From Eubacteriales bacterium (GTDB taxonomy: Bacteria > Bacillota > Clostridia > Oscillospirales > CAG-272), in contig JAZQRU010000042.1 in assembly GCA_045629745.1 (NCBI GenBank), positions 24,358 to 88,357 on the forward strand: a DNA stretch of 64,000 nt, written 5' to 3'. Below are positions 1-64,000 of the stretch, piece by piece. How positions within the stretch are numbered: the stretch's first letter is position 1; each line of letters begins with the position of its first letter. Below the pieces are notes generated by a model. The model was not told the origin of the DNA and did no database searches. It was given only the letters and a program-made list of their open reading frames with translations. A program made the translations under genes and the position numbers.

Positions 1-2
1 AC

Positions 3-590
3 GGAACTGATTTCAGAGTAGGCCTTATTCCTGACGCTATATTTATGGCGGGCGGCGAAGAAACCCTCGGAAGAGGCGTTTATTACAACCCCAACATTCC
101 TTCCGAGGAGGCTTTTACCTCTCCTATGAAGGGTGATGCCGATGGCATCGTTTATTCCTCTATGCCTCTTTCATACGGTGGTCAGCTTATCGAAAACTTC
201 TTTATGAAGTTTAAGGGCGGTAAAATAGTTGAGGTTGGTGCAGAAAAGGGCGAGGAGCTTCTTCGCGAAATGATAGCTATGGACGAGGGCGCGTCTTATC
301 TTGGCGAGATTGCCCTAGTTCCCTACTCTTCTCCGATACGCGAAAGCGGAATACTATTCTACAATACTCTTTTTGACGAGAACGCGGCTTGCCACCTTGC
401 AATAGGACGCGGCTTCACCAACGTTCTTCGCGATTATGAAAAGTATACCGAAGAGGAGGCTCACGCAAAGGGCATCAACGACTCAATTACTCACGTTGAC
501 TTTATGATAGGAACGAAGGACCTCTCCATCACCGCAAAAACGTTTGACGGCAAGGAAGTTAAAATTTTTGAAAACGGTGAGTGGGCGTAA
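3..590 (+). CDS. M29-family aminopeptidase (AmpS/PepS-like), C-terminal part; 5' end outside window
   Basis: Frame open from window edge to stop at 588-590; translation ...YLGEIALVPYSSPIRESGILFYNTLFDENAACHLAIGRGF... resembles the conserved C-terminal half of M29 aminopeptidases. Confidence 0.75.
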   Translation, partial: GTDFRVGLIPDAIFMAGGEETLGRGVYYNPNIPSEEAFTSPMKGDADGIVYSSMPLSYGGQLIENFFMKFKGGKIVEVGAEKGEELLREMIAMDEGASYLGEIALVPYSSPIRESGILFYNTLFDENAACHLAIGRGFTNVLRDYEKYTEEEAHAKGINDSITHVDFMIGTKDLSITAKTFDGKEVKIFENGEWA

Positions 591-623
591 GTGCTTATCC
601 GCTAAATCAACGATAAAATTTTA

Positions 624-655
624 GAGCGAGCTTCCCTAAAAAGCTCGCTTTTTAA
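624..655. terminator. Bidirectional rho-independent terminator between convergent genes
   Basis: Stem GAGCGAGCTT / AAGCTCGCTT around loop ccctaaa, followed by TTTTAAT; A-rich run on the other side. Confidence 0.55.
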
Positions 656-668
656 TATACTGAAATAA

Positions 669-1241
669 TTATGTAAATTTTCCAAAAGTTTGATACGGGG
701 CATCGATTAATCGCGTGCGCTCGGAAATATAAAATTCAAGCTCTTTTGGAATTTCTTGTGCAAATTCCGACAAGACCGAAAGGGGCGAAGAGCATCTTTC
801 TTCAAAGATAAGATAATACTCTCCCGCATCTCCCGAGAAAACGCGTATTTTCTCCGGAAGCAAGTTTTTAGTTATACGTAAAGCCGCATTTATCGAGGAG
901 AAATCCTCAAACTTATATATTTTCACCTTAGACGAGAGCATTGCAACTCTCGGTGATGCGGCAAGTGAACGCTCCGCGCTTTTTGAAAGAAGCCCGAGCT
1001 TCGTTATAAATATTTCTCCGCCCGACCTTGCAGGATAGAACTGAATCAGTATTTTTTCACCCTTGCAGCAAAACCCGCACTTTTCGCCAGCTATATCAAG
1101 AATATTCCAGAACGAAGCTCTCACCTCGGGGTCACTGTAATCAACTTCCGCCTTATCAAGCCCGAATTTTTCAAGCTCCGCTTTATCAAGCATTATTTTC
1201 AGTTTGTTCTCACTTATCACCAAAAATTCCAACCGCAACAC
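669..1241 (-). CDS. mecA: MecA-like adaptor protein (ClpC adaptor family)
   Basis: Two-domain pattern like MecA (N-terminal ...KLKIML...FGL...FWNILD...; C-terminal ...YKFEDF...YYLIFEE...). Codon at 1241 is GTG. A TTG at 1232 sits 8 nt after an AGAGG Shine-Dalgarno (SD) sequence and may be the true start. Confidence 0.55.
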   Translation of the reverse strand: MLRLEFLVISENKLKIMLDKAELEKFGLDKAEVDYSDPEVRASFWNILDIAGEKCGFCCKGEKILIQFYPARSGGEIFITKLGLLSKSAERSLAASPRVAMLSSKVKIYKFEDFSSINAALRITKNLLPEKIRVFSGDAGEYYLIFEERCSSPLSVLSEFAQEIPKELEFYISERTRLIDAPYQTFGKFT

Positions 1242-1410
1242 CTCTTTCCACTTATATTGTACTGAAAAGGCGATTTTTTTGCTATAAAATATTTTTTCAA
1301 AAAATGTTCTTTCATGGTAAAAAACAAAGAAAAACGGAGATTTTTAGCTGAGGTATTTGAATTTTACAAAATTGGGTGTTGCATTTTAAGAAAGCTTGTG
1401 CTAGAATTAT

Positions 1411-1456
1411 CCTCGGTGAGTTCGAAACCTTCCTCACCTAAAACAAAACTAAAGGA
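1411..1456 (+). promoter_or_regulatory. Candidate preQ1-I riboswitch (translational, SD-sequestering)
   Basis: GGTGAG(1415-1420)-UUCGAAACCUUC loop-CTCACC(1433-1438), then A-rich tail TAAAACAAAACTAAAGG. Same layout as the B. subtilis and T. tengcongensis preQ1-I aptamers. Loop CCUU can pair with the AAGG of the queT SD. Confidence 0.55.
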
Positions 1457-1465
1457 AAAAGAAAA

Positions 1466-1954
1466 ATGAAAAGAAACTCAACGCTTTACCTAACACGCGG
1501 CGCAATGATAGCCGCACTCTACGTCGCGCTGACGTATCTTGCGAGCCTCTTCGGGATTGACAAGGGCGCGATACAATTCCGCATTTCCGAAATGCTCTGT
1601 ATTCTTCCTGCGTTTTTCCCCGAAGCCGTTTTGGGACTGACTATCGGTTGTATTCTCGCAAATCTTTTAACGGGTTGCTTAGCACTCGATATCGTTTTCG
1701 GCTCGCTTGCAACGCTTATCGGCGCTCTTGGCGCAAGGCTTCTCAAAAAATTGCCCTTAAAGCTTGCGTGGCTTATCCCCTTGCCCACTATCCTTGCAAA
1801 TGCTATTATAGTTCCATTCGTTATCAAATACGTTTATATGACTGAAGGACTTTACTGGTTCTTTTTCTCAACCGTTGCACTCGGCGAGCTTGTTTGTGCA
1901 GGAATACTGGGATCTGTACTATATTATTCTTTTAAAAAATCCAAATTGTTATAA
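1466..1954 (+). CDS. queT: Queuosine-precursor transporter QueT (ECF S-component-like)
   Basis: 162-aa polytopic membrane protein; ...AIQFRISEMLCILPAFF...DIVFGSLATLIGA... is typical of the QueT/COG4708 family; preceded by the preQ1-type leader. Confidence 0.75.
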   Translation: MKRNSTLYLTRGAMIAALYVALTYLASLFGIDKGAIQFRISEMLCILPAFFPEAVLGLTIGCILANLLTGCLALDIVFGSLATLIGALGARLLKKLPLKLAWLIPLPTILANAIIVPFVIKYVYMTEGLYWFFFSTVALGELVCAGILGSVLYYSFKKSKLL

Positions 1955-1956
1955 AA

Positions 1957-1997
1957 AATACTCCGTACCGAAAAAGTGCGGAGTATTTTTTGTTTTT
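1957..1997 (+). terminator. Rho-independent terminator of queT
   Basis: ATACTCCG...CGGAGTAT stem followed by TTTTTTGTTTTT. Confidence 0.75.
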
Positions 1998-2378
1998 CGC
2001 TGTAATGCGATTTATAAATATTAGTCTGCGAGCCGCTTATCGAGTTTTGCTTTTACGAAACCGTCGTCGGAAAGCGCAATGAACTGAACTCCTCTTTGGG
2101 AACTGCGAAAAAGCATACGTCACCGCAAAGTTCCGCCATAACACAAACCGTAACGTAGCTTTTTTGCCGTTCATTCTACCCCCTGACACACGGCAAGGCA
2201 AGTCCGCTACCGTATAAGCAAAGTTTTTCAAGTGTTTTTTCGACAAGAGCCGCCGTTTTATATTCTTTATAGCCGATTCGGGATTTTTGAGAATTTTCTC
2301 GGTGGTTTCGATTATTTTATCCTGCGCTGAGTCTTTTGCTTCGCCGACCGTTTTTTAAAGCTAGTTTTTATTCATCGC

Positions 2379-2996
2379 TTATTCCTTTAGGTATTTTATA
2401 AGCATTTCCGAAACGAAACTCGACATTTTTCTTATCTCTGTTGTGTCCGAAAGCTTTGTTTTCAAGACGCCCGAGAGAGTATAGATATTTGAAAAGCACG
2501 AAATTTGAAAGTTCAAAAGATAGATTACTATTTGCTCCTCGTCAACGTTCTTTGAAAAAATGCCCATTTCTTTTCCGAGCCTTAATTGCTCTTTTATATA
2601 ACTTATAGTTGGATTTTTGATTTGAGAGACGGCATTTGACTCAAAATACCTCGCGCTATTCAAATTTTCCCACATAAGTATTCTTACGAATGATGGGTTC
2701 GACTCGAAGAAGCGGAAGCTTACGTCAACTATATTCTTAATTGCCTCGTCGGGCGGAAGATTTTTTATATAATTTTCGTTTTCATACTCCGCAAAACGCA
2801 AATAAACTCTTTCAAGTATGGTTCTGTAAAGATTTTCCTTGCTTTCGTAGTGCTCATATATCATTCTTTTGTTGACACCCGCACTTTCCGCTATCGTATC
2901 TATCCTTGCACCCCATATTCCCTTTTCGGAAAATTCGCTCTCCGCTGCGGCAAGTATTTTGTTTTTAGTTAATTCGCTTTTTTTAATTCGTGTCAC
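2379..2996 (-). CDS. TetR/AcrR-family transcriptional regulator
   Basis: N-terminal HTH ...ILAAAESEFSEKGIWGARIDTIAESAGVNKRMIYEHYESKENLY... is the canonical TetR_N signature. Confidence 0.85.
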   Translation of the reverse strand: MTRIKKSELTKNKILAAAESEFSEKGIWGARIDTIAESAGVNKRMIYEHYESKENLYRTILERVYLRFAEYENENYIKNLPPDEAIKNIVDVSFRFFESNPSFVRILMWENLNSARYFESNAVSQIKNPTISYIKEQLRLGKEMGIFSKNVDEEQIVIYLLNFQISCFSNIYTLSGVLKTKLSDTTEIRKMSSFVSEMLIKYLKE

Positions 2997-3016
2997 AGCT
3001 CGCTCCTTTTCAAAAG

Positions 3017-3030
3017 TAACTATATAGTTA
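3017..3030. promoter_or_regulatory. Perfect 14-bp palindrome, candidate TetR operator
   Basis: TAACTATATAGTTA lies 21 bp upstream of the TetR start codon. Confidence 0.35.
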
Positions 3031-3211
3031 TATTATCACATTCATATTTGTTTGTCAAGAGTCAAAGCGAAAACGTTTTCTTTCAGAAAAATATATTTTT
3101 CTTGCAAATTTGCTGACATTAGGATTTAAATTTTGTATAATACAAAGCCAATAAAGATTATAATTTCTCTAAAAAATCCCCTGTGCCATATGGCAAAACG
3201 AAGAACTTAAA

Positions 3212-3391
3212 ATGATAAAAGCAGCTATAGTCGAAACGGGTATTATCGGACTTTCCCACTTCAGTGCAATTAAGCAAATTGCGGCTGAGAGCTTGTTTGT
3301 CTTTGCGACGTTAATCAAGAGGAAGCCTCTTGCTGAGGAAAATAACGTTCCTTGCGTTCTTAATTATAAGAAAATCCCGAGCAAATTTTAG
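3212..3391 (+). pseudogene. Possible truncated Gfo/Idh/MocA-type oxidoreductase N-terminal fragment
   Basis: 59-codon ORF MIKAAIVETGIIGLSHFSAIKQI... resembles the Rossmann N-terminus of Gfo/Idh/MocA enzymes but stops after about 60 aa, with no continuation in any frame. Confidence 0.3.
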
Positions 3392-3579
3392 TGTTACGCG
3401 GTAATTCTCAAACTCCCCCGCTTCCCTCAGTATGAAAGCTCGTTTTTCTTCCTTGATAACGAGAGTAAAATCAAAAACTTTCCGATATATTCAATAAATT
3501 TACAAATGCTTCTTTATTTGGTATTGAATTTTTTATTCCTTTATGTTAAAATGTTTTTATTACTGATAAGGACTGACTA

Positions 3580-4152
3580 ATGAAAAGCATTTATTTTTTC
3601 TCAACGAAGCTCAAGATATATATTACTGAGTTACCCCTCGTTGTTTTACTTGTCTTCGCGATAATTTACAATAAGCATTCCAATGGGCTTTTAAAGTTTT
3701 ATCCCTTACAGGTGCTTTTAATTCTAGGTATAATATTTATTTTTATCTATTTTTTGAGATTTGTGCGCTTGAATACAGACGAGGTGCGTTGCATCGGGCT
3801 GTTTTCTTCTAAGGACCGCGTAGCACTTAAAAAAGACAGACGCTTGGTTTTGAGCCTAAAAAAAGGAAGAAGACTTCTAGTCGAGGTTTTTGGAATAGGG
3901 GAAGCGCCCCTTCTTGACTGGGTTAACCCCGAGGAATACAGCGATTCCGAAATAAACATTTTCAGAGCTAAGGCCGTTGGCGGTGCGAGAAGTGCAAAAA
4001 AAATGCTTAAATATTTTGATATACCCCAAAATGACTTCGAGGAAATACTCAAAAACGAAAGCTTTGAGAAGGAATACGAGGCTATAAGCCTTTCCGTCAC
4101 GAATACCGAAGACTCTAAGAAAATAAGCTTAAGATTTACAAAAACAATATAA
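3580..4152 (+). CDS. Hypothetical membrane protein (two N-terminal TM helices plus soluble C-terminal domain)
   Basis: 190-aa ORF with hydrophobic N-terminus (LPLVVLLVFAIIY..., VLLILGIIFIFIYFL); hairpin plus T-run downstream; no family recognised. Confidence 0.55.
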   Translation: MKSIYFFSTKLKIYITELPLVVLLVFAIIYNKHSNGLLKFYPLQVLLILGIIFIFIYFLRFVRLNTDEVRCIGLFSSKDRVALKKDRRLVLSLKKGRRLLVEVFGIGEAPLLDWVNPEEYSDSEINIFRAKAVGGARSAKKMLKYFDIPQNDFEEILKNESFEKEYEAISLSVTNTEDSKKISLRFTKTI

Positions 4153-4380
4153 ACGAAAGAGGCTGTCGCATAAAGACACAACCGAAAACAAAAAAGCGAA
4201 GTGGGAATTTTTCTGCACCTCGCTTTTTAGCTTGAGTACTTTGACAAAGGGTTAAGGTTGAAAACCTTTGGTTTTGATGCGGTTGGCGAACCTACATCTA
4301 TTATACCGAAGGAGGATGTCTTTTTCTACGCATAGCTAAAGCTTTTTACTGCCACCAGTAGTGCTGGCGGTTGATGTTAT

Positions 4381-4415
4381 ACAAAACAAGACCGAGAGAC
4401 AATTCTCTCGGTCCT
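4381..4415 (-). terminator. Rho-independent terminator of the acyltransferase gene (hairpin usable on both strands)
   Basis: GACCGAGAGA-caat-TCTCTCGGTC (4390-4413) immediately after the stop codon, with a T-rich run on the minus strand. Confidence 0.7.
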
Positions 4416-4419
4416 ATTT

Positions 4420-5745
4420 TTATTCGTCACATTTTTTGTCACATTGTTCCCGAACCTTACATTCCTTTGATTTTAAATGTAATTCGGCACTTGTTTTTTT
4501 GAAAAGCTCCTCTGTTGCAAGACGGGCTTTAGTAACTATTTCATTCTTGCATTTAGGGAAGCAATAAAAAAGCGCCTTTGAGTTTCCTATCGAAATAACG
4601 TCGCCGATTTCGTACCAGTTGAAGTCGGAATTCAAGGTATATGAGGCGAGAGGCTTTTGCTCGTAATCAAGCGCGCCGTCGCATCCCGTGAGCTTAAAGC
4701 CCTCACCCGTGTGAAGAAGATTGCCCTCTCCGACGTGGTAAAGATGCTTTGTGTCAACAGTCATACAGATGTCTACGGGTACGTTAATTTTATAAGTTCC
4801 CTCTTCTACTTCACGCTTGACGCACTCTCTTTGCCAATTGTACCACGTGGGTATATGGTCGAATTTTGTTTCAGCTGTGGTTGATTTTAAATAGCCGTAT
4901 TCGTCAAGGATATACGCATTTCCGCACGACTCGCATTTGATTTCGATGCCCTTGCCCTTCATTTCACCCTCGGAAAGACAGTCAGGACATTTATAAAGCA
5001 AGCGATTTAAGTAATCTGCCCTAAACGGCTCGTCTACCTTGATTTTATTTTCCTTTTGCCAAGCAAAGCTATCAAAGGAAAATTCAGCATTTATTTTCTC
5101 GTTTATCTCGTCACAGCTAAGCGCTTCAACGTCCTCGCGAGTGAGAAGAAACTCCTCTTTTGCCGACACCTTTACTTTGCGGCGCTGAAGATTATTATAA
5201 AGAGGATCGCGGTGATACGCGCCAAAGGTTTTAATCATAACTACGGGAACTTTTAAAAGCTTTATGCACTTTCCCAGGCTCTGCGGCAAAACGGTTGCGG
5301 TTCCGTCAAACGAATATCCCGCTTCGGGAAAAAGGACTACGGAGCTTTTCTTTTCCCGAAGCGCGTATTCCATATCGTGTATGAGAGTCAGGTCGTTTAC
5401 AAACTTTTTCGTAGGAATGCAGCCTATACTTCTCATAAGCCAGTTTTTGCCTATGAAGCCGTCTGTTGTAGTTACAATATTAAAGGGGCGCGGATAAAGC
5501 ATAGTTGCCACTATTTCAAGGTCGATAAAGCTTGAGTGATTTACAAGATAGAGGCAGTGCTCTCGCTTCCCGAGCTTCTCCATACCGACTCTTTCAAAGC
5601 TAAAAGAAGTTTTCTTAAGGTCCGGGATAGAAACAAGACGCATAAGGGTGCGAAAAAACATATTTGGGCGCTGGGGCTTTTTATGCTTTTGCTTCGGAAG
5701 TGCCATTACTTCCTCGTAAGACTTTTCTGTGATTTTAATCTTCAT
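4420..5745 (-). CDS. PlsC-type lysophospholipid acyltransferase with C-terminal Cys4 zinc-ribbon-containing domain
   Basis: HX4D motif (VNHSSFIDL) and FPEAG block. C-terminal half has CPDC...CESC. Start moved to ATG 5745 (MKIKITEK...), which follows a GAGG SD; the ORF-track start at 5781 lacks one. Confidence 0.7.
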   Translation of the reverse strand: MKIKITEKSYEEVMALPKQKHKKPQRPNMFFRTLMRLVSIPDLKKTSFSFERVGMEKLGKREHCLYLVNHSSFIDLEIVATMLYPRPFNIVTTTDGFIGKNWLMRSIGCIPTKKFVNDLTLIHDMEYALREKKSSVVLFPEAGYSFDGTATVLPQSLGKCIKLLKVPVVMIKTFGAYHRDPLYNNLQRRKVKVSAKEEFLLTREDVEALSCDEINEKINAEFSFDSFAWQKENKIKVDEPFRADYLNRLLYKCPDCLSEGEMKGKGIEIKCESCGNAYILDEYGYLKSTTAETKFDHIPTWYNWQRECVKREVEEGTYKINVPVDICMTVDTKHLYHVGEGNLLHTGEGFKLTGCDGALDYEQKPLASYTLNSDFNWYEIGDVISIGNSKALFYCFPKCKNEIVTKARLATEELFKKTSAELHLKSKECKVREQCDKKCDE

Positions 5746-5840
5746 AAAAACCTCGCTTGGATTTTTCTTGACGCTGTTCAATTATTTTAACATATTTAAG
5801 ATAAAATTTCAATAGATAATTAACATTTGAATGTATTTTG

Positions 5841-5883
5841 TCAAAAAATCGACCTTGAAGTTAAATGCTTCAAGGTCGATTTT
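5841..5883 (-). terminator. Rho-independent terminator
   Basis: 13-bp stem ATCGACCTTGAAG / CTTCAAGGTCGAT directly after the stop codon, flanked by A and T runs. Confidence 0.75.
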
Positions 5884-6420
5884 TTATTCTTCGTCGTCAA
5901 GACGCATTTCCTTTGCGATTTTTGAATAAGAAAGAAGCATATCCTTATATTCCTCTGAAACCTCAACTACGATTTCCGCATTTTCATATCTTGATTTGAG
6001 AAAAATGCGGCACGAGGTAGGTGGATTCAAGGTTGGACCGTAGTTGTATTTTAACACGCCTCCCGCCGTTTTATGCTTTTTTCTCTCTTCACGGCTCTCA
6101 AGCTTAACGTCATTTATATTGGCAATTTCAATTCTCGCAAGGGTTACTTCCCTTTTGCCCGTGCGCTGACGGACCACGAAAAGCGGCGTACCGTCACTGC
6201 TTATCATAATATCATAGAAAAACACGGGAGCTAAATATTTCGTATAGAAAAGAATTGCGCTTGTTAAAAAGCAGATTGCGACAAGGCCGATAACTCCCTT
6301 ATACTTTTCCGCGAAAAAATATCCCGCGGTACATAAAAGAAAGAGAAGCATAGTAATAAGGAACGCAATTTTCGCATAATTATTCTGCGGCTTAGGGCGC
6401 ACAGTGCTTTCATTTATCAC
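5884..6420 (-). CDS. Hypothetical membrane protein (2 TM plus cytoplasmic domain)
   Basis: 178-aa ORF; GTG start overlaps the upstream stop (GTGA); no family recognised. Confidence 0.55.
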   Translation of the reverse strand: MINESTVRPKPQNNYAKIAFLITMLLFLLCTAGYFFAEKYKGVIGLVAICFLTSAILFYTKYLAPVFFYDIMISSDGTPLFVVRQRTGKREVTLARIEIANINDVKLESREERKKHKTAGGVLKYNYGPTLNPPTSCRIFLKSRYENAEIVVEVSEEYKDMLLSYSKIAKEMRLDDEE

Positions 6421-7118
6421 TTCGGTTTGTCCTCCGGTTTAAGCTTATAAGTTTCAAAAGCAGAATATGAGTTATTATTTTCGTAAACATATATTGACGT
6501 AAATTTCTTTTCTGCGCCCTTTACAAATACGTCAAGACGTATCCAACCCGGCTCGTTCAAGCCGCCAAGCTCAACACCGTCGCAAACGAGCTTGTAGTAG
6601 TGATACATAAGCTTGTTTTCGTATATAGCCGCCTCAACGCTTGCATCAAGGTATATTTCAGATTCCGATTCATCGTCATAGCACGCGAGCTTATACGAGA
6701 AAAGCTCAGGGTCGGAGGCATCGAGCCCTGAAAGCGACAGCTCTTTTTCTATATACTCTATCGCAGAATCGTTATATCTTATCGAAAGCTGGAGCTGCTT
6801 TGCGTCCGCGATTACGTAAAGATTATCACAGATAAAGGTTGCCACGTCGGGATTATCGTATTTTGCTCTGAGCGCTTGAGTTTTAACCTCGATATTTCCA
6901 CCGTTTTTATCGTAATGCTCCGTCAAGCTTTCATTGAAATATAAGTTTTCAATGCTATTCGGATAATAATTAAAAAATGAAATGCGGAATACAAGAACTC
7001 CTATTACCGCAATACAAACGAGAGCTATGAGAATTTTTATCGTGAGGAGCACGGGATTTTTACTTTTCGGCAAATCCTCTTCGTACTCATTATAATCGCC
7101 GTATCTTTCCATATCCAT
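6417..7118 (-). CDS. Hypothetical single-pass membrane-anchored protein
   Basis: 233-aa ORF with acidic N-terminus, one TM helix (LLTIKILIALVCIAVIGVLVF) and an extracytoplasmic domain; coupled to the downstream ORF by a 4-nt overlap. Confidence 0.55.
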   Translation of the reverse strand: MDMERYGDYNEYEEDLPKSKNPVLLTIKILIALVCIAVIGVLVFRISFFNYYPNSIENLYFNESLTEHYDKNGGNIEVKTQALRAKYDNPDVATFICDNLYVIADAKQLQLSIRYNDSAIEYIEKELSLSGLDASDPELFSYKLACYDDESESEIYLDASVEAAIYENKLMYHYYKLVCDGVELGGLNEPGWIRLDVFVKGAEKKFTSIYVYENNNSYSAFETYKLKPEDKPK

Positions 7119-7152
7119 ACGCGAAAACCGCCTTTTTTATTATACTTTAATA

Positions 7153-7181
7153 ATTATAGTATAATTTTGCTGCGTTGTCAA
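7153..7181 (-). promoter_or_regulatory. SigA-type promoter for the 7118-5884 operon
   Basis: Minus strand TTGACA (7181-7176), 17 nt, TATAAT (7158-7153). Confidence 0.5.
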
Positions 7182-7389
7182 GAAAAGCATCTATAAGTTT
7201 ACGAAAGGTTTAAAAAAATTCAGTTGCACGAGTTGTATGGCACGGTAATTTTCAGCGAATAAATTTTGAATAGATTTTTTTGTTATTTTCACGACAGGCG
7301 TATAAAATACGTCGGAGTGAAAGCGATGCACACCTCATCCACCGCTAAAGCGGTCCCCCTTTTCTCTTTGAGACTCAGTTACACTATGG

Positions 7390-7416
7390 AAAAAACAACG
7401 CACTGTGTTGTTTTTT
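7390..7416. terminator. Second, symmetric terminator hairpin downstream of gap
   Basis: AAAAAACAACGC-act-GTGTTGTTTTTT: 12-bp stem with a triloop; the flanking A and T runs are part of the stem. Confidence 0.5.
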
Positions 7417-7452
7417 AACACCCTCGTACTGCTTCGTTACCCGCAGGGGAAG

Positions 7453-7488
7453 GCTAAAAAAGAAACCGCGGAAAATTCCGCGGTTTCG
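7453..7488 (-). terminator. Rho-independent terminator of gap
   Basis: Minus strand AAACCGCGG-aatttt-CCGCGGTTT followed by CTTTTTT. Confidence 0.75.
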
Positions 7489-7513
7489 GTTATACCAAAA
7501 TATATAGCTAAAA

Positions 7514-8533
7514 TTATGCAAGCTCTGCGAAGTACTTGATAGTTCTTACCATCTGAGAGGTGTAAGAATTCTCGTTGTCGTACCAAGAAACTACCTGTAC
7601 CTGATAGGTGTCGTCATCAATCTTTGCAACCATAGTCTGAGTTGCATCGAAGAGAGAACCGTAGGAGATACCGATGACGTCGGATGATACAATCTGATCT
7701 TCATTGTAGCCGAAAGATGCAGAAGCCTGAGCCTTCATTGCAGCATTGATGCCTTCAACGGTAACGTCCTTGCCCTTAACTACTGCAACAAGGATAGTGG
7801 TAGAACCTGTGCATGTGGGAACTCTCTGAGCAGAGCCAATAAGCTTGCCGTTCAGCTCGGGAATAACAAGGCCGATAGCCTTTGCAGCACCGGTAGAGTT
7901 GGGAACTATGTTCTGTGCACCTGCTCTTGCACGTCTGAGGTCACCCTTTCTGTGAGGACCGTCAAGAATCATCTGGTCGCCGGTGTATGCGTGAACAGTA
8001 GTCATAATACCGGACTGGATGGGAGCATAGTCATTAAGAGCCTTTGCCATAGGAGCTAAGCAGTTGGTGGTGCAGGAAGCTGCGGAAATGATTTTGTCAT
8101 CAGCAGTAAGAGTCTTTTCGTTAACAGAGTAAACGATAGTCTTAAGGTCCTTGCCTGCGGGAGCAGAGATAACAACCTTCTTTGCGCCTGCATTGATGTG
8201 AGCCATAGACTTTTCAGTGGAGCAGTAGAAACCGGTGCACTCAAGAACTACGTCAACGCCAAGCTCACCCCAAGGGCAGTTTGCAGCGTCTTTTTCTGCG
8301 TAAATCTTAAGAACCTTACCGTCAACGGTAATGGTGTTTGCTTCGTCATCCGACTCAACGGTGTGACCGTCGTAACGACCCTGAGCTGTGTCGTACTTAA
8401 GAAGATGAGCGAGCATGGAAGGCTTGGTGAGGTCGTTGATAGCTACGATCTCGTAACCCTCTGCGCCGAACATCTGTCTGAATGCAAGACGTCCGATACG
8501 GCCAAAGCCGTTAATAGCAACTTTAACTGACAT
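7514..8533 (-). CDS. gap: Type I glyceraldehyde-3-phosphate dehydrogenase
   Basis: [19 protein letters not shown]..., catalytic ...[12 protein letters not shown]..., ...WYDNE...; GGAGGAA SD 7 nt upstream of ATG 8533. The ORF-track extension to 8944 is an artefact. Confidence 0.95.
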
Positions 8534-8609
8534 TTTGAAATTCCTCCAAATATATAATTTATTATTTTTTTCCTTTGCTTTGACGGCAATGCCATTCACC
8601 GCCATAATA

Positions 8610-8638
8610 ATTATAGCACAACTTAAAAAAATATACAA
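8610..8638 (-). promoter_or_regulatory. Candidate gap promoter
   Basis: Minus strand TTGTAT, 17 nt, TGcTATAAT (extended -10). Confidence 0.35.
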
Positions 8639-8788
8639 TAGAATTGTTGAAAAAATATCAAATTTGTTACTTTTTTTCAAATACGCGTTTTTATAAAGCT
8701 CAAAATAGGGCAAAACAACAAAAAAATGCCGACTGTATCCCTGATTATGCTTTTGTGTGAAAAATAATATATAAGCAAAAATCCCCTC

Positions 8789-8817
8789 TTGACAAACCCG
8801 ACTTATTTTAGTACAAT
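8789..8817 (+). promoter_or_regulatory. SigA-type promoter of rnpB
   Basis: TTGACA (8789-8794), 17 nt, TACAAT (8812-8817). The predicted transcription start site (TSS) about 7 nt downstream coincides with the 5' strand of RNase P helix P1. Confidence 0.55.
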
Positions 8818-8823
8818 ATATAC

Positions 8824-9190
8824 TTGACCGAACGGGGCAATCGCGCGATATGGCGCCGAAAGGTATTATCGTGAGGAAAGTCCGGGCTTCGCAGGGCAGG
8901 ATAACGGATAACGTCCGCCGAGGGTAACCTCCGGGAAAGTGCAACAGAAATAAACCGCCGCTTTTGCGGTAAGGATGGAAAGGCGAGGTAAGAGCTCACC
9001 CGTGGCTATGGTAACATAGCTTCGCTGTAAACCCTATCCGAAGCAACACCTTGAATTTCGTTTTTACGAGGGGCTGCCCGCCCCTTTTCGTGGTGGCATA
9101 GCTTTTAGCTTGAACTGTGCGGTAACGTACAGTGAAGATAGATGATTGCCGCGCATTTTGCGTACAGAACCCGGCTTACAAGTTCGATCA
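8824..9190 (+). ncRNA. rnpB: RNase P RNA, bacterial type A
   Basis: Universal blocks GAGGAAAGTCCGGGCT, AGTGCAACAGAAA..AACCGCC, GGTAAGAGCTCACC and ACAGAACCCGGCTTA. 5' TGACCGAAC pairs with 3' GTTCGATCA (P1); about 367 nt. Confidence 0.9.
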
Positions 9191-9192
9191 TT

Positions 9193-9227
9193 AAAAAAAG
9201 AGGCTTTACGCCTCTTTTTATTTTTTC
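9193..9227. terminator. Rho-independent terminator after rnpB (bidirectional)
   Basis: AAAGAGGC-tttac-GCCTCTTT followed by TTATTTTTT. Confidence 0.7.
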
Positions 9228-9313
9228 TTTGAGCCTTCAACGGTTACCTGTTCTTCTTCGTAGTTGTTCATCATAGCCATTCTGCCTTTCAATAATTTAT
9301 TTGCGTTTCCTAT

Positions 9314-9661
9314 TTATGCGTTTAAGATTTCGTCGGAAAGAGTTAAGACCTCGTCCTTGTGCTTGTTTCTTCTCGACATAAGAATTGCTTTGTAGATACA
9401 GTAATTAAATCCTACCATAATCATACCGACAACGCCGACGGCGATACCTAAAGGCATATAGCCCTCTATAACCTCGGGCATTGCAAGGCACATTCCTACA
9501 CCTAAAACGAGCGCTCCTATTACACCGAAAATATATGCGAATATTTCAGCGGGAGTTTCAACTCTTTTGTTAAGCTCGCGAAGCTCGTCAATTTTAGTCG
9601 TTGGCTTTTCTGTATACGAATTTCTGATTTTCTCTACTGTTTTTCTTTCCTTGTTTGACAT
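9314..9661 (-). CDS. Small two-TM hairpin membrane protein, paralogue of 12207-12614
   Basis: 115 aa; AAAGGGGA SD. N-terminal helix (...KIDELRELNKRV...), two Gly-rich TM helices (FGVIGALVLGVGMCLAM / LGIAVGVVGMIMVGF), C-terminal ...LTLSDEILN. Same layout and motifs as the ORF at 12207-12614. Confidence 0.65.
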   Translation of the reverse strand: MSNKERKTVEKIRNSYTEKPTTKIDELRELNKRVETPAEIFAYIFGVIGALVLGVGMCLAMPEVIEGYMPLGIAVGVVGMIMVGFNYCIYKAILMSRRNKHKDEVLTLSDEILNA

Positions 9662-9680
9662 TCGTTTTCCCCTTTGATAT

Positions 9681-9954
9681 AGCCGAAGAGAGTCGAACTC
9701 ATAAGGTTTTGAAATATATATTTTCCCATCTTCTTCGCCAAATTTTTCTTAAATATTGTATATTCTTCCAAAAATTCAGCTCGAATATGAAAAAATCTAT
9801 TATTTCAAAACTGCTATCGCATCTTTCGGCGAATAAATTTCCTGTGAATTTTGCCGTGACGAGTCGCGGCAAAGTATGACTTTGCAAGGCTTGGCGCGAC
9901 GAAAGGCGCTGAAATTTGCCGATGAAAGACTTATTAGTTCGGTTCTCTTCAGCT
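9681..9954. repeat. 274-bp segment bounded by 26-nt imperfect inverted repeats (MITE-like or long-range RNA stem)
   Basis: AGCCGAAGAGAGTCGAACTCATAAGG (9681-9706) versus the reverse complement of 9929-9954, AGCTGAAGAGAACCGAACTAATAAGT: 21/26 identical. The interior has overlapping alternative hairpins. Confidence 0.5.
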
Positions 9955-10060
9955 ATTCCATTATACCCCCCTTTTGTTTTTGAAAAGCTAAAGATAGGTT
10001 GGAGTTTTGATAAATAAATGTAAAAGAAATGTAAAAGAGGCTGTTTTTTTTAAATTGGGC

Positions 10061-10099
10061 TAAAAAAAGAGTAAGCTTATCAAACGATAGGCTCACTCT
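10061..10099 (-). terminator. Rho-independent terminator of the cls operon
   Basis: Minus strand AGAGTGAGC...GCTTACTCT (one G-U pair) followed by TTTTTTT. Confidence 0.7.
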
Positions 10100-10119
10100 A
10101 AAGCTATATATGAGTTTTA

Positions 10120-11691
10120 TTACATAAACGGAGCGAAAATTCGCATAACGCCTGCAAAAATCCGCTTGAATAAATTTCTGTGTTTTTCTTCTCCGACAAG
10201 TTTGGAATCCTTGAACGTTTCAAGAAAATCAAAATGAACGGCGCTCATCGTTTTTTCGTCATTCGTATAAAGCGCGCATTCAAATTGCTGGTAAAAGCTT
10301 CTAAGGTCCATATTTATAGAGCCTACTATAACGGCATTTTCCGTCAAAACAAGCTTTGAATGAACAAAGGAATTCTTCATATAATAAATCTTTACGCCAT
10401 ACCTCACAAGTTTTTCGGCATTGTTTTTAGAAACTACATAAACAAAGCTTTTATCAGGTATTCCCGGAAGAATTATACGCACGTCAACGCCCGAGCGCGC
10501 TTTGTTTATGATTAAGTTCGTAAGAGTATCCTCAAGTATAAAATACGGTGTCATAACGTAGAGGCGCTTTTCTGCCGAGGATATTATGTTCTCATACGCA
10601 TTTTTCGATATAGGCGCTTCAAAATCAAGCCCGTCGGCATACGGAACTGCTACAAAGTCCGAAGCCCTTTTCTCCGCGAGGCCGAGAAAGCGCGAATAAT
10701 CCTCACTTCTTTTAGCGAGGTATTCCCATTGACGTAGAAAGATAAGCGTGAAGCCGTCAACCGCTTCGCCGGAAAGGCGAATTCCCGAGTCCTTCCAATA
10801 GCCGTAAAGGCGCTTTTCGTTGATATATTCGTCTGCAAAATTGCAGCCGCCCGTATACGCGATTTTGCCGTCAATGACTACTATTTTGCGGTGGTCTCGG
10901 TAATTAAGTCCTATCGAAAAGACGGGAAGAAGCCTATTAAATGAAGCGAGCTTTACCCCTTGGGACTTAAGCTTCTTTTTCGTCTTATATGATAGCGTTT
11001 TGTGGCTTCCCATATCGTCGTAGATAAGGCGCACGTCAACACCCGCCTTGAGCTTTTCGGAAATCAGGTCGTAAAAGCGCTTCATAAGAATTCCGTCTGA
11101 AACTATGAAAAATTCCATAAAAATGAATTTTTCCGCGCTTTTCAGCTTTTCAAGAACGTCGTCAAAAAATTTTGCTCCCGAGGAAAAGTATTCAAGCTCG
11201 GTGTTTTTATAAGGGGTAAACTTTCCCGCATTATAAAGATAAGTTACATCATTCGTTACAGATGCGGAAGCCGTAAGCTCTTCCCTTTTATATTCCGGGA
11301 TATATTTCTCCGCGTCGGAAAACACGGATTTATAACGCTTTCTTGCCCTGTTAAAGAAAAATCTTTCGTCAGACATAATGTATATTGCATATCCGAATAT
11401 AAAAAAGATTAAAAGAAAGATTATCCAAACCGCTTTTGACAAGCTGTTTTTATCCGAAGATAATACGTAAATACAAGTTAAAAGACTCATAACGAAGGAA
11501 AAACCAACGTACCATCTGAATGCCATAGCCAGCTCTACATACAGATAGACAAACAGAGCAAGCTGAGAAAAGATTATCGCCATAACGATAAGAGTTTTCA
11601 ACGCACCGAGTCCAGAGGTTTCAGTTTTTACTCTTACCACACGCGTTTCACCTGAACGTGCTTTATGAGTCACCTTTTTATGTTTCTCCAT
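10120..11691 (-). CDS. cls: Cardiolipin synthase (two PLD/HKD domains)
   Basis: N-terminal TM helices plus two HKD motifs (HRKIVVIDG..., HSKLVLTEN...). ATG 11691 follows a GGTGGGG SD and is preferred over the GTG at 11700; it overlaps the upstream gene. Confidence 0.9.
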   Translation of the reverse strand: MEKHKKVTHKARSGETRVVRVKTETSGLGALKTLIVMAIIFSQLALFVYLYVELAMAFRWYVGFSFVMSLLTCIYVLSSDKNSLSKAVWIIFLLIFFIFGYAIYIMSDERFFFNRARKRYKSVFSDAEKYIPEYKREELTASASVTNDVTYLYNAGKFTPYKNTELEYFSSGAKFFDDVLEKLKSAEKFIFMEFFIVSDGILMKRFYDLISEKLKAGVDVRLIYDDMGSHKTLSYKTKKKLKSQGVKLASFNRLLPVFSIGLNYRDHRKIVVIDGKIAYTGGCNFADEYINEKRLYGYWKDSGIRLSGEAVDGFTLIFLRQWEYLAKRSEDYSRFLGLAEKRASDFVAVPYADGLDFEAPISKNAYENIISSAEKRLYVMTPYFILEDTLTNLIINKARSGVDVRIILPGIPDKSFVYVVSKNNAEKLVRYGVKIYYMKNSFVHSKLVLTENAVIVGSINMDLRSFYQQFECALYTNDEKTMSAVHFDFLETFKDSKLVGEEKHRNLFKRIFAGVMRIFAPFM

Positions 11692-12217
11692 TTTCCCCAC
11701 CGTAAATATTTTTCGCAGAAAATATTATTCTGGAAATTTCAGAGGTCATTTCTTTGAATTTCTGTGCAAAAGCTTGATTTTCTTTTTTTAGCATTGTTTT
11801 TAGTAAAGGAACGATAGCAAACACTGATGCTACAGCGGCAACAAACAAAACTACTGAAATAGGTATCAAAAGCTGCTTAATAATAAGCAAAATCCCAAGC
11901 GCTATAAAAATTAGCGGAAACAATCCGAGCGTAAGTCCACAAATAACGGATTTTGAATGCTTGTTTTTTCTGGCGAGTGCAAATCGGTTTACAGCCATTT
12001 CCATTTTAACCTGAAGCAGCTGAAGTCTGTCTTTATTGGGTATTTTGTGACGTCTTTTGAGCTTTATATGGACTATATCGAAATATCTTTTGTCCTCGCT
12101 TTTCTCATATACTTCCCATCCAAACGCCTCATAGAAGGAGAGCATACGCTCCGCTTCGTCTTCTTTAAGTGCCAGACTTATACTGTCGTATTCGTTATAA
12201 TCAAATTCATTCGGCAT
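11678..12217 (-). CDS. Hypothetical membrane protein (small N-terminal domain plus 2 TM plus C-terminal helix)
   Basis: Start moved to ATG 12217 (MPNEFDYNEY...), overlapping the upstream stop by 11 nt. Its architecture echoes the small 2-TM paralogues. Confidence 0.55.
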   Translation of the reverse strand: MPNEFDYNEYDSISLALKEDEAERMLSFYEAFGWEVYEKSEDKRYFDIVHIKLKRRHKIPNKDRLQLLQVKMEMAVNRFALARKNKHSKSVICGLTLGLFPLIFIALGILLIIKQLLIPISVVLFVAAVASVFAIVPLLKTMLKKENQAFAQKFKEMTSEISRIIFSAKNIYGGENGET

Positions 12218-12614
12218 TTTCTGAAAGCAGCTCCTCGGAAAGACGTAAAATTTCAGAACCGTACTTTTTCTTGTTTTTGTTAAGCACAAGCTTATAAACG
12301 GGATAAGCGGCGGATAACGGTATAATTCCGAAAAGAGCAACTATGATTCCCAAAAGATACAGCTTCCATTCAAGAACCATAGCCATACCTAAGCCGAAAA
12401 TCAGAAGTCCTATAACGCCGTTTGATATTCCAACCGCCATAGCGGAATTATTAACGAAGGCGTCGAGCTTGCGAAGTCTTGAAAGCTTTGTGTCCTTCAT
12501 TCCCCCGAGCTCATACTGTTTTTTTATGCTCGCAATTTCTCTGCGCTCAAGCTCAGTAGGCGCGGAATAGCTATACTCGAATTTTTCTCCCGAGTTATTC
12601 GTTTCCCTGTTCAT
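12207..12614 (-). CDS. Small two-TM hairpin membrane protein, paralogue of 9314-9661
   Basis: 135 aa; AAGAGGAA SD; motifs ...IASIKKQY...LSRLRKLD...GVIGLLIFGLGMAMV...LRLSEELL align with 9314-9661. Confidence 0.65.
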   Translation of the reverse strand: MNRETNNSGEKFEYSYSAPTELERREIASIKKQYELGGMKDTKLSRLRKLDAFVNNSAMAVGISNGVIGLLIFGLGMAMVLEWKLYLLGIIVALFGIIPLSAAYPVYKLVLNKNKKKYGSEILRLSEELLSENAE

Positions 12615-13518
12615 TTTTTATATTCCTCTTATATTTGTAAGTTTTTCTTAACATCATAATGCCGATACCTACGGTTGCGGCACAAACCGCCGCGCCCGTC
12701 ATTGCATTTGCAAACGAAAAATTCATACCCTCGCCTCCGAATGAATGAAGCATTGCCGTTTGGAGCGCGAGAAGCGATACGAGGGCATCGGCAAGTCCTA
12801 TATTTCTTACGGCTTCGATAGTTAAGCCGTAATTCTTTTTAGCTTTCAATGCGTTGATTATCCTCATTGTGATTTTATAGAAGGTATAAGCCGCGGCGGC
12901 ATATATTAAAAGTCCGTCATAATGATAGCCTTTATTTGAAGCAACCATTTCCGCTATCGCAAGAGAAAGACAGATGGGCATAAATATGAGAATAATTCCC
13001 GTGATTTTGTATCTTTTAAGCTCCAATTCCTCATTTTTCGGCGCGCCCTTATTATTTTTTCTGTGATAGAGCACTATACCGCCGCGCATTACGGTTAATA
13101 AAATGTAGTAAACGGCTAACGCGCCGTACCATACAGAAGCCGAAATTATCGAAAGCACGACGTGAAAGGCAACGTAGGCAAGATTTATAAGGAAGCTTAA
13201 GCACGCGAAAACAAGCGTTCTGAAGCTATATTCCTCAAGAAGCTTATTCACGAACGGATTTTTCCTCATTCGAGAAGAGGCCGCAGCTTTTATTCCCGGC
13301 GCAAACATTACCATCGTATAAACGGTATATGCAAGACACAGTGCCGAAATTGTGAAAACCGCGTAAGCAATTAAGGAAAGCGGCGCTTCCTCAAAGCCAA
13401 GCACGGCAAGCGTAATGGCACCCGCTATGGCAAAAACGGTAAAAACGTAAAAAATGCATAGCAAAAGCGGCTTCGGATTATTCAGTTTTTTACATATCCT
13501 TTTAAAAAAATCATTCAT
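12595..13518 (-). CDS. Hypothetical polytopic membrane protein (about 8 TM)
   Basis: Start moved to ATG 13518 (MNDFFKRI...), which overlaps the kinase stop (TAATGAATGA); strongly hydrophobic throughout; no family recognised. Confidence 0.6.
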   Translation of the reverse strand: MNDFFKRICKKLNNPKPLLLCIFYVFTVFAIAGAITLAVLGFEEAPLSLIAYAVFTISALCLAYTVYTMVMFAPGIKAAASSRMRKNPFVNKLLEEYSFRTLVFACLSFLINLAYVAFHVVLSIISASVWYGALAVYYILLTVMRGGIVLYHRKNNKGAPKNEELELKRYKITGIILIFMPICLSLAIAEMVASNKGYHYDGLLIYAAAAYTFYKITMRIINALKAKKNYGLTIEAVRNIGLADALVSLLALQTAMLHSFGGEGMNFSFANAMTGAAVCAATVGIGIMMLRKTYKYKRNIKNEQGNE

Positions 13519-14554
13519 TATCCTTAAGCACAACGGTAAACGTGCTTCCCTTCATAAGCTCGCTCTCAACGTAAATCTCACCGCCGATAGTTTCCACAAC
13601 CTTTTTAACGAGCGCAAGTCCTAGTCCGTTTCCCCCACCCGAGTGAGAAGTATCTGCTTGGTAAAATTTTTCAAAAATACGCTTACCCTCTTCTTTTGAA
13701 ATTCCGCAGCCCGTGTCACTCACCTTAAGAGCCGCGCCGTTTTCAACCTTTTTTAACGACACGGAAATTTTTCCGCCGTTTTCGGTGAATTTTATTGCGT
13801 TTGAAATGAGATTGTTAAATACTATTTCAAGGTGGCTTTCCGAGCTTTTCATTGAAAACTCGTCAATATCTACGGAAAGCTCTATGTTTTTTTCGGCAAT
13901 AGGCTCTTCGTAAGCTATTATGCACTCGGAAAGAAGGTCGGCGATCTTGACGTTGCGAAGTTCCTTTATTCCCTGGTTTTCAAGCTTGTTGAGCTTTAAA
14001 ATATTGCTAACAAGCGACGAAAGACGCTTAGCTGCGGAAATTACCGTATTTGAATATTTTATTCTTTCCTCTTCGGTAATATCTTTCTTAGCCAAAAGCT
14101 CGGAATAGCTTTTGATTATTGCAATAGGCGTTTTAAGCTCGTGAGAGATATTCGATATAAAATCGGTTTTCAATATTTCGCTTTTGCCAAGCTCTGTGGC
14201 AACCATATTGAGATTTTCCATTATCAAGTCGTACTCGTCGTATCTTTCGTAGCTATGCTCGGTTTCAAGACGGACGGAAAAATCTCCCTCTGCAATTTTC
14301 TCGGTTGCAAAAAGTATTTTTTTAACAGGGCGCTCTACCATTATTTTTCTTCTTATGAGGTCAATGAGAGTACAAATGGCGGAGAGCGAAAGTATAACAC
14401 CGAGCATAGCTCCGCTGACGCTTCCCGGCTTTTCTGCCAAAACCCTCACGCTCTCGTAAACTGCGAGAGCAACAGTTACCATAACAGCTATAGTGAAGAA
14501 GAAAATTACGTAGCCCATTGCGGTGTAAAAGTTTTTAGCCACCATTCTTTTCAT
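13511..14554 (-). CDS. Sensor histidine kinase, intramembrane-sensing type (2 TM with a loop of about 15 aa)
   Basis: H-box FISNISHELKTPI, N/G boxes ...NLISNAIKFT...DTGCGI...GLGLALV.... Only a short segment (ESVRVLAEKPGSVSG) separates the two TM helices. Confidence 0.9.
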   Translation of the reverse strand: MKRMVAKNFYTAMGYVIFFFTIAVMVTVALAVYESVRVLAEKPGSVSGAMLGVILSLSAICTLIDLIRRKIMVERPVKKILFATEKIAEGDFSVRLETEHSYERYDEYDLIMENLNMVATELGKSEILKTDFISNISHELKTPIAIIKSYSELLAKKDITEEERIKYSNTVISAAKRLSSLVSNILKLNKLENQGIKELRNVKIADLLSECIIAYEEPIAEKNIELSVDIDEFSMKSSESHLEIVFNNLISNAIKFTENGGKISVSLKKVENGAALKVSDTGCGISKEEGKRIFEKFYQADTSHSGGGNGLGLALVKKVVETIGGEIYVESELMKGSTFTVVLKDNE

Positions 14555-15222
14555 TTCATCACCGCCTTGTAGCCAAGTCCGTGAACCGTGAGTATTTCAA
14601 AACCGTCGCAGTGCGAAGTTTTTTCACGAAGCTTTGCCATATACACGTCAACAGTTCGAGAGGTCGCAGAGGAATCGTAATCCCAGAATTCTTCCATAAG
14701 CACCGAGCGCGTGAAGGTCTTTTTTAGATTTGACAAAAGCTTGAAAAGCAAATCAAACTCCCTTGCCGTAAGGGCGATTTCCTCACCGTCGACAAGCGCG
14801 CATCTTTCCTCAATATTCATTGAAAAATTGCCTATCGTGATTTCCTTTGAGCGTTCGATTCCGGCGCGGCGCATAAGAGCCTCTATCTTAAGCATAAGTA
14901 CGTCAACGTCAAACGGCTTCGTAACGTAATCGTCAATGCCTATTTTGTATGCGTACATTTTCGAGGGCTTGTCGTCCTTTGCGCTCATAAAAAGTATGGG
15001 TATGAGCTTATCCTCGCGCCTGACGTTTTCCGCAAGAGTAAATCCGTCCATTTGAGGCATCATTATATCGGATAAAATCATATCGAAGTGTCCCTCATAA
15101 AACGCGCTGAAAGCTTCTTCTCCGTTTTTAGCAAGCTTCGCTTCGTGCCCGTTTTCCTCAAGGTATTTACCGACAAGAGAAAGGAGAGCCGCGTCGTCCT
15201 CAGCCACGAGTATTTTTGCCAC
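14551..15222 (-). CDS. OmpR/PhoB-family response regulator
   Basis: Receiver domain (ILVAEDD...DMILSDIMMPQMDG...) plus winged-helix output (...LTAREFDLL...VDVYMAKLR...GLGY). GTG 15222 sits 7 nt after GGAGGA and is preferred over the TTG at 15237. ATGA overlap with the kinase gene. Confidence 0.9.
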   Translation of the reverse strand: MAKILVAEDDAALLSLVGKYLEENGHEAKLAKNGEEAFSAFYEGHFDMILSDIMMPQMDGFTLAENVRREDKLIPILFMSAKDDKPSKMYAYKIGIDDYVTKPFDVDVLMLKIEALMRRAGIERSKEITIGNFSMNIEERCALVDGEEIALTAREFDLLFKLLSNLKKTFTRSVLMEEFWDYDSSATSRTVDVYMAKLREKTSHCDGFEILTVHGLGYKAVMK

Positions 15223-15328
15223 AGATAAGTCCTCCAAAGATAAATTTTAATTACATTTTAATATTCAGCGGTTTTAGTTTTGTTTTCACTATGTTAATAA
15301 AATGTAAATTTTGATTTTTCTACTAAGA

Positions 15329-15357
15329 ATTATATCACAAAACATATATTTTAACAA
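15329..15357 (-). promoter_or_regulatory. Candidate promoter of the two-component/cls operon
   Basis: Minus strand TTGTTA, 17 nt, TATAAT. Confidence 0.45.
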
Positions 15358-15388
15358 GCAGACGCAGAATTTGTTGTACTTTTGTAAA

Positions 15389-15412
15389 TTTTGCAAGAAA
15401 AAACTTGCAAAA
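15389..15412. promoter_or_regulatory. 9-bp perfect inverted repeat over the murD -35 region
   Basis: TTTTGCAAG-aaaaaa-CTTGCAAAA. The right arm contains the TTGCAA that lies 17-18 nt upstream of TATAAT. Confidence 0.3.
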
Positions 15413-15463
15413 GCACTACGGTTTGAGTTATAATATTTATGCGTCTTTAAAACGGAGTTTTAT

Positions 15464-16801
15464 ATGGCGTTTTTTCACAAAGGAAAAAATATCAAAACGG
15501 TAGCCTTTTTTGGCTTTGGAAAGTCTAATAGAGCGGTTTTTGAATGCCTTTCAAGACGTTACCCAGATTTGAAATTCACCGTAAGGCTTTCTGGAGCGGC
15601 AAGGGATTTGCCCAAATGCGCGAGAATTTTTGAAAACGAAAGAGCATTCGAGGATTTTTCAGAAGACGTAGTTTTCGTATCTCCATCGGTAAGACGGGAT
15701 AGACGGGAATTTTCGGGAAAGCTTTTATCGTCTGATGCGGAGCTTTTTTTTGAGAAAGCTCCAAAAAACGTTTTTGCAGTTACGGGCTCTGACGGAAAAA
15801 GCACGACTAGCTATCTTGCAAACGAGCTTTTAAAAACTTCATTCAAGGCCTCTTATGCCATTGGGAATATAGGTACGCCTTTCACAAGCGCACTTGATTT
15901 TGCCGAAGACTTTGCTTATGCCGCGGAGCTTTCAAGCTTTCAGCTGATGGATTTTGCACCCCCGTCACGTAGGGCCGTAATAACGAATATAACGCCTAAT
16001 CACCTTGACTGGCACAAGTCGTTTGAAGAATACGTTTGCGCTAAGGAAAACGTTTTAAAAAACACCCGCGAGCCTGTTTTCTTTATAGACGACGATATTT
16101 GCCGCGAGCTTTCTAAAAAATATCCCCCAAGAATAGTTGCTTCTTTTGCGCTTTCAAAAAGCGAAATTATGCAACACAAAGCACAAACTTATATTTACAT
16201 AGACGAAGGCTCGGTATATGCAAACGGTGAGAGGCTTTTAGCCATTTCCGATATTCTGAGAAAAGAAGAATACAACCTTAAAAATTTTCTTTCCGCCATA
16301 GCGCTTTGCTACGGCTTCTTTGAAAAGCGGGAGCTTTTGCGTATTGCAAAAAGCTTTTCAGGGCTTCCTCACAGATTTGAGCTTGTTTTTGAGCTTGACG
16401 GAATAAAATTCTTCAATTCCTCGATAGACTCTTCTCCGCAAAGAACGCACGCAACGCTCTCTGCCTATAAGGCCCCATTCGTGCTTCTTATGGGCGGAAG
16501 AACAAAAATGAAAAACTATGAAATTCTTTGCGACGCAATCGAGAAAAATGCGCACGCCCTGGTACTTACGGGCGAAAACCGCAATGAAATATATGAAAAA
16601 ATAAAGCCGACATCAGCACCCGTATTTATAGAAGAAAATTTTGAGGCAGCGGTGGAATGCGCCTATAATTTAGCGAAAAACAACTGCGACCTTATATTTT
16701 CGCCTGCGTCTGTGAGCTTTGACGCATTTGATAATTTTGAAAAAAGAGGAGAAGCTTTTTACTCAGCTCTTAAGAAAATAAGAAACCGTAACTTAAAATG
16801 A
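15464..16801 (+). CDS. murD: UDP-N-acetylmuramoyl-L-alanine--D-glutamate ligase
   Basis: N-terminal Rossmann-like GFGKSNRA, Mur-ligase P-loop VTGSDGKSTT, C-terminal ...FSPASVSFDAFDNFEKRGEAF... typical of MurD. Confidence 0.8.
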   Translation: MAFFHKGKNIKTVAFFGFGKSNRAVFECLSRRYPDLKFTVRLSGAARDLPKCARIFENERAFEDFSEDVVFVSPSVRRDRREFSGKLLSSDAELFFEKAPKNVFAVTGSDGKSTTSYLANELLKTSFKASYAIGNIGTPFTSALDFAEDFAYAAELSSFQLMDFAPPSRRAVITNITPNHLDWHKSFEEYVCAKENVLKNTREPVFFIDDDICRELSKKYPPRIVASFALSKSEIMQHKAQTYIYIDEGSVYANGERLLAISDILRKEEYNLKNFLSAIALCYGFFEKRELLRIAKSFSGLPHRFELVFELDGIKFFNSSIDSSPQRTHATLSAYKAPFVLLMGGRTKMKNYEILCDAIEKNAHALVLTGENRNEIYEKIKPTSAPVFIEENFEAAVECAYNLAKNNCDLIFSPASVSFDAFDNFEKRGEAFYSALKKIRNRNLK

Positions 16802-16813
16802 AAGGTTTAGGAT

Positions 16814-17884
16814 ATGAAAAAGATTTTTGCGCTTATATTTTTAATTCTCTCACTCTCTGTCTTTGCCTCGTGCGACGGGAATGACGGCGACGTGCCAAGC
16901 GGTATGCAGCTCGTTTACGGAAGCAACGAAGACGGATACTTCTTTTATTCACCTGAAGGCTGGCTTATATCAAACGTTGGAGATATAAAAGCAACTTATA
17001 TATCGAGAGTTAATACAACCTCGGTAAGCTTTACTGAGGTTAAGCTCGATACCGAGGGGGACAGAAGCGAATATTTCTTTAATCAATATTTTGACAAAAG
17101 CCTTACTGAGCTTCAAAAAATGAAAGGCTTTCTGCTTAAGGAAAGACAAAAACCGATAAGCTTAGGACTTAATGAATACGCGGCAGAGCGCGCGAAGCAG
17201 TATATTTATTCCTACGAATACGAGGGATTTACATTTACGTTTATGCAAATTCTTGCAGAGAACAACGGTCACTTCTATATTTTGACGTACTCGGCACAAA
17301 GCTCCGGAGAAGAGGGCGAAACCTCAAGATACGACAAACACCTCGAAGAGCTTCAGACAATTATCGAAAACTTCCGCTTCACAGACGGCGGTGAAAAGAG
17401 CGACGGTACTACTCAATACGAGCGTGATTCAGACGGATATATTCTTGTTTCCGATAAAAAAATCTCAGGCTTTGATTTATACGTGCCCGATAGCTTCAAG
17501 CCAAACTACTCAAGCGCAATAGTGTCCGTAACGCATAGCGACGGCTCAAGCATCAATTTAACCGAGGCAACTCCCTCAGGAATAACCGCGGACAAGTATT
17601 GGGAGCTTAGAAAAGTTGAGCTTGAAAAATTCTTCGGCGAGGTTACCGAAATACAAAAAGACGTTGATACGGAGCTTGGAAACAGCGATAGCACCCTTTA
17701 CGGCAACTGGGACTGGGCTTATGAATACACCTTCGTTCACGATGGTGAGAAGTATCACGTTTATCAAATTCTCGCAATAGACGGCTCTGACGGATACGTG
17801 TTTACTTATACCGCTCTTGAAGACAATTATTATTTACATTTTGACGAAGTACTTAAGGTTATAGGAAAGGTTAATTTCAAATGA
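16814..17884 (+). CDS. Hypothetical lipoprotein
   Basis: Signal peptide with lipobox MKKIFALIFLILSLSVFASC; 356 aa; no family recognised. Confidence 0.65.
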   Translation: MKKIFALIFLILSLSVFASCDGNDGDVPSGMQLVYGSNEDGYFFYSPEGWLISNVGDIKATYISRVNTTSVSFTEVKLDTEGDRSEYFFNQYFDKSLTELQKMKGFLLKERQKPISLGLNEYAAERAKQYIYSYEYEGFTFTFMQILAENNGHFYILTYSAQSSGEEGETSRYDKHLEELQTIIENFRFTDGGEKSDGTTQYERDSDGYILVSDKKISGFDLYVPDSFKPNYSSAIVSVTHSDGSSINLTEATPSGITADKYWELRKVELEKFFGEVTEIQKDVDTELGNSDSTLYGNWDWAYEYTFVHDGEKYHVYQILAIDGSDGYVFTYTALEDNYYLHFDEVLKVIGKVNFK

Positions 17885-19047
17885 GAGAAATCTATCTTGA
17901 CAATAGCGCAAGCACGAGAATATCTGACACAGCCTTAGCAAAATACAACGAGGTTTCAAAAGAGATTTACGGAAATCCCTCCTCGCTTCACAATATGGGC
18001 TTTCTTGCGGAAAAGGAGCTTCGGCTTGCAAGAGACGCACTCCTCTCTTCCCTTTCCGCCAAGAACTCAAGTGTGGTTTTCACAGCTTCCGGAAGCGAGG
18101 CTAATAATCTTGCCTTACTCGGCAGAGCTTTTTCCAAAGAGCGTTATATGCGCTCCTCTAAAATCATTACGACAGATGGCGAGCACGCCTCTGTTTCCGC
18201 AACGCTCGAGCACCTTTCCTCCCTCGGCTTTAAGGTAGTTTCAATTCCTACGAAGCGCGGCGAGCTTGATTTTGAGGCGTTATTGCGCGAGCTTGACTCG
18301 AGCGTTATTCTCGTTACTATGATGATGGTTAATAACGAAACGGGGGCGCTTTACGATACAGCACGCGTCGCAAGATTTATGAAAATGAAATCGCCCGAAG
18401 CTTTTTTGCACGTTGACGCAACTCAAAGCTTTATGAAGTTAAAGTTTACAAAGGCTTCAATTGGCGCGGATATGATAAGCGTATCCTCTCATAAAATCGA
18501 AGGCCCTAAGGGTGTCGGCGCGCTTATTATTGACGAAAGAGTTATAAAAACCCGCGGACTTGCTCCTATAATTTACGGCGGCGGACAGGAGGGCGGCTTG
18601 CGCTCGGGCACGGAAAACGTACCGGGAATTGCGGCTTTTGCCGAGGCAATAAAAATCGCAAACGAAAATTTAAGCGCGAGCTTTGAAAAAATGAATGCAT
18701 TAAGGGAGTATTTTATCGAAAGACTTAATGAAGACGAGCTTTCGGAAATATCGCCAACGCTTCCAAAGCTTCACGCTCCGCACATAATCAATATAACTCT
18801 TCCGAAAATCAAGAGCGAAACAATGCTTCACTATCTTTCCTCACTCGGAATTTTCGTTTCCTCGGGCTCTGCCTGCTCCTCTAATTCAAAGTCCCTTTCG
18901 GGCGCTCTCTTGGCTTACGGCAGAAGTGAGAAGGAAGCCGATAGCTCGCTAAGAATAAGCTTCGGTAAGCAGAACACAAAAGACGACGTTGACGCGCTTT
19001 GCGAGGCGCTCAAATCAGGACTTCTGAAGCTTGCGAGGATTTCGTGA
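17881..19047 (+). CDS. Cysteine desulfurase (class V aminotransferase, NifS/IscS-like)
   Basis: ...GNPSSLHNMG..., PLP-lysine block ISVSSHKIEGPKGVGAL, ...GGGQEGGLRSGTENV..., active-site ...SSGSACSS. ATGA overlap with the upstream gene. Confidence 0.85.
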   Translation: MREIYLDNSASTRISDTALAKYNEVSKEIYGNPSSLHNMGFLAEKELRLARDALLSSLSAKNSSVVFTASGSEANNLALLGRAFSKERYMRSSKIITTDGEHASVSATLEHLSSLGFKVVSIPTKRGELDFEALLRELDSSVILVTMMMVNNETGALYDTARVARFMKMKSPEAFLHVDATQSFMKLKFTKASIGADMISVSSHKIEGPKGVGALIIDERVIKTRGLAPIIYGGGQEGGLRSGTENVPGIAAFAEAIKIANENLSASFEKMNALREYFIERLNEDELSEISPTLPKLHAPHIINITLPKIKSETMLHYLSSLGIFVSSGSACSSNSKSLSGALLAYGRSEKEADSSLRISFGKQNTKDDVDALCEALKSGLLKLARIS

Positions 19048-19523
19048 TGCAGATAAAAATAATCAGCGTCGGCACTCTTAAAGAGGATTATCTTAAGGAT
19101 GCGATAAGCGAATATAAGAAGCGCCTTTCGCAATACGCGCGAATCGAAGAGGTAAATATTTCGGAAGAAAAAATAAACGACGAAGACAACCGCGCTCAAA
19201 TTCTTTCAGCGCTCGAAAAAGAGGGCGAAAAAGTAATAAAAGCCGCCCCGCGCGATTCTCTCCGAATTGCGCTTTGCGTTGAAGGACGCGAGCTTTCAAG
19301 CGAAGAATTTGCAAGCCTTATAAGCTCCGCCTCAGACAAATCGGGCAAGCTTACTCTTATAATAGGCTCTTCGCACGGACTTTCCGACGCGGTTAAAAGA
19401 GATGCGGACTTTAAGCTCTCGTTTTCAAAAATGACTTTTCCCCACCAGCTTATGAGAGTTATTCTCACGGAAGCTTTATACAGAGCATTTACAATAATCA
19501 ACGGTAAGAAATATCACAAATAA
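19047..19523 (+). CDS. rlmH: 23S rRNA (pseudouridine1915-N3)-methyltransferase RlmH
   Basis: MQIKIISVGTLKEDYLKDAISEYKKRL... and C-terminal ...LSFSKMTFPHQLMRVILTEALYRAF... are the SPOUT RlmH signature. ATG 19047 overlaps the preceding TGA by 1 nt. Confidence 0.85.
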   Translation: MQIKIISVGTLKEDYLKDAISEYKKRLSQYARIEEVNISEEKINDEDNRAQILSALEKEGEKVIKAAPRDSLRIALCVEGRELSSEEFASLISSASDKSGKLTLIIGSSHGLSDAVKRDADFKLSFSKMTFPHQLMRVILTEALYRAFTIINGKKYHK

Positions 19524-19549
19524 AAATCAACTTTGCAGAGGACACTGGA

Positions 19550-20329
19550 ATGAAGGAATTTTTGGGCTTCGGTGGATATACAAGACCTGCGGAAGGCTTC
19601 TTATCCTGGCAACATCTAACGTTTGTTACCTTTCTTATGGCAATAATGGTTTTTCTCTCGGTATGGCTCGGAAATAAAAACAAAAACGCAAGCGAAAGGG
19701 ATAAAAACCGCGTTCTTATAGCATCTGCCTTTCTCATTGACGGATTTGAAATTTTAAAAATCGTTCTTATATGCATAAGAGGAAATGACCCTCTCGGTTG
19801 GTTATATATGCTTCCTCTGTTTTTATGCAGCATTCAGCTTATAACTCTTCCGCTTGCCGCATTTGCCAAGGGCAGAGTCAGAGAAGCTGCTCTTGACTTC
19901 GTATGTATTTTCGGCATACTCGGCGCAGTTCTCGGTACTTACGGCGCAGGACAGAATTATAACGCCTACCCCGTTTTATCTCTTGACAACGTAGTTTCCG
20001 GTATAACGCACTCAATATCGGGATTTGCATCTCTTTACATAATGATTTCGGGACTGATAAGCCTTAAAAAGAAAAATATCGCCATAACGTTTTCAATAAT
20101 GCTTATCACCTGCGTTCTCGCATACGCCGTAAATCATATACTCGACTATAACTATATGTTCCTTATGCGCGGTGACGGAACGCCTTACGATATTTTTTAC
20201 AATATGATTAACGGAAATCAAATTTTATATCCGCTTATAGTCGTTCTTCTCTTCATACTTTACATAATAGCGTTTTATAACGTCTATTACTTCATAAAAA
20301 AGGGAAAAAGCAAGAAAACGGCAAATTAA
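19550..20329 (+). CDS. Integral membrane protein (possibly YwaF/TIGR02206-like)
   Basis: 259-aa polytopic ORF; the family assignment is only a weak impression from the N-terminal FLSWQHL motif. Confidence 0.5.
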   Translation: MKEFLGFGGYTRPAEGFLSWQHLTFVTFLMAIMVFLSVWLGNKNKNASERDKNRVLIASAFLIDGFEILKIVLICIRGNDPLGWLYMLPLFLCSIQLITLPLAAFAKGRVREAALDFVCIFGILGAVLGTYGAGQNYNAYPVLSLDNVVSGITHSISGFASLYIMISGLISLKKKNIAITFSIMLITCVLAYAVNHILDYNYMFLMRGDGTPYDIFYNMINGNQILYPLIVVLLFILYIIAFYNVYYFIKKGKSKKTAN

Positions 20330-20331
20330 AT

Positions 20332-20368
20332 AAAAAACCGATATAGACAAAATCTATATCGGTTTTTT
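20332..20368. terminator. Bidirectional rho-independent terminator
   Basis: AAAAAACCGATATAG-acaaaat-CTATATCGGTTTTTT between convergent genes. Confidence 0.8.
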
Positions 20369-20870
20369 AAAGCTCTTTCGGAAAATACACTGACATTGCG
20401 GCATTCGTATATTTTTTCTCGCCCGTCACTTCTTTTATAATCTTTATAAAGCTCGGAATTTTTACATCTTTTTCGCGCGAGTCAAGCTCAATTTCCATTA
20501 TAGCGGTTTTCTTCCAGCTTTTATAAATATCAATTTCGATAAGCTGTTCCTCGTAAGAAAATGTTATGCGCTCTTTCTCTATAGGCACAGTTCCCGACTT
20601 TATTTCCCTTGATTTTTCGATAAACTCACTTTCCGAAATTTCTCTTTCGTCTTCATACGAGGAAATTTTGTCTATACGCTTTTTAAAGGTTTCAAAATAG
20701 CGAGTGCCCGTTTTATAGCTTCGGCTTCTTATTCTCCGCGCAACTTCCTCGGGCGCGGAAAGATATATTTGCTTAATAGACGACGCTTCAAAAGACGGAA
20801 GTGCAGCAAGTCTATCCATTTTCGGCATCTCTATTACGAATTTTCGCTCAATTTCCACAAAATCCTTCAT
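20367..20870 (-). CDS. CYTH-domain protein (triphosphate tunnel metalloenzyme)
   Basis: N-terminal EIERKF (ExExK) signature. Start moved to ATG 20870 (MKDFVEIERKF), 5 nt after an AGAGG SD. Confidence 0.8.
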   Translation of the reverse strand: MKDFVEIERKFVIEMPKMDRLAALPSFEASSIKQIYLSAPEEVARRIRSRSYKTGTRYFETFKKRIDKISSYEDEREISESEFIEKSREIKSGTVPIEKERITFSYEEQLIEIDIYKSWKKTAIMEIELDSREKDVKIPSFIKIIKEVTGEKKYTNAAMSVYFPKEL

Positions 20871-20946
20871 AACTACCTCTCTTATAAAACATTTTACCAT
20901 AAAAGCGAAGGCTTTTCAATAAGGCTGTTAAAAATATTAAAAACTA

Positions 20947-20975
20947 TTGACTTGACGTTTTTTTTGTGTTAAAAT
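20947..20975 (+). promoter_or_regulatory. SigA-type promoter
   Basis: TTGACT, 17 nt, TGtTAAAAT (extended -10). Confidence 0.45.
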
Positions 20976-21016
20976 ATATAAAAAGTATGCATTACGCATT
21001 TTCGGAGGATAATGTT

Positions 21017-21172
21017 ATGGCAAAAAGAGAACTTACTTGGGAAGAGCAACACGCGAGAAAAAAGAAGTGGAAGGCTTTTTGGGATAAGATAACAACAGGA
21101 CTCCTTATCTTGCTTATGGCAGCTCCCTTCGCTATTCTTGCTTACATATTTTATTGGTTCTTAAACAGATAA
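21017..21172 (+). CDS. Small (51 aa) single-TM membrane protein
   Basis: GGAGGA SD 7 nt before ATG 21017; MAKRELTWEEQHARKKKWKAFWDKITTGLLILLMAAPFAILAYIFYWFLNR; terminator follows. Confidence 0.5.
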   Translation: MAKRELTWEEQHARKKKWKAFWDKITTGLLILLMAAPFAILAYIFYWFLNR

Positions 21173-21182
21173 TTCTATTGAA

Positions 21183-21217
21183 CAAAAAACGGAGATGTTA
21201 AATCTCCGTTTTTTTAT
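21183..21217. terminator. Bidirectional rho-independent terminator
   Basis: AAAAAACGGAGAT-gttaa-ATCTCCGTTTTTTT. Confidence 0.8.
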
Positions 21218-21240
21218 TTTTCCGAAAGTTTTAATACCAT

Positions 21241-23160
21241 TTAATTTTCGGAAAGATATCTCTGAGCCTGAGTTATGAAAAGCATATGGTACGTGCCGTC
21301 TTTTTTCATAAGCTCCTTATGGCTTCCCATCTCAACTATTTCACCGTTACCAAGAACCACTATTCTGTCGGCAATCGTTGCGCTTGAAAGTCTATGTGAG
21401 ATAAAAATACTGATTTTTCCCTCGGAGAGAGCTTCAAAGTGCGAGAATATCTCCTGCTCTGCGAGCGCGTCGAGAGATGCCGTCGGCTCGTCCATTATCA
21501 GAACGTCGGAGTCCTTATAGAAGGCTCTCGCAACGGAAAGCTTCTGCCACTGTCCGCCTGAAAGCTCAACACCGTCTTCCTCAAAGAGTCGTGTAAGAGG
21601 TGTTTCATAGCCCTTTTGCAAATCACCTATAAATGCGCCTGCGGACGCGTTTTCCGCGGAGGTGAGAACTCTATCGCCGTCATATTCCCTATCTATATCG
21701 CCAAACTCAATATTGTCGGAAACTGTTTCGGAATATTTACCGAAGTCCTGGAATATTATTCCGAACATATCGTAATAATCCTTAGGATTATATTCCTTCA
21801 AGGGACGTCCGTCAAGCAATATTTCGCCCTCAGTGGGGTCGTAAAGTCTTAAAATAAGCTTAATAAGCGTGGTTTTTCCTGCGCCGTTAAGACCTACGAT
21901 AACGGTTGATTCACCGCTTTTAAGAGTAAGATTGATATTTTTCAAAACGTACGTTTCTGTACCCGGATATGCAAACGACACACCGCGAAGCTCTATAATA
22001 TGAGGCTCGCCGCGCAGAATTTCGGGCGGATTTTCGGAGCTTGCAACGATTTCGCTTTTTTCATTCATAAACTCTATCATATTGTCAATGAAAAGAGTTC
22101 CCTCGTATATTGCGGCAGTTGAGGTTACAAGTGCCGTTACGTAGCTTGAAATAGAAGAAAGCGCTCCCGTATAAAGAGAATAGTCACCTATTTTACCGCC
22201 GTCAGTTACCACACTGTAAGCAACGAAAGCAAAAAGCGCGCAATTGGCAAGCGCCATAAGAATGGCAACGAGAGTGCGCATAACGCCCTCTTTGACTATT
22301 ATGCGCTTAAGCCCTTTATAATATCTTTTAAATACGTTCTCGTATTTCTCGACAAAGGTATCGCCAAGACCTAAAATTTTAATTTCTTTTGCGAGGTCCT
22401 TATTTACCATAAGGCCCGAATAATAGTTCATTTGTCTGCGCTCCTTTGAATGACGGCGCATAAAGTGGAAGCTTCTTTTTCTGTAATAATAATTAACGAA
22501 AGCACCCGGGAGCGATACCGCTATCATAACGACAGGAGCCCAAGGGCTAAGCCCTGCAAGGATTACGATAAATGAAACTATGCTTATAGCCGAGCTTATC
22601 ACCGAAAAGCTTGATGAAAGAATGCCTATCGGGCGCATTCCTGCTTCGCGGTTTGCGTTTTCAAGCTTTTCATAAAACTCAGGGCGGTCAAATGAGGACT
22701 GGTCAACCTCTTTTGCCTTTTTGATTATTTTAAGCTTTATATGATTCGATACAAGCTCGCCCGCAAGCGCCGTTATGGTTACGTTAATACGGGAAAATAT
22801 AGCACGCGTTATAAAGAAAATTACCTGAAGAACAAATATGAAGAACACGGGCTTGAATGCCTCAAAGATATTCTGAAGCTCACTTCCCCCGTTATAACTC
22901 AAAATAAGGTCGGCAATACCGTTTATAAGGTCACGGCTTATGTAAGCGCCGAGTATCGGGAAAACACCGTCGAGAATACAGCATACCGACATAAAAACCA
23001 AAAGAAGCGGAGCTGCCTGCCATACTAGCGATATAACGTAAAAGAAATGGGTGAGAAAGTTTTTGATTTTTTTGATTAAGTACGAGGGGATTTGCGCTAT
23101 TGATTTAGGCGCGGCAATTCCGTCTGCCGTTTTTCTTTGCGGTAAATGCAATTTATTCAT
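21241..23160 (-). CDS. ABC exporter, fused permease/ATPase (MsbA/ABCB type)
   Basis: Six-TM N-terminal domain; Walker A GLNGAGKTTL, signature LSGGQWQK, Walker B VLIMDEPT. ATG 23160 follows a GGAG SD and is preferred over 23178. Confidence 0.9.
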   Translation of the reverse strand: MNKLHLPQRKTADGIAAPKSIAQIPSYLIKKIKNFLTHFFYVISLVWQAAPLLLVFMSVCCILDGVFPILGAYISRDLINGIADLILSYNGGSELQNIFEAFKPVFFIFVLQVIFFITRAIFSRINVTITALAGELVSNHIKLKIIKKAKEVDQSSFDRPEFYEKLENANREAGMRPIGILSSSFSVISSAISIVSFIVILAGLSPWAPVVMIAVSLPGAFVNYYYRKRSFHFMRRHSKERRQMNYYSGLMVNKDLAKEIKILGLGDTFVEKYENVFKRYYKGLKRIIVKEGVMRTLVAILMALANCALFAFVAYSVVTDGGKIGDYSLYTGALSSISSYVTALVTSTAAIYEGTLFIDNMIEFMNEKSEIVASSENPPEILRGEPHIIELRGVSFAYPGTETYVLKNINLTLKSGESTVIVGLNGAGKTTLIKLILRLYDPTEGEILLDGRPLKEYNPKDYYDMFGIIFQDFGKYSETVSDNIEFGDIDREYDGDRVLTSAENASAGAFIGDLQKGYETPLTRLFEEDGVELSGGQWQKLSVARAFYKDSDVLIMDEPTASLDALAEQEIFSHFEALSEGKISIFISHRLSSATIADRIVVLGNGEIVEMGSHKELMKKDGTYHMLFITQAQRYLSEN

Positions 23161-23321
23161 TATTTTTCTCCATTTCATACATTAAAATTATTTTAGCACA
23201 ATAAGAAGAAAATTGCAACTTATTTTTTATTTACAGTTTAAAAATCTTAAAGCAATGACTTTTCACGTTTCACAAAATATCCGCTCTGTCATAAAATACA
23301 AACAGATAGAGAGGTGATTCA

Positions 23322-23543
23322 GTGAAAATTGATAAAGAAAAGCTTGCGGAGCTTTCGGGAAAATCTGATTCTGAGCTTTGGCAGGTAATAAATGAAATTG
23401 CGGCAAAGCACGGATACGATTTGCCGAAAAACACACCCAAAAAATCCGAAATGGACAAAATTCGCGCGATTATGGGAAGCGCGGATAAAATAAATATGCG
23501 CGAGGCTATGCGCATTTTGCAAGAGTACAAGAGGCGCACGTAA
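23322..23543 (+). CDS. Hypothetical small protein (73 aa)
   Basis: GTG start 4 nt after AGAGGTGA; helical, charged; first of three tightly packed small ORFs. Confidence 0.5.
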   Translation: MKIDKEKLAELSGKSDSELWQVINEIAAKHGYDLPKNTPKKSEMDKIRAIMGSADKINMREAMRILQEYKRRT

Positions 23544-23544
23544 T

Positions 23545-23838
23545 ATGGCAGAGCTTGAACTTAATAAAATCGTTGGAATGATTATGGAAAACCCAGAGCT
23601 TGTTGCAAAAATCAAGGCTATGGGCGAGAGCGCGCAAAGCTCGGGTGCGGAAGATGCGGCTCCCGTTGCCTTAAGTGAAAAGGCCCCGAGACAAGAGCCT
23701 TATACACCGAGCCGTTCAAAGAGAAACGAGCTTTTGCGCTCGCTCGAAAACTTCCTTTCAGACGAAAGAAAAAAGAGCCTTGAAACAATGATGACGATAG
23801 CCGACGTTCTTGATAGCGTAAAACGAAAGGAGAACTAG
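23545..23838 (+). CDS. Hypothetical small protein (97 aa)
   Basis: ATG 1 nt after the preceding stop; helical ends with a low-complexity middle. Confidence 0.5.
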   Translation: MAELELNKIVGMIMENPELVAKIKAMGESAQSSGAEDAAPVALSEKAPRQEPYTPSRSKRNELLRSLENFLSDERKKSLETMMTIADVLDSVKRKEN

Positions 23839-24143
23839 TGTATACGAGAGATTTCGGAACGGAAGAAGTCAAAAATGTTCCTGATTCTTATTGCGGAAAT
23901 CTTTTCAAAGAGGAGTGCGACGAGCCTTTACATAGCGAAAAGATGGAAGAAAAGGGCGGCACAGTTTCAGTATTCCGCTCCCTTTTTGGAAAAGGCTTCG
24001 ACCTTAGGGGGCTTTCTCTTTTCAAGCACGGCTTTGGCACGGAAGAAATTTTAATTATCGGCATTGCCGCTTTTCTTTTATTTTCTAAAGACGGAGATAA
24101 GGAATGCGCGATAATACTTCTGCTTTCGCTTTTCCTCAGTTAG
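23838..24143 (+). CDS. Hypothetical small membrane protein (101 aa) with duplicated FGTEE motif
   Basis: GTG start overlaps the preceding stop (TAGTG); DFGTEEV and HGFGTEEI repeats; C-terminal TM helix (ILIIGIAAFLLF). Confidence 0.45.
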   Translation: MYTRDFGTEEVKNVPDSYCGNLFKEECDEPLHSEKMEEKGGTVSVFRSLFGKGFDLRGLSLFKHGFGTEEILIIGIAAFLLFSKDGDKECAIILLLSLFLS

Positions 24144-24151
24144 TAATGATT

Positions 24152-24190
24152 TGAAAAAGAAGAGGTATCCTTACAGAAGCCTCTTCTTTA
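24152..24190. terminator. Terminator hairpin shared by polC and the small-ORF trio
   Basis: AAGAAGAGG...CCTCTTCTT 9-bp stem, followed on the minus strand by TTTTTCAAA. Confidence 0.6.
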
Positions 24191-24204
24191 AAATTACATG
24201 AGAT

Positions 24205-27200
24205 TTAGAATAGTGAAAACTGATTAGTTTCCGAAAGTCCGTCAAGCACGTGATTGCGCCTTAAAATTTCAATTACGGTTTTGGAAATTCCCGTGAGCTC
24301 GCGGAGCTCTTCTATTGAATATATGTCGTGCTTATCTCTTGCGGCAATTATTTTTTCTGCGGCGGTATCACCAAGTCCCGAAAGAGAATTAAACGGCATA
24401 CGGATTTTTCCGTTTTCGGGAAGGAAGGCTACGGCATCGCTCTTTTTAAGGTCAACGTTCAGGAACTGAACGTCCCTTGCCAGCGCCTCGCGGACGAGCT
24501 GAAGAGTTGCAAGCATTTCACCGTCTTTTGCGCTTGCTTCGTTTCCCTTATCCTCAATTTCCTTGATAGCTTTTGAAACGCGCGGATAGCCGCCGCCGAC
24601 AATCTCCGCATCAAATCCGCCCGGAGCTACGGTAAAGAATGCCGCGTAGAACTCCATAGGATAGTAAATCTTGTACCAGCCAAGACGGATAGCGGACATA
24701 ACGTACGCCGCCGCGTGAGCCTTCGGGAACATATATTTTATCTTTTTGCAAGAGCCGATATACCAGTCGGGAACACCGTGAGCTTTCATTTGCTCCTCAT
24801 ATTCAGGCTTGAGTCCCTTACCCTTTCTTACGTCCTCCATTATTTTGAATGACGTTGAGTCGTCGAGCCCGCGTCTTATAAGATAAAGCATAATTCCGTC
24901 ACGCGTTCCCACAACCTCGGAAATATCACAAGTGCCCGCTTTAATAAGGTCCTGCGCGTTGCCGAGCCAAACGTCTGTTCCGTGGGTAAGTCCCGAAATC
25001 TGAAGAAGGTCGGCAAAGTTTTTTGGCTTTGCGTCAAGCAAAACCTGTTGAATGAATCGCGTTCCCATTTCAGGTATGCCAAACGTTCCGAGTTGACAGC
25101 CGCCTATATCCTCGGGGCTTATGCCGAGAGGACGGGTTGAGGCAAACAGCTCGTAAACGCTCTTGTCGTTCATTTTTACGTCAAGAACGCTCGTGTTGGT
25201 ATAGCGCTCAAGCATCTTATACTTGGTCGGCATATCGTGTCCAAGCTCGTCGAGCTTAAGTATCGTATCGTGCAGATACGAGAACTGAAAGTGCGTTGTA
25301 ATCGTATCGGATTTAGGATCTTCCGCAGGATGCTGAACGGGGGTGAAATCGTATATATCGAATTCTTTAGGTACGACTATTATACCACCGGGGTGCTGTC
25401 CTGTGCTTTTCTTAATACCGTCAAGCCTTGTTGCCATATGGGAAACTTCGGCTTTCGTCGTTTTAATCTTCTTTTCCTCAAGATATTTATTGACGTATCC
25501 CCAAGCAGTTTTAGAAGCAAGCGTGCCCGTTGTTCCCGCGCGGAATACCTGGCCTTGTCCGAAAAGCTCTTCCGTGTATTTATGCACCTTAGACTGAACG
25601 TCACCCGAGAAGTTAAGGTCTATATCGGGGGATTTATCGCCCTTGAAGCCAAGGAAGGTTTCAAATGGAATATCGTGGCCGTCCTGATAGAGCCATTCTC
25701 CGCAGACGGGGCATCTCTTATCTTCAAGGTCGAAGCCCGAACCAACCGAGCCGTCAGTTATAAACTCACTGTAACGGCACTTTTTGCATCTGTAATGCGG
25801 CGGAAGCGGGTTAACCTCGGAAATTCCCGACATCGTAGCAACGAATGACGAGCCAACCGAGCCACGCGAGCCAACGAGATATCCGAGGCTTTCGGAGTAC
25901 GCAACGAGCTTAACGGCTATCATATAAAGCACGGCAAAGCCGTTTGCTATAATTGAGTCAAGCTCACGCTTAAGACGCTTTTCTACTATTTCGGGAAGCT
26001 CGTCACCGTACCAGTCGTGCGCTCTTTGCCAGCAAGACGAGATAAGCTCCTCTTTTGCACCCGGCAAATCGGGCTCGTATCTTCCCGTGGGAATCGGTCT
26101 TATGTATTCGCACATATCGGCGATTTTGTTGGGGTTTTCAATAACTACCTCTCGCGCGATATCCTCACCGAGATAGTCGAACTCCGCGAGCATTTCGTCG
26201 GTTGTTCTTAAGTATATCGGAAGCTCCTTGTCCGCATCGGCGAACTTCATTCCCGCAAGAATTATTCTGCGGTAAATTTCGTCTTCTTTGTTCAAGAAAT
26301 GCGCGTCACAGGTAGCGCAGGTGAGCTTGCCAAGCTTTTTGCCAAGCTCGTAAATCTGGCGATTTATATCCTTAAGCGTTTCTTCATTCGCAACCTTACC
26401 TTCCGCGACAAGAAAACGGTTGTTGCATATCGGTTGAATTTCAAAATAGTCGTAGAATGACGCGATTTCTTCGAGCTCCGCGCCTTTTACACCTTCAAGA
26501 ATTGCCTGATAAAGCTCGCCCGATTCGCACGCAGAGCCTATAATAAGTCCGTCTCTATGCTGCTCTATAACCGTTTTTGGCATACGTGGTACTTTTTTCG
26601 CTCTTCCGAAGCTGCCGTAATAGTTAAGATGGCTCATAGAAACGAGCTTATAAAGATTCTTAAGTCCCTCTTTATTCTTTGCGAAAATAATTATATGGCG
26701 CGCCTTGAGCTTCAAGGGATCAACGTCCTCACCCATTGCGTCTATTGCGCGCTCAAAGCTCGTTACGCCCTCTTTTTTCAAGAGGGAGAGCATTTCAAAG
26801 AAAATCTTTGCAAGAACCTCAGAGTCCTCTGACGCTCTGTGATGCTTGAATTCTCCGAGATTATAATGCTCAACTAAGGTGTCGAGCTTATGATTTTTAA
26901 GGTCGGGGTTTACGTAGCGCGAAAGACCTACAGTATCAAGATACGCATTATTAAATTCAAATCCCTGTCTTTCGCACGCAACACGGATAAAGCCTATATC
27001 AAAGTTTGCATTATGCGCGATAAGCATATTGCCGCCTGCGAAATCGAGGAACTGCCGAAGCGCCTCTCTTTCCTTCGGCGCGCCCTTTACCATCTCGTCG
27101 GTAATGCCCGTTAATTTCGTTATATCCTCGGGTATTGGGGTTTCGGGATCTACGAATATATCCATTCTGCCGAGAACCTCGCCGTTTTTGATTTTTACGG

Positions 27201-28620
27201 CGCCGATTTCGATGAGCTTACAGGTTCTGTTGGAAAGTCCCGTTGTTTCAACGTCGAAAACTACCATTTCGCCGTCAAATGCGGGAAGATTATCACCGAA
27301 AATACATCTTGCGGTATCGTTGACGTAATAGCCCTCAATTCCGTAAAGCACCTTAAGGTCACTCTTTGATTTTTCAAGAGCAAGCATAACCTCAGGAAAA
27401 GCCTGCACGTTTCCGTGGTCGGTGACAGCTATAGCCTTATGCCCCCATTTTATCGCAGTGCCTATAAGCTCCGCAGGGGTTATCAAGGCGTCCATTTGAG
27501 ACATATTAGTGTGCAGGTGAAGCTCTACGCGCTTCTCTTTCGCACTGTCCTCGCGCTGTGTTTTTGAAATAGTTTTTATACCTCTTGCCGAAATAAACGG
27601 CTCGCTATCAAACTTATCGTACATAAGCTTGCCAAAAACCGCAACGTCACAGCCTACGGAAAGCTTTTTTACCCACTCCGCCTCACTAGGAGGCACAGTG
27701 CGCTTTACGTAAATTCCCGATGCGCCATCGGAAATGCCTATCATTACAGAGGTTTTATCTCCGCTTCTGGTTTCCTTCGTACTAAGCTCAAAGACCGTTC
27801 CCAAAAAGATGCTGACGTTTTTAATTCTAGTAACTTCGGAAAGGGGCGTCGGCTCGAAAATTTCAAAATCCTCGCCATAGACAAGCTCCGAGCAAGAATA
27901 ATCGTAGGTTGTGGCGCCCATTTTATATTTTGTTTCGCCTATTTGTTCGTTTTTGCCCGTTTCCGTTGAAATTCCCGAAACGAACTCAAAGTCGTAATGC
28001 GGGTCGCGCGCTCTGGCCTCCTCTTCCCTCTCGCGCATAGCTTCTTCGCGGCGGCGGTCAAACGCCTCCATAGATTCCCTCTCCGCATTCCTCATTATTT
28101 CAAGGCGGCGCAGACGCCACTTTTCCTCGTGTGCCGCGGCATTCGCACTCTCCTCTATAACGACCTTTCTTACTATTCCGTATCTGCTTTTTAGTATGTT
28201 TTCAAGTATTACTTCCGTATTTGCGTTCTTTACGAATTCTATTCCGTGATGGGTAAAAGGAATTTTTATCACCACGCGCTCTTCGTCTAAATGGTATTCC
28301 GCATCCGTAAAAAAACCGTTCGTTACAGCTCCGCAAAGCGCTGCCTCTGCTGCGATTTCCGAAAAACGCGACTCGTTAAATTCCGATTCGGGAAAGTGCG
28401 GAAGAATTCTGAAAGACTCCGCGTTATAAAACTCACGGCATTCGTCCTCGATTTCATAAAGAAGCTCCGCGTCCTCGTGACACTCATAATCAAGCTCAAC
28501 CTCGACGCGCATCGGCTCTTTTATATATCTGAATTTTGCGTTTTTTCCTCTCTTAAGAAGAGCCTCCTTTTCTTCGGTAGGCTTGTATCTTGAGAATACG
28601 TCAAAAAAATTCTTTTCCAT
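24205..28620 (-). CDS. polC: DNA polymerase III alpha subunit, PolC type
   Basis: PHP (HLHTNMSQMD...DHGNVQAFPE), inserted 3'-5' exonuclease (VVFDVETTGL...HNANFDIGF), palm/fingers and Zn finger (CKKC...CPVC). Start set to ATG 28620 (MEKNFFDVF...). Confidence 0.95.
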   Translation of the reverse strand: MEKNFFDVFSRYKPTEEKEALLKRGKNAKFRYIKEPMRVEVELDYECHEDAELLYEIEDECREFYNAESFRILPHFPESEFNESRFSEIAAEAALCGAVTNGFFTDAEYHLDEERVVIKIPFTHHGIEFVKNANTEVILENILKSRYGIVRKVVIEESANAAAHEEKWRLRRLEIMRNAERESMEAFDRRREEAMREREEEARARDPHYDFEFVSGISTETGKNEQIGETKYKMGATTYDYSCSELVYGEDFEIFEPTPLSEVTRIKNVSIFLGTVFELSTKETRSGDKTSVMIGISDGASGIYVKRTVPPSEAEWVKKLSVGCDVAVFGKLMYDKFDSEPFISARGIKTISKTQREDSAKEKRVELHLHTNMSQMDALITPAELIGTAIKWGHKAIAVTDHGNVQAFPEVMLALEKSKSDLKVLYGIEGYYVNDTARCIFGDNLPAFDGEMVVFDVETTGLSNRTCKLIEIGAVKIKNGEVLGRMDIFVDPETPIPEDITKLTGITDEMVKGAPKEREALRQFLDFAGGNMLIAHNANFDIGFIRVACERQGFEFNNAYLDTVGLSRYVNPDLKNHKLDTLVEHYNLGEFKHHRASEDSEVLAKIFFEMLSLLKKEGVTSFERAIDAMGEDVDPLKLKARHIIIFAKNKEGLKNLYKLVSMSHLNYYGSFGRAKKVPRMPKTVIEQHRDGLIIGSACESGELYQAILEGVKGAELEEIASFYDYFEIQPICNNRFLVAEGKVANEETLKDINRQIYELGKKLGKLTCATCDAHFLNKEDEIYRRIILAGMKFADADKELPIYLRTTDEMLAEFDYLGEDIAREVVIENPNKIADMCEYIRPIPTGRYEPDLPGAKEELISSCWQRAHDWYGDELPEIVEKRLKRELDSIIANGFAVLYMIAVKLVAYSESLGYLVGSRGSVGSSFVATMSGISEVNPLPPHYRCKKCRYSEFITDGSVGSGFDLEDKRCPVCGEWLYQDGHDIPFETFLGFKGDKSPDIDLNFSGDVQSKVHKYTEELFGQGQVFRAGTTGTLASKTAWGYVNKYLEEKKIKTTKAEVSHMATRLDGIKKSTGQHPGGIIVVPKEFDIYDFTPVQHPAEDPKSDTITTHFQFSYLHDTILKLDELGHDMPTKYKMLERYTNTSVLDVKMNDKSVYELFASTRPLGISPEDIGGCQLGTFGIPEMGTRFIQQVLLDAKPKNFADLLQISGLTHGTDVWLGNAQDLIKAGTCDISEVVGTRDGIMLYLIRRGLDDSTSFKIMEDVRKGKGLKPEYEEQMKAHGVPDWYIGSCKKIKYMFPKAHAAAYVMSAIRLGWYKIYYPMEFYAAFFTVAPGGFDAEIVGGGYPRVSKAIKEIEDKGNEASAKDGEMLATLQLVREALARDVQFLNVDLKKSDAVAFLPENGKIRMPFNSLSGLGDTAAEKIIAARDKHDIYSIEELRELTGISKTVIEILRRNHVLDGLSETNQFSLF

Positions 28621-28648
28621 TAAACTTTTATATCTCCCAAAAGGAAAG

Positions 28649-29725
28649 CTACATAAGCTTGATTTCGCGTATAATCTCGGAAACAAGCTCGTCTTCCTTT
28701 ATTTTTCTTATTATCTCTCCGTTTTTGAATAGCAATCCCTCGCCCTTTCCGCCAGCTATTCCTACGTCTGCTTCGCGCGCTTCACCGGGACCGTTTACAA
28801 CGCAACCCATAAGCGCAACCTTCAAGGGCTTATCGAGAAGCCCCTCCTCCTCCGCAGCTTTTTCAAATTCGCGGCTTATTTTTATAAGGTCTATTTTCGT
28901 TCTTCCGCAGGTGGGACAGGAAACTATATCCATACCGCGCTTTTTGGAAACGCCCACAGCGGAAAGTATTTCACGCGCCGCCTTTATTTCCTCTTCGGGC
29001 TTGTCCGTCAAGGAAACGCGCACTGTATCTCCTATTCCCTCTGAAAGAAGCGCGCCGATGCCTATACTGCTTTTCGTTACCGCGCGCATACCCGCGCCCG
29101 CCTCGGTTACTCCGAGATGCAATGGGTATTCGGTTTTTTCAGCAAGTATTCTGTTTGCTCTTATCATTGAAAGCGTGTCCGACGCCTTTACCGATATTAC
29201 GACATCAGTAAAATCAAATTCCTCAAGGAGCGACGCGTGGAAAAGTGCGCTTTCTGCAAGCGCCTCTGCCGTGGGAGCGCCGTATTTTGCGAGAATTTCC
29301 TTTTCTAGCGAGCCTGAATTAACACCTATTCTTATAGGCAATCCTCTTTCCTTTGCGGCAAGTGTCACCTCGCGTATTTTGGCTTTATCCCCTATGTTTC
29401 CGGGGTTGATTCTTATTTTATCCGCGCCCGCCTTAATTGCGGCGAGAGCTATCTTATAATCAAAGTGAATGTCTGCAACAAGCGGTAAGGAAACACCAAG
29501 CTTTTTCAGCTCACGAAAGCTTTTTGCAGCCTCGGCATCGGGCACGGCAAGCCTTACTATATCGCAGCCTGCGCGCTCAAGGGATTTTATCTGCTCAAGG
29601 CAAGCAAAAACGTCGTGAGTATCAACGTTTGTCATTGACTGAATACTGATGGGCGCATCACCGCCGACGGTAAGCTTTCCCACCGAAACAGGCTTTGTTT
29701 TTCTTCTGAAAGTATTGTAATTCAT
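28649..29725 (-). CDS. ispG: 4-hydroxy-3-methylbut-2-en-1-yl diphosphate synthase
   Basis: ...PISIQSMTN...RINPGNIG...SCPTCGRT...MGCVVNGPGE... is the canonical GcpE/IspG pattern. Confidence 0.95.
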   Translation of the reverse strand: MNYNTFRRKTKPVSVGKLTVGGDAPISIQSMTNVDTHDVFACLEQIKSLERAGCDIVRLAVPDAEAAKSFRELKKLGVSLPLVADIHFDYKIALAAIKAGADKIRINPGNIGDKAKIREVTLAAKERGLPIRIGVNSGSLEKEILAKYGAPTAEALAESALFHASLLEEFDFTDVVISVKASDTLSMIRANRILAEKTEYPLHLGVTEAGAGMRAVTKSSIGIGALLSEGIGDTVRVSLTDKPEEEIKAAREILSAVGVSKKRGMDIVSCPTCGRTKIDLIKISREFEKAAEEEGLLDKPLKVALMGCVVNGPGEAREADVGIAGGKGEGLLFKNGEIIRKIKEDELVSEIIREIKLM

Positions 29726-30753
29726 ATTACAAGTCCGATAACGTCCTTTATCATTATTACGAATGAAAGAAGCAAAAGGAGCATAAGTCCAACACTGTTT
29801 ATAAGCCCCTCTACCTTCTTTGGAAGGCGCTTTCTCGTTATCATTTCGATAAGCACCGTAACGAGCCTTCCGCCGTCAAGGGCGGGAATAGGCAAAAGAT
29901 TCATAAATCCGAGATTTATGCTTATTATAACGACAATATTTAAAAGAGGAACAAGTCCGCTTGCCGCCGCATCTCCTATAGCGCCCGAAATTCCAACGGG
30001 GCCCGAAACCGCCGCAAAGCTATATCTTCCCGTGATTAAGTCAATAATGGACTCCCAGCACATTCTCAGCATAAGCCAGGATTTTGAAAAGGAATACGAC
30101 ATTACGTCGCCAAAGCTCTTATCCTCAATTCCCCGAACTCTGAAATCAAGTGTTCCAAATACCTGCCCCTGCTCCTCGCTCTTCGGGAAATTTACATCGG
30201 GTAGAAGAAGCTCTTTTCCATCTCGCAAGACTAGAATATCAACCGGCTCGTTGCCGCGCCTCATAATTTCATACGCAAGCTCGTCTGCAATCTTTACGCG
30301 CTTACCCTCAACCTCAAGAATTTCGTCACCTACCATAATAGCTTCGTTAGAGCTGCTTCCCTCTAAAAAGGAGTGAACCTTTGTAGTGCCGATATTCATC
30401 ATAGAGGTTACGATAATCATAACCAAAAATCCGAAAACAATATTAACAAAGGCTCCCGCAAAGGTTATTATAAATCTTTGCCAAGCGGGCTTTTTATCAA
30501 AGGAATTTGGATCGTCGCTCTCGTCGTCCTCTCCCGCCATTGCAACGTAGCCGCCTATCGGAAACATTGCGAGCTTATAGCGTATACCGCTTTTTTTGGA
30601 GTCGTACCATAAAAGCGAGGGGCCCATTCCTATCGAAAACTCGTTGATTTTTACCTTGAATATTCTTGCCGTTATAAAGTGCCCGAACTCGTGAATAAAG
30701 ATAAGAAAACCGAATACGAGTACGGCTATAACTACTATAAGCGGAGTGCTCAA
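29722..30753 (-). CDS. rseP: RIP metalloprotease RseP (M50 site-2 protease)
   Basis: HEFGHF zinc motif, PDZ-like middle region, NLLPIPALDGG motif. Confidence 0.85.
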   Translation of the reverse strand: MSTPLIVVIAVLVFGFLIFIHEFGHFITARIFKVKINEFSIGMGPSLLWYDSKKSGIRYKLAMFPIGGYVAMAGEDDESDDPNSFDKKPAWQRFIITFAGAFVNIVFGFLVMIIVTSMMNIGTTKVHSFLEGSSSNEAIMVGDEILEVEGKRVKIADELAYEIMRRGNEPVDILVLRDGKELLLPDVNFPKSEEQGQVFGTLDFRVRGIEDKSFGDVMSYSFSKSWLMLRMCWESIIDLITGRYSFAAVSGPVGISGAIGDAAASGLVPLLNIVVIISINLGFMNLLPIPALDGGRLVTVLIEMITRKRLPKKVEGLINSVGLMLLLLLSFVIMIKDVIGLVI

Positions 30754-30754
30754 A

Positions 30755-31897
30755 TTATATCTCCTTGCAAATTTTTCTTGCTTCTCTGTCGGCCTCTATC
30801 AAGCCGTCGACGTCATAGCTTCCGACGCGGTCCGACATTTTGTCAAAGGTTTTTATCACCTTTTCGGAAATTTCCGAAAAGCTTATTTCGCCCGAGAGGA
30901 AGCTTGCAACCGCAACCTCGTCCGCCGCGTTAAGAATAGCGGGCATAGCTCCGCCAAGCTCCATTGCCTTGAATGCCAAGGGTAAAAGCGGAAAGGCTTT
31001 CGTATCGGGCTGAGAAAACGTAAGAGCGCCGACCTTAAATAAATCAAGCTCCTCGCTGACACTTTGACATCTTTCGGGATAGTCAACCGCATACTGAACA
31101 CACATACGCATATCGGGAACGGAAAACGCGCCGATTACTGTATTATCAATATATTCAACCGCCGAATGTAATATACTTTCGCGGTGAACGGCAACCTCTA
31201 TTTTAGAGGGCGCGACACCGAAAAGGTAACAGGCCTCAATTACCTCAAAGCCCTTATTCATAAGAGTTGCCGAGTCAACCGTTATTTTCTTGCCCATTTT
31301 CCAGGTGGGGTGAGCAAGGGTATCGGCAAGAGTTACCGAGCGAAGCTCCTCGCGGGTTTTTCCGAAAAAGGGGCCGCCCGAGGCGGTGAGAATTATTTTT
31401 TTGATTTCCGAGGCTTTTCCCGCCTTGAGCGACTGAAAAATCGCGGAATGCTCGCTGTCAACGGGTATGATTTCAACGCCCGCATCCCAAGCGCGCTTCA
31501 TAACTATATCACCGGCAATAACCAAGGACTCCTTATTTGCAAGGGCAAGTCTTTTTCCCGCGTCAATTACAGCAAGCGTCGGCAAAAGTCCCGCTTCGCC
31601 TATTATAGAGTTAACTACGACGTCGGCTCGCGTTTCGGAAATGACGGAAAGCATGCCGCCCTCGCCAGAAAGAACCTTTGTATCTGTGTCAGAAAGCTTT
31701 ATTTTTAAGTCGCGTGCTGAGGCTTCGTCACTCATTGCAACTAAGCGTGGCTTGAATTTTCTTGCTATTTCTTCGGTTTGTTGCACGCTTTTGTTTGCGG
31801 AAATGAAATCCACCTTAAAGCCGCGCTTTTCCGAAACGTCTAAGGCTTGCATACCGACGGAGCCCGTAGCCCCGAGAATTGCTATTGTTTTTTCCAT
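30755..31897 (-). CDS. dxr: 1-deoxy-D-xylulose-5-phosphate reductoisomerase
   Basis: ILGATGSVG NADPH motif, ...LANKESLV...PVDSEHSAIFQ.... ATG 31897 follows an AAAGGGA SD. Confidence 0.95.
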   Translation of the reverse strand: MEKTIAILGATGSVGMQALDVSEKRGFKVDFISANKSVQQTEEIARKFKPRLVAMSDEASARDLKIKLSDTDTKVLSGEGGMLSVISETRADVVVNSIIGEAGLLPTLAVIDAGKRLALANKESLVIAGDIVMKRAWDAGVEIIPVDSEHSAIFQSLKAGKASEIKKIILTASGGPFFGKTREELRSVTLADTLAHPTWKMGKKITVDSATLMNKGFEVIEACYLFGVAPSKIEVAVHRESILHSAVEYIDNTVIGAFSVPDMRMCVQYAVDYPERCQSVSEELDLFKVGALTFSQPDTKAFPLLPLAFKAMELGGAMPAILNAADEVAVASFLSGEISFSEISEKVIKTFDKMSDRVGSYDVDGLIEADREARKICKEI

Positions 31898-31920
31898 AGT
31901 TGTCCCTTTCATTTGGGAAC

Positions 31921-31960
31921 AAAAAGAGATATATAGTTTTTCGCTATAAATCTCTTTTTT
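31921..31960 (-). terminator. Intra-cluster hairpin (possible attenuator or partial terminator) between cdsA and dxr
   Basis: AAAAAGAGAT...ATCTCTTTTT 10-bp outer stem enclosing TATAG...CTATA; T-run on both strands. Confidence 0.4.
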
Positions 31961-31984
31961 GCTTTATATTTCTTTTATGAATTT

Positions 31985-32815
31985 TTATGAAAACGGGGGG
32001 AATGCAAGACAGATAAGAAGAAGCGGCATTGACACTGCCAGAATTGAATCAAATCTATCCATAACTCCACCGTGTCCCGGGAAAATTTTTCCGTAGTCCT
32101 TAATTCCGCACTCGCGTTTTACTAAAGATGCAATAAGGTCGCCTATCTGCGAAATAACGGAAACGAAAAGTCCCGAAACGAGAAGTGTTACGTAATTTAC
32201 GGTATAATCCGTCGCAAGACCTACTATAAATCCGTAAAGCATAAATATGAGCATCGCGGAAATCACGCCCGCAACCGAGCCTTCAACGGTTTTCTTAGGG
32301 CTTATTTCAGGGATAAGCTTATGCTTTCCGAAGCGCGAGCCGAAAAGATACGCGAAGGTATCCGAACTCCACGCACCGATAAACACGAGAACGAACGTAA
32401 ACGCGCCCTCGGGGATATATCTCAGCGCCGTGAGCGAGGTGAACGAAATCACTACATAATTTATCAGAACGCAAGCCGCCGCTACGCTAAAGAACTTAAG
32501 CTCTCCGCGCGCTATCACCGCGAGGGTGAAATAATAAAGCATAAGCAAAAAGCTCAAAATAAAGCAAATAACCGCAACACTTCCTATTTTTTCGCTTCCC
32601 ATAAAGTAAGTGATAATAGGCATTGCCGCTGAAAAAACGCACGCGGGAATAAGAAGCGTAAGCCTCTTTGAAAGTCCGAGGCAGTTCATAATCTCGCATA
32701 TCGCTACGACAGAAAGAAGCGATATGAATATCGGATAGACCGCGTATTCCGAAAGCAAGAGTATCGGAATACAAATAAGCGTCAGCACAAGCGCCGTCAA
32801 AGTTCTCGTTTTCAT
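31985..32815 (-). CDS. cdsA: Phosphatidate cytidylyltransferase
   Basis: Polytopic; C-terminal signature ...SLVKRECGIKDYGKIFPGHGGVMDRFDS... Confidence 0.85.
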   Translation of the reverse strand: MKTRTLTALVLTLICIPILLLSEYAVYPIFISLLSVVAICEIMNCLGLSKRLTLLIPACVFSAAMPIITYFMGSEKIGSVAVICFILSFLLMLYYFTLAVIARGELKFFSVAAACVLINYVVISFTSLTALRYIPEGAFTFVLVFIGAWSSDTFAYLFGSRFGKHKLIPEISPKKTVEGSVAGVISAMLIFMLYGFIVGLATDYTVNYVTLLVSGLFVSVISQIGDLIASLVKRECGIKDYGKIFPGHGGVMDRFDSILAVSMPLLLICLAFPPFS

Positions 32816-33552
32816 TGCTCTTTTAAATCTTCCTTGTCAAGACCGCCGAATCTTCTTTTTCTCGAGGAAAACTCGTTTACGGCCTTTATTATTTCATTTT
32901 CGTCAAAATCTGGCCAGAGTGTTTTCGTTACGTAGTACTCCGCGTAAGCCGATTGCCAAAGAAGAAAGTTTGAGGTTCTGAAGTCACCTCCCGTTCTTAT
33001 AACGAGGTCGGGATCAGGCTCCGTCGAGGTATAGGTATAGCTCGAAATGATTTCCTCCGTAAGCGCCGTATGCCCTGCTTTTATAGCTTCGTTTGCGGCG
33101 TGGACTATTTCATCTCTGCCGCCGTAATTTAAGGCTACGGAGCAGACGAATGCTCTACCGCGGGATTTTTCCTCAAGCTCCTCAGCAATATTGCGAAGCT
33201 TCTCGGGAAGACGCGACTTATCTCCGAGAAATTTTACGGAAAAGTCCTTATCGCTCTCGACCTTTTCGGCAACGGTTGTTGCAAGATATTTGAAGGCAAG
33301 CTCCATTATCGTGTCAACCTCTTCGCGAGGTCTTTTCCAGTTTTCCGTCGAAAAGGCATAAAGGGTTACGTAGTGAACGCCAAGCTCGCGGAATTTCTCA
33401 AGAGTTCTTTGTATTCTTTTTGCGCCCTCTCTGTGACCGAGCGTGCGCGGAAGTCCGCGTTTTTTTGCCCATCTTCCGTTACCGTCCATAATGATGGCTA
33501 CGGAATTCAAGCCGCAACACTTAACTTCTTTAGCTTTTTTCTTAAAAAACAA
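32812..33552 (-). CDS. uppS: Isoprenyl transferase (undecaprenyl-diphosphate synthase)
   Basis: ...VAIIMDGNGRWAK...LYAFSTENWKRP...IRTGGDFRTSNFLLWQSAYAE... Confidence 0.9.
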   Translation of the reverse strand: MFFKKKAKEVKCCGLNSVAIIMDGNGRWAKKRGLPRTLGHREGAKRIQRTLEKFRELGVHYVTLYAFSTENWKRPREEVDTIMELAFKYLATTVAEKVESDKDFSVKFLGDKSRLPEKLRNIAEELEEKSRGRAFVCSVALNYGGRDEIVHAANEAIKAGHTALTEEIISSYTYTSTEPDPDLVIRTGGDFRTSNFLLWQSAYAEYYVTKTLWPDFDENEIIKAVNEFSSRKRRFGGLDKEDLKEQ

Positions 33553-33572
33553 ATCAAATCTCCCTATGAAAA

Positions 33573-34127
33573 TTAAATTTCCATTATTTCCTTGGTTTTT
33601 GAAGCGGTAACGGCGTCAATTTCCTTAACGTACTTATCAGTGATATCCTGAACATTTTTATCAGACTGCTTTGCTTCGTCCTCAGTCATTTCGGAATTCT
33701 TCTTCATTGCCTTAACCTTATCGTTAGCGTCACGGCGGATATTACGAACCGCAATCTTAGCATCCTCACCCATCTTGGAAATCTGCTTTGAAAGCTCGCG
33801 GCGGCGCTCCTCTGTCATAGGGGGGAACGCAAGGCGGATACAGCTTCCGTCATTCTGAGGGTTAATTCCGAGATCGGACTGGTTAATAGCCTTTTCAATA
33901 GCCTTCATTGAGCTTTTATCCCAAGAGGTTATGGTAAGAGTTCTCGCGTCGGTTGCCTTGATTTCCGCGATAGAGGAAATGGGAGTCATTGAGCCGTAAT
34001 ATTCAACCTCAATTCTCTTAAGAACGTCGGGGTTTGCCTTACCTGCTCTTATCGTCGAAAGGTTTTCTTTATAGGAAGCTATCGACTTCTGCATTCTTAC
34101 TTCATATTCTTTAACGTCAAGTTTCAT
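33573..34127 (-). CDS. frr: Ribosome recycling factor
   Basis: ...LSTIRAGKANPDVL...GINPQNDGSCIRLAFPPMTEERRREL.... ATG 34127 is 8 nt after AGGAG. Confidence 0.95.
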   Translation of the reverse strand: MKLDVKEYEVRMQKSIASYKENLSTIRAGKANPDVLKRIEVEYYGSMTPISSIAEIKATDARTLTITSWDKSSMKAIEKAINQSDLGINPQNDGSCIRLAFPPMTEERRRELSKQISKMGEDAKIAVRNIRRDANDKVKAMKKNSEMTEDEAKQSDKNVQDITDKYVKEIDAVTASKTKEIMEI

Positions 34128-34148
34128 TGTATATACTCCTATCAAAAT

Positions 34149-34847
34149 TTATTCTGCGGTTACTGTTGTTCCCACGTTTTTGCCGGATATTGCTCCGAGT
34201 ATATCGGCGGGGTTCTTAAGTCCGAAAACCTTTATTTCAATTCCCGCGGACATACAAAAAGCGACTGCCGTTGAATCAATTGCCTTAAGGTTCATAGCGA
34301 GGAACTCCGATGCCTTTATCACCTCAAGCTTCTTGGCATTAGGATTTTTATTGGGATCGTCTGTGTATATGTAGTCAACGTTTTTAGCCATAAGCATTGC
34401 GTCTGCTCCGATTTCCGCGCCTCTTACGGCGCCAGTCGTATCGGTTGAAAGGAATGGCACGCCAAGACCTGCACCGAAAATTACGACCTTTCCCTCGGAA
34501 AGATAGCGCTTGGCAACGTCTGCGGAATAGTTTTCTGCAAGAGGCGACATTGCAACAGCCGTCATTACCCTTGCGTCAACACCCTGTCTTACAAGTGCGT
34601 CTTTGAGACAAACGGAGTTAATAACAGTAGCGAGCATTCCCATTCTGTCGGCTTCGGTACGGTCCATTTCACCGCCTTGTCTGCCGCGCCATATGTTTCC
34701 TGCGCCGCAAACGAGAGCAATTTCATAACCAAGCTCGGTTGCCGATTTAACAGCTCCCGCTACCTCGTCGACAAAATTCATATCGTAGATTTCATCCGAG
34801 CCGTGCTTCAGGGCCTCACCCGAAAGCTTAATTAAAACACGTTTCAT
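34149..34847 (-). CDS. pyrH: UMP kinase
   Basis: MKRVLIKLSGEAL...GGGNIWRG... pattern. ATG 34847 follows a GAGGGA SD. Confidence 0.95.
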   Translation of the reverse strand: MKRVLIKLSGEALKHGSDEIYDMNFVDEVAGAVKSATELGYEIALVCGAGNIWRGRQGGEMDRTEADRMGMLATVINSVCLKDALVRQGVDARVMTAVAMSPLAENYSADVAKRYLSEGKVVIFGAGLGVPFLSTDTTGAVRGAEIGADAMLMAKNVDYIYTDDPNKNPNAKKLEVIKASEFLAMNLKAIDSTAVAFCMSAGIEIKVFGLKNPADILGAISGKNVGTTVTAE

Positions 34848-34944
34848 AAAGTCCCTCACAAAATAATATTTATCTAATCTATTTTACAACAATTTTCCGT
34901 TTTTGTAAACAGGTTTTTAATATTTTTATAAAATATTTTTATTT

Positions 34945-34993
34945 TGCATAAATAAGCTCCGATTTTGTCACTAAAATGCAAAACCGGAGCTTA
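34945..34993 (-). terminator. Weak terminator-like hairpin after the transketolase genes
   Basis: TAAGCTCCG...CGGAGCTTA 9-bp stem with a 23-nt loop; only a short T-rich tail. Confidence 0.3.
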
Positions 34994-35000
34994 GGAATTT

Positions 35001-35948
35001 TTACTTTTTAAGAGCTATTGCTTTTTTCGCTTTTTCAACGATTTTCGCGCTTGTCAAGCCGTAGATTTCAAGGAGGGGCTGAACCTTTCCGCTTCTTCCG
35101 TAAGAATCCTCAACGCCTACTCTTAAAGCGGGAACGGGACAATGCTCAGCAAGAACCTCGCAAACGGCAGAGCCGAGACCGCCGATTATATTATGCTCTT
35201 CTGCGGTAACGACAGCGCCCGTTTTCTTCGCGGATTCGATTATAATATCCTTGTCAATAGGCTTTACGGTGTGCATATTGATAAGCTCTGCGGAAATTCC
35301 CTCTGCCGCGAGAGCTTCTGCCGCCTCGTATGCAAGGTGAGTCATAAATCCGCAAGCGATTATGGTAACGTCAGTACCTTCCTTATACTTAACGCCCTTG
35401 CCTATTTCAAACTTGTAGTCAGGAACAAGCTCGGGGGTGAGGTTAGGAACTACAAATCTTCCAAAGCGAAGATACATAGGACCTTCCGTGGTGATTGCCG
35501 CTTCAACAGCCGCGTAAGCCTCTGTTGCATCTGCGGGACAAATAACAGTCATACCGGGAATTGTACGCATAAGCGCAAGGTCCTCGTTGCACTGGTGGGT
35601 TGCACCGTCTTCACCTACTGTGATGCCAGCGTGAGTTGCGCCTATTTTTACGTTAAGATGAGGGTAGCCTATGGAGTTTCTTACCTGCTCAAAGGCTCTG
35701 CCTGCCGCGAACATTGCAAAGCTTGATGCAAAAACGGTTTTACCAGTGCTTGCAATACCTGCCGCAACACTCATCATATTTCCCTCTGCTATACCGCAAT
35801 CGAAAAATCTTTCGGGAAATTTCTTCTTGAACATACCCGTTTTCGTTGCTGCCGCAAGGTCTGCGTCAAGCACGAGGAAATCGTATTTTTCGCCAAGCTC
35901 CGAAAGAGCTTGTCCGTAGCTTTCTCTTGTTGCTTTCTTATCTGCCAT
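35001..35948 (-). CDS. Transketolase, C-terminal subunit (pyrimidine-binding plus C-terminal domains)
   Basis: ...DCGIAEGNMMSVAAG...HAGITVGEDGATHQ... in a 315-aa split-type transketolase B subunit. Confidence 0.9.
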   Translation of the reverse strand: MADKKATRESYGQALSELGEKYDFLVLDADLAAATKTGMFKKKFPERFFDCGIAEGNMMSVAAGIASTGKTVFASSFAMFAAGRAFEQVRNSIGYPHLNVKIGATHAGITVGEDGATHQCNEDLALMRTIPGMTVICPADATEAYAAVEAAITTEGPMYLRFGRFVVPNLTPELVPDYKFEIGKGVKYKEGTDVTIIACGFMTHLAYEAAEALAAEGISAELINMHTVKPIDKDIIIESAKKTGAVVTAEEHNIIGGLGSAVCEVLAEHCPVPALRVGVEDSYGRSGKVQPLLEIYGLTSAKIVEKAKKAIALKK

Positions 35949-35961
35949 TGCCGTTCTCCCT

Positions 35962-36801
35962 TCAGTTAAGAGCTTCTTCTATTTTGGAAAGCTCTTCCAT
36001 TGCGACCTTGTAAAGCTCCTCTTTAGGTGCCTGACCGTGCCACTCGCAAGCATTTTCCATATAGGAAACGCCCTTACCCTTAACGCTTTTTGCAATAATT
36101 ACGGTGGGCTTGCCCTTTACGGTTTTAGCCTCGCTGAACGCAGCTTCAATTTCGGAGAATTCGTGTGCGTTTATCGTTATAACGTGCCAACCGAAAGCGC
36201 GGAATTTTTCGTCGTGGGGGGTGGGGTTCATAACCTCGGAAATGGGGCCGTCTATCTGAAGTCCGTTCCAGTCTACGACCGCAGTAAGATTATCAAGCTT
36301 ATAGTGAGCTGCAAACATTGCCGCCTCCCAAACCTGACCTTCCTCGGTTTCACCGTCGCCAAGGATAGAATAAATGCGATAAGTATCGCCCGAAACCTTT
36401 GCGGAAAGAGCCATACCGCAAGCCGCGGATATACCAAGACCGAGCGAGCCCGTCGTCATATCAACTCCGGGTATGCCCTTCATATCGGGGTGCCCCTGAA
36501 GTCGCGCATCTGCCCGTCTTAATGTTTTAAGCTCTTCCTTGGGGAAATAGCCGCGCTCTGCAAGCACGGAATATAGAGCAGGAGCCGTGTGTCCTTTAGA
36601 AAGAACGAATCTGTCTCTTTTTTCACATTTGGGATTCTTAGGGTCGATATTCATTTCCTCAAAATAAAGGTATGTAATGATATCGGCAATAGAGAGCGAG
36701 CCGCCGGGGTGACCGCATGCAGCGTTGTAAACTCCCTCGATAATTCCCTTGCGTACGTTGTTCGCAAGTCGCTTAAGATTAAGCTCTTTTGTCTGTTCCA
36801 T
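35962..36801 (-). CDS. Transketolase, N-terminal (TPP-binding) subunit
   Basis: ...GHPGGSLS...LSKGHTAPALY...ILGDGETEEGQVWEA... in a 279-aa split-type transketolase A subunit. Confidence 0.9.
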   Translation of the reverse strand: MEQTKELNLKRLANNVRKGIIEGVYNAACGHPGGSLSIADIITYLYFEEMNIDPKNPKCEKRDRFVLSKGHTAPALYSVLAERGYFPKEELKTLRRADARLQGHPDMKGIPGVDMTTGSLGLGISAACGMALSAKVSGDTYRIYSILGDGETEEGQVWEAAMFAAHYKLDNLTAVVDWNGLQIDGPISEVMNPTPHDEKFRAFGWHVITINAHEFSEIEAAFSEAKTVKGKPTVIIAKSVKGKGVSYMENACEWHGQAPKEELYKVAMEELSKIEEALN

Positions 36802-36943
36802 AGCTAGACCGTTCCTTTTTAATATTCAGCGTATATATTTTACTATAAATATTTCGCTTTGTCAACCTAAACGGCAGAAAAAGCAAAAAAGAAGCGCCCA
36901 CGGCAAGCCGTTACTTAAAAACAGCTTAAATGAGCGCTTGATT

Positions 36944-37678
36944 TTAATAGCGTCTTCTCGTTTTGAATTGGAACAAAAATCCGAGAAGCGTGATAATTCC
37001 GATAATGCTTACTTCAAGTATCCAAGATTTATCGCCAAGATTTGCAATTTCGCCGAGGTCGATAATCGCAATGCCGAAGCCCGAGATTATGAACCACGCA
37101 CCGAGAGCTGAGAAAAGGAGCATTTCGACAAATCTGAAGAAAACGAGAGTTAAAACGAGAATTATTGCCGCAACGGCAAGAGCCGTTAATGCTTTTCCCG
37201 TAGAAAACTCGTGCTGAGTATCAAGGAAGAATCCGTGATAGCAAAGACGGTAAACCGAATAAAGCACCGCTATTGAATAGCTTGCAACGAAGAGAAATCT
37301 TGACATAACCGCCGCAATAACGCCGACGATAATACCTATCACCCATTCGGGAATAGGAACCTCTGCCGGAATTACGGGAGCAAGGAAATAAATTCCGAGG
37401 AAAAATCCTATTATGAAAAATCCCACGAATTTTATAAATCCGTCAATTTTCTTTCCAAAAAGAAGAACGGCAAGTCCGAGTACCATAAGTATGTAAGGCA
37501 GCACTCCCAAAAACGACGAAGCAAAATTCTTTAAAGCATCCAAAACGCTTAAAACGCTTTCATCAGCGGTTACCGATTTATAAAGGTCCGTGACCAAGTC
37601 CCAAAGATATGAGAAGCTGAAGCGCGCCCCAATCAAATGGCTTATGAAATCAGAAAAGCTTGTTACCATAGAACGCAC
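36944..37678 (-). CDS. Hypothetical polytopic membrane protein
   Basis: 244-aa ORF with about 7 hydrophobic helices; no family recognised. Confidence 0.55.
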   Translation of the reverse strand: MRSMVTSFSDFISHLIGARFSFSYLWDLVTDLYKSVTADESVLSVLDALKNFASSFLGVLPYILMVLGLAVLLFGKKIDGFIKFVGFFIIGFFLGIYFLAPVIPAEVPIPEWVIGIIVGVIAAVMSRFLFVASYSIAVLYSVYRLCYHGFFLDTQHEFSTGKALTALAVAAIILVLTLVFFRFVEMLLFSALGAWFIISGFGIAIIDLGEIANLGDKSWILEVSIIGIITLLGFLFQFKTRRRY

Positions 37679-37793
37679 CTCCTTTTATTTTCTTAATTAA
37701 GTATACCATACCCCGTGAAAAAAATCAAGGGGTAAAGACGGATTTTAAAATTTAAATTTATATAAAAAATCAATAGTTTTACTGTTAAGGAAT

Positions 37794-38033
37794 TTATTTC
37801 CAAAAACATTCTATAAGTCCATCGTCCGAAAGCTTCATTGAAACACCGTATGGCTTTGACATTTCTCCGAGATACTTAAATATTTTTTCGGGATTTCCGA
37901 AAACGTGAGGAAGTCCTGCTTCGGATTTTGCTTTGCTTTTTAAGATGGGCAAAAGCTTCAAGGACTTCAATTTTCCATCTTCCATTTCACAAAAAGGAAT
38001 AACACTTAAAAACCGTCTTCCATAAGTCCGGCC
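37794..38033 (-). pseudogene. Possible C-terminal remnant of a CapA/PGA-synthesis-type metallophosphatase
   Basis: Open frame of about 79 codons bounded upstream by a stop. ...MEDGKLKSLKLLPI...EKIFKYLGEMSKPYG... resembles CapA-family C-termini; no N-terminal part is present. Confidence 0.25.
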
Positions 38034-38085
38034 TTAAAGACCTGGGAGTGAGTACGGCTTTTCTGTATTCTCTCCTATAATTCCT

Positions 38086-38577
38086 TCATTTTCCTACCGC
38101 TTTTGCCAAGCTTGGATATAAATTATAAACAGTTTTGCCGAGCTTTTGCGCCATTCTCAATGTCTGGGCGCTGCCGCCCATATATCTTCCCACGTAAGAG
38201 ATAAGCATATCGCATCTCTTTGCAAGCTCCGCGTTTCTTTCTTTCATACATCCGTCGTAATATTCCTCGGCAAGATATTCTATCTCGTCAGCGACTGAAA
38301 GTGTATATTCATAGACCGATTTTTCGTAATCACTCCATTTTTCAGACTGATTTTTACAGGGAACGAGGATAATAAGGCGCACGTCCGGGTGGCTTATGCG
38401 GAAAGTTATCACCGCCTTTGCCGCTAAGGTATCAAATCCGACGGCTCCTCCAGTAAGAAAGCTTCTCACTCCGTTTTCATAAGCGTAAGCTACGGATTTT
38501 GTCAAAAGCTCAAGAAGCTTCGCTTTGTGCGCTTTATCTATTCGTCTGTGGCCCGTAAACGAGCATATCTTATCCAT
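38086..38577 (-). CDS. SLOG-superfamily protein, DUF1273/YpsA-like
   Basis: N-terminal ...CSFTGHR... hallmark, ...TGGAVGFDTLAA... nucleotide-binding Rossmann-like loop; 163 aa. Confidence 0.7.
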   Translation of the reverse strand: MDKICSFTGHRRIDKAHKAKLLELLTKSVAYAYENGVRSFLTGGAVGFDTLAAKAVITFRISHPDVRLIILVPCKNQSEKWSDYEKSVYEYTLSVADEIEYLAEEYYDGCMKERNAELAKRCDMLISYVGRYMGGSAQTLRMAQKLGKTVYNLYPSLAKAVGK

Positions 38578-38682
38578 AACGCGAACCTTTCAAAAAAGCT
38601 TTTATTATATTGTAACACGACTTATTTTCTTTGTCAATGAATAAGAGCGTTTTCCTATTTTTTAAAAAAGTTTGAAAAAGCC

Positions 38683-38711
38683 TTGACTTTCAACTAATCT
38701 TATGCTATAAT
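38683..38711 (+). promoter_or_regulatory. SigA-type promoter of the CNNM leader
   Basis: TTGACT (38683-38688), 17 nt, TGcTATAAT (-10 at 38706-38711). Confidence 0.55.
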
Positions 38712-38767
38712 TTTGCATAACGACGCTTGAAGCAGAAAATGCTTCGGTGAATCTTTTGGAGGAAATT

Positions 38768-38845
38768 ATGGACGACGGCGACGCGGACAATTGTCAGCAT
38801 AACACCGTATTTTTTCATATAAATTTGAGGTATAACCGTGCTTAA
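38768..38845 (+). CDS. Candidate leader peptide (25 aa, acidic N-terminus)
   Basis: GGAGG 5 nt upstream of the ATG; MDDGDADNCQHNTVFFHINLRYNRA. Its last sense codons form the 5' arm of the downstream terminator and its stop codon lies in the loop. Confidence 0.4.
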   Translation: MDDGDADNCQHNTVFFHINLRYNRA

Positions 38846-38877
38846 TTAGGGACGGTTATGCCTTTTTTGCCTTTTTT
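38829..38877 (+). terminator. Leader intrinsic terminator (attenuator) upstream of the CNNM gene
   Basis: GGTATAACCGT (38829-38839) / ACGGTTATGCC (38852-38862): 11-bp stem with one G-U pair and a 12-nt loop, followed by TTTTTTgccTTTTTT. Confidence 0.7.
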
Positions 38878-38929
38878 AAGGCTCACCCATAAATTTTACG
38901 TCGTTTGAAAGGAAAAAAATTAAAACACC

Positions 38930-40246
38930 ATGGACATTCCCTTGCAAATTGCGCTCATTATTTTATGTATTATAACGTCCGCATACTTCTCAGCAACAGA
39001 AACCGCATTCACAACTCTTAACAGAATTAGAATTAAAAATCTCGCAGAAGACGGAAACAAAAAAGCTAAGCTCGTTCACAAGCTTACCGATAAATACGAT
39101 ACTATGCTTTCCTCCGTGCTTATCGGAAACAATATCGTTAATATACTCAGCTCGTCTTTGGCAACTGTTCTTTTCATTGACTTAATGAAAGACTCCGGAC
39201 ATTCCGACCTTGCCACGACGGTTTCTACAGTAGTTATGACGCTTCTAATTCTTATCTTCGGCGAAATAACTCCTAAAACGCTTTCAAAAAGAGCGCCCGA
39301 GAAATTCGCTATGTTCTCTGCTCCCTTGCTCAATGCTATTATGATTATTTTAAGACCTTTTTCGTTTATCTTCCAGCAATGGCAAAACCTTCTTACGAAA
39401 ATCTTTAAGTCAGACGACGATAAGGGCATCACGGAAGAAGAGCTTATCTCGATTATAGAGGAAGCTGAAGAGGAAGGCGACTTCGACAAGGAAGAAAGCA
39501 CGCTTATCAAGAGCGCAATTGAATTCGGAGACCTTGAGGTTGGCGATATTTTCACTCCCCGCCGCGATATTACCGCAGTTTCGAGCGATGCGACAAAGGA
39601 AGAAATCGTCGAGGTATTCACCGAGTCGGGATATTCGAGAATTCCCATTTACGAAGACGATATTGATAACATCAAGGGTATTATCTATTACAAGGATTTC
39701 TACACTCTTGCATTTAACACGGAAATTCCCATATCGGAAATAATCAAGCCCGTTATTTACGTTGCAAAGGCACAGAAAATAAACGACCTTCTTAAAGAGC
39801 TTCAGTCAAAGCAGCTACACTTTGCCGTAGTTATGGACGAATTCGGCTCAACCGCAGGTATAGTTACTCTCGAGGACATACTCGAAGAAATAGTAGGCGA
39901 AATCTGGGACGAGCACGACGAAATAGTTGAAGAGATTACTAAAATCAGCGAAAAAGAATACATCGTTTCGGGTATGGCAAACGTTTCAAAGGTGTTCGAC
40001 GTTTTCGATATTGACGACGGCGAAATCGAAGCGCAGACGATAAACGGCTGGGCGATGGCAACGCTCGGAAAAATCCCCGAAGTCGGCGATAGCTTCGAGA
40101 GTGACGGACTTGCAGTTGAAATTCTTGAAATGGACGACAAGCGCGTCGAGAATCTTCGCATAATCGACATAAGAGAAGACGAGGAAGACGACGAAGACGG
40201 CAGACACAAGAAAAAGCACGACGAAGAAGAAAAGTCCGAAGAATAA
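38930..40246 (+). CDS. CNNM/CorC-family divalent-cation transporter (DUF21 + CBS pair + CorC_HlyC)
   Basis: DUF21 TM domain (...SAYFSATETAF...GEITPK...), CBS pair, C-terminal ...VDEFGSTAGIVTLEDILEEIVGEI...; highly acidic C-terminal tail. Confidence 0.9.
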   Translation: MDIPLQIALIILCIITSAYFSATETAFTTLNRIRIKNLAEDGNKKAKLVHKLTDKYDTMLSSVLIGNNIVNILSSSLATVLFIDLMKDSGHSDLATTVSTVVMTLLILIFGEITPKTLSKRAPEKFAMFSAPLLNAIMIILRPFSFIFQQWQNLLTKIFKSDDDKGITEEELISIIEEAEEEGDFDKEESTLIKSAIEFGDLEVGDIFTPRRDITAVSSDATKEEIVEVFTESGYSRIPIYEDDIDNIKGIIYYKDFYTLAFNTEIPISEIIKPVIYVAKAQKINDLLKELQSKQLHFAVVMDEFGSTAGIVTLEDILEEIVGEIWDEHDEIVEEITKISEKEYIVSGMANVSKVFDVFDIDDGEIEAQTINGWAMATLGKIPEVGDSFESDGLAVEILEMDDKRVENLRIIDIREDEEDDEDGRHKKKHDEEEKSEE

Positions 40247-40272
40247 TAAAAGAACGAGGATGCAAATTGATT

Positions 40273-40313
40273 GATATGCACCCCAAAAGTGTCTAACTTT
40301 TGGGGTGCATATC
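40273..40313. terminator. Bidirectional terminator, 18-bp perfect stem
   Basis: GATATGCACCCCAAAAGT-gtcta-ACTTTTGGGGTGCATATC between convergent genes. Confidence 0.8.
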
Positions 40314-40359
40314 ATTTTCGACAAGCTCGCTCTTTTTGTACTAAAGAAACTGTTTAGTT

Positions 40360-41802
40360 TTATTGTTTTTTATAAGTTCTGGGATAGAAAAGTATCAGCA
40401 TAGGAAAAAGCTCAAGTCTTCCCGCAAGCATAGTGAAGGATAAAACAAGCTTTGAAAAAGCCGAAAAGAAACCGAAATTCCCTGTCGGACCAACCATTTC
40501 AAGTCCCGGGCCGATATTATTTATCGTTGCTACGATAGCCGTAAAATTCGTTACAAGGTCGTGTCCCTCAAAGGATATCAGAACAAGAGAAACGACAAAA
40601 ACTATGATATAACATATCATATAAGCATTGACGGAGCGTATCGTTTCGCGCTCGACTTCCTTGCCGTCGATGGATATTTTTCTGACGCGGCGAGGGTGAA
40701 TTATGGTTCTTACCTCCCTTGCCATACCTTTAACGAGTATCACGAGGCGCGAGACCTTGATACCGCCGCCCGTGCTTCCTGCGCACGCACCGATAAACAT
40801 TATAAGAACGATAACAGTTTTTGAAAGCGCGGGCCAAAGATTAAAGTCAGCGCTCGCAAAGCCTGCGGTTGAAATAATGCTTGCGACGTTAAAGAGCGCG
40901 TGGCGAAGAGCCTCGCCGAAGCTATCAAAATAAGCATTTTTGAAAACGTTTACGCTTATAAGGGCAACCGCCACAAAAACTATAATGAAAAACGTCTTTA
41001 CTTCCGTTGAAAAGGATTCCTTTATTCTTCCTCGCAACGCAAGATAGTACGACGCAAAGTTAACGGAAAAAATCAAAAGAAATACAGACGTTACCACCTG
41101 AGCGTACGGAGTTGAAGAGATAAAGCTATCGTTATTTATTGAAAATCCGCCCGTGCCTGCCGTTGAAAACGCGACGTTCAAGGCTTCAAACGCGCTCATT
41201 TCGTCAAAGAGAAGCAAAACAAATTGCAAAACGGTAAGACCGAAATAAATTAGATAGAGAATAAGAGCCGTAGTTTTTACCTTTGGAACAAGCTTTGACA
41301 CAGAGGGGCCGGGGCTTTCAGCCCTCATAATATTCATATTGTGAGCTCCGCTGAGGGGAAGAAATGCCATTATGAAAACAAGCACTCCCATACCGCCTAT
41401 CCAGTTTGTGAAGCTGCGCCATATAAGGACACACTTGGGCAGCGCCTCAACGTCTGCAATTACACTTGCTCCCGTGGTCGTAAAGCCCGAAACGGTTTCA
41501 AAAAATGCGTCTATATAATTCTCGGTTGCGCCGGAAAATACGAACGGAAGCGCGCCGAAAAGACTTAAAACTATCCACGAAAGCGCGACTATCATAAAGC
41601 CGTCGCGCGAATAAAGCTTGGTATTCTCAGGCTTTTTGAGAACGAAAAGCGCGCCGACAGCTCCCACCGCAAGCATCGAATAAAGGAAAGAGAGAGTTGC
41701 CTTTTCCCAGAAAACGATACCTGTTATAAGCGGAAGAAGAAAGAACGCCGCTTCGAAAAGCATAAGCCAGCCGAGCGTATATTTTATCATTCTGTAATTC
41801 AT
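40360..41802 (-). CDS. trkH: TrkH/KtrB-family potassium transporter
   Basis: 480-aa polytopic protein with repeated pore-loop motifs (...TTGAS..., ...TAGTGG..., ...STGGGIKV...). Confidence 0.9.
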   Translation of the reverse strand: MNYRMIKYTLGWLMLFEAAFFLLPLITGIVFWEKATLSFLYSMLAVGAVGALFVLKKPENTKLYSRDGFMIVALSWIVLSLFGALPFVFSGATENYIDAFFETVSGFTTTGASVIADVEALPKCVLIWRSFTNWIGGMGVLVFIMAFLPLSGAHNMNIMRAESPGPSVSKLVPKVKTTALILYLIYFGLTVLQFVLLLFDEMSAFEALNVAFSTAGTGGFSINNDSFISSTPYAQVVTSVFLLIFSVNFASYYLALRGRIKESFSTEVKTFFIIVFVAVALISVNVFKNAYFDSFGEALRHALFNVASIISTAGFASADFNLWPALSKTVIVLIMFIGACAGSTGGGIKVSRLVILVKGMAREVRTIIHPRRVRKISIDGKEVERETIRSVNAYMICYIIVFVVSLVLISFEGHDLVTNFTAIVATINNIGPGLEMVGPTGNFGFFSAFSKLVLSFTMLAGRLELFPMLILFYPRTYKKQ

Positions 41803-41833
41803 TATTTAAAATGAGCCTCACTTCAAGTGAAAT

Positions 41834-43186
41834 TTAAATCAGCACCTCGGATATATCGTGAAGTCCGAGAATTTTTGAAACGACTATAACCGCATCGCCC
41901 TTTTCAATAGTATCCTGGCCTCTCGGAAGTATAACCTCGCTGCCTCTGAGTATTGCGGCCATAAGAACCTCTTTTTTAAGCTTGAGGTTTGATAGCGGCA
42001 CACCTACGATAGCGCTCTCTCCCACTATAAATTCGGAAGCCTCTACCTTGTCCTTGATAACGCTATACATAGTTTCAACGTTGCTTCCGAGCGTGTTTTT
42101 CATAGCTCTTACGTAACGGACTATCATATCAGATGTTATATTTTTGGGATAAACCGACGTATCTATGCCGAGATGATTTATAATATCGTCATACTCGGAA
42201 CGGTTAATTTTAGTTATTACCTTTCCGCGAGACGACGCCTTTGCGAAAAGCGAAAGAAGAATATTCTCCTCGTCGTTTTCGGAGAGAATAACGAATGCGT
42301 CAGTCGTTTCTATTCCCTCCTCCACGAGAAGCTCTCTGTCCGTTCTGTCACCGTTAATCACAACGACCTTTCCGAAAAGAGAGCTTAAGCTCTCGCATTT
42401 TTCATAATCGCTGTCAATAACCTTGACGGAAATTCCCGAGTCACGCAGAAGCTCGCAAAGATATTCCGTGATATTTCCCGCGCCTATGGCTATTATATTT
42501 TTCACCGAGTGCTGCTTGTAGCCAATTTTTTTGAAGAAATCCGCAGCATTTTTACGTGAAGCTATTACGGATATAAGGTCGCCGCCTGAGAATACGAAAT
42601 TACCGTTTGGAATATAAGCCTCCTCACCGCGCTCAACCGTACAGACAAGTATATTACACTTAAGCTTTGCAACAACGTCTTTAACGGGCATACCGACAAG
42701 GGTATTTTCCTCGGGGAGCTTGAATTTTAAAAGCTCGACCTTGCCCTTTGCAAAGGTATCTATATTAGATGCAACGGGAAAGCGCAGAACTCTCGATATT
42801 TCCTCTGCGGCGGCATATTCGGGATTTATTACCATTGCAAGCCCAAGCTCGTTTTTGAGATATTCCGCTTCGCTTCTGTATTCGGGGTTGCGCACCCTTG
42901 CGATAACGCGGCATTTGCCCGATTTTTTCGCTATAGTACAGCACAGCAGATTTAATTCGTCCGACTCCGTTACCGCAATAAGCAAATCCGCTTCCTCTAT
43001 TCCTGCTTCTCTAAGCGTCGTATTCGTCGCACCGTTTCCAACAACGCCCATAACGTCAAGCTTTTCGCTTATTGATTTTACTTTATCCTGCGAAAGATCG
43101 ACTACCGTTATGTCGTTGCCCTCTTCACCGAGCTCGGCGGCAAGAGTTTCGCCAACCTTTCCGCAGCCGACAATAATTATCTTCAT
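41834..43186 (-). CDS. trkA: Trk system K+ uptake protein TrkA (tandem RCK domains)
   Basis: MKIIIVGCGKVG... and a second IIAIGAGNIT... NAD-binding fold, each followed by an RCK_C region; 450 aa. Confidence 0.9.
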   Translation of the reverse strand: MKIIIVGCGKVGETLAAELGEEGNDITVVDLSQDKVKSISEKLDVMGVVGNGATNTTLREAGIEEADLLIAVTESDELNLLCCTIAKKSGKCRVIARVRNPEYRSEAEYLKNELGLAMVINPEYAAAEEISRVLRFPVASNIDTFAKGKVELLKFKLPEENTLVGMPVKDVVAKLKCNILVCTVERGEEAYIPNGNFVFSGGDLISVIASRKNAADFFKKIGYKQHSVKNIIAIGAGNITEYLCELLRDSGISVKVIDSDYEKCESLSSLFGKVVVINGDRTDRELLVEEGIETTDAFVILSENDEENILLSLFAKASSRGKVITKINRSEYDDIINHLGIDTSVYPKNITSDMIVRYVRAMKNTLGSNVETMYSVIKDKVEASEFIVGESAIVGVPLSNLKLKKEVLMAAILRGSEVILPRGQDTIEKGDAVIVVSKILGLHDISEVLI

Positions 43187-43197
43187 GAATTACCTCT

Positions 43198-44475
43198 CTA
43201 TCTATTGTAGCTTATCTCTGTTATTTTTTCAAAATTATTGCTTCCTATCGAAAGAAGCTTAAGCTCCTCAAGCGTTCCGTTAAAATGAAGCGCGGTAAGA
43301 TTATCGCACATATAAAACGCGGTGTCCGCAACGGTTTTTAAGCTCGACGGAAGTATAACCTTTGTGCCTTTAAATCCTATAAAGCTGAGGGTTGATATTT
43401 TTTTCACGCCCTCAGGAATTTTAAGCTCGGTAATTTCCTCACCGTCGATAACGATTACGTCTGCATAAATCAAGGGATTTGCCGTTCCCGTGCTATCGGT
43501 ATAGAAGAATGCCTCGCACCAAGCGAAGATATCCTTTATTTCAAGCGCGTATAACGACGTACAGTTGTAGAACGCAAGTCCTGAAAAATACTCTATTCCG
43601 CCGCCCATTACGATATATTCAAGCGAGGTGCAGCTATTGAATGCCGAAACGCCGATTTTCTTGACGCTGTCGGATATTTCAAGTCTTCTAAGCGAGGTGC
43701 AGTTTGAGAATGCGGAATCCGAAACGTTAACCACGCCCTCACCGAGTGTGAGCTTTTTAAGTCCTGAAAAACGAAAAAACGCATACTCGCTTATGGTTTC
43801 TGCACCTGTAACCGTGATTTCCTCAGTAATCTCGCCAGAAACGTAAAGTCTTTCCGCTTTGCAAATGGGATTTGCTTCAATATTTTCAAATGCTATACGG
43901 CACCACGCCGATACGTCGGAAATATAAATCTCGGAAATGGATTCGCAACCGATAAAGCTATCCCGTTCTATTGACTCGAGAGCTGGATTTACGTGAATTT
44001 TCTCAAGAGAGGTGCATCTTGCGAAAGAGCTTGACTCCATAAGCTTAAGATTTTCAGGAAGCTTTATTTCCTTTAGCCTTTCACAGTCCGAAAAAGCATT
44101 GAAGCCTATTCTCTCAATAAATGGCGAAAAGCTTATTTCTTCAAGAGCCGTACAGTTATCAAAGGCATAGTCGCAAATCACCGTAATGTTTTCGGGAAGT
44201 GTTGCTTTTTTAAGTGTATTATTGTTGTAAAATGCGGAATTTCCAATGGAAACAACGGGTTTACCCGCAATTTCGGCAGGGACCGTAAGCTCCTCGCGTG
44301 AGTCGAGCATTTTGATAAGCTCGTATTCCGTTTTCTCTTCGTTATATGGTGCAAAGACCAAGCCGTCCTCGATAATTTCGTCAGGGTTTTCGGTGGTTCC
44401 TCCACCGCCGCAGGCAACGAGGCTTGCCGCCATAGTGAGAATTAAAAGGCTTATAAATAACGTTTTCTTTAACAT
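43198..44475 (-). CDS. BspA-type leucine-rich-repeat surface lipoprotein
   Basis: Lipobox ...MAASLVACGGG. About 23-aa repeats of the form SAFxNCTSLxxIxIxxSVxxIGxxAF throughout. Confidence 0.8.
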   Translation of the reverse strand: MLKKTLFISLLILTMAASLVACGGGGTTENPDEIIEDGLVFAPYNEEKTEYELIKMLDSREELTVPAEIAGKPVVSIGNSAFYNNNTLKKATLPENITVICDYAFDNCTALEEISFSPFIERIGFNAFSDCERLKEIKLPENLKLMESSSFARCTSLEKIHVNPALESIERDSFIGCESISEIYISDVSAWCRIAFENIEANPICKAERLYVSGEITEEITVTGAETISEYAFFRFSGLKKLTLGEGVVNVSDSAFSNCTSLRRLEISDSVKKIGVSAFNSCTSLEYIVMGGGIEYFSGLAFYNCTSLYALEIKDIFAWCEAFFYTDSTGTANPLIYADVIVIDGEEITELKIPEGVKKISTLSFIGFKGTKVILPSSLKTVADTAFYMCDNLTALHFNGTLEELKLLSIGSNNFEKITEISYNR

Positions 44476-44517
44476 ACTGTTTCCTTGTAATACCTTATAA
44501 TACTAATCTATATCCGT

Positions 44518-44546
44518 ATTATAGCACTACGCGATAAAAAAGTCAA
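44518..44546 (-). promoter_or_regulatory. SigA-type promoter of the LRR-trkA-trkH unit
   Basis: Minus strand TTGACT, 17 nt, TGcTATAAT. The -35 lies within the palindrome AGTCAAccTTGACT. Confidence 0.5.
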
Positions 44547-44751
44547 CCTTGACTTGTCCATTACGAAGTTTTCGTCAACTTAAACTTAGTCTTGAGCTGA
44601 AAATTACACCCTGATATAAATAATTTAGCCGAAAAAAGTTTTTAAAGGAGTTTTTCGCTTGCGAGTCTCACACGGTGCTTATCTTCTTCCCGCCGAAACA
44701 AACGCGGAAATTACAGAGCGCTGCATAGACTTAAAATTCGGTGAGCCGCTT

Positions 44752-46272
44752 TTACGCAGCCCGTTTTTTACACGAGTGCGCGCTTTTTCTCAAAATCAGT
44801 CTTTCAGTGAAGTTTAGCGCGAGAAATATGCAAAGCGAAAACAGGATTTTTGAGGCAAGCCAGATTGGAGTTGTAAGCGCTCCCGAAAAGGCAAAAAGAG
44901 AATCCGCAAGCATCGCTGCTGCTATGGCTTCCGCAAAAGGCAAAGCAAACGAAAGCAAGCTTTTTGAGCTGAATTTTATACGCGCCTTTAAACGAATAAA
45001 CGAGAGAATAAAATTATAACCCTCCATTATAATTATTACCCACGCATAGCCCGCAATTCCCATTTTTGGAAGCAAAAACCATATAAGAAAAACGGACAAT
45101 AGCGAGTCTGTGATATTTACCCACATTGAATAAACCTGCTCGCCGATACCTTTAAGCATTGCGTCTGTTACATGGTCGAGGTACATTATGGGAATGACCG
45201 GGGCAAGCATAGCTATATAATTTCCGGCATCATACGAGGAATAAACCGAATATGCGATTTCTTCTGAAAAAAGATATATAAAAACGGCAACGGGTGCGGC
45301 ATATCTGAGGCTTGCACTTATAACCTCCTCGCAAATTCTTTTTAAACGCTGTGAATTATGCGCCGCCTCGCTCTCCGCAAACTCGGGCACTAAAAGTGAT
45401 GCGAAGGAGGAAAGCGGCGTCATAGGATAAAGCGTTACGGGAAGGGCCATTCCGTGAAGCGTGCCGTATGACGAAAGAGCCTCGCTCTCGCTATCTCCGA
45501 AAAGCCTTAAGCGCCTCGGTATCAATACGTGCTCAAGAGTTAAGAGAGCTGAGCGAATATATGCGGAAAATGCAAGAGGCAAAGCCATATTTGAAACGTC
45601 GGAAAAGTGTGACGTTCCCTCTTCGGAAATTTTAGGACGAGGCGTCGTTATATACTGAAAAAAGGCGAATGCGAAAGAAAAAAGCTCGGAAATAGTAGTT
45701 GATATACATAGCGCAAGAGTTGCCTCCGCAACACCGCTTTCCGAAGCGCGAAGCAGAAGAAAAATCGTTACTGCGATTTTGAAAATCTGAGATGCAACTT
45801 GATTTGAGGAGCTTCTTACAATTTTTTTGACACCTATGAAATATCCCGAAAAGACAGCGGACAATGCTATAGGCACGAGAGATACAGACAGAGCTCTTAA
45901 TGGAGCTTCGGCTCTTACGTCTTTTAAAACAGACGATGCGAAATAGGGCGCAAAGAAAAAAAGAACGAGGCTTGCAAAACACGAAAAAATCAATGCATAC
46001 CCCACCGCGTGTCGCATTATTCTCGGAATTTCATAGCTTTTCCCCTCCCCCACACAAGACGCGACAAGCCTTGTTACCGTGAGATTTATTCCCGCGCTTG
46101 CGAACGTTACGGCGAATGCGTATACAGTTCCGATAAGGGTATAAAGCCCAAGCGCCTCTGCTCCTATTTTTCGGCTTATAAATGCCGAAAAGGCAAGATT
46201 TACGGTTCTTATGGTAAGTGCAACTATCGTAAGAAGCGTTGCGTTATAAAAAAATCTTTTTCTCTCTGTCAT
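44752..46272 (-). CDS. MOP-superfamily flippase (SpoVB/MurJ/polysaccharide-biosynthesis type)
   Basis: 506 aa, about 14 TM; the N-terminus ...TIRTVNLAFSAFISRKIGAEALGLYTLI... resembles SpoVB-like proteins. Confidence 0.65.
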   Translation of the reverse strand: MTERKRFFYNATLLTIVALTIRTVNLAFSAFISRKIGAEALGLYTLIGTVYAFAVTFASAGINLTVTRLVASCVGEGKSYEIPRIMRHAVGYALIFSCFASLVLFFFAPYFASSVLKDVRAEAPLRALSVSLVPIALSAVFSGYFIGVKKIVRSSSNQVASQIFKIAVTIFLLLRASESGVAEATLALCISTTISELFSFAFAFFQYITTPRPKISEEGTSHFSDVSNMALPLAFSAYIRSALLTLEHVLIPRRLRLFGDSESEALSSYGTLHGMALPVTLYPMTPLSSFASLLVPEFAESEAAHNSQRLKRICEEVISASLRYAAPVAVFIYLFSEEIAYSVYSSYDAGNYIAMLAPVIPIMYLDHVTDAMLKGIGEQVYSMWVNITDSLLSVFLIWFLLPKMGIAGYAWVIIIMEGYNFILSFIRLKARIKFSSKSLLSFALPFAEAIAAAMLADSLFAFSGALTTPIWLASKILFSLCIFLALNFTERLILRKSAHSCKKRAA

Positions 46273-46321
46273 TTCAATTCCCCCGTTTCATACTAAATTT
46301 ATATGAAACACGCGAAAAAAA

Positions 46322-46352
46322 TAAAACGAAGGCAAGCAAGTTGCCTTCGTTT
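46322..46352 (-). terminator. Rho-independent terminator between GT8 and the flippase gene
   Basis: ACGAAGGCAA-cttgc-TTGCCTTCGT followed on the minus strand by TTTTATTTTTTT. Confidence 0.7.
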
Positions 46353-46356
46353 TAGC

Positions 46357-47199
46357 TTAAATATTTATGAGCTCTTTATTGTTTCCTTCGGAAAGAATCT
46401 TATCAAACTCCCCGTATATATCGTCAAACTCGAAAATTCCGAGCTTTTCGTGCACCTCGAGTCTTTGCCATTGCTTGTAATTATACGAGGTAAGAAATGG
46501 TCCGCGCCACCTGTATCCCATACAAAAATGCTTAAATACGGTATCGGGCTTTATATTTCTCTGTTCATTAAAGCGGTAAGGCACGAGGAGCTTTGCAGAT
46601 GCTTCTTTATGTATTGCAGATTGGTCGGGCATCATCATCCATTTGCGAAAGACGCGCTCGCGCGCACGGGCAAAAAGCCCCGTTTCTCTGATTTTTTTGA
46701 TATTGAGAAGCAAAACTCCTGAGTTGCAGTAATTGTTTCTAAAAAACCTTCTTCCGACAATATCGAGAGTTGCGGCAAATTCATAATTTTCAATATCCGT
46801 TTCATAATACTCGCGAACGTCAGCAAGACACATAATGTCGGCATCAAGATAAATCAGCTTTTCGGGAACGTCAAGAAGGTCGAGAAAAAGCCTTATGCTT
46901 GCGTAGGGAGTATAAGAATTGTTATTGTTTTTACCCTTTTCAAGATGCTCGCGGTAAAGCTCACCGACGTCGATAATTCTCGCGCAGCTTTCGGGATTTT
47001 TCGCCTTCAGGGTTTTATCAAGAAGCTCTCTTTGTTCCTCGGAAAAAGGGATATATTGCGGATTTTTATAGGAAACGTCCATAGTCAAAAGAATAATCTC
47101 AATCGGCGCATCGGTATTCTTCAAAATCGAGAGCGCGGACATAAATATACCGCCGAAAATTCTTTTGTTTCCGCAATAGCAAATGGGAACTCTATTCAT
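46357..47199 (-). CDS. Glycosyltransferase family 8
   Basis: ...ICYCGNKRIF... N-terminus, DxD motif YLDADIM, ...NSGVLLLN...; 280 aa. Confidence 0.8.
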   Translation of the reverse strand: MNRVPICYCGNKRIFGGIFMSALSILKNTDAPIEIILLTMDVSYKNPQYIPFSEEQRELLDKTLKAKNPESCARIIDVGELYREHLEKGKNNNNSYTPYASIRLFLDLLDVPEKLIYLDADIMCLADVREYYETDIENYEFAATLDIVGRRFFRNNYCNSGVLLLNIKKIRETGLFARARERVFRKWMMMPDQSAIHKEASAKLLVPYRFNEQRNIKPDTVFKHFCMGYRWRGPFLTSYNYKQWQRLEVHEKLGIFEFDDIYGEFDKILSEGNNKELINI

Positions 47200-47200
47200 T

Positions 47201-48271
47201 TTACACCTCTCCTTCCTCTTTTATCTGCTTTGATTGAAGCTTATTATTCCTTGAAAATCTTATTTCGAGGATTATATAGAAGATAAGCGATATGAGCATT
47301 ACGAAATAGTAGCTTAAAAGTCGCCAGATAAGCATACCGCCGTATGCAACCGATGCGGCAGCGCCTGCGGCAATGCTTGCAAAAACTGTTTTAAATGCAA
47401 ACTCTATTCCTCCGCTTGAGCCGGGGGTTGGCAAAAATACTACCATCGTTACCGCAAAGCTCGTTCCGCATATAACGAAGAATATGTCGTTTGCCGTCAC
47501 GGGCACGCGGAGAGCTAAGAGAATGAAAAACGTTGTAAGGTAATATGCCGCCATTGAAAGAATTTTAGTTAAAAGTGCGAGAAAGAACGCGCCTTTTTTT
47601 CTTTTAAGCTCTGCAAAAGCTAATTGAACGTTAACGAAATATTCCTTAAGGCTTTCCTTTTTCGGCTCAAGGAAACGGGCTATAAGCTTAAAGCGGCAGA
47701 AAAAGTCCACAAGGCGCGAAAGAAATGCTGATACGCGCTTACTCGTTGCGATAAGAAAGGTTACACCGAGAACGATAAAATTCATACCGAAGCCGATAAC
47801 CGCAATTGCCGCCATTGCTCCGTCGCTTACAAATTTTTTAAAATAGAAGAGAGCGCAAAGGGCAAAGCCGTTCGTTACGAGCATAAACACCATAAAATTC
47901 ATAAGTAAAAGACAGGTTGACTCGGTTGGCTTAACCTTTGCCTTTGCATAAGCATACACCTGAAATGGTTGTCCGCCCGTTGCGAAAGGAGTTATTCCGT
48001 TGAAGAAGTGCTCCGTCATTGCGATACCGTAGGTTTTTGTCATTTTAATATCGCAGCCGCGCGCTTTGGTAAGAATACAAAGGGACAGAGGATAAAGAGC
48101 GACGTATACAAAAATACTTGTAAACGAGAGAAGTATATACTTTGCGTCGGCATTTTTAAGCTCAGACATAATCGAGCCTATATCGTTAAAAGAAAGTATT
48201 GCAATTAAAAACAAAACCGTTATTGCGCCGTAAAGCACGTAAAGCGCAATTTTGCCGTTTTTCTTTTTCAT
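47201..48271 (-). CDS. UPF0104 / LPG-synthase-TM (flippase-like) membrane protein
   Basis: ...FFNGITPFATGGQPFQVYAY... family motif. ATG 48271 (MKKKNGKIALY...) follows AGGAGAGGGA. Its stop is 1 nt from the GT8 start. Confidence 0.75.
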   Translation of the reverse strand: MKKKNGKIALYVLYGAITVLFLIAILSFNDIGSIMSELKNADAKYILLSFTSIFVYVALYPLSLCILTKARGCDIKMTKTYGIAMTEHFFNGITPFATGGQPFQVYAYAKAKVKPTESTCLLLMNFMVFMLVTNGFALCALFYFKKFVSDGAMAAIAVIGFGMNFIVLGVTFLIATSKRVSAFLSRLVDFFCRFKLIARFLEPKKESLKEYFVNVQLAFAELKRKKGAFFLALLTKILSMAAYYLTTFFILLALRVPVTANDIFFVICGTSFAVTMVVFLPTPGSSGGIEFAFKTVFASIAAGAAASVAYGGMLIWRLLSYYFVMLISLIFYIILEIRFSRNNKLQSKQIKEEGEV

Positions 48272-48341
48272 ATCCCTCTCCTTATCAAAATTATTATTAC
48301 TTATTTTAACACATTTCCTTAAATAATGCAATATAAGAAAA

Positions 48342-48413
48342 CAAAAAAAGAAGAATCAACGCAAGTTAATTCCCAAGTACAATACAAGGGCATTATTAAC
48401 GTCAATTCTTCTT
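48342..48413 (-). terminator. Long-hairpin terminator after tsf
   Basis: Minus strand AAGAAGAATTGACG...CGTTGATTCTTCTT (14 bp, two G-U pairs) followed by TTTTTTT. Confidence 0.55.
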
Positions 48414-48432
48414 ATAATAGTCAGCGGCCGAA

Positions 48433-49350
48433 TTAGCCCTTAACCATCTTTTCTATTTCTGCTGCGAAATCTTCTTCTCTCTTCTGGATACCCTCGCCCT
48501 TGTCGTAGCGAACGTAGCCAACAACCTTAATCTCGCCGCCAAGCTCTTTTGCTACGGAAGCAACGTACTTGGAAACGGACATAGAGTCGTCTTTAACGTA
48601 TGCCTGCTCAAGAAGGCAATTGTTCTCATAGAACTTGCCAAGCTTACCCTCAACGATTTTTGCAAGAACCTGCTCGGGCTTGCCTGCCATCTTGGGATCC
48701 TGCTGCATCTGCTTGATAAGAATGGTCTTTTCTTCTTCAAGAACGGATGCGGGAACGCTCTCACGGTTGAGATACTGAACGGGCATTGCCGCAGTCTGAA
48801 GAGCAACGTTCTTTGCGCACTCTGCGAAAGCTTTGTTGCCTGCAAGGTTGGTTTCAAAGTTTACGATAACGCCTGTTGCGCCAAGACCGTGGATATAGGT
48901 TGCAACGGTGCCCTCAACTATTGTGAATCTGCGGATAGAGAGCTTCTCACCGATGGTGTAGGTCTTATCTGCAAGAGCATCTGCAACGGTGCCGCCCGAA
49001 ACGAACTCAGATGCGAGAAGCGCATCAACGTCTGCGGGTTTGTTTGCAATAATAGTTTTAAGCACGTCCTTAACGAACTCCTGGAAAATTGCGTTCTTAG
49101 CAACGAAGTCGGTTTCGGAGTTAACTTCTACGATAGCGGTGGTGTCACCGATAGTCATAATATCAACGAGGCCCTCTGCTGCGATACGGGAAGCCTTCTT
49201 TGCGGTTGCAGCCATACCCTTCTCACGAAGAATTTTAACTGCCTCTTCAAAGTTGCCGTTTGCATCCTTAAGAGCGTTCTTACAATCCATCATTCCGCAA
49301 CCGGTCTGCTTTCTGAGCTCGGCTACGTCTTTTGCTGAAAATTCTGCCAT
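48433..49350 (-). CDS. tsf: Elongation factor Ts
   Basis: MAEFSAKDVAELRKQTGCGMMDCKNAL... UBA-like N-terminus and the conserved core. Confidence 0.95.
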   Translation of the reverse strand: MAEFSAKDVAELRKQTGCGMMDCKNALKDANGNFEEAVKILREKGMAATAKKASRIAAEGLVDIMTIGDTTAIVEVNSETDFVAKNAIFQEFVKDVLKTIIANKPADVDALLASEFVSGGTVADALADKTYTIGEKLSIRRFTIVEGTVATYIHGLGATGVIVNFETNLAGNKAFAECAKNVALQTAAMPVQYLNRESVPASVLEEEKTILIKQMQQDPKMAGKPEQVLAKIVEGKLGKFYENNCLLEQAYVKDDSMSVSKYVASVAKELGGEIKVVGYVRYDKGEGIQKREEDFAAEIEKMVKG

Positions 49351-49368
49351 TATATATTCCTCCTGAGA

Positions 49369-50127
49369 TTATTCTGCGTCTTCTGCTGCTTCGGTTTCTT
49401 CCGCTACAGCTTCAGAAGCTTCCTCTGCTGCGGGCTCTTCCTGAACGCCGCCGTGAGCTTCGATAACTGCGTCTGCAAGTGCGCCTGCAATAAGCTTGAT
49501 AGCGCGGATTGCGTCGTCGTTACCGGGGATTACGTAATCTGCATCGTCGGGATCACAGTTGGTGTCAACGATAGCAACAACGGGAATGCCAAGCTTCTTA
49601 GCTTCGAGAACTGCAATTCTTTCCTTGCGGGTATCAACTACGAACATAGCCTGAGGGAGTCTGTCCATATCCTTAATACCGCCGTAAGATCTTTCGAGAT
49701 CCTGCATTTCCTTAACGAGCTTTGCAACCTCTTTCTTAGGAAGAAGGTCGAAGGTTCCGTCAGCCTGCATCTTCTCAAGCTCCTTGAGTCTTCTGATGGA
49801 TCTGCGGATGGTGTTGAAGTTGGTAAGCATACCGCCGGGCCAACGAACGTCTACGTAGTACATTCCGCATCTCTGAGCCTCGGACTTAACGGACTCGGAA
49901 GCCTGCTTCTTGGTACCAACGAAAAGAACGGTGCCGTTCTCCTGAGCAAGCTCGGATACAAAATTGTAAGCTTCCTCAAACTTCTTAACGGTCTTCTGAA
50001 GGTCTACGATGTGAATACCGTTTCTCTGGGTAAAGATGTACTCTGCCATCTTCGGATTCCACTTCTTAGTCGGGTGACCGAAGTGAACGCCTGCTTCAAG
50101 CAACTGCTTGATTGAAATTTCGAACAT
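49369..50127 (-). CDS. rpsB: 30S ribosomal protein S2
   Basis: [27 protein letters not shown].... ATG 50127 is 8 nt after GGAGG. The ORF-track start at 50166 adds 13 non-homologous residues. Confidence 0.95.
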
Positions 50128-50250
50128 TTGAATGTTCCTCCTTTGGTTTTTCCGCCATAACGACATAACACTGCGACTTAAACGCTTTAAGCACCTGCAA
50201 TGACGACTCGTTATGTGAGATTTATTAGTCTGCCAGAGGGCAGCTTATAT

Positions 50251-50279
50251 ATAATAGCACACGCGGAGCAAAATATCAA
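50251..50279 (-). promoter_or_regulatory. Candidate rpsB-tsf promoter
   Basis: Minus strand TTGATA, 17 nt, TGcTATTAT, leaving a leader of about 115 nt. Confidence 0.5.
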
Positions 50280-50322
50280 GAAGAATTTTTGCAGATAGAA
50301 AGAATTTACAAATTATTAACAA

Positions 50323-51210
50323 TTATAGGTAGGTCGGGAGCAGCGCGTGAAGCTTCGTAAGCCTTTCGGAGATAGGCGCAAGCTGACACTCTGGTAAGGG
50401 ATTTTTACCTCTTCCAAGCTCAACTGTCAAAGACGTTATTCCGAGAATTTCTCCCGCATAGTCGGAAAGTCCGCCAAAATCGGCAAGCCCCTCGGGGCGT
50501 GAGAGCTTATAGCCGAGAATTTCCGTGGAGCTTTTAGCCACGCGGCGCGCAGTTTTTGAAGCTCTCGGGCGAAAGAACACCTCTTCTCCCTGCGAGTGAA
50601 ATGATAAAATAAGCTCGGGCGAGCTTGCTCTTATAAGCCTGAGAAGCGAGCGCGTTTCGGGCTCGCTTTCGGGATATTCGCCCGAGAATCGAGTTTTGCC
50701 CGGCAAAATTCCGTTTTCCGCCTCTTTTCGTTTATATTCCAAAAAACGAAAGTCGTAGTTATGGTTTAAGTCAACGCCTCTCGAATTTGCCTGCCATTCC
50801 GAAAAATCCTCGCCTCCGCACATCCTTATTTGTCTATCGTACAAGGGATTCGGAAAAATGCCCGAAAGCGCCAAGTCAACTCCGTCGGGATTCAAGCACG
50901 GAACGAACCAAAATGTAAACTTTTGTAGCAAAAACGTAAGATTCACACCGTAGCAAGTACTGGTGCGTGTTAAATTTCCCAAAAAATTTAATATTACGTT
51001 AAAAAGTGCCGATGTGCTGATGTATTCCATTCCGTGATGCGCTCCGACGGAGATAATATTTCTTTCCCCGCGACCGATACGCACAGAATTTATTTCTTCT
51101 CCGAGAATGCTTTTTCCCAAAAGGAACACTTCTGCGCCGCGCTCGGTATCGGCAATATATTTAAAAAAATCGCGTCTTACGCTTTTGGTCGGTGGATAGC
51201 TGAATTTCAA
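50323..51210 (-). CDS. M14-family zinc carboxypeptidase (gamma-D-glutamyl-diamino-acid peptidase-like)
   Basis: HxxE zinc motif (AHHGMEY), ...LNPDG..., ...ESEPET..., ...SFHSQGE... Confidence 0.7.
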   Translation of the reverse strand: MKFSYPPTKSVRRDFFKYIADTERGAEVFLLGKSILGEEINSVRIGRGERNIISVGAHHGMEYISTSALFNVILNFLGNLTRTSTCYGVNLTFLLQKFTFWFVPCLNPDGVDLALSGIFPNPLYDRQIRMCGGEDFSEWQANSRGVDLNHNYDFRFLEYKRKEAENGILPGKTRFSGEYPESEPETRSLLRLIRASSPELILSFHSQGEEVFFRPRASKTARRVAKSSTEILGYKLSRPEGLADFGGLSDYAGEILGITSLTVELGRGKNPLPECQLAPISERLTKLHALLPTYL

Positions 51211-51294
51211 AATTTCACCCCTTTTTCAATTTGCTATTGAAATATTCGTTTCTTTGTGTTAAAATAATATGAAAACAGCGTAAGGAGGGATACT

Positions 51295-51999
51295 GTGGAA
51301 ATTTATAAAAAGATAAAAAAACGAACTGCGATTTTCGTTGCTCTTCTCTCTCTTGTGTCATTCACGCTTCTCTACCTGAGGCTCGTTTACGTTTTTGAAG
51401 GTGATTTTACGGTTTACGGCTCATACTTTTTACAGTACGTTCTTGAAAGCTTCTCTTCCCTCGCTGTGGGCGTTGCAATTTTAGCGGGACGCGGAAACGA
51501 AACGGGAAAGGCGAGATTTTTTTCCGCACTAAAGCTTTCCCTGCCTCGCCTTATCTATCTTATCCCGTACTATTATCTTTTCTACATCTCAGACGGTTAC
51601 GACTCAATAGAGTCGCTAGGACTTCTTTCGATAAGGTCGATTTTTTTGCTTATTCTTTTCGTTACCGAAGCTTTGATTTATTACTTTATCGCGTGCTTTT
51701 CGGCTAAAAAATCGGGCGACGGGTGGGACTTTTTCAAACCCTCGGAACTTTTTGATTTTTCAAGCAGCATATCCGCCGCAATATTCGGAGTTTGCTTCGC
51801 AAGATTCATATTCAACGTTATAAAAGAAGGTATTGACATAATAATTTACCTTATTGATTATGAAGAATTCTATGCCGCGACAGAAATTTATTATCTGCTT
51901 GGAAAGCTTCTTTTAGCCCTAGCAACCCTTTTTCTCGCACACCTTTTCTTTATGAAAACGCGCGGACTTATGGCAAGACTCAGGGAAAACAACGAATAA
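51295..51999 (+). CDS. Hypothetical polytopic membrane protein
   Basis: GTG start 5 nt after AAGGAGGG; 234 aa; about 6 TM; no family recognised. Confidence 0.55.
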   Translation: MEIYKKIKKRTAIFVALLSLVSFTLLYLRLVYVFEGDFTVYGSYFLQYVLESFSSLAVGVAILAGRGNETGKARFFSALKLSLPRLIYLIPYYYLFYISDGYDSIESLGLLSIRSIFLLILFVTEALIYYFIACFSAKKSGDGWDFFKPSELFDFSSSISAAIFGVCFARFIFNVIKEGIDIIIYLIDYEEFYAATEIYYLLGKLLLALATLFLAHLFFMKTRGLMARLRENNE

Positions 52000-52039
52000 A
52001 ACACTGATAAAACAATCTGTAGCTGCGTCATTTAGGCGC

Positions 52040-52122
52040 AAAAAATCCAACGCGAGCTTGATATGAGCCAAAAGAAGCCGTTATGGCTTGCTCATATAAG
52101 CTTTATCCGCGTTGGATTTTTT
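52040..52122. terminator. Long (about 83 nt) imperfect hairpin between convergent genes
   Basis: AAAAAATCCAACGCG...GCTTGATATGAGCCA pairs with TGGCTTGCTCATATAAGC...CGCGTTGGATTTTTT. Confidence 0.6.
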
Positions 52123-52133
52123 ATCTGATTTTT

Positions 52134-54773
52134 TTAAATTTTCATTTTTCTTCTCTCGAAAAGCTTAACAAGCTCGACAACGGGAATAACTATAAGTCCG
52201 AGTCCGATAGCGATAAGATACTCAACTTTTCCTACGCTTGCGAAGCCGAATGCAACGGCAATAAACGAAATTTCGCATACTGCGGTTGTAGCAAGCAACG
52301 AGCCGAGACACGCAAACCAAAGAACCTTGTTATTCGAGCGAAGTCCAAAAATGCTTCCTCTTTGCGAGCGCATATTAAAGCTATGGAAGATTTCTGCCAT
52401 AGACATCGTTAAAAACGCCATCGTCATACCTTTTGCGCTGTTTCCTATTCCCCAAGCGCCAAATTCGATAGAGTAGCCTATAAAGTAAGAGAAAATCGTG
52501 AGAAGCGTTACAAGAACACCCTGATATGCGATATCAATACCCATACCGCCCGAGAAAATGCCTGCCTTTGCATCACGCGGCTTACGGCGCATAATGTTTG
52601 GCTCTGCCTTTTCCATTCCGAGCGCAAGCGCCGGGAAGCAGTCGGTAACGAGGTTTATCCAAAGCAGGTGAACGGGCTTAAGAATAGTAAAGCCGAGAAG
52701 CGTTGCAAAGAATATCGAGAGCACCTCACTCATATTCGAGCCGAGAAGGAACTGAATAGCCTTACGTATGTTATCGTAAATACGGCGGCCTTCCTCTACC
52801 GCGCCGACGATAGTTGCGAAGTTATCGTCTGTGAGAACCATATCCGCAACGTTTTTCGTTACGTCAGTTCCCGTAATACCCATTCCGACGCCTATATCCG
52901 CATTCTTGATAGAGGGTGCATCATTAACGCCGTCACCCGTCATAGCGGTAACGTAGCCCGCCTTACGCCAAGCATTGACTATACGTGTTTTATGCTCGGG
53001 CTGAACGCGCGCGTAGACGCTTATATCCTTGAATTTTGTTTCAAATTCTTCGTCGCTCATTTCATTAAGCTCGGCGCCCGTGATAGCATAGGTATCTTCG
53101 GTGATAATTCCAAGCTCTTTTGCAATTGCAACCGCGGTGTCAATATGGTCGCCCGTTATCATAATCGGGCGGATACCTGCGCTTCTGCACTCAACTATTG
53201 CGTCCTTAACCTCAGGACGAACAGGGTCTATCATACCGCAAAGTCCAACGAAGCAAAGATTTTGTTCAAGATAATCCGCATCATAATTATCGGGCTCGAC
53301 TTGCCATAATCTCATAGAGCAAGCAAGAACGCGGAGCGCTTTATCCGCCATCGCCTTATTTGCTGAAAGAATAGAAGCTACGTATTCCTCGCTAATAGGC
53401 TCGGGCTTGCCGTCTTTAAGATAGTGCGTGCATTTTCCGATAATTACGTCGGGCGCACCCTTGGTATACTGAACGTAAGAGCCGTTTGCCAAGTGAACGG
53501 TGGACATCATTTTTCTGCCAGAGTCGAAGGGAGCTTCTCCCGAACGGGGATTTTCAGCCTTCAAGTCGTACTTTTTCATACCGAGCTTATCTGCCCAGAC
53601 TACGAGAGCCGCCTCGGTAGGCTCACCCGTAACGTTTCCGTCGTTATCTATTTCCGCATCACAGCAAAGAGCCATTGCTTTTGCTATCACGTTTTCATTT
53701 TCGCCGAAGAAATCAACGACGGTCATTTTATTCTGAGTCAAAGTACCGGTTTTATCGGAGCATATAATCTCGGCGCAGCCAAGAGTTTCAACCGCGGTAA
53801 GACGGCGAATAATGGCATTGCGGCGCGACATATTTGTAACACCAATGGAAAGAACGACTGTAACAACTGCCGCAAGTCCCTCGGGAATAGCGGCAACCGC
53901 AAGCGAAACGGCAACCATAAACGACGGAAGTATCGTGTTGTTAAAGCTGAAGTCTCCTGCGCGTATAAGCTGAATGCCAAATACTACGACGCAAATACCG
54001 AGAACAAGCCAGGTCAAAGTCTTTGAGAGCTGATTAAGCTTTCTCTGAAGGGGAGTTTCACCCTCCTCTGCATCTTGAAGCGCGCCTGCGATTTTACCCA
54101 TTTCAGTGTCCATACCCGTTGCGGTAACTACCGCCGTACCTCTTCCGTATACTACGGTTGAGCCCATATAGAGCATATTCTTACGGTCACCGAGCGGAAC
54201 GTCCTTTTCATTATCCTTTAAATAGATAATGTCAATAAATTTGGTGACGGGAACGGACTCACCCGTGAGGGCGGCCTCTTCAACCTTAAGGCTTGCGTTT
54301 TCAAGTATTCTCGCATCTGCGGGAACTGCGTCGCCCGCTTCAAGAAGAATGACGTCACCAACAACCAAATCCTCACTGTGTATTATCTGCACCTTTCCGT
54401 CGCGCAGAACCTTTGAGGTAGCCGCTGACATTTCCTGCAAGGCCTCGATAGCCTTTTCCGCCTTGCTCTCCTGATAAACACCGAGAACCGCGTTTACCAT
54501 AACAACTGCAAGAATGATAATAACGTCCGCAAAGCTCTCGCTTTCGATAACGGCAAGAACACCGCTTATAAGAGCCGCAATAAGCAGAATTATAATCATA
54601 GGGTCTGCAAGCTGTTCAAGAAAACGGCGGAATATGGATTTGCCCTTTGCAGCGGCAAGCTTATTTTTACCGTTTTCTTCAAGTCGGCGCGCAGCTTCTG
54701 AAGAGGAGAGTCCTTCCTTTGAGCTTTCAAGGCTTTCGAGCACCTTTGCGCCGTCTTCGCAATAAAATTTCAT
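52134..54773 (-). CDS. P-type ATPase, P2 (Ca2+/Mn2+-transporting) type
   Basis: ...TGES..., phosphorylation motif ICSDKTGTLT, ...MITGDH..., ...TGDGVNDAPS...; 879 aa; about 10 TM. Confidence 0.9.
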   Translation of the reverse strand: MKFYCEDGAKVLESLESSKEGLSSSEAARRLEENGKNKLAAAKGKSIFRRFLEQLADPMIIILLIAALISGVLAVIESESFADVIIILAVVMVNAVLGVYQESKAEKAIEALQEMSAATSKVLRDGKVQIIHSEDLVVGDVILLEAGDAVPADARILENASLKVEEAALTGESVPVTKFIDIIYLKDNEKDVPLGDRKNMLYMGSTVVYGRGTAVVTATGMDTEMGKIAGALQDAEEGETPLQRKLNQLSKTLTWLVLGICVVVFGIQLIRAGDFSFNNTILPSFMVAVSLAVAAIPEGLAAVVTVVLSIGVTNMSRRNAIIRRLTAVETLGCAEIICSDKTGTLTQNKMTVVDFFGENENVIAKAMALCCDAEIDNDGNVTGEPTEAALVVWADKLGMKKYDLKAENPRSGEAPFDSGRKMMSTVHLANGSYVQYTKGAPDVIIGKCTHYLKDGKPEPISEEYVASILSANKAMADKALRVLACSMRLWQVEPDNYDADYLEQNLCFVGLCGMIDPVRPEVKDAIVECRSAGIRPIMITGDHIDTAVAIAKELGIITEDTYAITGAELNEMSDEEFETKFKDISVYARVQPEHKTRIVNAWRKAGYVTAMTGDGVNDAPSIKNADIGVGMGITGTDVTKNVADMVLTDDNFATIVGAVEEGRRIYDNIRKAIQFLLGSNMSEVLSIFFATLLGFTILKPVHLLWINLVTDCFPALALGMEKAEPNIMRRKPRDAKAGIFSGGMGIDIAYQGVLVTLLTIFSYFIGYSIEFGAWGIGNSAKGMTMAFLTMSMAEIFHSFNMRSQRGSIFGLRSNNKVLWFACLGSLLATTAVCEISFIAVAFGFASVGKVEYLIAIGLGLIVIPVVELVKLFERRKMKI

Positions 54774-54810
54774 AAAAAACTCCTTTCAATTTAATTTTAC
54801 CCCAAAAAGA

Positions 54811-54922
54811 GAAAAAAATGACAAGACTTGCTCTTACGAACTAAGTCTTGTCATTTAAGATAAAGCCAAGAAAACTGTGATGTTGACTTTACCACACTTC
54901 CGTGCCGACTACTCCCTTAAGG
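54811..54922 (-). promoter_or_regulatory. yybP-ykoY-like (Mn2+) riboswitch with terminator expression platform
   Basis: Minus strand UUAAGGGAGUAG-UCGGCAC-GGAA-GUGUGGU-AAAGUC...GGCUUUAUC...AUGACAAGACUUAG parallels the L. lactis aptamer blocks (GGGGAGUAG, AAAGUC, GGCUUUGU, AGCAAGACC). ATGACAAGACTT/AAGTCTTGTCAT forms a 12-bp terminator plus T7 (54811-54854) overlapping the 3' aptamer strand. Confidence 0.6.
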
Positions 54923-54947
54923 GTATTAAATTCAATTAACACTATGA

Positions 54948-54976
54948 ATTCTAGCACAAATTTTTTTTGATGTCAA
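54948..54976 (-). promoter_or_regulatory. SigA-type promoter of the riboswitch/ATPase unit
   Basis: Minus strand TTGACA (54976-54971), 17 nt, TGcTAGAAT (-10 at 54953-54948). Confidence 0.5.
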
Positions 54977-55012
54977 GTGGTGTTTTGATTTTCCCGGCAT
55001 TTTGCGCTAAAT

Positions 55013-55135
55013 CACGGCATAGCCGTGTATATCATCAACACGGAGTGTTGCATATCACCAAAACACAGTTTTGTATATCATCAACCCGCATCGAATACAC
55101 GCTTCGCGTGATGATATACCAAGCCTGCGGCTTGG
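55013..55135. repeat. Iteron-like array: three 23-bp-phased direct repeats, one inverted copy and five triloop hairpins
   Basis: TGTATATCATCAA (55026), TGCATATCACCAA (55049), TGTATATCATCAA (55072); inverted TGATGATATAC (55109). Hairpins CACGGCataGCCGTG, CAACACggaGTGTTG, CAAAACacaGTTTTG, CACGCttcGCGTG, CCAAGCCtgcGGCTTGG. Confidence 0.65.
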
Positions 55136-55297
55136 ATAAAAAAATATTTTTGTTCTCTTTAGTTTGGGTTTGAACTGCCGTGCTATTTGGTGAAATGGAA
55201 TCTTTGTTCTAAAATATCCAACGCTTATTAACAAGAGTTTTCTTCATTTATTCTCTTTCGCGGTGTTGAGAGAAGCTATCAACATTCTTTTGATTTC

Positions 55298-55600
55298 CTA
55301 TGCTAAAGAAAGAAGCTTGTCAAAATCATAAGCTATCAAATTTGTTCTTTTGAGCAAGGTGAGCCAATAAATACTTTCTCCTGTTTCTTTTAAAGAAATA
55401 TGTAACTTTGAAATAAAATCTGCTTTGCTGTTTCCGTATATGGCTTCATTTATGTTTGCACCGACACTCGTCGCGGAACGCAGTAATTGCTTTGCAATCG
55501 TCGTATCCTTTTTGCTTTTAGAAAACTCTTCGTAGAAAAGTACGGTTTGCGTCGCAAAATCCATAGATTTTTCAAGTAATGGGCTATTCATTGTCTTCAC
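55298..55600 (-). CDS. Four-helix-bundle protein (23S rRNA intervening-sequence protein / Avd fold family)
   Basis: ...QLLRSATSVGANINEAIYGNSKADFISKLHISLKETGESIYWLTLL... is the family signature; about 100 aa, so possibly slightly short at the C-terminus. Confidence 0.8.
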   Translation of the reverse strand: MKTMNSPLLEKSMDFATQTVLFYEEFSKSKKDTTIAKQLLRSATSVGANINEAIYGNSKADFISKLHISLKETGESIYWLTLLKRTNLIAYDFDKLLSLA

Positions 55601-55614
55601 ATCTCTTTGTAATC

Positions 55615-55643
55615 ATTGTATCACGTTTTATAATGAAAATCAA
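55615..55643 (-). promoter_or_regulatory. SigA-type promoter of the four-helix-bundle gene
   Basis: Minus strand TTGATT, 17 nt, TACAAT. Confidence 0.5.
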
Positions 55644-55671
55644 TGCTTTTCGACTATCGGGAGAAAAGCTA

Positions 55672-55752
55672 CCTTTTCTCTTCTCTTTTCTCTCTTATCT
55701 CTTCTCTGGAAAAGTCGCATAGGAGATTTAGAGAAAAGTGAAGAGTGAAGAG
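55672..55752. repeat. Polypyrimidine tract folding back on a polypurine tract (imperfect long hairpin)
   Basis: 36-nt CT tract CCTTTTCTCTTCTCTTTTCTCTCTTATCTCTTCTCT (55672-55707) followed by AGGAGATTTAGAGAAAAGTGAAGAGTGAAGAG (55721-55752). TTTTCTCT/AGAGAAAA and ATCTC/GAGAT pair. Confidence 0.55.
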
Positions 55753-55753
55753 T

Positions 55754-55789
55754 ACAAAAAGAAAAAGCCGCTTACGCGACTTTTTCTTT
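55754..55789 (-). terminator. Rho-independent terminator of tRNA-Ser
   Basis: Minus strand AAAAAGUCGC-guaa-GCGGCUUUUU then CUUUUUGU. The G-U pair makes it specific to the minus strand. Confidence 0.6.
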
Positions 55790-55790
55790 T

Positions 55791-55880
55791 TGGCGGAGAA
55801 GAAAGGATTTGAACCTTCGCGCCGGTTGCCCGACCTACACCCTTAGCAGGGGCGCCTCTTCACCACTTGAGTACTTCTCC
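55791..55880 (-). tRNA. tRNA-Ser (anticodon GCU)
   Basis: Minus strand GGAGAAG...CGCCC-CUGCUAA-GGGUG, long variable arm, GAAGGTTCAAATCCTTT T-arm, CTTCTCC acceptor, G discriminator and encoded CCA; 90 nt. Confidence 0.95.
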
Positions 55881-55914
55881 ATTTTCAAGCCGTGGTTCTT
55901 TAGCTTGCCGAACT

Positions 55915-55943
55915 ATTATAACAAGTTTTTTGAACTTTGTCAA
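55915..55943 (-). promoter_or_regulatory. SigA-type promoter of tRNA-Ser
   Basis: Minus strand TTGACA, 17 nt, TATAAT; about 27-nt leader before the mature 5' end. Confidence 0.55.
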
Positions 55944-56134
55944 GTGCTTTCTTTTAAAATCTCAAAGCGAATTTTAAAAATACCAAAAAGCATTACCTTT
56001 ACTGAAAAATTACGCAGAAACAAGCCGCTAAAAGCTTATCAAGCGGCGTCTTATCGGCAATTCTTGACAAAAATGCAAGCTTATTGATTTTGACGCGTTT
56101 AAGTGACTGTTTTATGTGGCGAGGACTTAAACTC

Positions 56135-56197
56135 GCCTTTTTTGTCACGTCAGGTGTGCCATTTTGTCACACAGTTTGTGCCATTTTGTCACACAGT
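56135..56197. repeat. Tandem 22-bp repeats (2 full copies plus 1 degenerate copy), each containing a TGTG...CACA palindrome
   Basis: GTGTGCCATTTTGTCACACAGT (56154-56175) and TTGTGCCATTTTGTCACACAGT (56176-56197) are 21/22 identical. They are preceded by the related GCCTTTTTTGTCACGTCAG. Confidence 0.7.
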
Positions 56198-56232
56198 AAA
56201 TAAATAATAAGTAAATAATACTCTCTTTCTCT

Positions 56233-57468
56233 CTATAGCAGCGTAGAGCGATTTTCAGTTTTGTTTTTTAAGCTCTCGCGGTACTCCTTCGGGCTTTTAC
56301 CCGTATGCTTTTTGAAAAGCTTTGAGAAATACTGCAAATCAAGTATTCCCGAGTGGAGCGCTACGGTTTGTATTTGCAAATTGGTGCTTGCGAGAAGATA
56401 CTCCGCGTTTTCCATTCTTCTCTCTCTTATATACTCCGTAAGGGTTTTTCCCGTTTCCTTGCGAAAAAGCGCGGAAAGATAACCGGGGCTTATATTTTGG
56501 CTTTTTGCAAGAGAGTTTAAGGAAAGCTGGGCGCTTAAATCGGAGTCGATAATAACCATAACTCCCCTTATAAGCGGAGAGTATTTTTTTACGGAGTGGT
56601 TTCTGACTAGATGGCAATAGCTTCTGAACATTTCGGTCATTAGGGCGAAGCTTCCCGAAAGGCTTTTCATAGCCTCGATTTTTAAAGCAAAATCCGAGGA
56701 AACACGATCAATATACATAGGGTGAACACCGCCCGTTTCCGCCGCCTTTCTAAGTAACGTATTCATAATAATTCCGTAGTTTTTTGCGTTTCTTAAAGGA
56801 CTTTCGGCTCGCTTTTCAAAGGTGTTTTCCGTAAACGCACCGAGCAGCTGCTTTTCCGCATGAATTTGCCCGAGAGATACAGCCCTTATAAGCTCGTTTT
56901 CAAACTCGTAACGCTTTTCCATAATTCTCATTTTCAAAACCGCGTCTTCTCCGTCTTCAAGCTTAGGACTCATTGCGGATGCAGGCATAGGACCTGAATT
57001 GTTGACGTCTATAATCAAAAACGAGGGACTTTTGAAAATACGCTCAAGAAAGCTATCAAGAAAGAAGAAAATTTTGCTCTCTGCCGATAACACGGGAAGA
57101 ATTGAATAATACTCCTCAAGATAACGCTGGCGCGAGGGTAAAACACCGTTTTTTTCGCCTATCTCAAACATTTCGGATACGGACAAGCCCTCTTCGAGAT
57201 ACGGGCCGACGAAAAACACGGTTGGAATTTCCCTCTCGGGAAGCAGAAAATATCTATAGCAAAGCTTCATTCCGTCACTTGCCTTGTAAAGACAGCTCGG
57301 CTTGAGGTTATGTGCCGACACCGCTTTCGGATTTTCTTCTCCGAAAACTCTTTCAAGTCCCATGCGGAATCTGAAAAAGCCATCACCGTCAAGCTTTACC
57401 TCCGTTGCGTTAAGTCGGCATTTTCTGAAGCCTTCCCTAATTAAATCAAGTTCGTTTTTGTAAAACAC
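56233..57468 (-). CDS. AraC-family transcriptional regulator
   Basis: C-terminal double HTH (...LNSLAKSQNISPGYLSALFRKETGKTLTEYI...QIQTVALHSGILDLQYFSKLFKKHTGKSPKEYR); divergent from a sugar-utilisation operon. Confidence 0.85.
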   Translation of the reverse strand: MFYKNELDLIREGFRKCRLNATEVKLDGDGFFRFRMGLERVFGEENPKAVSAHNLKPSCLYKASDGMKLCYRYFLLPEREIPTVFFVGPYLEEGLSVSEMFEIGEKNGVLPSRQRYLEEYYSILPVLSAESKIFFFLDSFLERIFKSPSFLIIDVNNSGPMPASAMSPKLEDGEDAVLKMRIMEKRYEFENELIRAVSLGQIHAEKQLLGAFTENTFEKRAESPLRNAKNYGIIMNTLLRKAAETGGVHPMYIDRVSSDFALKIEAMKSLSGSFALMTEMFRSYCHLVRNHSVKKYSPLIRGVMVIIDSDLSAQLSLNSLAKSQNISPGYLSALFRKETGKTLTEYIRERRMENAEYLLASTNLQIQTVALHSGILDLQYFSKLFKKHTGKSPKEYRESLKNKTENRSTLL

Positions 57469-57665
57469 ACTTTGTTCCTCTTTTTGTTGATTTCCAACTA
57501 TACTTATTATATCTTAACATTTTTTTTGGTGAATTACAACATTTTTCAGAAATTTAATATTAAAATTTTACAAAAATGAATTAAAATAATACTCACACAA
57601 CGGAGTTTATATAATATATACTGTTATACGGTAGATAAAAATTTAACAAAAAGGAGTAGCTACAA

Positions 57666-59171
57666 ATGAAAAAAGAAATTCAGCTTGATGCCAACGGGCA
57701 TCGCAAGTTTGGCATGCGCGATAAATTTTCGTACGCTGCCGGCGACCTTGGCTGTAATATGAGCTTTGCACTTAAGAGCTCTATTATGGCAATCTTCTGG
57801 ACACAGTTTATGGCTCTGGGAGATACTCTTTATGCAACTCTTCTTCTCGTTGTTCAGATCTGGGACGCAATCAACGACCCGCTTCTCGGTTCACTCTTTG
57901 ACGCAGATAAGAGAGCTTACAAGCACGGTAAGTTCAAGTCCTATATTTTCGTAGGCGCGCTTGGACTTCTCTTCTCGGGACTTTTCTTCTTCCTGCCTAT
58001 CCCGGGCGCACCTAAAGTTATGAGATGTATTCTCTTCGTGCTCGGTTACGTTCTTTGGGATGCATTCTACACGGTTGCAAACGTTCCTTACGGCTCTATG
58101 ATGTCTGTTATCTCAACCGACGGCTCCGAGCGTTCTCAGCTTTCGACCTGGCGTTCCATCGGTTCTATGGTTGGTAACATACTTCCTATGGTTCTTCTTC
58201 CCATCCTTTGCTACGACGCAAGCAACAATCTTAAGGGTGAAACGGTATTCGTTGCGGCTATCGTAATGGGTGTTATCGGTCTTGCTTGCTTCATTTATAT
58301 GCTTAAGACTACTACCATTCGCGTTGACGAATCTTTGGTTAAAATTAGCGAGCCTAAGCAGAAGTTCAATATTTTCAAGGCAATGCTTAACTTTGTTAAG
58401 AACCCCGCAGCAGTAGGCGCAACTCTCGCTGCAATGGCAATGTTCATTGGTATGCAGGGCTCTTCAACCGCTACGACGGTTCTCTTCCAGTCCTACTTCG
58501 GAAACGCAAAGATTTCCGGTATCGTAATGCTTATAGGATACCTTCCTATGTTCCTCTTTATGCCGTTTATCAAGAACATCGTTGACAAGTACGGCAAAAA
58601 GGAAGCTTGCGCTGTCGGTTCAGCTGTAAGCGTATTCGGCGCGCTTCTTCTCTTCCTTCCTCTCGGAAGCGGAACCGCAGGTCTTGTAGGATACGTTGTC
58701 GCTCAGGTATTCTTCGGTCTTGGTCTTGGCTTCTACACCTGCGTATCGTGGGCTCTTATGGCAGACGCCATCGACTACAACGAATGGAAAAACGGAACCA
58801 AGGAAGAGGGTACGGTTTACTCACTTCACTCCTTCTTCAGAAAGCTCGCACAGGGCCTTGGTCCTTCAGCGGTTATCCTTATTATGACGGCTCTTGGCTA
58901 TGACGGTGAGCTTGGCGCAAATCAGCCCTTCCACGTAGCAGAAAATATGAAGTGGCTCGTTGCTTCGCTTTACTCGTTCAGCGCTATAGTAATGTTCATT
59001 TCTATCGCATTTATTTACAACCTCAACAAGAAAAAAGTTGCAGAAATGACGGCAGAGCTTGAGGCAAAGAGAAGCGAAAACGCAGCTTCCGGAGAGGCTT
59101 CAGACGAAGCTCCCGAAGAAAACGTTGAACCCGAATTCACCTATTTTGAAGATTTCCAGGAGAAAAAATGA
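57666..59171 (+). CDS. GPH-family glycoside/pentoside/hexuronide:cation symporter
   Basis: AAGGAG SD; ...KFSYAAGDLGCNM...DAINDPLLG... motif typical of MelB/GusB-type MFS_2 transporters; 12 TM. Confidence 0.85.
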   Translation: MKKEIQLDANGHRKFGMRDKFSYAAGDLGCNMSFALKSSIMAIFWTQFMALGDTLYATLLLVVQIWDAINDPLLGSLFDADKRAYKHGKFKSYIFVGALGLLFSGLFFFLPIPGAPKVMRCILFVLGYVLWDAFYTVANVPYGSMMSVISTDGSERSQLSTWRSIGSMVGNILPMVLLPILCYDASNNLKGETVFVAAIVMGVIGLACFIYMLKTTTIRVDESLVKISEPKQKFNIFKAMLNFVKNPAAVGATLAAMAMFIGMQGSSTATTVLFQSYFGNAKISGIVMLIGYLPMFLFMPFIKNIVDKYGKKEACAVGSAVSVFGALLLFLPLGSGTAGLVGYVVAQVFFGLGLGFYTCVSWALMADAIDYNEWKNGTKEEGTVYSLHSFFRKLAQGLGPSAVILIMTALGYDGELGANQPFHVAENMKWLVASLYSFSAIVMFISIAFIYNLNKKKVAEMTAELEAKRSENAASGEASDEAPEENVEPEFTYFEDFQEKK

Positions 59172-61438
59172 GAAACATAATAAACATTAACGAGGGCTGG
59201 CAGTTTATCAAGAATTGCACAGACCTTACCGCAACTGAAGGTGCTGTCAGTGTTAATCTTCCCCACACTTGGAATGCGGAAGACGGTTACGACGGCGGAA
59301 ACGATTATTTCCGTGGCTCTTGCCTTTATACAAAAGAGCTCAATAAATCCGAGCTTCCCGAAGCTTCAATTTACTACCTTGAATTCAGAGGTGCAAACTC
59401 CTCCGCAGACGTATACGTAAACGGAAAGAAGCTCGCGCACCACGACGGCGGATATTCAACCTGGCGCGTTAACATCACCGAGGAGCTTACGGATAAAACG
59501 AATATTTCCGTTATCGTTGACAACTCGCCAAACGAAGAGGTTTATCCCCAGATGGCAGACTTCACCTTCTACGGCGGTCTTTACAGAAACGTAAATCTTA
59601 TCTGCACGAGCGAGTCGCATTTCGACCTTGACTATTACGGAACACCCGGACTTAAGATTACCCCGACTGTAAACGGCACCGACGCGACTGTTGAGGTTGA
59701 GGCTTACGTTACGAATTTTAAGGAAAACCAGACTCTTGTTTACACCCTTTACGACAAGGATGAGAACGAAATTGCTAAAACCGAAACCCGCGAAGCACTC
59801 GTGAATTTTGAAATCAAGAACGTTAATCTCTGGCACGGACGCAAAAATCCCTACCTCTATTGCTGTGAGGTTGAGCTCGTTGAAAACGGCGAGGTTCTCG
59901 ACAACGTTTGCTCACGCTTCGGCTGCCGCAACTTTAAAATTGATCCTAACCTTGGATTTATACTTAACGGTGAGGAATATCCCCTTCGCGGCGTATCCCG
60001 CCACCAAGACAGAACCGGTTTCGGTAACGCTCTTCTTCCCGAGCATCACGAAGAGGATATCGAGCTTATATGCGAGGTAGGCGCAACGACTATCCGTCTT
60101 GCTCACTATCAGCACGACCAGTATTTCTACGACCTTTGCGACGAAAAGGGACTTGTTATCTGGGCGGAAATTCCTTACATTTCAAGACATATGCCCAGCG
60201 GTAGAGAGAACACGATTTCTCAGATGAAGGAGCTTATCACTCAAAACTACAACCACCCCTCGATAGTAGTTTGGGGACTTTCCAATGAAATTTCCATCGC
60301 AGGCTCCGACGACGACCTTCTTGAAAACCACAGAATTCTTAACGATCTCGTTCACGATATGGACAAAACCCGTCTTACCACCATTGCAGCAGTTTCTATG
60401 TGCAAGATAGACGATCCGTATCTTCTTATTCCCGACGTCGTTTCCTACAACCACTATTTCGGTTGGTACGGCGGCGATACCACAATGTACGGACCTTGGT
60501 TTGACAAGTTCCACGCAACTCACCCGAATATTCCCATCGGTTGCTCCGAGTACGGCTGCGAGGCGCTTAACTGGCACTCCAGCAATCCTTTCCAGGGCGA
60601 CTATACCGAGGAATATCAGGCGTACTATCACGAGGAGCTTATAAAGCAGCTCTTTACGAGAAAGTACATATGGGCAACTCACGTATGGAATATGTTTGAC
60701 TTCGGCGCAGACGCTAGAAACGAGGGCGGAGAAAACGGACAGAACCACAAGGGACTTGTTACTATGGTCCGTAAGTATAAGAAGGACGCCTTCTACGCTT
60801 ACAAGGCTTGGCTTTCCGACGGGCCCTTCGTTCACCTCTCGGGTAAGAGATACGTTGACAGAGTTGAAGACGTAACTAAGATTACCGTTTACTCAAATCA
60901 GCGCGAAGTTGAGCTTTTTGCAAACGGCGTAAGCCTTGGCAAAAAGACGGCAGACGACCACTTCTTCTATTTCGACGTTAAAAACGAGGGAGAAACCGCA
61001 CTCGTTGCCGTTGCAGGCGAATGCCGCGACGAATCCTTTATCCGCAAGGTTGAGGTCTTTAACGAGGAGTACAGACTTAAAGAACAGGGCGCGGTGCTCA
61101 ACTGGTTTGATATTGACGCTCCCGAAGGACGTTACTCTCTCAACGACAAGATTTCCGATATTATGAAATCTCTTCGCGGAAAGCTCTGGTTCGCAGGTGT
61201 CGGACTTAAGATGAAGAAGAAAATGAACGCGAACAAAAAGGACAAGGCAGAGGGCAAAAAATCCGGAGGCTTCGAGGTTGACCTCAAGGCAGACGGGGGC
61301 ATTATGCAAATGATGGGTGGCTTTACCGTTCTCCGTCTTACCTCTATGATGGGTATGGTGAACATAAGCTTCACTAAGGAAGAGCTCCTTAAAATGAACA
61401 AGAAGCTTAACAGAATAAGAAAGCCCAAAAACAAATAA
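59168..61438 (+). CDS. Glycoside hydrolase family 2 (beta-galactosidase/beta-glucuronidase type)
   Basis: N-terminal sugar-binding domain (...LPHTWN...), TIM-barrel with acid/base WGLSNEIS and nucleophile region GCSEYGCEA, ...WNMFDF.... ATGA overlap with the transporter gene. Confidence 0.9.
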   Translation: MRNIININEGWQFIKNCTDLTATEGAVSVNLPHTWNAEDGYDGGNDYFRGSCLYTKELNKSELPEASIYYLEFRGANSSADVYVNGKKLAHHDGGYSTWRVNITEELTDKTNISVIVDNSPNEEVYPQMADFTFYGGLYRNVNLICTSESHFDLDYYGTPGLKITPTVNGTDATVEVEAYVTNFKENQTLVYTLYDKDENEIAKTETREALVNFEIKNVNLWHGRKNPYLYCCEVELVENGEVLDNVCSRFGCRNFKIDPNLGFILNGEEYPLRGVSRHQDRTGFGNALLPEHHEEDIELICEVGATTIRLAHYQHDQYFYDLCDEKGLVIWAEIPYISRHMPSGRENTISQMKELITQNYNHPSIVVWGLSNEISIAGSDDDLLENHRILNDLVHDMDKTRLTTIAAVSMCKIDDPYLLIPDVVSYNHYFGWYGGDTTMYGPWFDKFHATHPNIPIGCSEYGCEALNWHSSNPFQGDYTEEYQAYYHEELIKQLFTRKYIWATHVWNMFDFGADARNEGGENGQNHKGLVTMVRKYKKDAFYAYKAWLSDGPFVHLSGKRYVDRVEDVTKITVYSNQREVELFANGVSLGKKTADDHFFYFDVKNEGETALVAVAGECRDESFIRKVEVFNEEYRLKEQGAVLNWFDIDAPEGRYSLNDKISDIMKSLRGKLWFAGVGLKMKKKMNANKKDKAEGKKSGGFEVDLKADGGIMQMMGGFTVLRLTSMMGMVNISFTKEELLKMNKKLNRIRKPKNK

Positions 61439-61451
61439 CAAACGCAAAAAG

Positions 61452-61496
61452 GCGGAGGCCGAGGGTAATCCCGAGGCTTCCGCTTCTGTTTTTTAT
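61452..61496. terminator. Terminator hairpin between convergent genes
   Basis: GCGGAGGC...GCTTCCGC (one G-U pair) followed by TTCTGTTTTTTATTTT. Confidence 0.5.
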
Positions 61497-61503
61497 TTTA
61501 TTA

Positions 61504-62193
61504 TCAGTTTTTATCCTGCATTTTTTTAATGGCTTTCCAGTTGAAAAATCCGTATAAGTCGTTTGCCAGAAAAGCAACGAAGCACACTACCATAGGAAGA
61601 TACGCTATATTAGCTATCGCGGCAATTGCCCAAAGGATTATCAGAACTACGTCATTTAAGGCGTAAGCCAATGCGTAATAAGGACTTCTTAAGAACGAAA
61701 AGACCGAGGCAAGACAGCTCGTTGCAATTGATACCGTACTTACGATAAGCTCGCTTGTGTCAATTGCCTTAAGTATAAAGTAAAAGGCAAGCGTGACGGT
61801 AAGTGTTAATAGAAATGAGAGCAAAAGCTTCCTTTTCGTTATACCGGAAACCGAAACCACCTCAGAATTTTTGTAGGGGTGCTTCAGCCACGAAATCAAA
61901 GAAAAGAGAGCCGCTGGCGCTGACATACCGAGATAAGTTATAACCTCACTGTAATATCTGAGCTTTATCGAAACGATACCGTAAGCTACAGCGAATATAA
62001 GACATAAAAATTGACCGAAAACAAGTCCTTTCGCAACGAAAATCAAGGCGCTTACTCCGACGAGCGAAGAAATGAGCGTGAGCCAATTCTTTTCGTCTGT
62101 TAATATGAAAGAAAGCGTTACGGCGAGAACCGACAGGCACCAAAGTGATATTTCAAATTTGCTGAATGATTTTAAGGAAAGCTTTATATTCAT
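61504..62193 (-). CDS. pnuC: PnuC-family nicotinamide riboside (or related vitamin) transporter
   Basis: Start moved to ATG 62193 (MNIKLSLKSF...). About 7 TM, with ...SLVGVSALIFVAKG...W... and ...NDVVLIILW... motifs reminiscent of PnuC. Confidence 0.6.
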   Translation of the reverse strand: MNIKLSLKSFSKFEISLWCLSVLAVTLSFILTDEKNWLTLISSLVGVSALIFVAKGLVFGQFLCLIFAVAYGIVSIKLRYYSEVITYLGMSAPAALFSLISWLKHPYKNSEVVSVSGITKRKLLLSFLLTLTVTLAFYFILKAIDTSELIVSTVSIATSCLASVFSFLRSPYYALAYALNDVVLIILWAIAAIANIAYLPMVVCFVAFLANDLYGFFNWKAIKKMQDKN

Positions 62194-62296
62194 TTTCACC
62201 TTTAAAAAAATAAGCACTCGCAAGTCACACCTTCTAAGACCTAACGGCACGACGACGAATGCAAAGCATTTTTACTACCCGGTGGCAGTTTAATTT

Positions 62297-62325
62297 ATTT
62301 TAGCATATTTTTTTAATTTCGTCAA
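62297..62325 (-). promoter_or_regulatory. SigA-type promoter of pnuC
   Basis: Minus strand TTGACG, 17 nt, TGcTAAAAT. Confidence 0.5.
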
Positions 62326-62333
62326 GTTTTTTC

Positions 62334-62362
62334 TTGAAAAAAGCTCTTTCGTGTGGTAAAAT
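62334..62362 (+). promoter_or_regulatory. SigA-type promoter of xth
   Basis: TTGAAA, 17 nt, TGgTAAAAT. Confidence 0.5.
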
Positions 62363-62391
62363 AAGGTTATAAAATGAAAGGTGTGACTTTT

Positions 62392-63141
62392 ATGAAATTT
62401 ATTTCGTGGAACGTCAACGGCTTTAGAGCCGTTTTAGGCAAAGGCTTTGCCGATATATTCAATGATTTGGATGCGGATTTTTTCGCGCTTCAGGAAACGA
62501 AAATGCAGGAAGGACAGGCGGATTTTTCGCCCGAGGGCTATCACGCTTTCTGGTTTAGCGCGGAGAAGAAGGGATATTCGGGTACTGCCGTTTTCGCAAA
62601 ACGGGAGCCGCTTTCCGTCTGCTACGGAATAAACGGAAAGCACTGTGACGAGGGGCGCGTTATAACTCTTGAATACGAAAACTTTTATTTCGTCAACGCA
62701 TACGTGCCAAACGCGCAGGACGGCCTTAAGAGAATTGATTACAGAATGGAGTTCGAGAACGATATGAGAGATTATCTTCTCGCGCTTGAAGAAAAAAAAC
62801 CTATAGTTTACTGCGGAGACCTTAACGTCGCGCACAATGAAATAGACCTTAAAAATCCAAAAACAAACGTCGGAAATCCCGGCTTTTCCGACGAGGAGCG
62901 CGAAAAAATGACGAAGCTTCTCAGTGCAGGCTTCATAGACAGCTTCCGCTATCAGAATCCCGACAAGGTTAAGTATTCCTGGTGGTCGTACAGAATGAAG
63001 GCAAGAGAAAGAAACGTCGGTTGGCGTATTGACTATTTCGTAATTTCACCGAAGCTTAAAGACAAAATAATTGCAACGGACATTCTTAATGACGTTTTTG
63101 GAAGCGACCATTGCCCTGTATCCTTGGAGCTTGATATTTAG
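62392..63141 (+). CDS. xth: Exodeoxyribonuclease III
   Basis: MKFISWNVNGFRA...LQETK...GDLNVAHNEIDL...WRIDYF...SDHCPV. ATG 62392 preferred over 62374. Confidence 0.9.
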   Translation: MKFISWNVNGFRAVLGKGFADIFNDLDADFFALQETKMQEGQADFSPEGYHAFWFSAEKKGYSGTAVFAKREPLSVCYGINGKHCDEGRVITLEYENFYFVNAYVPNAQDGLKRIDYRMEFENDMRDYLLALEEKKPIVYCGDLNVAHNEIDLKNPKTNVGNPGFSDEEREKMTKLLSAGFIDSFRYQNPDKVKYSWWSYRMKARERNVGWRIDYFVISPKLKDKIIATDILNDVFGSDHCPVSLELDI

Positions 63142-63160
63142 TTTTGATTGCAAAAATCTA

Positions 63161-63189
63161 TTGACAAACAAAGCGAATTATGCTATCAT
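63161..63189 (+). promoter_or_regulatory. Consensus-like SigA promoter about 190 nt upstream of tRNA-Leu
   Basis: TTGACA, 17 nt, TGcTATCAT. Confidence 0.45.
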
Positions 63190-63377
63190 TCTAATCGTGT
63201 GATGCTCATGAAAATATTACTTTGAAGAGATTGAAAACAGAAAAACAAATAGATAATTTTGCATTATGCATTATTATATTTTGCGAAGCATGCTGAACAA
63301 GTACGATTTATCTGAAAAAGTAAGCACCGCCTCGGGTGTTCTCTCCGTGTAAAAATAGAGATCAAAAACTAAAAATT

Positions 63378-63461
63378 GCAGGGGTGTTGGAATTGGCAGA
63401 CAAGCAGGCCTCAGACACCTGTGTTTTTAACATGCGGGTTCAAGTCCCGTCCCCTGCACCA
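63378..63461 (+). tRNA. tRNA-Leu (anticodon CAG)
   Basis: GCAGGGG acceptor, GGAATTGGCAGAC D-loop typical of Leu, anticodon loop CUCAGAC, variable-arm hairpin TGTTtttaAACA, GCGGGTTCAAGTCCCGT T-arm, encoded CCA. Positions 31-39 form a C-A mismatch. Confidence 0.85.
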
Positions 63462-63511
63462 CTTAAAGTCTAAGTCAAGAGATATCTTGGTTTAGGCTTT
63501 TTTGCATATTT

Positions 63512-63541
63512 AAGAGGCGAGCCGCAAGCTCGCCTCTTTTT
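63512..63541. terminator. Bidirectional rho-independent terminator
   Basis: AAGAGGCGAGC-cgcaa-GCTCGCCTCTT followed by TTTTA. Confidence 0.75.
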
Positions 63542-63556
63542 ATGTAGTTTTGGATT

Positions 63557-64000
63557 TTAAAAATAGTTGTCCTTTATTTTGTAGATAATTATTGCCACCG
63601 CGCCCATTAACCCTAAACTTCCTATAATGATAGCATTGATGTATCCCGAAGAGTTGCCCCCTTGAGAAACAAAATAATCCCCATCTTGTTTTTTCAATTC
63701 AACGGACTTGCCATCTATAATGCACGCACTGATATTTGCATTTGTTAGCTCTCCGTGAGCTGTTGTGCTACCGAGTTGGGTATAGACAACATCATCAAAT
63801 CTTATTGTATAAGTACCGTTTGCAGGAACAACAAAATTATATTCTTTTAATCTTTCGCTTATGTGATATACTGTATCTCCATCACGCCCAGATAAAGCTA
63901 TTTCTAAATAATCTACTTTCACATCTTTATTTGTGCGATTTTTAATCGCACCGGTTATTGTGTATGAAGAATAACCCGAAATTGTTACTTTCTGCGAAAT
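63557..64000 (-). CDS. C-terminal part of a surface protein with a C-terminal TM anchor; 5' end outside window
   Basis: Frame stays open upstream of the ORF-track GTG (63922) to the window edge (...ISQKVTISGYSSYTITGAIKNRTNKDVKVDYLEIAL...). Beta-rich sequence ending in the TM helix AIIIGSLGLMGAVAIIIY. Confidence 0.55.
   Translation of the reverse strand: MSQKVTISGYSSYTITGAIKNRTNKDVKVDYLEIALSGRDGDTVYHISERLKEYNFVVPANGTYTIRFDDVVYTQLGSTTAHGELTNANISACIIDGKSVELKKQDGDYFVSQGGNSSGYINAIIIGSLGLMGAVAIIIYKIKDNYF

Follow-up and report, generated by a model that had tools for sequence, protein, structure and literature searches.

A conserved leader ORF with an aspartate-rich N-terminus overlaps an intrinsic terminator upstream of a CNNM-type transporter gene in Clostridia and may act as a ribosome-mediated attenuator

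N-terminal motifs of acidic residues and proline (DE/P) abort translation, and it is in this manner that the leader peptide MgtL senses low Mg2+. The N-terminus of Escherichia coli CorC/YbeX, MSDDNSHSSDT, in which Asp is combined with small residues, also shows such intrinsic ribosome destabilization (IRD), and it has been proposed that higher Mg2+ raises CorC through IRD at this N-terminus (Chadani et al., 2021). Ribosome stalling upstream of an ORF-internal intrinsic terminator was found to raise termination (Elgamal, 2016). High Mg2+ induces corC and mgpA in Salmonella, and in the YoaL-MgpA(YoaE) and MdtU-MdtJI systems, a gene for the efflux of cations or polyamines is expressed only if a small upstream ORF is translated. 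To our knowledge, no regulator is known for the CNNM/CorB-type transporters of gut Clostridia.

The locus described here lies within the window, by which we mean the whole 64,000-nucleotide stretch of DNA that was analyzed, and all of its features are on the + strand. A sigma-70-type promoter with an extended -10 element (38683..38711) consists of TTGACT (38683-38688), a 17-nt spacer, and TGcTATAAT (38703-38711); with 11/12 hexamer matches plus TG, it is the top + strand site within the 3.5 kb scanned, and a promoter of the form TTGAC(T/A)-17-TA..AT is present at the same distance in 20 relatives. A Shine-Dalgarno (SD) sequence, GGAGG (38758..38762), is found 5 nt before the ATG at 38768, which opens a presumably translated ORF of 25 codons plus TAA at 38843-38845 (38768..38845; MDDGDADNCQHNTVFFHINLRYNRA), 85 nt upstream of a CNNM-CBS-CorC gene. 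The ORF runs into an intrinsic terminator (38829..38877), the arms of which (38829-38839 and 38852-38862) form a stem of 11 bp, one of them a G-U, with 3 further pairs inside it (hairpin ΔG of about -19.9 kcal/mol), followed by the U-tract T6GCCT6 (38863-38877). This terminator contains codons 21 to 25 and the stop codon: codons 21 to 24 make up the 5' arm, the T of the TAA closes the inner stem, and its AA lies in the tetraloop. The 3' arm together with the U-tract (ACGGTTATGCCTTTTTT) is the most conserved noncoding part of the leader. Promoter, SD sequence, ORF, and stem had all been reported in the preliminary description, and each was recovered at the coordinates given here.

The downstream gene (38930..40246) encodes a 438-amino-acid CNNM(DUF21)-CBS-CorC_HlyC transporter according to Pfam (CNNM, E = 1e-55; two CBS domains, E = 5e-18; CorC_HlyC, E = 2e-16; all above the cut-offs), which bears out the earlier assignment of a CNNM/CorC-type protein. 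Its nearest solved structures are archaeal and bacterial CorB/CorC Mg2+ transporters (7m1t, E = 3e-56; 4hg0), and family membership suggests Mg2+ as the likely substrate, while the protein scores under every NCBIfam equivalog cut-off (CorC, 142.8 versus 379; PaeA, 192 versus 500). Its own N-terminus, MDIPLQIALII, is not rich in acidic residues. No SD sequence is present 5 to 12 nt before the CNNM ATG at 38930; the only SD-like element is UUGAAAGG (38905..38912), which lies at the unusually long spacing of 17 nt before that ATG and of which the GAAAGG is invariant in 20/20 aligned leaders, with the preceding UU being variable. No second leader of the same kind was found within the window.

We compared this leader across a set of about 130 related loci. 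In blastn searches, the segment comprising the SD sequence, ORF, and terminator (38754-38877) was the intergenic part matched upstream of CNNM homologues, and an ORF of the form SD-ATG-GAC-GAC-GGC (MDDG…C…) was found upstream of the CNNM gene in 34 distinct relatives, the CNNM proteins of which are 52 to 94% mutually identical. The 34 distinct peptides of this MDDG clade are 13 to 27 amino acids long and retain the SD sequence (GGAG(G), 4 to 7 nt before the start codon), the ATG, MDD(G/A), and an open frame, and the clear indels in the ORF alignments are 3 nt long. The conserved small ORF anticipated in the preliminary description thus holds up, in that SD sequence, start codon, acidic N-terminus, and frame are kept in every relative that retains the hairpin. 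Within residues 2 to 7, 15 of the peptides have 4/6 D/E/P and 14 have 3/6, with only 2/6 in the other five; the DDGDAD of the window peptide (codons 2 to 7, 38771..38788), which we regard as a putative ribosome-destabilizing sensor motif of small residues rich in D/E/P, has 4/6, the same density as in the 4-in-6 window of Chadani et al. A Cys codon (codon 9 in the window, 38792..38794) is found at residues 7 to 12 in 32 of the 34 peptides (TGT in 23 and TGC in 9), with Q or H usually being the next residue.

A gene-blind pattern scan of metagenomes with TGGAGG-N3-6-ATGGACGACGGCG returned 120 matches, mostly ordinary MDDG… proteins from high-GC genomes. Only 12 were true, low-GC family members, and all of those whose sequence extends far enough are upstream of a CNNM gene. 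Instances in cultured strains include Pseudoflavonifractor phocaeensis An569, Pseudoflavonifractor sp. MSJ-37, and Acetobacterium wieringae DSM 1911. Judged from these genome comparisons, the recurrence of the ORF-terminator unit before CNNM homologues is more than chance.

Variation within the ORF did not show one feature that had been looked for. Instead of the synonymous-biased variation expected of conserved codons, codons 2 to 4 show no variation at all: the third positions of GAC GAC GGC never vary among the MDDG-clade leaders, whereas in the CNNM genes of these loci 0 of 104 columns with an invariant residue keep the third position constant. We thus infer a nucleotide-level constraint on these codons in addition to that on the peptide. 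The GTA of a T/S-V pair in the ORF is likewise invariant. Such constancy would be expected if the leader acted purely as RNA, whether as a structure that binds a ligand or protein or simply as a partial terminator, with the ORF being an untranslated by-product of the conserved sequence, and the predicted fold of the leader also speaks for this possibility, since it beats all 200 shuffles (z = -5.0) and contains a long-range helix with covariation, P1, as well as a hairpin, P2. In the minimum free energy (MFE) fold, the 5' strand of P1 (AACGACG, 38719..38725, near the transcript 5' end) pairs with CGTCGTT (38899..38905), and RNAalifold recovered this helix with compensatory changes (AU<->GC, CG<->UA, and GC<->AU); P2 (38724..38749, core 38729-38745) is followed by a U-rich linker. 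A hairpin occupies the position of P2 in 19/19 leaders examined, with differing sequences, and P1 duplexes are found in 14/19 relatives. P1 is, however, absent from a whole sub-clade that retains the ORF. RNAalifold yielded only P1, a small helix near the ORF start, and the terminator, with no conserved partner for the ORF start and no conserved antiterminator or anti-antiterminator hairpin among the aligned leaders. An RNA-only element would moreover not be expected to keep an SD sequence and start codon at the correct spacing, to confine its clear indels to multiples of 3, or to vary its Cys codon synonymously; we therefore consider it very improbable.

The Rfam results argue in the same direction. 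At the gathering score, the only matches in the whole window were RNase P RNA and a tRNA, both outside the leader, and at E ≤ 10 the best matches in 38560-39000 were far under the cut-offs (E = 2.4 to 9.4). Neither M-box, Mn2+ yybP-ykoY, and NiCo nor the other Rfam 15 leaders, including Mg_sensor/mgtA, matched the window leader, and no riboswitches were found near CNNM in 57 related loci. The earlier statement that the leader contains no M-box or other known riboswitch therefore stands. A RAGATH-18 match upstream of the gene in one locus (L016) proved to be an IS607 TnpB guide RNA, that is, a transposon insertion.

Several alternative pairings were considered. The preliminary description had pointed to two extra copies of GCATAAC that could pair with the single GTTATGC of the 3' arm (38855-38861). 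Both copies (38715-38721 and 38797-38803) are present in the window, but the pairings are not conserved: in relatives with 85 to 88% identical CNNM proteins, the intra-ORF copy becomes GCACTAC, ATGTGC, or GCACAGT, and the 5' copy gains a central mismatch. Pairing of the ORF start with the terminator arms amounts to at most 4 to 5 bp and is lost when the arm changes (by eye and RNAalifold), and like the GCATAAC pairings it was rejected. A possible ORF-internal pause hairpin (ACGG…CCGU plus a U-run) finds no support, as relatives do not keep the U-run and a different hairpin is formed in the L003 sub-clade.

What is common to the leaders is the overlap of ORF and terminator. With terminators in the relatives located by anchored searches, the end of the ORF lies inside an intrinsic terminator, past it, or no more than 15 nt away from it in 31/31 scorable loci. 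The leader frame reaches the hairpin in all 31, whereas the two remaining frames do so in 18/31 and 9/31. The exact position of the stop is less uniform. That it lies in the terminator loop, as described for the window, holds for the window's sub-clade only; across the MDDG clade the stop falls between -15 and +17 nt, counted from the base at which the 5' arm begins, with clusters at -10, +4, and +14, and ORFs of the MDEPP, MDDPSKRR, and MTHSSSDD leaders either stop within the 3' arm or continue through the terminator. About one in three MDDG-clade leaders has its stop 8 to 15 nt upstream of the 5' arm; a ribosome terminating there would get no further than the lowest 2 to 4 base pairs of the hairpin. 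In three loci (L015-L017) the leader ORF extends over the start codon of the CNNM gene, an arrangement suggestive of translational coupling.

More distant CNNM genes of Clostridia (46 to 62% identical) are preceded by different short ORFs, again with D/E/P-rich N-termini: MDEPPP, MDEPP(P/L), MDDPSKRR, MDDVPLP, MDS..D, MN(H/N)SDDA(D/G)APY, MTHSSSDDTGVPC, and MTHSSSDDTGVP. A D/E/P-rich N-terminus is the sole feature common to the leader ORFs of all sub-families, so that the acidic start noted earlier for the window extends to otherwise unrelated leaders. In the non-MDDG leaders DD is written GAT GAC or GAT GAT, and E is written GAA; it is thus the amino acids rather than the bases that are conserved there. 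This enrichment is pronounced: small ORFs with an SD sequence and "MDD" occur in 17/80 upstream windows, compared with 0 in 998 kb of background from the same loci, and small ORFs with at least 3/6 D/E/P at residues 2 to 7 occur in 36/80 (about 6 expected) and those with at least 4/6 in 13 of 80 (about 0.7 expected). A family-wide D/E/P-rich N-terminus is what an MgtL/IRD-type sensor predicts. An untranslated RNA is further disfavored, since the sub-families are unrelated in nucleotides and share no more than an acidic/proline N-terminus and the overlap between ORF and terminator.

We propose that the leader is a ribosome-mediated transcription attenuator, the sensor of which would be the N-terminus of the translated leader peptide. 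Transcription would start at about 38718, and a ribosome loading at the GGAGG/ATG at 38768 would meet M-D-D-G-D-A-D, an IRD-prone context of Asp-rich small residues right after the initiator Met. If this ribosome finishes the ORF behind RNA polymerase, it would cover the 5' arm (codons 21 to 25 and the stop), so that no hairpin would form and transcription would proceed into the CNNM gene. An abort or stall in the first ∼10 codons would instead leave the 5' arm free, and the hairpin (38829-38862) would cause termination at the U-tract. Since Mg2+, and probably polyamines too, protects the 70S ribosome from IRD, high cytoplasmic Mg2+ or cation would turn the exporter ON, and low levels would leave it OFF; it would thus probably be made only when ribosomes complete a hard-to-translate peptide. 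We consider it quite probable that termination or coupling is controlled by a translated leader ORF, and for the signal being Mg2+ or a cation that acts via ribosome destabilization we see roughly even chances. The explanation as a whole, that of an MgtL-like destabilizing N-terminus, the completion of which keeps the terminator open and turns the exporter ON at high Mg2+/cation, is the one we favor, with a little better than even confidence.

Some observations do not fit easily. The invariant third positions, the conserved Cys, and the distant UUGAAAGG are not accounted for by a model based on the acidic run, and the conserved Cys and T/S-V residues go beyond this model and count against it. 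So do the five MDDG-clade peptides with just 2/6 D/E/P and the stops that precede the 5' arm by 8 to 15 nt. Transcription and translation have been reported to be uncoupled in Bacillus subtilis; with such uncoupling, the leading ribosome would need polymerase pausing, and no conserved pausing signal was found in the leader.

The conserved Cys gives weight to another possibility, in which the nascent peptide binds a divalent metal (Co2+, Mn2+, Zn2+, Ni2+, or Mg2+) directly inside the ribosome and thereby decides elongation, with ligands supplied by Asp, Cys, and His/Gln within the first ∼12 residues. The Cys is encoded by both synonymous codons and usually has Q or H next to it, Cys/Tyr and His/Arg recur at residues 6 to 15 of the other sub-families, and there is a precedent in the CXXC of CruR, in which a nascent chain perceives copper via Cys. 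Such an Asp cluster plus Cys would make the ribosome-nascent-chain complex a metal sensor that controls an exporter, and not just a passive indicator of how stable the 70S ribosome is, and the invariant GAC GAC GGC would then reflect a codon- or tRNA-specific need of sensing. Several sub-family members (L033, L035, L049, L054, and L019) have no Cys or His, though, and a single Cys would be a weak putative site, so that we regard metal binding by the nascent chain as improbable.

The attenuator could also operate unchanged with a different signal, namely, translation capacity or ribosome-stabilizing factors rather than specifically Mg2+. Candidates are polyamines, the activity or ATP state of EttA/YbiT/YfmR-type ABCF proteins, and, for the PPP variants, EF-P. 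IRD at acidic N-termini is counteracted by EttA and YbiT, the former of which also influences MgtL-dependent expression of mgtA; the MDEPPP and MDDVPLP variants carry EF-P-type proline motifs, and loss of EF-P raises termination at ORF-internal terminators. The transporter itself might export polyamines or another cation: the polyamine exporter PaeA belongs to the CNNM family, its model matches the window protein with an E value of 1.5e-56, albeit under the model cut-off, and the spermidine exporter mdtJI is already known to be under uORF control. Set against this are the closest solved homologues, which are CorB/CorC Mg2+ transporters, as well as the IRD logic of corC/ybeX and the Mg2+ induction of corC/mgpA, all of which favor Mg2+. 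We therefore consider a signal other than Mg2+ unlikely; the two are not mutually exclusive, as Mg2+ and polyamines both stabilize ribosomes.

A classical attenuator responding to amino acid supply, in which a shortage of charged tRNA would halt ribosomes at Asp (and Asn/His) codons, appears extremely improbable. The window peptide does have four Asp codons among its first seven and many NAY codons (D, N, H, and Y), but the regulated gene encodes a cation transporter and is not a biosynthetic operon, a stall at codons 2 to 7 would promote termination and not read-through, no conserved antiterminator hairpin is present, and other sub-families swap Asp for Glu/Pro. The trp/his, B. subtilis yxjB, and msrD attenuators resemble the CNNM leader in that a leader ORF precedes an intrinsic terminator and the position of the ribosome is decisive. 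They differ from the CNNM leader in that the latter has no conserved antiterminator, the ribosome itself seemingly serving as one, and in that its regulatory residues would lie at the extreme N-terminus, where a stall or abort would lead to termination and not to read-through. CNNM leaders also contain no run of codons for an amino acid product of the operon.

The attenuator that we favor is closest in its working to MgtL-mgtA of Salmonella and E. coli. Both have a short leader ORF before a Mg2+ transporter gene (for the CNNM protein, by family membership), both carry a D/E/P-rich determinant right after the initiator Met (MEPDPT... in MgtL, MDDGDAD... or MDEPPP... here), and in both, completion of leader translation would be tied to transcription termination in the leader. 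There is neither sequence homology nor an Rfam match between the two, so that the CNNM leader would be MgtL-like in its working only, and the logic would be inverted: the P-type importer gene mgtA is ON upon abortion, whereas the exporter-type CNNM gene would be ON upon completion. The terminator of the CNNM leader is intrinsic and overlapped by the ORF, whereas mgtA uses alternative stem-loops and Rho, and the host, unlike that of MgtL, belongs to the Gram-positive-type Clostridia lineage. CorC/YbeX is similar in its N-terminus of Asp and small residues, in concerning a Mg2+ efflux-related gene with a CorC domain, and in its proposed logic, by which more Mg2+ gives less abortion and hence more efflux protein. 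The E. coli motif is, however, CorC's own N-terminus and acts on CorC's own translation, whereas in Clostridia it resides in a separate leader ORF of 13 to 49 codons, which would gate an intrinsic terminator or, in L015-L017, be coupled translationally.

YoaL, which overlaps the yoaE start as the leader ORFs of L015-L017 overlap that of CNNM, is a basic peptide of 52 amino acids (MDRHRRHFSIRPF...) that is not rich in D/E/P, and it was for this reason dismissed as an acidic analogue. MdtU works via Rho and its conserved C-terminus, and neither YoaL nor MdtU employs an intrinsic terminator overlapped by the ORF. A full-text literature search found no earlier account of a leader peptide for a CNNM gene of Firmicutes or Clostridia, although this is not proof of absence. 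The claim that the arrangement is undescribed for CNNM genes can to that extent be maintained, with the reservation that Chadani et al. had already proposed IRD for CorC/YbeX.

If the proposed mechanism is correct, IRD sensing would not be peculiar to enterobacterial mgtL but would be a widespread and repeatedly reinvented form of cation homeostasis control, used here with the opposite sign to turn an exporter on and working in Clostridia, where ribosome-mediated attenuation is considered uncommon. The family offers a natural mutational panel (MDDG…C, MDEPPP, MDDPSKRR, MDDVPLP, and MTHSSSDDTGVP) and several coupling modes, with the stop before, in, or beyond the terminator or with start codon overlap, which together would allow dissection of which N-termini are "risky" for the ribosome, and its occurrence in cultured strains makes the mechanism testable. 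It would also account for the regulation of CNNM/CorB-type transporters in gut Clostridia.

Direct reading of the sequence at 38400-39200 confirmed the preliminary description of the leader of the CNNM-type transporter gene (38930-40246, forward strand; CNNM, CBS and CorC_HlyC domains) as an observation, and all of its listed elements were present. On this strand, the promoter (38683-38711; TTGACT at 38683-38688, a 17-nt spacer and TGcTATAAT ending at 38711) scored 11/12 with an extended -10 TG in a promoter scan, and a GGAGG Shine-Dalgarno (SD) sequence (38758-38762) lies 5 nt before the ATG at 38768 of a 25-codon ORF, MDDGDADNCQHNTVFFHINLRYNRA, ending with TAA at 38843-38845. The 11-bp stem of an intrinsic terminator (38829-38839 with 38852-38862, plus three further inner pairs; hairpin ΔG about -19.9 kcal/mol) is directly followed by the U-tract T6GCCT6 (38863-38877). 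Codons 21-25 of the ORF form the terminator 5' arm, with the stop codon at the loop. The 217-nt leader folded better than 200/200 shuffled sequences (z = -5.0). No known leader family explains it, since an Rfam search yielded no match at gathering score and no relevant one with E up to 10; in the window, only an RNase P RNA of bacterial class A (8825-9194, forward; 248 bits) and a tRNA (55794-55880, reverse) reached the gathering score.

Conservation was assessed in 80 CNNM homologues (46-69% identity) drawn from species-representative genomes, in 14 more closely related loci (75-88% identity) and in the matches of a gene-blind metagenome pattern scan. By blastn, the conserved intergenic part is exactly 38754-38877, comprising SD, ORF and terminator. 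Conservation of the small ORF, which the preliminary description had made a check on its reading, was borne out by 34 distinct peptides (the MDDG clade), all with an MDD(G/A) start, a correctly spaced GGAG(G) and 13-27 open codons; clear indels were of 3 nt. Every true family member from the gene-blind scan that extended far enough precedes a CNNM gene. The third positions of codons 2-4 (GAC GAC GGC) were invariant in the unbiased relatives; in the CNNM genes of the same 20 loci, 0/104 invariant-residue columns had an invariant third position (mean pairwise third-position identity, 0.49). No conserved complementary partner for these codons was found. A Cys occupies one of residues 7-12 in 32/34 peptides (TGT in 23, TGC in 9), and since the peptide sequence is unconstrained after about codon 14, the remainder looks like a spacer.

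Other short ORFs precede the more distant CNNM genes; their sole common property is a D/E/P-rich N terminus. These include MTHSSSDDTGVPC (loci L014-L017 of those compared), MN(H/N)SDDA(D/G)APY (L009 and L058), MIKSSDDTAVPY (L010), MDDPSKRR (six loci), MDEPP(P/L) with a GTG start (eight loci), MDDVPLP/Y (four loci) and MDS…D; in L051, an MDEPPR ORF starting with ATG lies further upstream. Asp-Asp is spelled GAT GAC or GAT GAT in these sub-families, and thus residues rather than bases are conserved among distant leaders. An SD-preceded "MDD" small ORF was present in 17/80 upstream windows, whereas the rest of these loci, 998 kb searched on both strands, had none. Small ORFs carrying three or more D/E/P among residues 2-7 occurred in 36/80 windows (∼6 expected), and those with at least four in 13/80 (∼0.7 expected); six or more sub-families unrelated in nucleotide sequence contribute to these counts, which come from related loci and are thus not independent trials.

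The stop codon inside the terminator loop, as originally described, is typical of the window's own sub-clade and does not extend to other MDDG leaders. Measured from the first base of the 5' arm, stops of this clade begin between -15 and +17, with clusters at -10, +4 (TAG inside GGCTTAGCC) and +14 (the window's sub-clade). Stops of the MDEPP group lie in the 3' arm or past the U-tract, with the exception of L026, whose stop precedes the 5' arm by 5 nt, and ORFs of the MDDPSKRR and MTHSSSDD groups pass straight through the terminator. The leader frame stayed open past the hairpin, or ended no more than 15 nt short of it, in 31/31 scorable loci, compared to 18/31 and 9/31 for the other two frames. 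Reaching the terminator is therefore the conserved rule and the loop position a local detail. In L015-L017, of the MTH(S/N/Q)SS(D/E)D sub-family, the ORF end overlaps the CNNM start (ATGA-type, +1/+2), which suggests translational coupling on top of attenuation; the ORF first crosses an internal terminator-like hairpin in L015 and L016, and no such hairpin was found in L017. L016 also carries a RAGATH-18 RNA (2763-2836, forward; 61 bits), the guide RNA of an IS607-type TnpB, ∼45 nt upstream of the leader ORF, which probably marks the insertion of a transposon end in the promoter region of the CNNM gene there.

We consider it likely that the leader is a translated-leader attenuator. In the simplest reading, the ribosome itself would be the antiterminator: upon completing the ORF, it would occupy or unwind the 5' arm with the polymerase positioned at the U-tract, and a ribosome lost or stalled within the first ∼10 codons could not reach 38829, allowing the hairpin to form. 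Experiments in E. coli have shown that termination at an intrinsic terminator within an ORF increases when ribosomes stall upstream of it (Elgamal et al.). About one-third of MDDG leaders have their stop 8-15 nt before the hairpin, so that a terminating ribosome would touch at most its lowest base pairs. Such attenuation also needs a ribosome that keeps pace with the polymerase, and no conserved pause signal was found in the leaders. A 5' hairpin, P2 (38724-38749), is present in all leaders examined with varying sequence; relatives share both P2 and the U-rich linker just before the leader SD, a possible pause site, and a terminator scan flagged P2 (38727-38747) and the TGAATCTTTT after it as resembling a terminator.

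Long-range pairing of 38719-38725 with 38899-38905 forms a helix, P1, that joins the transcript 5' end to sequence just before UUGAAAGG and so closes the leader as a whole, enclosing ORF and terminator. It shows compensatory changes (AACGACG/CGTCGTT, AAGCAAC/GTTGCTT, AACAACG/CGTTGTT and TGACGCT/AGCGTTA) and is absent from the sub-clade L003-L005, L007 and L008. The extra GCATAAC pairings with the terminator 3' arm proposed initially were not conserved in relatives. In metagenome contigs L085-L087, the called 446-aa CNNM gene (1201-2541) starts within the P1 3' strand (tacgtcgtATG); this annotation is probably over-extended, as the aligned real start is 27 nt downstream. In the window, no SD was found 5-12 nt before the CNNM start codon at 38930. 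UUGAAAGG (38905-38912, forward), which contains GAAAGG, lies 17 nt before this ATG and is followed by an A-rich stretch. GAAAGG is invariant in 20/20 aligned leaders, 17-24 nt 5' of the CNNM ATG across the MDDG clade, and could pair with CCUUUU of the terminator tail; other sub-families have an equivalent GAAAGGA or GGAGTTGAT at the normal 9-12 nt. P1, P2 and GAAAGG probably act on stability or translation of the read-through mRNA.

The window CNNM protein is homologous to solved CorB/CorC Mg2+ transporters and scored below every NCBIfam equivalog cut-off, including those for CorC and the polyamine exporter PaeA. A second near-consensus promoter (38609-38637, reverse; TTGACA, 17 nt, TG-TACAAT, 11/12) is directed toward a YpsA/SLOG-family gene (38086-38577, reverse), and most close relatives (L081-L092 and L094) show synteny of this divergent YpsA-CNNM pair. 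Directly 3' of the CNNM gene lies a convergent TrkH-family K+ transporter gene (40360-41802, reverse), placing two cation transporters side by side, an arrangement shared with two relatives (L091 and L094).

A full-text literature search yielded no account of a leader peptide for CNNM genes in Firmicutes or Clostridia. The window leader would resemble MgtL, the enterobacterial mgtA leader peptide, and the CorC/YbeX N terminus in working principle, namely intrinsic ribosome destabilisation (IRD). It is nevertheless not a member of the MgtL family, having neither homology nor an Rfam match; the gene after it is of the exporter type, not an importer gene, and its terminator is intrinsic, not Rho-dependent. 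Unlike trp/his-type attenuators, it lacks an antiterminator hairpin, and its sensor would be the N-terminal residues. YoaL-MgpA and MdtU-MdtJI are also uORF-controlled exporters but involve other peptides and mechanisms. YoaL has been reported as the leader peptide of MgpA/YoaE, a CorC-domain protein; in E. coli K-12 (L215, 5574-5732, reverse) it reads MDRHRRHFSIRPF…, with a 13-nt overlap with the yoaE start, and it was rejected as an acidic analogue because the peptide is basic.

The acidic-run model leaves unaccounted for the conserved Cys(+Q/H) and a T/S-V pair (ACC/TCC GTA, with Val always GTA). CCGTA is complementary to (T)ACGG of the terminator and is lost in a sub-clade with a GTGG or ATGG arm, and may thus form a small auxiliary pairing. 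The precedent of CruR, whose nascent chain perceives metal through Cys, keeps alive the idea that the leader nascent chain senses metal directly, which we consider improbable.

For the acidic-run model, the sensor would be the first 6-8 residues, the context in which IRD operates. When DE/P-rich sequences directly follow the initiator Met, translation aborts, an effect suppressed by a tunnel-filling nascent chain and favored by small neighboring residues; MgtL (MEPDPT) senses low Mg2+ in this way, and E. coli ybeX/corC (MSDDNSHSSDT) shows IRD, for which it was proposed that more Mg2+ means less abortion and more CorC (Chadani et al.). The window's DDGDAD, four Asp with Gly and Ala, matches this description, and Salmonella corC and mgpA are induced by high Mg2+, both of which point to a Mg2+-ON logic. 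We infer each step from an ORF reaching the terminator to IRD and on to Mg2+, and would give Mg2+/IRD as the signal an even chance. Of the original interpretation, the conserved ORF reaching the terminator and its acidic N terminus have stood, and the GCATAAC pairings and the loop stop as a general rule have not. On balance we lean slightly toward the combined statement, a translated-leader attenuator with a Mg2+/IRD signal, whereby high Mg2+, or total ribosome-stabilising cation, would lead to completion of the leader, read-through and synthesis of the exporter.

Follow-up and report, generated by a model that had tools for sequence, protein, structure and literature searches.

Phased tandem mini-hairpins with a fixed 8-nt linker in gut Clostridia: a divergent relative, by architecture, of the orphan Gut-1 motif

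The closest described relative of the array analysed here is the Rfam family Gut-1 (RF01706). Weinberg et al. (2010) classed Gut-1 as a noncoding RNA and, on the basis of its covariation, rated it as certainly an RNA (PMC2864571); beyond "human gut only", the text of that paper says little about it (PMC2864571). Three hairpins in succession, with stems that covary and a conserved purine-rich linker between them, define the motif; the consensus of the linker is GUGAAAU, with GUGAUAU (the reverse complement of ATATCAC) in some seed rows. The motif is extragenic, not cis-regulatory and located downstream of a gene's or tRNA's terminator. In Rfam, a single strand of one Gut-1 half is modelled as an sRNA. 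In seed rows a tRNA and terminator lie upstream, the linkers read GUGAUAU, and both a UGCC-UGC-GGCA hairpin and an inverted half with AUAUCAC are present; some of the seed contigs carry matches every 240 nt, in tandem clusters.

Two further groups of elements invite comparison. The REP/BIME/REPIN sequences of proteobacteria are short extragenic palindromes found at gene ends, after terminators and in both orientations, often as head-to-head pairs or clusters, with a conserved short single-strand tag beside the hairpin. The roles proposed for REPs are in supercoiling, in termination and in the stability of mRNA, and their folded single-stranded DNA is recognised by RAYT transposases (PMC3733652); the tag at the foot of the hairpin is GTAG or CGTC (PMC3733652). 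The second group comprises the virion-RNA polymerase promoters of phage N4, the complementary-strand origins of G4, St-1 and alpha3, and ssiA/ssiB of RSF1010. Each is a single DNA hairpin with a 5-7-bp stem and a C:G-closed GNA (or GNNA) loop, is active on one strand only, tolerates free variation of its non-conserved stem bases provided that pairing holds, and extrudes at physiological supercoiling. In the oriV of RSF1010, the strand-specific signals lie on opposite strands. Triloops of the d(GNA) type closed by C:G are exceptionally stable in DNA, whereas their RNA forms are much weaker (PMC3201870; PMC13037366), and such hairpins extrude at physiological supercoiling, with the GNA strand alone staying folded (PMC4496689).

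We analysed a 64-kb stretch of DNA (hereafter, the window) in which a preliminary description had pointed out phased repeats interleaved with small palindromes. The array, at 55013-55135, consists of tandem mini-hairpins joined by a fixed 8-nt linker. Its + strand half-array comprises three 23-nt units, each a perfect 6-bp/3-nt-loop hairpin of 15 nt followed by the 8-nt linker YATATCAY; a short centre follows, and then two like units on the - strand, the right-hand part of the array being a second half-array, inverted. The outermost unit of the + half-array opens with hairpin H1 (CACGGC-ATA-GCCGTG; 55013-55027, + strand), which is in phase with the other units, and continues with linker S1 (TATATCAT; 55028-55035, +). 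The second unit is made up of hairpin H2 (CAACAC-GGA-GTGTTG; 55036-55050, +), with a GNA triloop closed by C:G, and linker S2 (CATATCAC; 55051-55058, +), with the core ATATCAC, reverse-complementary to the GUGAUAU linker of Gut-1 seed rows; the third is made up of hairpin H3 (CAAAAC-ACA-GTTTTG; 55059-55073, +) and linker S3 (TATATCAT; 55074-55081, +). The centre, CAACCCGC + ATCGAATA (degenerate inverted linker; 55082-55097, assigned to no strand), aligns with the conserved ..CTGCGGnTTGATGA.. in the middle of related arrays. On the - strand, the inner hairpin H5 (55098-55110) reads CACGC-GAA-GCGTG, a GCGAAGC-type mini-hairpin (CACGC-TTC-GCGTG on +), and is separated by the inverted linker (55111-55118, -; ATGATATA on +, equal to TATATCAT on -) from the terminal hairpin H6 (55119-55135, -), which reads CCAAGCC-GCA-GGCTTGG on - and CCAAGCC-TGC-GGCTTGG on +. 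Beyond H6 lie A/T tracts (ATAAAAAAATATTTTTG; 55136-55152, no strand), placed by alignment with related arrays. In those arrays, tracts of this kind flank a bidirectional intrinsic terminator stem; the window is without the stem, and a terminator scan called none at 55136-55152.

Each element of the preliminary description was recovered. The 13-mer TGYATATCAYCAA occurs at 55026, 55049 and 55072, a spacing of exactly 23 bp, and with at most one mismatch it has 4 matches in the window vs 0.13 expected, a number reached in 0/100 shuffles. The inverted copy, TGATGATATAC at 55109-55119, can also pair with 55073-55083 (S3 with its flanks) over 11 bp, or over 14 nt at 93%. All five palindromes with 3-nt loops are present (55013-27, 55036-50, 55059-73, 55098-110 and 55119-35). 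Perfect 6-bp/3-nt-loop palindromes number 47 in 64 kb, four of them inside the 123-bp array, corresponding to a Poisson P of ~2.5e-6 per 123-bp span and ~1e-3 after correction for ~520 spans. H2 and H3 differ by the compensated change noted before (CAACAC/GTGTTG vs CAAAAC/GTTTTG), and the array is retained in six same-species contigs, where differences fall mainly in loops and the centre. Compared with shuffles, RNA folding of the region gave z = -4.5 (+) and -3.5 (-), and folding with DNA parameters gave z = -5.5 (+) and -6.8 (-) and predicted exactly the serial hairpins. The strands were scarcely told apart by the ViennaRNA RNA and DNA nearest-neighbour parameters because these carry no GNA bonus. 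A single large RNA fold, pairing linker with inverted linker, is unsupported because the linker variants TATCTCAT and CATATCAT are uncompensated in their nested partners.

The array has relatives elsewhere. A pattern scan of metagenomes returned arrays of equal linker, period and hairpin geometry with other stems in contigs L091, L103, L127, L155 (two arrays), L159 (two arrays) and L182; that of L224 came from a look-up of the AraC orthologue rather than from the scan. These homologous arrays, from metagenome-assembled genomes of gut and rumen Clostridia, stand in unrelated contexts. Arrays from such contexts display 71-80% BLAST identity and have specific hairpins, even terminator stems, in common, and a dozen or more unrelated contigs carry this architecture with stems that differ yet pair perfectly. 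H6 is identical in L155a, L159a and L224 and similar to the UGCC-UGC-GGCA hairpin of Gut-1 seed rows, and in the alignment the same three arrays carry a CACGC hairpin at the position equivalent to H5. Homologues of H1 carry a compensated change (CACGCC...GGCGTG in L159, L103 and L159b) or the CACGGC stem (L182). The preliminary description had proposed conservation in relatives as a check, and its outcome was divided: the motif is absent from the relatives' orthologous loci and conserved as a dispersed family elsewhere.

Preservation of pairing rather than of sequence, first suggested by H2 and H3, holds across this family. Perfect full-length hairpins account for 22 of the 25 inter-linker segments in these arrays; for all 42 inter-linker segments of both subfamilies, shuffles give 0.07 perfect hairpins. 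Among 21 aligned units, double changes were found at 5 of the 6 stem pairs (36 cells) and single-sided changes at none, with a covariation score of 0.78 vs 0.14 in shuffles; these units were preselected as perfect hairpins, and the count of inter-linker segments is the unbiased one. The linker core ATATCA does not vary across the 21 units. Triloops on the linker strand are strongly asymmetric (R-N-A 25 vs T-N-Y 1, p = 8e-7), C:G closes the loop of 33 units out of 40, and the asymmetry changes strand at the centre of each array. G.T pairs amount to one in roughly 150-230 stem pairs. Among the units GNRA and CUUG tetraloops are also present, and no UNCG loops were found on the linker strand. The original observation is confirmed as correct and was understated.

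How does the family relate to Gut-1? Rfam assigned no family to the window array at gathering or permissive thresholds, and a comparison with RF01706 gave no match at E <= 10 (on 1.6 kb, and on 181 nt). A sister subfamily with the linker ATATCAC comes close to the gathering score of 50 (L168, 49.8/44.0 bits; L194, 45.1; L179, 32.8), with RF01706 matching L168 on both strands. The window array and Gut-1 both have at least 3 tandem small hairpins with variable, covarying stems, a fixed 7-8-nt linker, a ~23-nt period, an end hairpin of the GCC-UGC-GGC type, an extragenic location following a terminator or tRNA gene, without a cis-regulatory arrangement, and an origin in uncultured gut Firmicutes-type DNA. 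The window array and the seed-row variants have the linker core TGATAT/ATATCA in common, but the full linker of the window is longer and different, (T/G)TGATGATATAC = G-YATATCAY-CA. Half-arrays are convergent in the window subfamily and divergent in Gut-1 seed rows, L168 and L179. In contrast to the single strand of one half modelled by Rfam, halves here lie on both strands, and the loop statistics point to the strand opposite to Rfam's Gut-1 orientation. Judged by its shared architecture and by the intermediates, the window array is a divergent relative of Gut-1, a match that gives the array a name, not an explanation. A covariance model of our own, R1, matched the - half-array at 55092-55163 (-; 24.4 bits, E = 0.0085), a stretch left out of its training. 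R1 also cross-detects both subfamilies at 23-39 bits, but pattern-selected junk tandem repeats reach 35 bits as well, and this cross-detection was not counted as independent evidence. At 4369-4395 (-) a terminator is followed by TTTTGTATAACATCAACCGCC, which agrees with 55068-55086 at 18/19 positions and may be the remnant of a second element; R1 made no detection there.

The genomic niche of the arrays is narrow. Seven of the eight aligned arrays lie directly behind an intrinsic terminator, the window array (the eighth) keeping A/T tracts only, and polarity relative to the upstream gene is constant in all eight. The unit upstream is tRNA-Pro, tRNA-Met, tRNA-Asn, tRNA-Gln or a truncated tRNA, and tRNA-Ser in the window; the L168 array follows a 23S-tRNA-5S-tRNA operon. 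Downstream, the next -35 lies 0, 16, 27 or 36 bp away. In L194, six units take up all the space before the ribosome-binding site of a potA-like gene, and in L182 four units lie between serC and serA. Unidirectional arrays are found in either orientation relative to the flanking genes.

In the window, the surrounding genes encode a P-type ATPase, a four-helix-bundle (4HB) protein, tRNA-Ser, an AraC-type regulator and an MFS transporter. The near-consensus sigma-70-type promoter of the ATPase (TTGACA-17-TAGAAT; 54976-54948, -) has its -35 hexamer 36 bp from the H1 end of the array, in agreement with the ~40 bp previously estimated. On the other side, the array lies downstream of the 4HB ORF (55298-55591, -; 97 aa, truncated vs ~116 aa in homologues), part of a dispersed 4HB gene unit (PF05635/TIGR02436; 55244-55764, -) outside the array. 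Next come the intrinsic terminator of tRNA-Ser (55755-55792, -) and tRNA-Ser(GCT) itself (55791-55880, -), an upstream transcription unit of the kind that such arrays normally abut. The 4HB unit appears to have been inserted later between the tRNA-Ser terminator and the array. The order in the window is tRNA-Ser, terminator, inserted 4HB unit, array, promoter, and relatives have the same order without the insertion.

No annotated neighbour accounts for the array, as was stated at the outset. Eighty orthologous ATPase loci (L007-L086; best 87% amino acid identity) keep the leader and are without the array, and the orthologous ATPase loci together with the 4HB loci, 792 kb in all, yielded no hit. 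One of the roles first proposed, a structured 3'-UTR belonging to the 4HB gene, is not supported, as the 4HB unit ends at ~55244 and occurs in many genomes without any array. The 4HB protein was also considered, and rejected, as a general partner of the array: the window and L091 have 4HB beside the array, but 17 loci of close homologues are without one. Searches of the window revealed no direct repeat of the tRNA-Ser 3' end that would mark an island boundary, and no IVS-like inverted repeats were found flanking the 4HB gene. Direct repeats of the tRNA 3'-end type do occur in L225/L226 and L246. Promoters phased with the period were discarded, -35/-10 spacing being incompatible with 23 nt, as was complementarity of the linker to stable RNAs, for which the longest word in common with RNase P RNA, tRNAs, the 23S 3' end/5S or 6S is <=6 nt. 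A search of the literature for the motif and for tandem hairpins turned up nothing specific.

Taken together, these findings indicate that the array probably belongs to a dispersed family of extragenic elements carried by Clostridia of the gut and rumen. The anatomy of the family is well supported: a unit of 22-24 nt in which a mini-hairpin of 5-7 perfect Watson-Crick pairs is joined to the 8-nt linker YATATCAY; stems that are usually CA...TG, with a mostly R-N-A loop closed by C:G; and a layout in which several units on one strand face several on the other. Equally well supported is the niche, nearly always directly behind an intrinsic terminator, often that of a very highly transcribed tRNA or rRNA unit, and ahead of the next promoter.

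What such an element does can be proposed with modest confidence, since the mechanism, including a putative binding protein and putative extrusion, is read from the anatomy. We suggest a REP/BIME-like boundary element that would act when the strands separate. Each palindrome would fold to a mini-hairpin on the strand that bears YATATCAY, and the linker would stay single-stranded as the sequence-specific contact for a putative protein; opposed half-arrays would allow the element to work for either strand or direction. The folded species would preferably be DNA rather than a free-standing RNA, either extruded by supercoiling or transiently single-stranded during replication or transcription. Family identity and this mode of action, taken as one explanation, fall somewhat short of an even chance, and folding at the level of DNA rather than RNA is itself a tentative preference, close to balanced. 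DNA is favoured because the G.T pair is almost absent from the stems, because C:G-closed d(GNA) triloops are stable in DNA and weak in RNA, because the linker strand is devoid of UNCG loops, because halves lie on both strands and unidirectional arrays in either orientation, because no consistent promoter is found upstream of the arrays, and because the DNA-parameter folds predict the serial hairpins. Both the statistics of the loops and the scarcity of G.U pairs lean towards DNA. Constant polarity to the terminator and the position between units suit an RNA-level or co-transcriptional role equally well. The GNRA and CUUG tetraloops, types favoured in RNA, and the rating of Gut-1 as an RNA by Weinberg et al. 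count against the DNA reading. Convergent layouts and the divergent layout of Gut-1 proper put opposite strands first, and no simple polar replication model fits both.

The REP-like style and extragenic position suggested in the preliminary description are borne out, although the likeness to known elements has bounds. REP stems are conserved within a genome and present in tens to hundreds of copies, whereas here the stems vary and copy number looks low; one array in the 64-kb window, and none in the ATPase and 4HB loci, is unlike classical REPs. The flank of the array is YATATCAY rather than the REP tag, no RAYT-like gene was seen next to arrays in the window and short contigs, and the hairpins, only 15 nt long, are far shorter than those of REPs and follow a regular phase. 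As for the phage and RSF1010 signals, those are single hairpins that lie at a start site and are recognised by a known polymerase or primase, whereas here 5-8 hairpins are phased, with another conserved flank and no replicon or phage context.

The strongest competitor, which we nonetheless consider unlikely, is a co-transcriptional RNA element, a bidirectional fail-safe terminator or insulator that would shield the next promoter from a strong tRNA or rRNA unit, with read-through RNA folding into small hairpins and AU-rich 8-mers or being cut or bound there. The position of the arrays after primary terminators and before the next promoter, their constant polarity, their association with tRNA genes and an rRNA operon, and the RNA folding scores are all in its favour, as is the location of the stable loops, in the window subfamily, on the strand transcribed first from either side; moreover, clusters of hairpins have been proposed as terminators (PMC8355165). 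However, the linker is not U-rich (3-4 T in 8), yet is conserved far beyond the needs of an AU-rich tract, a scan for intrinsic terminators (GC-rich hairpin plus U-tract) was negative inside 55013-55135, and a strong terminator would be harmful at the potA-like and serC/serA sites. The scarcity of G.U pairs and the weakness of C(GNA)G triloops in RNA likewise speak against it.

A free-standing small ncRNA, as Rfam files Gut-1, is improbable. On this view, a promoter of its own would drive transcription of half or all of the array, the transcript would stop at the shared bidirectional terminator, and its repeated linker-hairpin units would sequester an RNA-binding protein, as CsrB or a sponge RNA does. 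Protein-sponge RNAs do have repeated identical single-stranded linkers between hairpins, and in the window subfamily a + transcript would stop at the bidirectional terminator beside GGATAAAAAAA; the filing of Gut-1 as ncRNA by Weinberg et al. also counts here. Against this stand the failure to call a + strand promoter upstream of H1 or to find, by eye, a conserved -35/-10 at fixed distance upstream of relatives' arrays, the switch of functional-looking loops between strands in mid-array, the matches of RF01706 to both strands of L168, the free orientation of unidirectional arrays, and the 240-nt recurrence in Gut-1 seed contigs, which is odd for an sRNA gene.

Little probability attaches to a non-autonomous mobile element, or substrate of an HUH (Y1/Rep-type) single-strand nuclease, that would spread, terminator included, through such an enzyme, a reading that overlaps the DNA-level part of the boundary-element explanation. 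A hairpin with a conserved flanking oligonucleotide is the recognition mode of IS200/IS605 TnpA, RAYTs, relaxases and rolling-circle Rep. Homologous arrays with similar terminator stems behind different genes and tRNAs, variable presence and absence among related genomes, and the tandem clusters of Gut-1 seeds would fit mobility. CTTG/ATA is the nick motif of pC194/phiX-type origins and TTGAT is the target of ISDra2, and YTTG/ATGATATA resembles such motifs, although we treat this as a lead only. On the other side, no transposase or Rep gene lies next to the arrays examined, no target-site duplication or clean empty site was found, copy number is low in the sequence examined, and the stems of the two arrays on one contig differ (L155; L159), unlike those of recent copies. 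A filled-versus-empty comparison gave no clean pair, as the fucosidase and AraC orthologue contigs differ in neighbours.

Double-stranded iterons, with the 13-mers (or the 12-mer TGYATATCAYCA as duplex site of an operator array) bound by an initiator of replication, by a recombinase or by a multimeric protein regulating the ATPase promoter, are very improbable. Plasmid iterons typically have a 22-23-bp period, and the three phased 13-mers with an inverted copy nearby, just upstream of a strong promoter, resemble them. The replicon version, offered in the preliminary description, is opposed by the absence of an adjacent rep, par or recombinase gene, of a GC-skew switch (origin or terminus) in the window, and of BLAST matches of the array to plasmids and phages, viral contigs yielding unrelated tandem repeats only; nor is the array conserved with any replicon. 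The operator version fares no better, since the 80 orthologous ATPase genes retain the promoter-proximal leader but have no array, like arrays adjoin unrelated genes, and the distance to the next -35 is not fixed. Both versions are largely refuted. Moreover, duplex binding leaves perfect palindromic spacers with strand-specific loops unexplained: here, unlike in iterons, the spacers are obligatory palindromes and the element is dispersed behind chromosomal terminators. Finally, a functionless local duplication of a 23-bp unit with a chance palindrome, although it predicts the 74-78% identity of units 2 and 3 to unit 1, is hardly credible and already contradicted by the family evidence, namely different perfect stems in unrelated contigs, a related motif already curated in Rfam, and retention in six same-species contigs with changes mostly in loops and centre.

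Our preferred reading remains the boundary element folding as a single strand. For Gut-1, an orphan motif since 2010, this analysis supplies a host context (Clostridia of the gut and rumen), a precisely defined place in the genome just after the terminators of stable-RNA genes, and a second, Gut-1-like subfamily that was previously undetected, together with features relevant to mechanism: halves on both strands, a DNA-type loop repertoire and perfectly Watson-Crick stems. The covariance model and the pattern ATATCAY-N16 x3 are usable for a census of the family and for a search for partner proteins by phylogenetic profiling. It is conceivable, though we hold it with less than even confidence, that the Gut-1 class, the window array included, may be no RNA but the clostridial counterpart of REP/BIME, consisting of phased C(GNA)G DNA mini-hairpins behind tRNA and rRNA terminators that would be extruded, or folded on an exposed strand, and serve through a linker-specific protein as a two-way boundary, for example as a buffer of supercoiling, a barrier to polymerase or helicase, or a place for priming or nicking. 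A family filed by Rfam as an 'sRNA' would then have to be reinterpreted as a structural element of DNA, with a two-strand, strand-switching architecture as its signature. If the DNA-level reading is true, the family would also represent a new case of non-B DNA as regular genomic punctuation in Firmicutes, and would caution that covariation by itself does not prove an RNA.

The array at 55013-55135 is real and non-random. Its layout was established by base-by-base reading of the window. On the + strand, hairpin H1 (55013-27, CACGGC-ATA-GCCGTG) is followed by TATATCAT, H2 (55036-50, CAACAC-GGA-GTGTTG) by CATATCAC and H3 (55059-73, CAAAAC-ACA-GTTTTG) by TATATCAT, after which comes a 16-nt centre. 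The half-array on the - strand comprises two units of the same kind: an inner inverted hairpin (55098-110, CACGC-GAA-GCGTG), an inverted linker (55111-18, TATATCAT) and a terminal hairpin (55119-35, CCAAGCC-GCA-GGCTTGG). This order of hairpins and linkers indicates that the true unit is a hairpin of 15 nt followed by the 8-nt linker YATATCAY. The preliminary description had instead singled out a 13-mer, TGYATATCAYCAA, at 55026, 55049 and 55072 (spacing exactly 23 bp), and the pairing of an inverted copy (55109-55119) with 55073-55083; all of these sequence claims were correct, and the 13-mer represents the linker together with the conserved ends of the stems (..TG / CA..). The repeat excess also survived a shuffled control: with at most one mismatch, the 13-mer has 4 matches in the window compared to 0.13 expected, and 0/100 shuffles reached 4. 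Perfect palindromes with 6-bp stems and 3-nt loops number 47 across the window, with four inside the 123-bp array. Relative to shuffles, the two strands of the array folded with z = -4.5 and -3.5 as RNA and z = -5.5 and -6.8 as DNA, and DNA-parameter folds reproduced the serial hairpins exactly. The locus is ~99% identical in six same-species metagenome contigs, whose few array differences fall mostly in loops and the centre.

Genes and units near the array all lie on the - strand, in the order AraC-type regulator (56233-57468), tRNA-Ser(GCT) (55791-55880, with a consensus promoter of its own and, at 55755-55792, an intrinsic terminator), four-helix-bundle (4HB) gene (PF05635/TIGR02436; 55298-55591), array, near-consensus promoter of the next unit (54976-54948), structured leader with an attenuator-like terminator, and Ca-type P-ATPase (52134-54773). 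Rfam at E <= 10 returned only tRNA in the array region. As had been proposed, none of the annotated neighbours accounts for the array. The array, 4HB gene and tRNA are absent from the upstream regions of ATPase orthologues in 80 genomes (gut and rumen Clostridia MAGs; best 87% aa identity), and our own covariance model of a 3-unit half-array gave no match across the 792 kb of ATPase-orthologue and 4HB loci. The 4HB gene belongs to a separate dispersed unit, with 55764-55244 showing ~75% DNA identity to copies in many genomes and unrelated contexts; the protein has >120 cluster representatives (89-99% identity), and the window copy is C-terminally truncated (97 aa vs ~116 aa). Since the 4HB homologue loci scanned in other genomes contained no array, the array's placement in the 3' flank of this gene holds as a position only.

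The 4HB unit (55244-55764, - strand) carries a promoter of its own, with a CT-rich inverted repeat upstream (55673-55750). Many copies lie on very short contigs, often with a GNAT acetyltransferase gene next, and their conservation exceeds that of the housekeeping genes on either side (at most 87% for the ATPase and 77% for AraC); at L229, an IS (DDE_Tnp_1) interrupts the region upstream of 4HB. The ATPase leader (54774-54940, - strand) is a conserved riboswitch-like attenuator ordered RGGGAGUAG, variable hairpin, AAGUCAACA, variable hairpin, GGCUUG...GAGACU and intrinsic terminator (54816-54856 plus a T-run). It precedes most of the 80 ATPase orthologues, with stem variation that appears compensating by eye. 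Its GGGAGUAG/GAGAC signature is reminiscent of the yybP-ykoY Mn2+ riboswitch, but RF00080 (yybP-ykoY) gave no match to the leader, and Rfam 15 gave no family match to it in the window, nor in 10 relatives at gathering score.

We searched for the family with a metagenome pattern scan (ATATCAY-N16-ATATCAY-N16-ATATCAY), whose output consisted mostly of ordinary tandem repeats but also included arrays sharing linker, period and hairpin geometry with different stems. Subfamily 1 comprises the window, L091, L103, L127, L155 and L159 (two arrays each), L182 and L224, the last obtained via an AraC orthologue. Read in the sense of the flanking genes, subfamily-1 loci run from an upstream gene through a bidirectional intrinsic terminator to TTTTTTTATCC and a terminal hairpin, which is CCAAGCC-GCA-GGCTTGG at four loci. 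Next come 2-4 linker-hairpin units, a conserved centre and 3 inverted units, and the following gene has its promoter 0-36 bp further on. Five loci have a tRNA upstream (tRNA-Pro, tRNA-Met, tRNA-Asn, tRNA-Gln or a truncated one), and two have a protein gene there. BLAST identity between arrays from unrelated contexts is 71-80%, and such arrays have particular hairpins, even related terminator stems, in common, demonstrating a dispersed element and ruling out a locus-specific operator. Compared to its relatives, the window lacks the terminator stem beside the A/T tracts; the sole other difference is the interposed 4HB unit, which with ~100 nt separates the tRNA-Ser terminator from TTTTTTTATCC and would represent a later insertion.

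Our model scored 94 bits on its training half and 24.4 bits (E = 0.0085) on the inverted half, and found nothing else in 64 kb. It did not detect 4369-4395 (- strand), where TTTTGTATAACATCAACCGCC follows the terminator of a gene at 4420-5781, matches 55068-55086 at 18/19 positions and precedes a small hairpin; this site could be one decayed unit of the family. Terminators beside arrays are related across differing tRNA or gene contexts (L224 6631-6665 vs L155 88-128; L159 668-703 vs L127). One stem, AACTTTTG...CAAAAGTT, is shared with a reverse-complemented loop (TCTAC vs GTAGA), and another related pair has its two stem arms swapped, which suggests that array and terminator move together and that hairpin loops can flip. 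A 130-aa protein gene at L155 (335-727) has arrays on both sides, and a 94-aa protein gene at L159 (138-422) lies directly downstream of one; neither has an assigned function, and the two genes closely resemble each other in the regions of the ribosome-binding site and promoter. An integration hot spot lies downstream of tRNA-Ser(GCT). At two AraC-orthologue loci (L226 2386-2412, L225 5810-5836), the 3' end of the tRNA recurs ~225 bp further on as a 27-nt direct repeat, and the terminators are duplicated, an arrangement resembling an att-type scar; L246 (1-300) carries a similar partial duplication of a different tRNA 3' end.

Subfamily 2 (L129, L168, L179, L194, L199) is characterised by the linker ATATCAC and by 16-nt hairpins whose loops are GTAA or GAA. 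At L194 (1180-1340), six units occupy all of the space from a cupin-type regulator gene to the ribosome-binding site of a potA-like ABC ATPase; in subfamily 1, four units at L182 (630-730) follow the serC stop codon, and a terminator-like hairpin then closely precedes the ribosome-binding site of serA. These unidirectional arrays in apparent operons do not fit easily with a role as simple terminators. Subfamily 2 approaches Gut-1 (RF01706; gathering score 50), with 49.8 and 44.0 bits at L168, 45.1 at L194 and 32.8 at L179. The L168 array ends a 23S-tRNA-5S-tRNA operon and matches on both strands (1142-1213, +; 1233-1316, -), with UUC/UUGC loops in the Rfam orientation and GAA/GCAA on the other strand, indicating that the Rfam model describes one half of a two-strand element. 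The Gut-1 consensus has three hairpins separated by GUGAAAU; seed rows contain an upstream tRNA and terminator, linkers reading GUGAUAU and a UGCC-UGC-GGCA hairpin, their flank holding an inverted AUAUCAC half, and some seed contigs match every 240 nt. As to occurrence, the original description of Gut-1 names only human-gut metagenomes; it rates the motif as ncRNA, not cis-regulatory, with 43 representatives (PMC2864571). The window array gave no RF01706 score, including in a search of 181 nt at E <= 10, and cross-matches of our model to subfamily 2 (23-39 bits) are not independent, since pattern-selected junk repeats reach 35 bits. We therefore class the window array as a divergent relative of Gut-1, not a member by the Rfam criterion; its halves converge, whereas those of subfamily 2 diverge or stand alone.

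Perfect whole-segment hairpins occupy 22/25 inter-linker segments in subfamily 1; shuffles of all 42 segments from both subfamilies gave 0.07. Among 21 aligned 6-3-6 units, variation affects 5/6 stem positions, in every case on both sides (36 cells) and never singly, with a covariation score of 0.78 vs 0.14 in shuffles; because these units were preselected as perfect, the segment tally is the unbiased count. Read on the YATATCAY strand, the loop-closing pair is C:G in 33/40 units, triloops conform to R-N-A in 25 cases and to T-N-Y in 1 (p = 8e-7), and tetraloops across the 40 units include GNRA-type and CTTG but not TNCG. At each array's centre this asymmetry passes to the opposite strand, and each half is thus 'read' on a strand of its own. 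One large fold was disfavoured, as linker variants are uncompensated in nested partners. Taken together, these findings demonstrate a dispersed, terminator-proximal element of phased hairpins, in which a defined strand of each half shows selection for pairing and loop type and the single-stranded linker is strictly conserved.

We tentatively favor folding of the hairpins at the DNA level, a reading with somewhat less than an even chance. C:G-closed GNA triloops are a hallmark of exceptionally stable DNA mini-hairpins, their RNA versions being much weaker (PMC3201870; PMC13037366), and GNA mini-hairpins extrude at physiological supercoiling, with only the GNA strand staying folded (PMC4496689). 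Unidirectional arrays in either orientation relative to genes also favor DNA, as do the near absence of G.T pairs from stems, halves on both strands, and no consistent promoter found at arrays. RNA is favored by the unvarying polarity of arrays behind terminators, by the GNRA and CUUG loops and by the Rfam classification of Gut-1. A co-transcriptional RNA barrier is the strongest rival, albeit an unlikely one; a free sRNA is decidedly improbable. Mobilisation by an HUH enzyme, similarly doubtful, would overlap DNA-level folding rather than compete with it. Duplex iterons or operators are very improbable, as the array is absent at the 80 orthologous ATPase loci and present in unrelated contexts; the earlier suggestion of an iteron or multimeric regulator array is therefore without support, and that of a REP-like element came closest. 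The linker would provide the contact for a sequence-specific factor, and the array would form a boundary between transcription units. The window array is a variant of the Gut-1 kind, which is known but functionally uncharacterised, and its two-strand architecture, DNA-type loops and niche behind stable-RNA terminators go beyond the description in the available portion of the 2010 Gut-1 paper.
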